From positions 1-5,751 of the IMG/VR virus record IMGVR_UViG_3300045988_012461: 5,751 bases of DNA, one strand, 5' to 3'. Positions 1 to 5,751 of the stretch are shown in pieces; positions within the stretch are counted from its first letter, which is position 1, and the number at the start of each line of letters is the position of its first letter. The notes under the pieces are model-generated. The model worked only from the letters and a program-made list of their open reading frames with translations. It made no database searches and was not told the origin of the DNA. The DNA is from a virus. Made by a program: the position numbers and the translations under genes.

Positions 1-55
1 GAGTGGATCCAAGAAGGAACACAGAACATTGACAGAACGATTGCAGTGACAAGCA
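1..55. repeat. 55-nt exact terminal direct repeat (copy 1), the overlap of a circular contig
   Basis: gagtggatccaagaaggaacacagaacattgacagaacgattgcagtgacaagca occurs at 1-55 and again at 5697-5751. It lies inside the VP1 reading frame. Confidence 0.95.
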
Positions 56-150
56 GCGTAAGCCACCAATTCTTGTGTGACTTCTACTTCACCGAAGACT
101 GGTACCGCGAAATGCCTATTTACAGCATTCCGGGCATCGAAAGAATTTAA
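1..150 (+). CDS. VP1: Major capsid protein VP1 (phiX174 F analogue), C-terminal 49 codons plus stop; continues 4215..5696 across the circular junction
   Basis: Frame 1 reads EWIQEGTQNIDRTIAVTSSVSHQFLCDFYFTEDWYREMPIYSIPGIERI* with TAA at 148-150. Nt 1-55 are identical to 5697-5751 and in phase with the ORF that opens at 4215. Confidence 0.9.
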   Translation, partial: EWIQEGTQNIDRTIAVTSSVSHQFLCDFYFTEDWYREMPIYSIPGIERI

Positions 151-160
151 GAAAGGAGGA

Positions 161-186
161 AGCCCCGCAAAAGCGGGGCTATTTTT
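161..186 (+). terminator. Rho-independent terminator after VP1
   Basis: agccccgc (161-168), aaaa loop, gcggggct (173-180): perfect 8-bp GC-rich stem followed by a-ttttt (182-186). It starts 11 nt after the VP1 stop. Confidence 0.7.
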
Positions 187-188
187 GA

Positions 189-1049
189 ATGGAGACGTTA
201 TTAAGCTTTATGCCATACCTCATGCAAGGGCTAAGCATGTTAACAGGCATCATAACGAGCAGCAACCAAAGCAGCGCCAAAAACAGCCAAGGATCCGGCA
301 GCGAGAGCAGCACAGGCAACGAGACCACAACAGGCAGTGTGACAGCACCGCAGCAGATAGGTGCAACACAAATCAGCACACCAACAGGCGTCACAATGTT
401 CGGGAATCAGAGCAGTGTAAACACCGCAAACGCACTACAAATGATGAGCGGACTACTGAGCAACCTAGCAAACGCCGGAAGCCAAGCAAGCGCCAAAAAG
501 TACAACAGCGCAGAGGCAGCAGCGGAACGAGCATTTCAAAAGGAAATGCGCGGGACAGCCTATCAGGACACCGTAAAGGACATGATTGCAGCAGGCATCA
601 ATCCTATTCTGGCAGCGACCAACGGCGCAACAAGCGCACCATCAGGAGCTTCTGCAAGCATTGGAAGCCAACATTATAACCAACAGAGCGCACAAGCCGC
701 AAGCGTATCCGCAATGTACGAATACGGCAACAACACGGCAGAACTGGCAGACAAATACTTACAGCTGGCAAAACAGAGCACCACCGCAAAACAGTATAAG
801 GCTGCAAAAAGCTGGGAACAATCGGCAAGCGAACTAGCGAGCTCAAGCGCAAAACAGGTACAACAGTACAGCTATGCAGCTAACAAGCTAGGTGCAGGCC
901 TTGCAGCAGCAGGAGAAAAAGCCAAAGACGCAGTAAAAAAGGCTGGCAAAGCAGTCAAAGAAAACGTTGACAAGGCAGCAGACAGATATGCAGACAAACA
1001 GATTGAAAAATATCAATCTGGACAATTTGACGCATACAGAGGAGACTAA
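189..1049 (+). CDS. VP2: VP2 minor capsid / DNA pilot protein (phiX174 H analogue), 286 aa
   Basis: ATG 189, TAA 1047-1049. Contains AERAFQKEMRGTAYQDTVKDMIAAGINPILAA, the conserved core I recognise from gokushovirus VP2 proteins. Hydrophobic N-terminus LLSFMPYLMQGLSMLTGII; Ser/Ala/Gln-rich, helix-prone C-terminal half. Sits directly after VP1, as in gokushoviruses. Confidence 0.85.
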   Translation: METLLSFMPYLMQGLSMLTGIITSSNQSSAKNSQGSGSESSTGNETTTGSVTAPQQIGATQISTPTGVTMFGNQSSVNTANALQMMSGLLSNLANAGSQASAKKYNSAEAAAERAFQKEMRGTAYQDTVKDMIAAGINPILAATNGATSAPSGASASIGSQHYNQQSAQAASVSAMYEYGNNTAELADKYLQLAKQSTTAKQYKAAKSWEQSASELASSSAKQVQQYSYAANKLGAGLAAAGEKAKDAVKKAGKAVKENVDKAADRYADKQIEKYQSGQFDAYRGD

Positions 1050-1055
1050 GAAAGG

Positions 1056-1085
1056 AAGGGGGATGGAAAAACATCCCCCTTTTTT
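1056..1085 (+). terminator. Rho-independent terminator after VP2
   Basis: aagggggatg (1056-1065), gaaaaa loop, catccccctt (1072-1081): perfect 10-bp stem running into a T6 tract (1080-1085). It starts 7 nt after the VP2 stop. Confidence 0.8.
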
Positions 1086-1124
1086 AGTAACAATAATCCA
1101 GAAAACAGAGAATGTGGAAAACTT

Positions 1125-1293
1125 GAGTTTTCAACACTTTCAACAGGTTTTCAACAACAAGTTGCACAAAGAAATCCGTCAAAATGACGAACATTCAACA
1201 ATTCAACAAGTTTTCAACAAAGTTTTCAACAGGCAAAAAAGCAATAAATAAACGTAGTAACGTTAAAAAAACGAGTTTTCAACACTTTCAACA
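1125..1293 (+). repeat. Array of nine same-orientation TTCAACA (five as GTTTTCAACA) iteron-like repeats in the VP2-VP4 intergenic region
   Basis: TTCAACA starts at 1130, 1139, 1150, 1194, 1202, 1213, 1225, 1278 and 1287 (three clusters, 8-12 nt spacing). The 21-mer gagttttcaacactttcaaca is exact at 1125-1145 and 1273-1293, and each copy is followed by acaacaagtt (1154-1163, 1311-1320). The repeats are certain; their function is not. Confidence 0.75.
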
Positions 1294-1312
1294 CTACTAC
1301 TACTACTACTAC
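1293..1312 (+). repeat. (ACT)6 trinucleotide microsatellite
   Basis: actactactactactactac at 1293-1312, non-coding. It sits inside the second copy of the long direct repeat, where the first copy has ggttttca instead. Confidence 0.9.
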
Positions 1313-1345
1313 AACAAGTTAATATATAAAGAAAGCGAGGTGTCA

Positions 1346-1380
1346 ACCGGCACAAGATAGACAAGGAAGCTTGTGCCGGT
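1346..1380 (+). promoter_or_regulatory. Perfect 11-bp stem-loop immediately upstream of the VP4 start (candidate replication-origin element or translational operator)
   Basis: accggcacaag (1346-1356) pairs with cttgtgccggt (1370-1380). The 13-nt loop atagacaaggaag contains the only SD-like purine run (aaggaag, 1363-1369) near the VP4 ATG at 1388. The structure is certain; the function is inferred. Confidence 0.5.
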
Positions 1381-1387
1381 AACAAAA

Positions 1388-2377
1388 ATGCCATGTACAA
1401 GACCATTAGTATTTCAGATGGATACAAAAAAACCAAAGCTATGGGGAAGTCTGGAGAACCTATCCAAGCAAGGACTGCAAACGGACATCATGGACGGAAT
1501 CAAAAAAGGAAAATTCGCATTGTTACCATGCGGTAAATGCGAATATTGCCGCAAACAGATGGCTGATCAATGGGCAACAAGAATAGAGCTAGAAGCAAAA
1601 GAATGGGACGATGTGATTTTTCTGACACTGACGTATGACGATGAACATATTCCATACGGAGAGATCGTCAAAGGCTACAGAAGCATTCAAAGTCAGACAG
1701 TAAGCAAACGAGACGTACAGCTATTTTTAAAGCGGCTAAGAAAAGCATACAAGAAGCCGATAAAATATTTCCTAGCAGCCGAATATGGCGACAGAACAAA
1801 ACGACCGCACTATCACGCAATAGTGTTCGGACTGAAACCACCGGATGCACAATGGTATAAAAACCAAAAAGGCAACAGCTATTTTAAAAGCGAGTGGCTA
1901 CAAAAAATCTGGGGCAAAGGTATGATTGACTTTTCACCAGCACAGCCGGGAAGTTACGCATATGTTGCACAATACGTCAACAAGAAAGCCATAGGTGCAG
2001 AGCAAACCGCAAAATACTGGATGGAAGGCCGGGAACCTGAATTTAGAATCATGTCAAAAGGCATCGGCGAAAAATATCTGAACGAACACAAAGATGAAAT
2101 CTTGAAAACGGATAGCATCATATGTGCAGGAGGCCGCGAGAAAAGGCCTCCACGCTATTTTGATAAAATCCTAGATAAGGATACCAGCCAAGACACAGAA
2201 AGCTATTTTAAGGCGCATTCTGACGAGCTGAGAGAGGTTAGAGCCAAACGCAGACGCAATGCAATACAAAGTTTAATCAATCTCGAACAGAACACCAGCG
2301 TGGATTATGAAGCCTATCTCAACATTCAAAAAGAAAAAGACAAGCTAAAGCAAAAGTGGCGTGAACCGAAAGAATGA
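1388..2377 (+). CDS. VP4: VP4 replication initiation protein (HUH rolling-circle endonuclease, phiX174 A analogue), 329 aa
   Basis: MPCTRPL... N-terminus typical of microvirus VP4. Also LPCGKCEYCR, motif 1 FLTLTY, HUH motif RPHYHAIVFG and tyrosine motif YVAQYVNKK. TGA at 2375-2377. I prefer ATG 1388 to the ORF-track GTG 1373, which lies inside the hairpin arm. Confidence 0.93.
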   Translation: MPCTRPLVFQMDTKKPKLWGSLENLSKQGLQTDIMDGIKKGKFALLPCGKCEYCRKQMADQWATRIELEAKEWDDVIFLTLTYDDEHIPYGEIVKGYRSIQSQTVSKRDVQLFLKRLRKAYKKPIKYFLAAEYGDRTKRPHYHAIVFGLKPPDAQWYKNQKGNSYFKSEWLQKIWGKGMIDFSPAQPGSYAYVAQYVNKKAIGAEQTAKYWMEGREPEFRIMSKGIGEKYLNEHKDEILKTDSIICAGGREKRPPRYFDKILDKDTSQDTESYFKAHSDELREVRAKRRRNAIQSLINLEQNTSVDYEAYLNIQKEKDKLKQKWREPKE

Positions 2378-2518
2378 CGCGCACAGCGCTAAAAAGGAAT
2401 GGATTTAGCCGAGTTCCGCTTTAGCTCCACACGGCAAGGCGCTAAAGCGCCATCAAAACAAAGGAGCACAGAAAGCACCCGATCGGGAAGAAGTTGCAGC
2501 AGAAATTTAAAAATTTAC

Positions 2519-2547
2519 TTGACTTAAAAAATTAAATATGGTATAAT
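2519..2547 (+). promoter_or_regulatory. Near-consensus sigma70/sigmaA-type promoter with extended -10 and A/T-rich UP-like tract
   Basis: TTGACT (2519-2524), 17-nt spacer, TGg-TATAAT (TG 2539-2540, -10 at 2542-2547). aaatttaaaaattta (2503-2517) lies just upstream. The next ORF starts at 2593. Confidence 0.6.
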
Positions 2548-2592
2548 AAAGGTGGAAAAAGACCACCAAAAACCGAAAGAGAGGTAATCAAA

Positions 2593-2793
2593 ATGGAATA
2601 TAGCAATGAATACTTTAACCGAAACGGGTGGAATGCATCAGTTGACATGTACAGATCGAGGTACTACGCAGAAAAAGCAAAACAAAGTCCGAATGACGTA
2701 ATAATCAAAGGCAAAAAAACAGGCCTGTACAAAATACTAACGAGGAAAGAATACAGAGAATACAAACAAAGACCGTCATGGCAAGAATACTAA
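2593..2793 (+). CDS. Hypothetical 66-aa protein (Tyr/Lys/Arg-rich ORFan, no hydrophobic segment)
   Basis: ATG 2593 preceded by gaggt (2581-2585) at 7-nt spacing; TAA at 2791-2793. First ORF after the strong promoter. I recognise no family. Confidence 0.55.
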   Translation: MEYSNEYFNRNGWNASVDMYRSRYYAEKAKQSPNDVIIKGKKTGLYKILTRKEYREYKQRPSWQEY

Positions 2794-2813
2794 CCATTGA
2801 CAAAAATAAGGAG

Positions 2814-2843
2814 TTGACAAAAAATGATTATAAGCTATATAAT
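2814..2843 (+). promoter_or_regulatory. Second promoter-like element overlapping the peptidase start (weakly supported)
   Basis: TTGACA (2814-2819), 18-nt spacer, TATAAT (2838-2843). ttgacaaaaa also occurs at 2797-2806, so two copies flank the SD AAGGAG (2808-2813). A transcript starting here would lack both in-frame ATGs (2824, 2842) of the peptidase ORF. Confidence 0.3.
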
Positions 2844-3213
2844 GAACACAAACGGAAACGAAAAAATAGGAAAACACTTCACAGTGAAAGAATTTGCGTG
2901 CAAAGATGGCTCACAAGTGGTCTTTATTGACAGCTATTTGGTAGGCGTACTGGATATCCTACGAAATGAGCTAAATAAACCAGTCATAATCACCAGCGGA
3001 TACAGAACACCGGAGTGGAACGCAAAATGTGGAGGAGCAAAATACAGCTACCACATGCGCGGTATGGCAGCAGACATCCGAGTAAATGGAATAAGCCCGA
3101 AAGAACTCGCCAACAAACTGAATGCAATCGTACCGGATGAATGCGGCATTATCGTATACAAAAGTTGGGTACACTTTGATGTGAGAACCAACAAATACAG
3201 AAAGGGGGTGTAA
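2824..3213 (+). CDS. Zinc D,D-/L,D-peptidase of the M15 (Peptidase_M15_3 / VanY-like, LAS) family; putative endolysin, 129 aa
   Basis: SD AAGGAG (2808-2813) lies 10 nt before ATG 2824. Family motifs in order: HFTVKEFACKDG, SGYR (58-61), SYHMRGMAAD (S-x-H-x-x-G-x-A-x-D, i.e. H77-x6-D84) and WVHFD (H117, D119). All metal ligands are present. TAA at 3211-3213. Confidence 0.85.
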   Translation: MIISYIMNTNGNEKIGKHFTVKEFACKDGSQVVFIDSYLVGVLDILRNELNKPVIITSGYRTPEWNAKCGGAKYSYHMRGMAADIRVNGISPKELANKLNAIVPDECGIIVYKSWVHFDVRTNKYRKGV

Positions 3214-3215
3214 AA

Positions 3216-3332
3216 ATGGCACACAGAAGCGGAGCAGGTCAAGGCGATCAGAAACGTTTTACCCAGACTGCAAAGCGGGTAAAAAACATCAACGTAAGAC
3301 CGAAGGTATCACGAGGCGGGATCAGACTGTAA
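3216..3332 (+). CDS. Small basic DNA-binding/packaging protein (phiX174 J / gokushovirus ORF8 analogue), 38 aa
   Basis: Not in the ORF track. ATG 3216 follows gggggtg (3204-3210). Translation: MAHRSGAGQGDQKRFTQTAKRVKNINVRPKVSRGGIRL*. It is highly basic and ends in RGGIRL, a C-terminus I recognise from small microvirus proteins. TAA at 3330-3332. Confidence 0.7.
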   Translation: MAHRSGAGQGDQKRFTQTAKRVKNINVRPKVSRGGIRL

Positions 3333-3398
3333 AAGAAAGGAGGCAATAGACCGAAGGTACCACGAGGCGGGATCAGACTGTAAAAGAAAGGAGGCAAT
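3297..3398 (+). repeat. 51-nt x 2 tandem direct repeat (one mismatch)
   Basis: agaccgaaggta[t/c]cacgaggcgggatcagactgtaaaagaaaggaggcaat at 3297-3347 and 3348-3398. The only difference is t3309 versus c3360. Each copy carries the last 11 codons of the J-like ORF, its TAA stop and a strong SD aaaggagg. Confidence 0.95.
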
Positions 3399-3401
3399 TT
3401 G

Positions 3402-3518
3402 ATGGCACTGATTAAGGTCAAGGACGTTAAAGAAGCAATTGCACTGATGATGGACATCCTTGAAAAGCTCGATGAGATCTACCACGCACTGAAGGACGCA
3501 AGCAAAAACAAAGAGTAA
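3402..3518 (+). CDS. Hypothetical 38-aa helical protein
   Basis: Not in the ORF track. ATG 3402 lies 7 nt after aaaggagg (3387-3394). Translation: MALIKVKDVKEAIALMMDILEKLDEIYHALKDASKNKE*. TAA at 3516-3518 overlaps the SD of the next gene, so it fills the gap between flanking genes exactly. Confidence 0.45.
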   Translation: MALIKVKDVKEAIALMMDILEKLDEIYHALKDASKNKE

Positions 3519-3528
3519 AGGAGAAAAC

Positions 3529-3783
3529 ATGAAACTGAAATTCTATTCATTCCACGATGCACTGACCAACGGCTACTCTCAGCCGTTCCTGCAGAACAAC
3601 AGAGCACAGGCAGTCAGAACGGCACGATGGAAAGCCAACGAAAGCAAGCCGAGTGAAATCGAAGACATCAGCTTAGTTGAACTGGGCGAATTCGACACCG
3701 AAACCGGCTACATGAGCGAGGCAATGCCTGAACACATCGCACGGCTCATCGACCTGAAGGAGACGGCCAATGTTAAATCCTGA
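3529..3783 (+). CDS. VP5-like non-structural protein (conserved gokushovirus small protein, proposed phiX174 C analogue), 84 aa
   Basis: SD aaggag (3518-3523) lies 5 nt before ATG 3529. The pattern F-x-x-x-D...Y-x-x-PF...A-x-R...D-x-x-L-x-x-LGEFD-x-x-TG matches my memory of gokushovirus VP5/ORF5 proteins. Family assignment is from memory only. Confidence 0.6.
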   Translation: MKLKFYSFHDALTNGYSQPFLQNNRAQAVRTARWKANESKPSEIEDISLVELGEFDTETGYMSEAMPEHIARLIDLKETANVKS

Positions 3784-4189
3784 TGTGCTGGTAAGATACT
3801 GCGGCTTACCGACCGAGAGAGTGGCAAACAATCCGGGCAGCAAGACCGCGCCAACGTGGAAAGCGGTCAAGCGGCCAAACGGCACTACCGACTACATCCA
3901 ACAGCCGGATGAAAACACATACGAAAAAATCCAGAAAGCGGGCGAAGGCTACGACCTTGCAAGCGCGATCGCAAGGCTGGAAGCGGGAGACACCAGCATC
4001 AAGGCAAAGAGCATGATATACACCGAGGGGACAGAACTCGAAAATCTGCCGAAGGACATCATGACGATGCACGAAAAAGCAGAAACAGCAGCCGAAACGC
4101 TGGAACAGCTGAAACAGGTGCAGCAGACCGAACAGCCAAAGCCGGAAGAAAAAAAAGAAGAGGTGAAGGAAAACGAACCGAAACAGTGA
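3770..4189 (+). CDS. Putative internal scaffolding protein (VP3-like), 139 aa, with acidic Glu/Lys-rich C-terminus
   Basis: SD aaggag (3757-3762) lies 7 nt before ATG 3770. It overlaps the previous ORF by 14 nt. TGA at 4187-4189 is 25 nt before the VP1 start. The position immediately upstream of VP1 and the size fit gokushovirus VP3. I see no diagnostic motif. Confidence 0.5.
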   Translation: MLNPDVLVRYCGLPTERVANNPGSKTAPTWKAVKRPNGTTDYIQQPDENTYEKIQKAGEGYDLASAIARLEAGDTSIKAKSMIYTEGTELENLPKDIMTMHEKAETAAETLEQLKQVQQTEQPKPEEKKEEVKENEPKQ

Positions 4190-4214
4190 GAACCATTTCG
4201 CGCAAGTGCCGCGA

Positions 4215-5751
4215 ATGGAACGACCGCGAAGCAAATTTGACCGAAGTCACCAACTCTTAACGACCATCAACGAAGGAGATTTGGTACCCATCTACTGTGA
4301 TGAAGTACTGCCGGGCGATACCGCACGTGTACGCCTGAACGGACTTATTCGCATGAGCACACCCATCTATCCTATCATGGATAACTGCTACATGGATACC
4401 TATTTCTTCTTTGTTCCGTGCCGTCTGCTCTGGGAACACTGGGAAAATATGTTCGGCGAGAACGACACCAACTATTGGGCAGAAAAAACCGAATACAGCA
4501 CACCGACTTGCGCAATCGGCGGAACAAGCGGTCTAAACAATGGCAGCATCGGAGACTATTTTGGACTACCGACCGAAATCAAAAACGAAATCAAAGTCAA
4601 CGCACTGCCAGCACGCGCATATGCCATGATTTACAACGAATGGTTTCGAGATGAAAATCTAGAAGCACCACTGATGCTAGGATACAAAAAAAGTGACAAC
4701 GCATCGAACAACAAAGACCCGGAAGCACTGAAAGATAGCGTAAACGATCCCAAAAACACAGCATCAACAGAAGAAAGCTACTTCTATGCACGAAAACCCG
4801 CAAAAGCGGGTAAATTCCACGACTACTTCACGTCCTGTCTGCCTTCGCCGTTGAAATCTAACCCTGTGGAAATCAGCCTGACGGGTAATGCAGCAGTGAA
4901 ACTGTATAAAGACATCGAACTAACCGACAAACAGGCTCCAGCAGACACAATCAAACTGTACAATAACGGAGAAATTTACAATACGAATGAAACCACCGGA
5001 AAAAGACCGGCAATAGTGTCGAGCACCACAATCAATGAAACTAAAACGGCATATCTCGGAACAGACCTGAGCGATATAAACGCAATCAGCATTGCAGATT
5101 TGCGCATGGCAATTGCACTGCAGCACATTTTCGAGGCTGATGCAAGAAATGGAACAAGGTACAGGGAGTTCCTAAGCGGGACTTGGGGCGTAACGTCACC
5201 GGACAGCCGTCTACAGATTCCTGAGTACATCGGCGGTCAGCGCATCGCCATCAATGTCAATCAGGTAGTTCAGACGAGCCAAACGGACACGACAACCGGG
5301 CAGGCACTGGGCAATACGGCAGCATACAGTCTGACCACATGCAGCAAGCAGATGGTAGACTATGCAGCAACCGAGTACGGCTTTATTATCGGTCTGGCAG
5401 TAATACGAGTAGAGCACAGTTACCAACAGGGACTTGCGACCAAGTGGACACGTGGCGGACGGTTCACCTACTACGACCCGCGGCTAGCAGCACTGGGAGA
5501 ACAGCCAGTATACAACCGTGAAATCTATGCACAGGGTACAGCTGAAGATAACGAAATTTTTGGTTATCAGGAGGCTTGGGCGGATTACCGCTACAAGCCT
5601 TCTTACGTAACCGGAGAAATGCGGTCTAACTTCAAGACGTCACTGGATGCATGGCACTATGCAGACGACTATGATAAACTGCCGCGTCTCTCGGCAGAGT
5701 GGATCCAAGAAGGAACACAGAACATTGACAGAACGATTGCAGTGACAAGCA
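4215..5751 (+). CDS. VP1: Major capsid protein VP1, N-terminal 494 codons (to 5696) plus 55-nt overlap; full gene is join(4215..5696,1..150), 543 aa
   Basis: Not in the ORF track (no in-window stop). N-terminus MERPRSKFDRSHQLLTTINEGDLVPIYCDEVLPGDT. Further hallmarks: YFFFVPCRLLWEHWENMFGEN, HDYFTSCLPSP, IADLRMAIALQHIFEADARNGTRYREFLSGTWGV, SRLQIPEYIGG and FGYQEAWADYRYKPSYVTGEM. All are microvirus VP1/F hallmarks. Open frame to the window end. Confidence 0.93.
   Translation, partial: MERPRSKFDRSHQLLTTINEGDLVPIYCDEVLPGDTARVRLNGLIRMSTPIYPIMDNCYMDTYFFFVPCRLLWEHWENMFGENDTNYWAEKTEYSTPTCAIGGTSGLNNGSIGDYFGLPTEIKNEIKVNALPARAYAMIYNEWFRDENLEAPLMLGYKKSDNASNNKDPEALKDSVNDPKNTASTEESYFYARKPAKAGKFHDYFTSCLPSPLKSNPVEISLTGNAAVKLYKDIELTDKQAPADTIKLYNNGEIYNTNETTGKRPAIVSSTTINETKTAYLGTDLSDINAISIADLRMAIALQHIFEADARNGTRYREFLSGTWGVTSPDSRLQIPEYIGGQRIAINVNQVVQTSQTDTTTGQALGNTAAYSLTTCSKQMVDYAATEYGFIIGLAVIRVEHSYQQGLATKWTRGGRFTYYDPRLAALGEQPVYNREIYAQGTAEDNEIFGYQEAWADYRYKPSYVTGEMRSNFKTSLDAWHYADDYDKLPRLSAEWIQEGTQNIDRTIAVTS
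5697..5751. repeat. 55-nt exact terminal direct repeat (copy 2), the overlap of a circular contig
   Basis: Identical to 1-55. Confidence 0.95.

Follow-up and report, generated by a model that had tools for sequence, protein, structure and literature searches.

In bacterial chromosomal origins, the initiator DnaA recognizes a group of same-direction DnaA boxes and then engages an adjacent run of trinucleotides, the DnaA-trios, from which the duplex is opened. This "basal unwinding system" (BUS) is described for the incC boxes #6 and #7 of B. subtilis and for oriC2 of C. difficile (Richardson 2016/2019; Pelliciari 2021; Oliveira Paiva 2020; PMC8287927). The published search rules require a DnaA box with at most two mismatches to TTATCCACA or matching the species-specific box, an optional tandem second box with at most four mismatches, and a spacer of 0-16 bp between the box and the first trio (commonest about 10-13 from the better box). 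These are followed by at least three trios 3'-NAN-5' with the consensus 3'-GAT-5', downstream of the box on the strand opposite the one reading 5'-TTATCCACA-3', and by an AT-rich unwinding region. DnaA loading on the trios needs duplex boxes, the DnaD recognition element lies opposite the trios, and either strand of an origin is a helicase-loading substrate. Extrachromosomal or extra copies of origin-type DnaA-box clusters are also found. T5-like phages carry eight in the injection-stop region (bioRxiv 10.1101/866236), while the inc regions and DnaA-box clusters of B. subtilis and datA of E. coli titrate DnaA, and oriC plasmids or minichromosomes replicate from such sequences. Plasmid R6K presents a DnaA box in a hairpin, the single-strand initiation signal or "A site" of the ABC primosome, as reported by Masai and Arai 1990. 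In contrast, the iterons of plasmids and CRESS-DNA viruses are bound by the element's own Rep and co-vary with it.

Here we studied an array of short repeats in IMG/VR record IMGVR_UViG_3300045988_012461, of which the whole stretch of 5,751 nt (hereafter the window) was analysed. The window is a circular microvirus genome with a terminal redundancy of 55 nt, encoding VP1, VP2, VP4, VP3, VP5 and an M15 peptidase; the array is therefore not located on a chromosome flanking dnaA, and whatever its resemblance to part of an oriC, it is not an oriC. A first-pass annotation had described nine same-strand TTCAACA repeats upstream of the rep gene (VP4), and this observation holds. TTCAACA occurs nine times, all on the + strand, at 1130, 1139, 1150, 1194, 1202, 1213, 1225, 1278 and 1287, and nowhere else in the window, whereas shuffled sequences give 1.14 copies on average with a maximum of 6, and 0 of 200 shuffles reach nine. 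Five copies are exact GTTTTCAACA, and an inverted GTTTTCCACA lies at 1113-1122 on the - strand. Start-to-start spacings are 9 and 11 in the first cluster, 8, 11 and 12 in the second and 9 in the third, consistent with the 8-12 nt annotated. The exact 21-mer GAGTTTTCAACACTTTCAACA is found at 1125-1145 and 1273-1293, 148 nt apart, and the palindrome GAAAAC-TTGA-GTTTTC at 1117-1132. The annotation also called the stretch T-rich, which is true only in relative terms: T is enriched compared with the genome (25% against 17%), but A still dominates (44%), and the AT skew stays at +0.31, similar to the rep gene.

We further found a feature that the annotation had missed, a run of six CTA triplets at 1294-1311 directly abutting the last repeat. 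CTACTACTA is expected 0.01 times and is found only here, and this run is the key to the interpretation. Taken together, the region can be described as follows.

1107-1331, + strand: the whole oriC-like cassette of about 225 nt, with DnaA-box clusters, DnaA-trios and an AT tract, forming a discrete movable unit.
1113-1121, - strand: inverted putative DnaA box TTTTCCACA, a perfect match to TTWTNCACA, which with 1127-1136 forms the annotated hairpin or palindrome; present in only some lineages and absent from most.
1128-1156, + strand: distal box cluster A, with TTTTCAACA (1128-1136), CTTTCAACA (1137-1145) and TTTTCAACA (1148-1156).
1177-1189, no strand assigned: small spacer hairpin CGTCA-AAA-TGACG between clusters A and B, not conserved in sequence.
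1192-1231, + strand: distal box cluster B, with four boxes (cATTCAACA, aATTCAACA, TTTTCAACA, TTTTCAACA) at 8, 11 and 12 nt spacing; the most conserved part of the array, with the nearly invariant consensus TTTCAACAaTTCAACAAGTTTTCAACAAa..TTTCAACA.
1251-1264, no strand assigned: spacer hairpin AACGT-AGTA-ACGTT containing a conserved ACG; a related GTTACG lies at the same relative place in a bacterial origin (L150) and in a siphovirus contig (L111), both described below.
1276-1293, + strand: two tandem trio-proximal boxes, TTTTCAACA and CTTTCAACA, the counterparts of B. subtilis boxes #6 and #7.
1294-1311, - strand: six DnaA-trios, reading (CTA)6 on the + strand and 3'-GAT-5' six times on the - strand; the + strand TACT repeats fit the 5'-TnnT-3' form of the DnaD recognition element.
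1312-1320, + strand: CAACAAGTT, invariant in the gokushovirus cassettes but absent from the bacterial origins and from the siphovirus copy, hence phage-specific.
1319-1330, no strand assigned: AT-only tract TTAATATATAAA, the presumed start of the unwinding region.

Next we examined whether the window conforms to the published BUS rules. The box TTTTCAACA at 1276-1284 has two mismatches to TTATCCACA, the tandem second box CTTTCAACA at 1285-1293 directly abuts it and has three mismatches, and the spacer to the trios is 0 bp from the proximal box and 9 bp from the better box, while relatives have a 3-5 nt C-rich junction. Six perfect 3'-GAT-5' trios follow on the expected strand. The box-to-trio orientation was checked against bacterial loci, the published C. 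difficile oriC2 trio (5'-CACCTACTACTATTACTACTATGA-3') and the canonical viral modules described below. The AT-only tract is conserved at its start, and an AT-rich tract follows the trios in all phage and bacterial copies, but at 12 nt it is shorter here than in the chromosomal origins.

We then asked where else this motif is found. In a scan of bacterial genome contigs limited to 120 rows, four genome bins of Oscillospiraceae, Ruminococcus or Clostridiales (contigs L172, L150, L199 and L167) carry such arrays between dnaA and dnaN, or directly after dnaA where the contig sequence ends before any dnaN, as identified by Pfam; these are a sample rather than a census and do not identify an exact host species. 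TTTTC(A/C)ACA is the dominant repeated 9-mer in these regions, which hold 6-32 sites within one mismatch of TTTTCAACA and almost no TTATCCACA. TTTTCCACA is the second commonest box variant in both the phage modules and the bacterial origins. The box weight matrix, the flanking preferences and the 8-12 nt spacing are the same in 1188 phage boxes and 84 origin boxes. A profile HMM of the phage module aligns collinearly and end to end with the L150 origin, from Oscillospiraceae (E=4e-18), and also with L167, L199 and L241. The arrangement aGTTTTCAACAgTTTCAACA-(CCCC)-CTACTAC is shared with the L150, L167, L199 and L172 origins, in the same orientation, and the alignment shows a shared end aGTTTTCAACAgTTTCAACA-CCCC-CTACTACTACTA-AT that resembles the published C. 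difficile trio. Both the chromosomal BUS and the cassette have distal and proximal groups of same-direction boxes, two tandem proximal boxes, a 0-4 nt and often CCCC junction, and at least three trios followed by an AT tract. They differ in that the cassette sits on a 5.7-kb ssDNA phage away from dnaA and dnaN, is only about 225 nt with about 10 boxes and a 12-nt pure AT tract, lacks the second box region upstream of dnaA, carries CAACAAGTT and moves between positions and strands.

Comparison with related microvirus genomes had been named beforehand as a test of the repeats. We found the cassette in more than 130 independent gut gokushovirus genomes from several studies and animal sources, and a chimeric assembly with host DNA was rejected on this basis. 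Across 66 non-redundant modules, constraint falls on the boxes, the trios and the start of the AT tract, and not on the spacers. Of 139 genomes, 54 carry the cassette on the coding strand upstream of rep, 3 on the coding strand downstream, and 74 on the opposite strand downstream. The Rep proteins are only 30-40% identical across lineages. One relative, L268, whose Rep is 95% identical to that of the window, joins the flank ...agtaacagcaatcaaaaaaaag directly to aaagcgaggtg... without the cassette and carries it inverted downstream of VP4, indicating a clean excision and an inverted re-insertion within a single Rep lineage, while the hairpin at 1346-1380 stays upstream of rep. We saw no terminal inverted repeats, and together with the counterpart in chromosomal origins this argues against a MITE or IS. 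The cultured gokushoviruses phiMH2K, Chp2 and SpV4 have no such module, which is consequently accessory and not required for microvirus replication.

These results bear on the main interpretation of the first-pass annotation, namely Rep (VP4)-binding iterons next to a stem-loop, as in CRESS or rolling-circle origins. Clusters of short same-direction repeats at about one helical turn near a rep gene do resemble iterons; in the window the array lies about 100 nt upstream of rep, and in most genomes the AT end faces rep. However, near-identical repeats are shared by Reps only 30-40% identical, unlike iteron-Rep co-variation, the same repeats occur in bacterial chromosomal origins and in a siphovirus, and the cassette shows no fixed orientation or position relative to rep. 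We also considered a related version in which DnaA melts the AT tract so that Rep can nick at the phage-specific CAACAAG/TT, which loosely resembles the phiX174 origin CAACTTG/ATATTAATAAC, because CAACAAGTT is invariant in the gokushovirus cassettes. This is disfavoured by the L268 inversion, which would flip the packaged strand if the nick site were inside the cassette, and by the absence of both the array and CAACAAGTT from Chp2, phiMH2K and SpV4. The repeats are therefore probably not Rep iterons, and we regard this explanation as very unlikely.

The annotation had alternatively proposed that the repeats fold, in the ssDNA form, as a complementary-strand origin. A more specific form of this idea is that the packaged single strand mimics one strand of an already melted origin, with DnaD binding the CTA/TnnT strand, or DnaA the TAG strand and the hairpin-borne box at 1113-1136, to recruit helicase and primase for complementary-strand synthesis in the manner of the R6K A site. 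The hairpin 1113-1136 would indeed present a duplex DnaA box on the single-stranded genome, either strand of an origin is a helicase-loading substrate, and the predicted ssDNA fold of 1086-1387 is more stable than shuffles (z=-3.6), although most of the fold energy comes from the 1346-1380 hairpin outside the cassette and the array is largely unpaired in the centroid structure. The small hairpins are not conserved among the cassettes, which occur in both orientations and, unlike the A site, hold many boxes plus trios. Given further that DnaA loading on trios needs duplex boxes and that a dsDNA siphovirus carries the same module, we consider this reading improbable.

Overall, the interpretation given in the first-pass annotation is partly supported: its main inference is not supported, but its fallback of host-factor-binding sites of a replication origin, and its speculative alternative that TTTTCAACA is a relaxed DnaA box, are both supported at sequence level. 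Our best explanation, which we hold with reasonable but not full confidence, is that the TTCAACA repeats are host-type DnaA boxes with the 9-mer consensus TTTTC(A/C)ACA, and that together with the adjacent trios and AT tract they form a copy or mimic of the dnaA-dnaN-side chromosomal origin of gut Oscillospirales. Under this hypothesis, and following the B. subtilis work, host DnaA-ATP would occupy the distal clusters (1128-1231) and the two proximal boxes (1276-1293) on the double-stranded replicative form, oligomerise from the proximal boxes onto the 3'-GAT-5' trios of the - strand and open the duplex at 1294-1330; as at a Firmicute oriC, DnaD would then bind the opposite strand, and DnaB and DnaI would load the replicative helicase. 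The phage would thereby gain a host-initiator-driven way to open or replicate its replicative form that does not depend on the orientation of the cassette or its position relative to rep, and many copies would also soak up DnaA. What the analysis establishes is the identity of the motif, its grammar, orientation and conservation, its chromosomal counterpart and the mobility of the cassette, whereas DnaA binding, strand opening, helicase loading and the benefit to the phage are inferred from sequence and by analogy. Several points weigh against the model. TTTTCAACA departs from the classical consensus at position 6, which is C in TTWTNCACA, and its recognition by DnaA is inferred only from its dominance in dnaA-dnaN origins. 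Changes in domain IV of DnaA (GGRDHSTIVYA in place of GGRDHTTVLHA) may shift the box specificity from C to A at this position. Genome-wide, TTWTNCACA with one mismatch is not enriched (15 against 10.9 expected), and only the clustering is significant. The pure AT tract is just 12 nt, and the phage has no counterpart of the second origin half upstream of dnaA, while C. difficile oriC2 alone was not unwound in vitro and B. subtilis needs distal boxes or excess DnaA. Finally, the invariant CAACAAGTT is not accounted for by this model.

Alternatively, the cassette may not fire as an origin but act only as a sink that, present on many replicative-form copies, titrates host DnaA, which would block or retime host chromosome initiation or tether phage DNA to DnaA as proposed for T5. 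The roughly 10 boxes per genome of host origin type, the occurrence of the cassette in either orientation and position and the short AT tract are compatible with this view. T5-like phages likewise have a conserved, oriC-like cluster of host boxes in a non-coding region, but theirs are canonical or near-canonical E. coli boxes arranged in inverted-repeat pairs on a dsDNA genome, no trios or unwinding end are described, and the proposed role is membrane tethering or injection stop rather than replication. The titration elements and oriC plasmids, for their part, are chromosomal loci or laboratory constructs, whereas here a natural virus carries the module. Titration could explain the boxes but not the trios: the trios, their zero-to-few-nt junction with two correctly oriented tandem boxes and the AT tract are as conserved as the boxes across more than 60 non-redundant modules, and reproduce the unwinding end of the chromosomal origins. 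We therefore consider a sink alone possible but unlikely.

We also examined whether the repeats could be sites for another host regulator, such as the Spo0A 0A boxes (TGTCGAA, reverse complement TTCGACA) used by phi29, a partition centromere or transcription-factor sites of a rep promoter. TTCAACA is one mismatch from a 0A box, many Oscillospirales form spores, and arrays of short direct repeats resemble plasmid centromeres. However, G never occurs at the diagnostic fourth heptad position in the 1188 phage and 84 origin boxes, where A is found in 88-92% and C in 8-11%; the variant actually used, TTTTCCACA, moves towards the DnaA consensus and away from the 0A box; and the single TTCGACA/TGTCGAA of the window is at 3691, outside the array. 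No sigma-70 promoter was found in 900-1500 on either strand, and the TTCAACA copies are not at -35 distance from any -10 element. As the position and orientation relative to genes vary and the junction with the trios is specific to DnaA origins, this possibility is remote.

Microviridae are textbook rolling-circle phages thought to rely on their own HUH Rep, and we found no paper linking microviruses to DnaA boxes or oriC. A conserved, movable, host-type module in a large clade of human and animal gut gokushoviruses would mean that they also engage the master initiator of the host, whether to open or replicate the double-stranded form, to persist or to manipulate host replication. A more speculative possibility, which we consider less likely than not, is that these gokushoviruses and at least one siphovirus of the same hosts have captured a working chromosome-type origin, so that host DnaA would fire on the replicative form and let it replicate theta-style as a "minichromosome". 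This would permit a plasmid-like carrier state in slow-growing, spore-forming Oscillospirales, independent of the phage's own rolling-circle Rep, and would be a new lifestyle mechanism for Microviridae; as a by-product, the box variant carried by a phage would report its host clade. The module points to Oscillospirales as hosts, and gives a concrete host prediction for uncultured gut Gokushovirinae, namely bacteria whose origins use TTTTC(A/C)ACA, here Oscillospiraceae and Ruminococcus; it also documents a non-canonical, inferred DnaA box in that clade. As a compact natural module of about 225 bp with predicted unwinding function, the cassette could be used to study BUS function or to build vectors for these hard-to-manipulate anaerobes.

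Next, we looked for the module outside gokushoviruses. The siphovirus contig L111 carries it between a tail-gene block and an oppositely oriented ORF. Canonical TTATCCACA-GCCC-CTACTACTA-AT modules occur in 89 other viral contigs of IMG/VR, and as no dnaA or dnaN lies in their flanks, host contamination was rejected as their source, suggesting that phage-borne BUS modules are widespread and overlooked. The unrelated microvirus L481 has a single TTATCCACA in a hairpin stem with CTACTACTA in the loop, an arrangement that would be compatible with the ssDNA-level reading.

Finally, we asked whether the region could be a known RNA or coding sequence. A search against Rfam found nothing in the region, the only weak hit being PrrB/RsmZ at 975-1085 (E=0.04, below the gathering score). 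The ORFs 967-1251 and 1184-1360 have no Pfam hit, and conservation is box-wise with variable spacers and non-triplet indels.

The window is a complete circular gokushovirus genome of 5696 nt, with the last 55 nt repeating the first 55. Pfam annotation and tblastn placed all genes on the + strand:

about 4190 across the end to 150, + strand, VP1
189-1049, + strand, VP2
1388-2377, + strand, Rep/VP4 (PF23343)
2824-3213, + strand, an M15 peptidase (PF08291, E=3e-23)
3529-3783, + strand, VP5
3770-4189, + strand, VP3

The closest GenBank relatives are human-gut gokushoviruses, KX513876 at 87% and MT121961 at 86%. The M15 peptidase gene is typical of this gut clade and is absent from the annotation of the cultured gokushoviruses, and a near-consensus sigma-70 promoter (TTGACT, 17 nt, TATAAT; 2518-2546) lies upstream of ORF 2593-2793. 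We also found an almost perfect 51-nt tandem duplication (98% matches) at 3297-3398, which covers the 3′ end of a small basic ORF (3217-3332, possibly the DNA-packaging protein) and the AAGGAGG that follows it.

The repeats lie in the VP2-VP4 intergenic region, just after the VP2 terminator hairpin (1056-1081 plus a T-run). We confirmed the observation of the first-pass annotation that TTCAACA occurs nine times, all on the + strand between 1130 and 1293, and we found it nowhere else, whereas shuffled sequences are expected to hold 1.14 copies and 0 of 200 shuffles reach nine. Five copies are GTTTTCAACA, and an inverted GTTTTCCACA lies at 1113-1122. The spacings (9 and 11; 8, 11 and 12; 9), the exact 21-mer at 1125-1145 and 1273-1293 and the palindrome at 1117-1132 are likewise as annotated, while the description of the stretch as T-rich is true only in a relative sense, because T makes up 25% here against 17% genome-wide but A still makes up 44%. 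An uninterrupted (CTA)6 run at 1294-1311, immediately after the last repeat, had been missed; it is the only such run in the genome, with 0.01 expected.

Next we examined whether the region is conserved in relatives. The intergenic DNA matches 28 GenBank gokushovirus records from human, pig, mink, raccoon and monkey faeces at 73-96% identity, although in several of these the coding DNA does not align at all, and in KT264791 only 1129-1231 matches. Pattern scans of IMG/VR and a Rep-based search brought in many more genomes, and all complete close relatives (Rep 80-97% identical) have 7-12 copies. An alignment of 16 modules and a conservation map over 66 non-redundant modules show a fixed architecture, which runs from box cluster A through a variable spacer, a nearly invariant cluster B (TTTCAACAaTTCAACAAGTTTTCAACAAa..TTTCAACA), a second variable spacer, two tandem boxes, a 0-5 nt C-rich junction and CTACTACTAC..CTACAACAAG to an AT tract. 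Constraint falls on the boxes, the triplets and the start of the AT tract and not on the spacers. Directly after the triplets, CAACAAGTT (1312-1320) is invariant in all gokushovirus cassettes aligned.

Position and strand, however, are not fixed. Among 139 microvirus genomes carrying the tail motif, 54 have the cassette on the coding strand upstream of rep, which is the lineage of the window, 3 have it on the coding strand downstream of rep, and 74 have it on the opposite strand just downstream of rep, with Reps only 30-40% identical to that of the window; the remaining 8 had no detectable VP1/VP4 match. In L268, a relative whose Rep is 95% identical to that of the window, the VP2-VP4 spacer (L268:440-620) reads ...agtaacagcaatcaaaaaaaag|aaagcgaggtg..., which is the window's flanks cleanly joined without positions of about 1107-1331, and the cassette sits inverted just downstream of VP4 (L268:~1620-1810). 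This natural excision and re-insertion defines the ends of the cassette at about 1107 and 1331, and the cassette is therefore a discrete unit that recombination moves around. The contig L269 (10.7 kb) consists of two different gokushovirus genomes joined, one of each cassette-orientation type, and is probably an assembly chimera or a co-integrate. The cultured gokushoviruses phiMH2K, Chp2 and SpV4 have nothing like the cassette.

In L268 a hairpin found at 1346-1380 in the window stays in front of rep when the cassette moves. In the window, GAGGTG (1337-1342) is followed by this perfect 11-bp hairpin (1346-1356 / 1370-1380) and by the rep ATG at 1388, with no Shine-Dalgarno sequence at normal distance from the ATG, so the hairpin may bring the Shine-Dalgarno sequence close to the start, a split ribosome-binding site as in T4 gene 38. 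Alternatively, it could be a regulatory or origin stem-loop.

To examine what the cassette is, we scanned one genome per bacterial species for three closely spaced TTCAACA copies. This partial scan returned non-coding arrays with the same grammar in Oscillospiraceae, Ruminococcus and Clostridiales bins. In at least four of these bacterial contigs the array lies right after dnaA, as judged by Pfam and tblastn; in three it lies between dnaA and dnaN, while the fourth, L167, ends before any dnaN:

L172, dnaA 3487-4824, dnaN 5117-6223
L150, dnaA 3712-2330, dnaN 1585-443
L199, dnaA 272-1633, dnaN 2467-3603
L167, dnaA 5092-6477

Those intergenic regions contain 6-32 sites within one mismatch of TTTTCAACA, mostly in one direction. 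TTTTCCACA is the second commonest variant, and canonical TTATCCACA is almost absent, so TTTTC(A/C)ACA is the box type of these chromosomal origins. The weight matrix, the flanking preferences (a/g-T-T-T-T-C-A-A-C-A) and the 8-12 nt spacing of 1188 phage boxes match those of 84 origin boxes. G never occurs at the heptad position diagnostic for Spo0A boxes, and no sigma-70 promoter was found in 900-1500 on either strand, so that an array of Spo0A boxes, a centromere or a promoter array is a remote possibility. Domain IV of DnaA in these Oscillospirales (L150, L167, L172 and L199) reads GGRDHSTIVYA/S where E. coli has GGRDHTTVLHA, and the Thr-to-Ser and His-to-Tyr changes, which fall at base-contacting positions, might underlie the A-for-C preference at box position 6.

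The arrays also end in the same way, with aGTTTTCAACAgTTTCAACA-CCCC-CTACTACTACTA followed by AT-rich DNA, and a profile of the phage modules aligns collinearly with these loci. The E-values are inflated by the repeats, but the collinearity is informative.

Alignment of the phage-module profile with bacterial loci (locus; identity; E-value)
L150; Oscillospiraceae dnaA-dnaN origin; 4e-18
L199; Oscillospiraceae dnaA-dnaN origin; 7e-14
L167; Ruminococcus origin; 1e-12
L241; array not next to dnaA; 1.5e-12

In the bacterial contig L241 the full TTCAACA box-trio-AT module (L241:2400-2800) lies between groEL and a metallophosphoesterase/ddl operon, and may be a second DnaA-box cluster or a displaced origin.

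This end is the “basal unwinding system” (BUS) of bacterial origins, namely DnaA boxes, a short GC junction, and DnaA-trios with consensus 3′-GAT-5′ (5′-CTA-3′ on the box strand); the published C. difficile trio is 5′-CACCTACTACTATTACTACTATGA-3′. The window satisfies the box, spacer and trio rules of the published search program, with a box with 2 mismatches (TTTTCAACA), a tandem second box with 3 mismatches, a spacer of 0 or 9 bp and six perfect trios, followed by an AT tract that is short, at 12 nt. The cassette belongs to the BUS class at the level of sequence, whereas its biochemical activity is inferred. It is not an oriC, because it is neither chromosomal nor next to dnaA. A reading in which the cassette is only a DnaA sink, for which T5-like phages offer a precedent, would explain the boxes but not the equally conserved trios and junction, and we consider it unlikely.

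Next we examined whether similar modules are present in other viruses. The box-to-trio orientation of the window equals that of the chromosomal loci and also that of canonical TTATCCACA(TTATCCACA)-GCCC-CTACTACTA-AT modules found in 89 other IMG/VR viral contigs (L401-L489, for example L403, L416, L429, L439, L458 and L485), many of which have 4-14 boxes within 300 nt and none of which has dnaA or dnaN in the flanks retrieved. BUS-like origin modules therefore seem common in phage or mobile-element contigs. The same TTCAACA cassette lies in L111 (1800-2000; IMG/VR contig 3300045988_134603), a 39-kb siphovirus contig with tape-measure, Dit and Gp37-like tail genes, where it follows the tail-gene block and its terminator and precedes an oppositely oriented ORF. 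Two other large phage contigs, L089 (77 kb) and L112 (16 kb), have GTTTTCAACA clusters without a clear trio run. The siphovirus copy is without the phage-specific CAACAAG; likewise, CAACAAGTT is absent both from it and from the bacterial origins, and the loose resemblance of this element to the phiX174 origin core may be chance.

These data bear on the interpretation in the first-pass annotation, which had proposed Rep-binding or host-factor-binding sites of a replication origin. This interpretation is only partly supported. Rep iterons, or a Rep nick site at CAACAAG/TT, are contradicted by the host origins, by the sharing of the cassette across Reps 30-40% identical and by the L268 inversion, and appear very unlikely, while host-factor sites and the relaxed DnaA box suggested as a speculative alternative are supported at sequence level. 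An ssDNA priming signal is also improbable. The 1113-1136 hairpin would give a duplex box, but it is not conserved, the array is unpaired in the centroid fold, and most of the folding score (z=-3.6) comes from the 1346-1380 stem outside the cassette. In L481, a 5955-nt microvirus with a Rep 29% identical, a single canonical DnaA box does sit in the stem of a hairpin with CTACTACTA in the loop (gagTTATCCACAGGGCatgtCTACTACTAGCCCTGTGGgTAActc), which is reminiscent of DnaA-box hairpin single-strand initiation signals.

Collectively, the analysis shows that the motif, grammar, orientation and conservation are those of the unwinding end of a DnaA origin; the function proposed for the cassette tolerates either orientation and several positions, which points to action on double-stranded DNA. 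How the cassette works, including binding by DnaA, is inferred from work in B. subtilis. Under this model, host DnaA-ATP would fill the distal clusters and the two proximal boxes on the replicative form, and DnaA would oligomerise onto the - strand trios and open 1294-1330. DnaD would then bind the opposite strand, where its recognition element lies opposite the trios and the + strand TACT repeats fit the TnnT form, and DnaB and DnaI would load the helicase. The recognition of TTTTCAACA by DnaA is itself inferred from its genomic location, and the host clade from only the four origins returned by the partial scan. Furthermore, the phage has no counterpart of the origin half upstream of dnaA, and C. 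difficile oriC2 alone was not unwound in vitro; the invariant CAACAAGTT is left unexplained by the model. We therefore hold with fair but not full confidence that the cassette is a DnaA-binding, oriC-like unwinding module acting on dsDNA, and with considerably less confidence any specific downstream benefit, which could be Rep-independent opening or replication of the replicative form with DnaA titration as a side effect.

DnaA origins and the BUS are well established, and DnaA boxes occur in plasmids and in T5, but full-text literature searches found no paper linking gokushoviruses or Microviridae with DnaA boxes or oriC, and none describing DnaA-trios in phages. What differs here from the established systems is that a complete BUS-type module, as judged from sequence, is carried as a mobile cassette by an ssDNA phage clade and uses a non-canonical, host-clade-specific box.

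Follow-up and report, generated by a model that had tools for sequence, protein, structure and literature searches.

The window, that is, the whole 5,751 nt stretch of viral DNA that was analyzed, carries a 55-nt direct repeat at its ends (1-55 = 5697-5751), which closes it into a circle of 5,696 nt, and it represents a complete gokushovirus genome. The core genes VP1, VP2 and VP4 are present together with VP3 and VP5, the circle lies within the 4.5-6.5 kb of the Gokushovirinae, and there is a single coding strand. Pfam matches in the window were to Rep (PF23343), ORF5 (PF20577) and, weakly, the scaffold protein (PF09675), and a pilot protein was matched in PHROG. The closest GenBank genome is that of Human gut gokushovirus KX513876, with 87% nt identity across 90% of the window. 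The features discussed below are, in order of position:

161-180, + strand: terminator-like hairpin just 3' of the VP1 stop codon, the only such hairpin on the + strand
189-1049: VP2, from the Pfam/PHROG profile search
1373-2377: VP4, from the Pfam/PHROG profile search
2377-2470, + strand: conserved non-coding block directly 3' of the VP4 stop codon, with a hairpin (GGCGCT-AA-AGCGCC); left edge of a variable slot
2519-2547, + strand: sigma-70-like promoter, TTGACT-17-TGgTATAAT, with an extended -10 and a motif match of 11/12
2551-2567, + strand: short GC stem-loop (GGTGG-N7-CCACC) where the transcript is predicted to begin, read from the sequence and also found in the stem scan
2593-2793, + strand: ORFan of 66 aa, basic and aromatic-rich (pI 9.6), with GAGG 8 nt ahead of its ATG
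2808-2813, + strand: Shine-Dalgarno sequence AAGGAG, 10 nt ahead of the ATG at 2824, read from the sequence
2814-2843, + strand: second promoter-like site, TTGACA-18-TATAAT (12/12), overlapping the peptidase start
2824-3213, + strand: predicted M15A zinc peptidase of 129 aa (14.5 kDa, pI 9.3), a single domain with a full-length PF08291 match
3216-3332, + strand: J/VP8-like DNA-binding protein of 38 aa, pI 12 (phrog_10695, E=2.9e-6)
3402-3518, + strand: orf38, a small, acidic, helical protein (MALIKVKDVKEAIALMM.ILEKLDEIYHALKD), conserved and with a strong Shine-Dalgarno sequence
3529-3783: VP5
3770-4189: VP3
4206 to 150: VP1, spanning the circle junction

Sequence comparison supports the reading of ORF 2824-3213 as an intact M15A enzyme (LAS/Hedgehog-DD-peptidase fold) of a microvirus. 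The original prediction had described a 129-aa ORF with a strong Shine-Dalgarno sequence and the full M15 signature, all of which are present, and the profile search it proposed returned Peptidase_M15_3 (PF08291) over the whole profile (positions 1-108 of 108; 82.3 bits with a cut-off of 23.2, E=3.3e-23), along with a weaker match to PF05951. PHROG 894 ('endolysin') was matched at E=4.5e-43, a sequence search of the PDB recovered 1LBU alone, and the VanX/VanY families gave no match in the Pfam search. The protein contains the motifs FTVKEFAC and SGYR (residues 58-61), a first zinc motif, S75-Y-H77-M-R-G80-M-A82-A-D84, that aligns with SRHMYGHAAD of 1LBU, and a second, W115-V-H117-F-D119, corresponding to (W/F)-x-H and a nearby acidic residue. 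R61, H77, D84, W115, H117 and D119 show no variation in 41 database homologues or in 53 complete genomes, and Y112 is likewise conserved; from the motifs we infer that H77, D84 and H117 are the zinc ligands. Neither a wall-binding domain nor a signal peptide or transmembrane (TM) segment was found in the protein. The JGI gene call (P0001) starts at Met7 (ATG 2842), but this start was rejected and the upstream Met (ATG 2824) preferred, since the Shine-Dalgarno sequence serves ATG 2824, residue 7 may be I, L, V or M among relatives, and Y5 is invariant.

Phage M15A endolysins that have been assayed include the peptidase M15A of Burkholderia phage ST79, LysPM1 of Proteus phage Homer and Spp64 of Shewanella phage Spp001. 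Like the predicted enzyme of the window, they consist of a single PF08291 domain (~116-150 aa) with S-x-H-x-x-G-x-A-x-D and (W/F)-x-H motifs, and share the same conserved Arg and an Asp two residues past the last His. Every residue called catalytic in the assayed enzymes (H77, D84, H119 and the WxH of ST79; R47, H63, D70, F102-x-H104 and D106 of LysPM1) occurs in the window's protein and is invariant among its relatives. Their phages, however, are tailed dsDNA phages with holin genes, ST79 also encoding LysB/LysC, whereas the window encodes a predicted enzyme and no membrane protein.

An AlphaFold2 model of the peptidase reached a pLDDT of 70 and a pTM of 0.69, with residues 73-78, beside H77, falling below 50; a single-sequence model was poor (pLDDT 63). 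Foldseek found nothing in the PDB at E<=0.001, the best matches there being Hedgehog N-terminal domains (probability 0.99, TM ~0.5, E=1.6e-2) and 1LBU (E=7.5e-2), while M15A peptidases in BFVD matched the model at E=3e-10. The model, of moderate confidence, is compatible with a Hedgehog/DD-peptidase fold.

The surroundings of the gene were compared across 53 circular peptidase-bearing genomes, including the window. At the left edge, block 2377-2470 retains 85-91% nt identity even among genomes with unalignable core genes; its reading frame is disrupted by an indel between relatives, and the homology of the window to KX513876 and MT121961 ends at 2468. Between this edge and the peptidase lies one of at least 11 small ORFs that have no relation to each other, or no ORF at all, and this peptidase-adjacent slot appears to be a hotspot of unrelated small genes. 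In the window the slot holds the 66-aa ORFan which, as the original prediction had it, lies beside the peptidase; it has no match in Pfam or PHROG. It has no TM segment and is hydrophilic (GRAVY -1.45), on which ground a holin function was rejected. A search of 5.8 billion proteins found one homologue cluster (P0121; 94% identity), encoded in the same slot on a different backbone, and the codon differences, 13 synonymous against 4 non-synonymous, indicate a real gene under purifying selection. The family is rare, occurring in two of the 53 genomes, and with so many unrelated occupants of the slot the idea that ORFan and peptidase form a fixed module could not be upheld, nor could the ORFan be a constant partner of the enzyme. 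It is best seen as interchangeable cargo and not needed for the peptidase.

On the other side, the expected position between VP4 and the J/VP5/VP3 cluster was borne out, except that orf38 intervenes between the J-like gene and VP5. This gene is found in all 53 peptidase-bearing genomes and in four peptidase-less relatives; it is a backbone gene, not a peptidase-specific one, and was for that reason rejected as a lysis factor tied to the peptidase. The four relatives examined are of the same general architecture and have similar VP1 and VP2, and their existence indicates that the peptidase is dispensable for this type of virus. In them VP4 and orf38 are separated by ~800-1,000 nt of small ORFs and non-coding DNA, contrary to the expectation that VP4 and J/VP5 are normally adjacent in this group. 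A 51-nt tandem duplication occurs near the peptidase region, at 3297-3398. An Rfam scan gave a single match, which was sub-threshold and located outside the region.

The near-consensus promoter that had been noted ahead of these genes was recovered at 2519-2547. It is the only site with no more than one mismatch (chance expectation 0.03; 6 of 200 shuffles reach one). It is a putative promoter, read from the sigma-70 motif, and the sigma-factor specificity of the host may be different. Sites matching at least 10/12 sit 20-330 nt 5' of the peptidase ATG in 44 of the 53 genomes, and their density in this upstream zone is 3.1 per kb, against 0.017 per kb on the rest of the + strand. The original prediction took the promoter as belonging to the accessory genes. 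As the sole strong sigma-70-like site, at the head of the structural genes, it is not dedicated to them, and a similarly placed promoter-like site is present in two of the four peptidase-less relatives. Site 2519-2547 is likely to be the main promoter of an operon comprising the ORFan, peptidase, J-like gene, orf38, VP5, VP3 and VP1. The stem-loop at 2551-2567 would not act as a + strand terminator, since no T-run follows it on that strand. The ATG of the J-like gene lies 2 nt beyond the peptidase stop codon with no + strand terminator between the two, so that a separate transcription unit for the J-like gene is not evident, and the hairpin at 161-180 probably terminates the operon beginning at 2519. 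A promoter-like site across the peptidase start, as at 2814-2843, recurs in 28 of the 53 genomes. Since it spans the start, a transcript from this putative promoter would lack the peptidase AUG, and its conservation may come in part from coding constraint on the Y-I-M codons.

The feature itself is already known. M15_3 peptidases were described in human-gut Gokushovirinae and Alpavirinae by Roux, Krupovic et al. (PLoS One 2012; PMC3394797), who also remarked on unknown ORFs beside the gene and suggested that the enzymes act as endolysins. Family, virus subfamily, post-VP4 position, adjoining unknown ORF and Clostridia-leaning homologues all match the window, and nothing essential differs. GenBank annotations include 'peptidase M15' in KX513876 and 'similar to peptidase' in pig-faeces Microviridae (MG945xxx). 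Relatives of the peptidase are encoded on at least 556 IMG/VR contigs, far from the sporadic occurrence mentioned in the original prediction. A protein search returned 1,316 clusters at E<=1e-5, and in the best 120 of these every recorded longest contig is no more than 6,508 nt. The M15 peptidase has been the obvious lysis candidate of gokushoviruses since 2012, and the window adds a further member to a very large set. Gokushoviruses rank with the most abundant phages in the mammalian gut.

The peptidase of the window is 71% identical to the KX513876 copy and closer, with up to 87% identity, to copies on another backbone. Peptidases on backbones with only 38-44% VP1 identity are still 71-87% identical to it, peptidase identity between genomes of the two clades reaches 97.7%, and for 10 of the 53 peptidases the closest other copy lies on the opposite backbone. 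In one pair (the window and L006), region 2377-3216 shares 83% nt identity, yet the VP1 proteins are 41% identical. Recombination of a peptidase cassette between distant microvirus families was reported by Kirchberger, Martinez and Ochman (mBio 2022; PMC9239249), who described a ~700-nt island with the peptidase at high nt identity in genomes that are otherwise unalignable; in the present case exchange is between two clades inside the Gokushovirinae, and appears frequent.

The same comparisons bear on whether segment 2519-3213 could be chimeric, or the peptidase a decaying passenger gene. The near lack of relatives of the ORFan would fit such a reading, and the tandem duplication could hint at assembly trouble. 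On the other hand the contig closes into a circle, and the order VP4, slot, peptidase, J/orf38 recurs in all 52 remaining circular genomes, which were assembled independently and come from many samples. An ENA contig from a different sample contains 2377-3216 as one continuous block (83% nt identity). The peptidase ORF is intact with invariant catalytic residues, and the ORFan is under purifying selection. A mis-join is very unlikely, and the artefact or passenger reading as a whole is effectively refuted.

We consider it rather probable, at about three chances in four, that the region is a variable cargo slot heading the main transcription unit of the virus, and that it carries an endolysin-like M15A peptidase that contributes to lysis. 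In outline, the slot of this human or animal gut gokushovirus would have acquired an M15A zinc peptidase horizontally, and this enzyme, which is homologous to small tailed-phage endolysins with a single domain, would later have been passed among microviruses. Transcription from 2519-2547 would give one polycistronic mRNA for the ORFan, peptidase, J-like protein, orf38, VP5, VP3 and VP1, so that the peptidase would be made alongside the structural proteins, a step suggested by the motifs, the gene spacing and the single terminator. With zinc bound by H77, D84 and H117, the enzyme would cut peptide bonds of the peptidoglycan stem or cross-link, as its homology to ST79, LysPM1 and Spp64 suggests, and late in infection it would weaken the sacculus and aid the release of progeny. 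We infer this lytic role from sequence and from the context of homologues: a 46%-identical homologue in Faecalibacterium phage FP_oengus is annotated as endolysin and has a holin two genes downstream, and homologues in bacterial prophages are likewise found in an endolysin context with a holin (Roux 2012, PMC3394797). A literature search found no enzymatic or genetic test of a gokushovirus M15 protein.

Among the features that characterize a canonical endolysin, a phage-encoded muralytic enzyme is predicted by homology, and late expression would follow from the putative co-transcription with the structural genes, but a partner holin or pinholin, or a Sec/SAR export signal, was not found. In agreement with the original prediction, no signal peptide, SAR or TM segment is encoded on the + strand of the window, where no frame reachable from a start codon had a 19-residue Kyte-Doolittle mean of 1.5 or more, and the N-terminus of the peptidase (MIISYIMNTNGNEK) is without a hydrophobic core. 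Across the 53 genomes, no conserved holin-like + strand ORF was found at a 17-residue Kyte-Doolittle mean of at least 1.6; the five rows above this value were the buried core of one peptidase (L084, twice) and sporadic, non-conserved ORFs in L007, L069 and L004. At a threshold of 1.4, applied to the window and six relatives, the VP2 N-terminus was also among the matches. A hydrophobic minus-strand ORF at 2705-2803 was set aside as a composition effect, since the minus strand is T-rich (+ strand AT skew +0.38) and yields dozens of such ORFs from composition alone; its retention in L006 is uninformative, the DNA there being 91% identical. Microviridae transcribe one strand only. A cytoplasmic endolysin that lacks a holin, an export signal and a SAR anchor has no way to the wall; access must rely on something else, and the lysis model is, to that extent, incomplete.

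This gap could be closed if the enzyme acted from the cytoplasm as a single-gene lysis protein, cleaving soluble or lipid-linked peptidoglycan precursors (D-Ala-D-Ala, UDP-MurNAc-pentapeptide, or lipid II at the inner face). Starved or poisoned cross-linking would then cause growing cells to lyse holin-free, an outcome analogous to that of phiX174 E, Qbeta A2 and phage M Lys. Small phages characteristically lyse through attack on wall synthesis, and the consistent lack of holin, signal or SAR sequences across the 53 genomes would fit, as would the activity of 1LBU, the type enzyme of M15A, which is a D-Ala-D-Ala (muramoyl-pentapeptide) carboxypeptidase. VanX and VanY, also M15 family members, act on precursors, but the window's peptidase has no Pfam match to their families. 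Moreover, the assayed ST79 and LysPM1 enzymes degrade mature peptidoglycan as classical endolysins beside holins, and the FP_oengus homologue is located near one. The likeness to phiX174 E and other single-gene lysis proteins lies in minimal coding capacity and the lack of a holin-endolysin-spanin set. Protein E, a TM protein read from an overlapping frame, inhibits MraY; in the window there is no TM-containing overlapping ORF, and the candidate is a hydrolase, not an inhibitor. A holin-independent lysis protein, working through cytoplasmic precursors or by a wall route undescribed for endolysins, is regarded as improbable, at odds of roughly one to seven. If true, it would explain how an endolysin-like gene is kept in hundreds of gokushoviruses with no membrane-protein partner in 53 genomes. 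What the context adds to the lysis reading is this lack of a conserved holin-like partner and the place of the peptidase as first gene of the main operon, downstream of its single strong promoter and next to a hotspot of unrelated small genes, which narrows the question to whether the peptidase can lyse cells alone from the cytoplasm.

A muralytic-type accessory gene of a microvirus has been studied in Ebor, a Tainavirinae phage of Rhodobacter capsulatus, whose Gp7 is a zymogram-active peptidoglycan hydrolase and, according to its authors, the first experimentally verified one of an ssDNA phage (mBio 2025; PMC11980548). Gp7 differs from the window's peptidase, which is known by homology, in fold, its best structural match being HHpred 6SSC_A and not M15A, and in virus subfamily and host, and Ebor encodes a 45-aa predicted membrane protein (Gp1) that has no counterpart in the window's genome. 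Trace amounts of Gp7 were detected in purified virions by LC-MS/MS (PMC11980548), which raises the idea of an entry enzyme, with a few virion-borne copies opening the peptidoglycan locally to allow ssDNA delivery through the VP2 pilot conduit. Peptidoglycan hydrolases associated with the virion are a common feature of other phages, and a small, basic protein such as the peptidase would suit this use. However, no capsid-binding or scaffold-like region can be recognized in it, there is little room to spare inside a T=1 capsid, relatives with similar VP1 and VP2 do without the gene, and in the closest tailed-phage contexts the homologues appear as endolysins, not as tail or virion proteins. An entry role seems more doubtful still than lysis from the cytoplasm.

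As to the source of the gene, its nearest cellular homologues are 41-54% identical and scattered across Clostridia, Bacteroidota, Atribacterota and Proteobacteria. There is no support for a recent capture from a bacterium, as no copy exceeds 54% identity in a set of 185,579 representative genomes of bacteria and archaea. Among tailed phages, homologues of similar identity occur both in Faecalibacterium and in Vibrio phages, and point to no particular host. The top match in the bacterial and archaeal genome set is a 4.9-kb contig that is itself probably a microvirus.

The ends of the window form a perfect 55-nt direct repeat (1-55 = 5697-5751), so the genome closes into a circle of 5,696 nt. 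Its closest match in GenBank, Human gut gokushovirus KX513876, has 86.8% nt identity with 90% of the window covered. Every recognisable gene lies on the + strand:

189-1049, +, VP2 pilot protein
1373-2377, +, VP4 replication initiator (PF23343)
2593-2793, +, ORFan, 66 aa
2824-3213, +, peptidase, 129 aa (PF08291)
3216-3332, +, J/VP8-like protein, 38 aa, pI 12
3402-3518, +, orf38, conserved, 38 aa
3529-3783, +, VP5 (PF20577)
3770-4189, +, VP3
4206 across the junction to 150, +, VP1

The 129-aa ORF contains every M15 motif listed in the original prediction, and the Pfam search proposed there matched it end to end to PF08291 (Peptidase_M15_3; E=3.3e-23, 82 bits, cut-off 23). It also matched PHROG 894, 'endolysin' (E=4.5e-43). 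Residues R61, H77, D84, W115, H117 and D119 have the same spacing as in the assayed M15A endolysins ST79 (which uses H77, D84 and H119 plus a WxH motif) and LysPM1 (H63, D70 and H104, with R47, F102 and D106 nearby), and are invariant across 41 database homologues and 53 complete peptidase-bearing genomes. A sequence search of the PDB returned a sole match, the M15A type enzyme 1LBU, aligned over S-x-H-x-x-G-x-A-x-D. An AlphaFold2 model built from 41 homologues was of moderate quality (pLDDT 70, pTM 0.69); its top PDB structure matches, Hedgehog N-terminal domains and 1LBU, point to a Hedgehog/DD-peptidase (LAS) fold at weak E-values (1.6e-2 and worse). Against predicted viral structures the model matched M15A peptidases at E=3e-10, several named microviruses among them.

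M15 peptidases of gokushoviruses are already known, having been published more than ten years ago and widely annotated. Roux, Krupovic et al. 2012 (PMC3394797) described M15_3 peptidase genes in five gokushoviruses and six alpaviruses from human samples, showed that microvirus peptidases were acquired horizontally, found an unknown ORF adjoining the peptidase in 5 of 11, speculated on Firmicute hosts and, with prophage homologues lying beside holins, proposed an endolysin role. In GenBank the gene is labelled 'peptidase M15' in KX513876 and 'similar to peptidase' in many pig-faeces records. Horizontally acquired bacterial peptidases in gokushoviruses were also mentioned by Kirchberger & Ochman 2020, M15 peptidases are present in Occultatumvirinae isolates, and Kirchberger et al. 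2022 (PMC9239249) listed peptidases among lysis-associated accessory genes. The original prediction of a lysis enzyme is reasonable, but it is not new, since Roux 2012 had proposed this role. The papers searched contained no functional assay of an M15 enzyme from a gokushovirus. The microvirus protein Ebor Gp7 (PMC11980548, 2025), which is zymogram-active and claimed by its authors as the first verified for an ssDNA phage, is a different peptidoglycan hydrolase.

The comparison set of 53 circularised genomes (the window, four circular GenBank records and others) comprises two backbones. The 18 genomes of clade A, including the window, have VP1 78-83% and VP4 93-97% identical to those of the window, and the 35 of clade B only 38-44% and 35-39%. 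The peptidases of both clades alike are 71-87% identical to the window's copy, and the closest (87%) is carried on a clade B backbone, that of L007 (L-numbers denote related viral genomes or contigs). Mean peptidase identity is 80.7% within clade A, 78.0% within clade B and 76.9% between them, with a between-clade maximum of 97.7%, and in 10 of the 53 genomes the nearest-neighbour peptidase lies on the opposite backbone. Nucleotide similarity between the window and clade B is confined to islands at 112-193, 1129-1332 and 2377-2470 and over the peptidase and orf38 genes. This is the same phenomenon, inside Gokushovirinae, as the ~700-nt peptidase island common to microviruses with 21% identical VP1 (Kirchberger et al. 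2022, PMC9239249). No close cellular source was found among 185,579 representative genomes: the top match, 54% identical, comes from a contig of 4.9 kb, followed at 41-47% by Clostridia MAGs and Capnocytophaga.

That the segment is an artefact is extremely improbable. Against it stand relatives of the peptidase on at least 556 viral contigs in an IMG/VR scan, the gene order VP4 - variable slot - peptidase - J/orf38 - VP1 - VP2 in 53/53 circular genomes, and the unbroken block 2377-3216 (83% nt identity) in L006, an ENA contig from a separate sample. The best 80 of the IMG/VR relatives are 71-87% identical to the window's copy and nearly all on 4.2-6.3 kb contigs. In a 5.8-billion-protein collection, 1,316 clusters matched at E<=1e-5, and among the best 120 no recorded longest contig exceeded 6,508 nt. 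Detection of VP5 and VP3 ahead of VP1 was restricted to clade A (18 genomes).

The slot between VP4 and the peptidase is hypervariable: its length ranges from 152 to 1,057 nt (53 genomes), and at least 11 unrelated ORF families occupy the position immediately 5' of the peptidase. The largest of them is found in 15 genomes (KX513876 included), and many genomes have no ORF there. Homologues of the 66-aa ORFan form one cluster worldwide (P0121, 94% identity), located in the equivalent slot of a clade B genome. Because the two copies differ by 13 synonymous and 4 non-synonymous codon changes, the latter all within residues 2-11, the ORFan is a real gene under purifying selection; its protein is basic, rich in aromatics and without a TM segment. 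The left edge of the slot is a non-coding block (2377-2470) that is 85-91% identical over both backbone clades, a candidate recombination boundary or origin/terminator structure. It lies directly 3' of the VP4 stop, contains a perfect hairpin (GGCGCT-AA-AGCGCC) plus GCGCACAGCGC, and is crossed by spurious ORFs ('RQGAKAP') in several frames. Antisense to the ORFan's 3' end lies a very hydrophobic 32-aa ORF (2705-2803, minus strand, TTG start), retained in L006, which is most likely a composition effect since the T-rich minus strand gives dozens of similar ORFs. One complementary-strand ORF beside a microvirus peptidase was reported by Roux 2012.

Within the slot, the near-consensus promoter noted in the original prediction is a real site (2519-2547, TTGACT-17-TATAAT with TG) and improbable by chance (0.03 expected), but it does not seem private to the accessory module. 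In a + strand scan of the 53 genomes for sites scoring >=10/12, 51 sites in 44 genomes fell 20-330 nt ahead of the peptidase ATG (3.1 per kb), another 28 lay right at the peptidase start codon, and all other positions held only 5 (0.017 per kb). Comparable TG-extended sites precede other small ORFs in two of four peptidase-less relatives (L088 at 1412, L090 at 1565), and all four have a weaker TTTACA-17-TATACT site ~100 nt before orf38. Given this distribution, the 2-nt gap between the peptidase stop and the J-like ATG, and a sole + strand terminator-like hairpin (161-180, after VP1), we read 2519-2547 as the putative main promoter driving the structural operon; the cargo slot follows immediately downstream. 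A second perfect site (12/12, sigma-70-like) at 2814-2843 straddles the peptidase start, its -35 hexamer between SD and ATG and its -10 hexamer over codons 5-7. The same arrangement occurs in 28/53 genomes, and coding constraint could explain part of this sharing. If active, it would give transcripts of the downstream structural genes without the peptidase AUG, so that peptidase translation would be skipped.

We favour, at a probability of about three in four, an endolysin-type M15A zinc peptidase that would be co-expressed with the structural proteins from the putative main promoter at 2519-2547 and, late in infection, would act by weakening the sacculus. The profile match to the family, the intact and conserved catalytic residues, the place of the gene and the lack of a holin or export signal are shown; its activity, timing, role in lysis and, above all, passage across the membrane are what we infer. 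As originally noted, the window encodes no holin or export signal: no TM-like stretch was reachable in any + strand frame, and no holin-like ORF was conserved in the 53 genomes (17-residue hydrophobicity >=1.6). Five rows reached 1.6, namely the buried core of the L084 peptidase (twice) and sporadic ORFs in L007, L069 and L004; when the threshold was lowered to 1.4 (window plus six relatives), the matches also included the VP2 N-terminus. In contrast, the tailed Faecalibacterium phage FP_oengus, with a homologue 46% identical to the window's peptidase, has a holin two genes downstream. The 53-genome negative sharpens the question of holin-free export raised at the outset. Of the rival readings, enzymatic single-gene lysis by cytoplasmic attack on peptidoglycan precursors is unlikely, and a virion-borne entry enzyme is somewhat less likely again.

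The backbone gene orf38 is shared by all 53 genomes and by four peptidase-less relatives (5.2-5.4 kb). It encodes a small, acidic, helical protein (MALIKVKDVKEAIALMMDILEKLDEIYHALKDASKNKE) behind a strong SD, mostly without annotation in GenBank records; the ORF listing gives TTG 3399, and the conserved start is ATG 3402. The peptidase-less relatives (L087-L090: KT264799, MG945157, MG945423, MG945136; VP1 about 47% identical) carry in the equivalent slot, ~200 nt before orf38, a conserved hydrophilic protein of 68-75 aa (..YYQLYRGYRGPETEDEYEYIIRKLYRQLKKAYTVEEAK..), labelled 'VP5' in KT264799, and two of them also a Cys-rich ORF of 61-74 aa.

Between VP2 and VP4 is an AT-rich element of ~200 nt (1129-1332) with TTTTCAACA-type repeats, 72-84% nt identical in gokushoviruses with unalignable core genes. 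Its orientation varies, and so does its position, which is before VP4 in the window but after VP4 in L003-L006, L089 and L090. Because the small ORFs across it (e.g., 1184-1360) switch strand with it, it probably works at the DNA level, for example as an origin or as a regulatory or recombination site. A sub-threshold Rfam match to PrrB/RsmZ over the VP2 3' end (975-1085; 22.4 bits, gathering score 44, E=0.043) is probably chance. The final 36 nt of the J-like gene and the orf38 Shine-Dalgarno are copied in a tandem duplication of 51 nt (3297-3347 and 3348-3398, 1 mismatch). It is seemingly unique to the window, since the J-to-orf38 spacing is 183 nt here against 142-160 nt across the remaining 17 genomes of clade A; a recent event or a slip in assembly might explain it.
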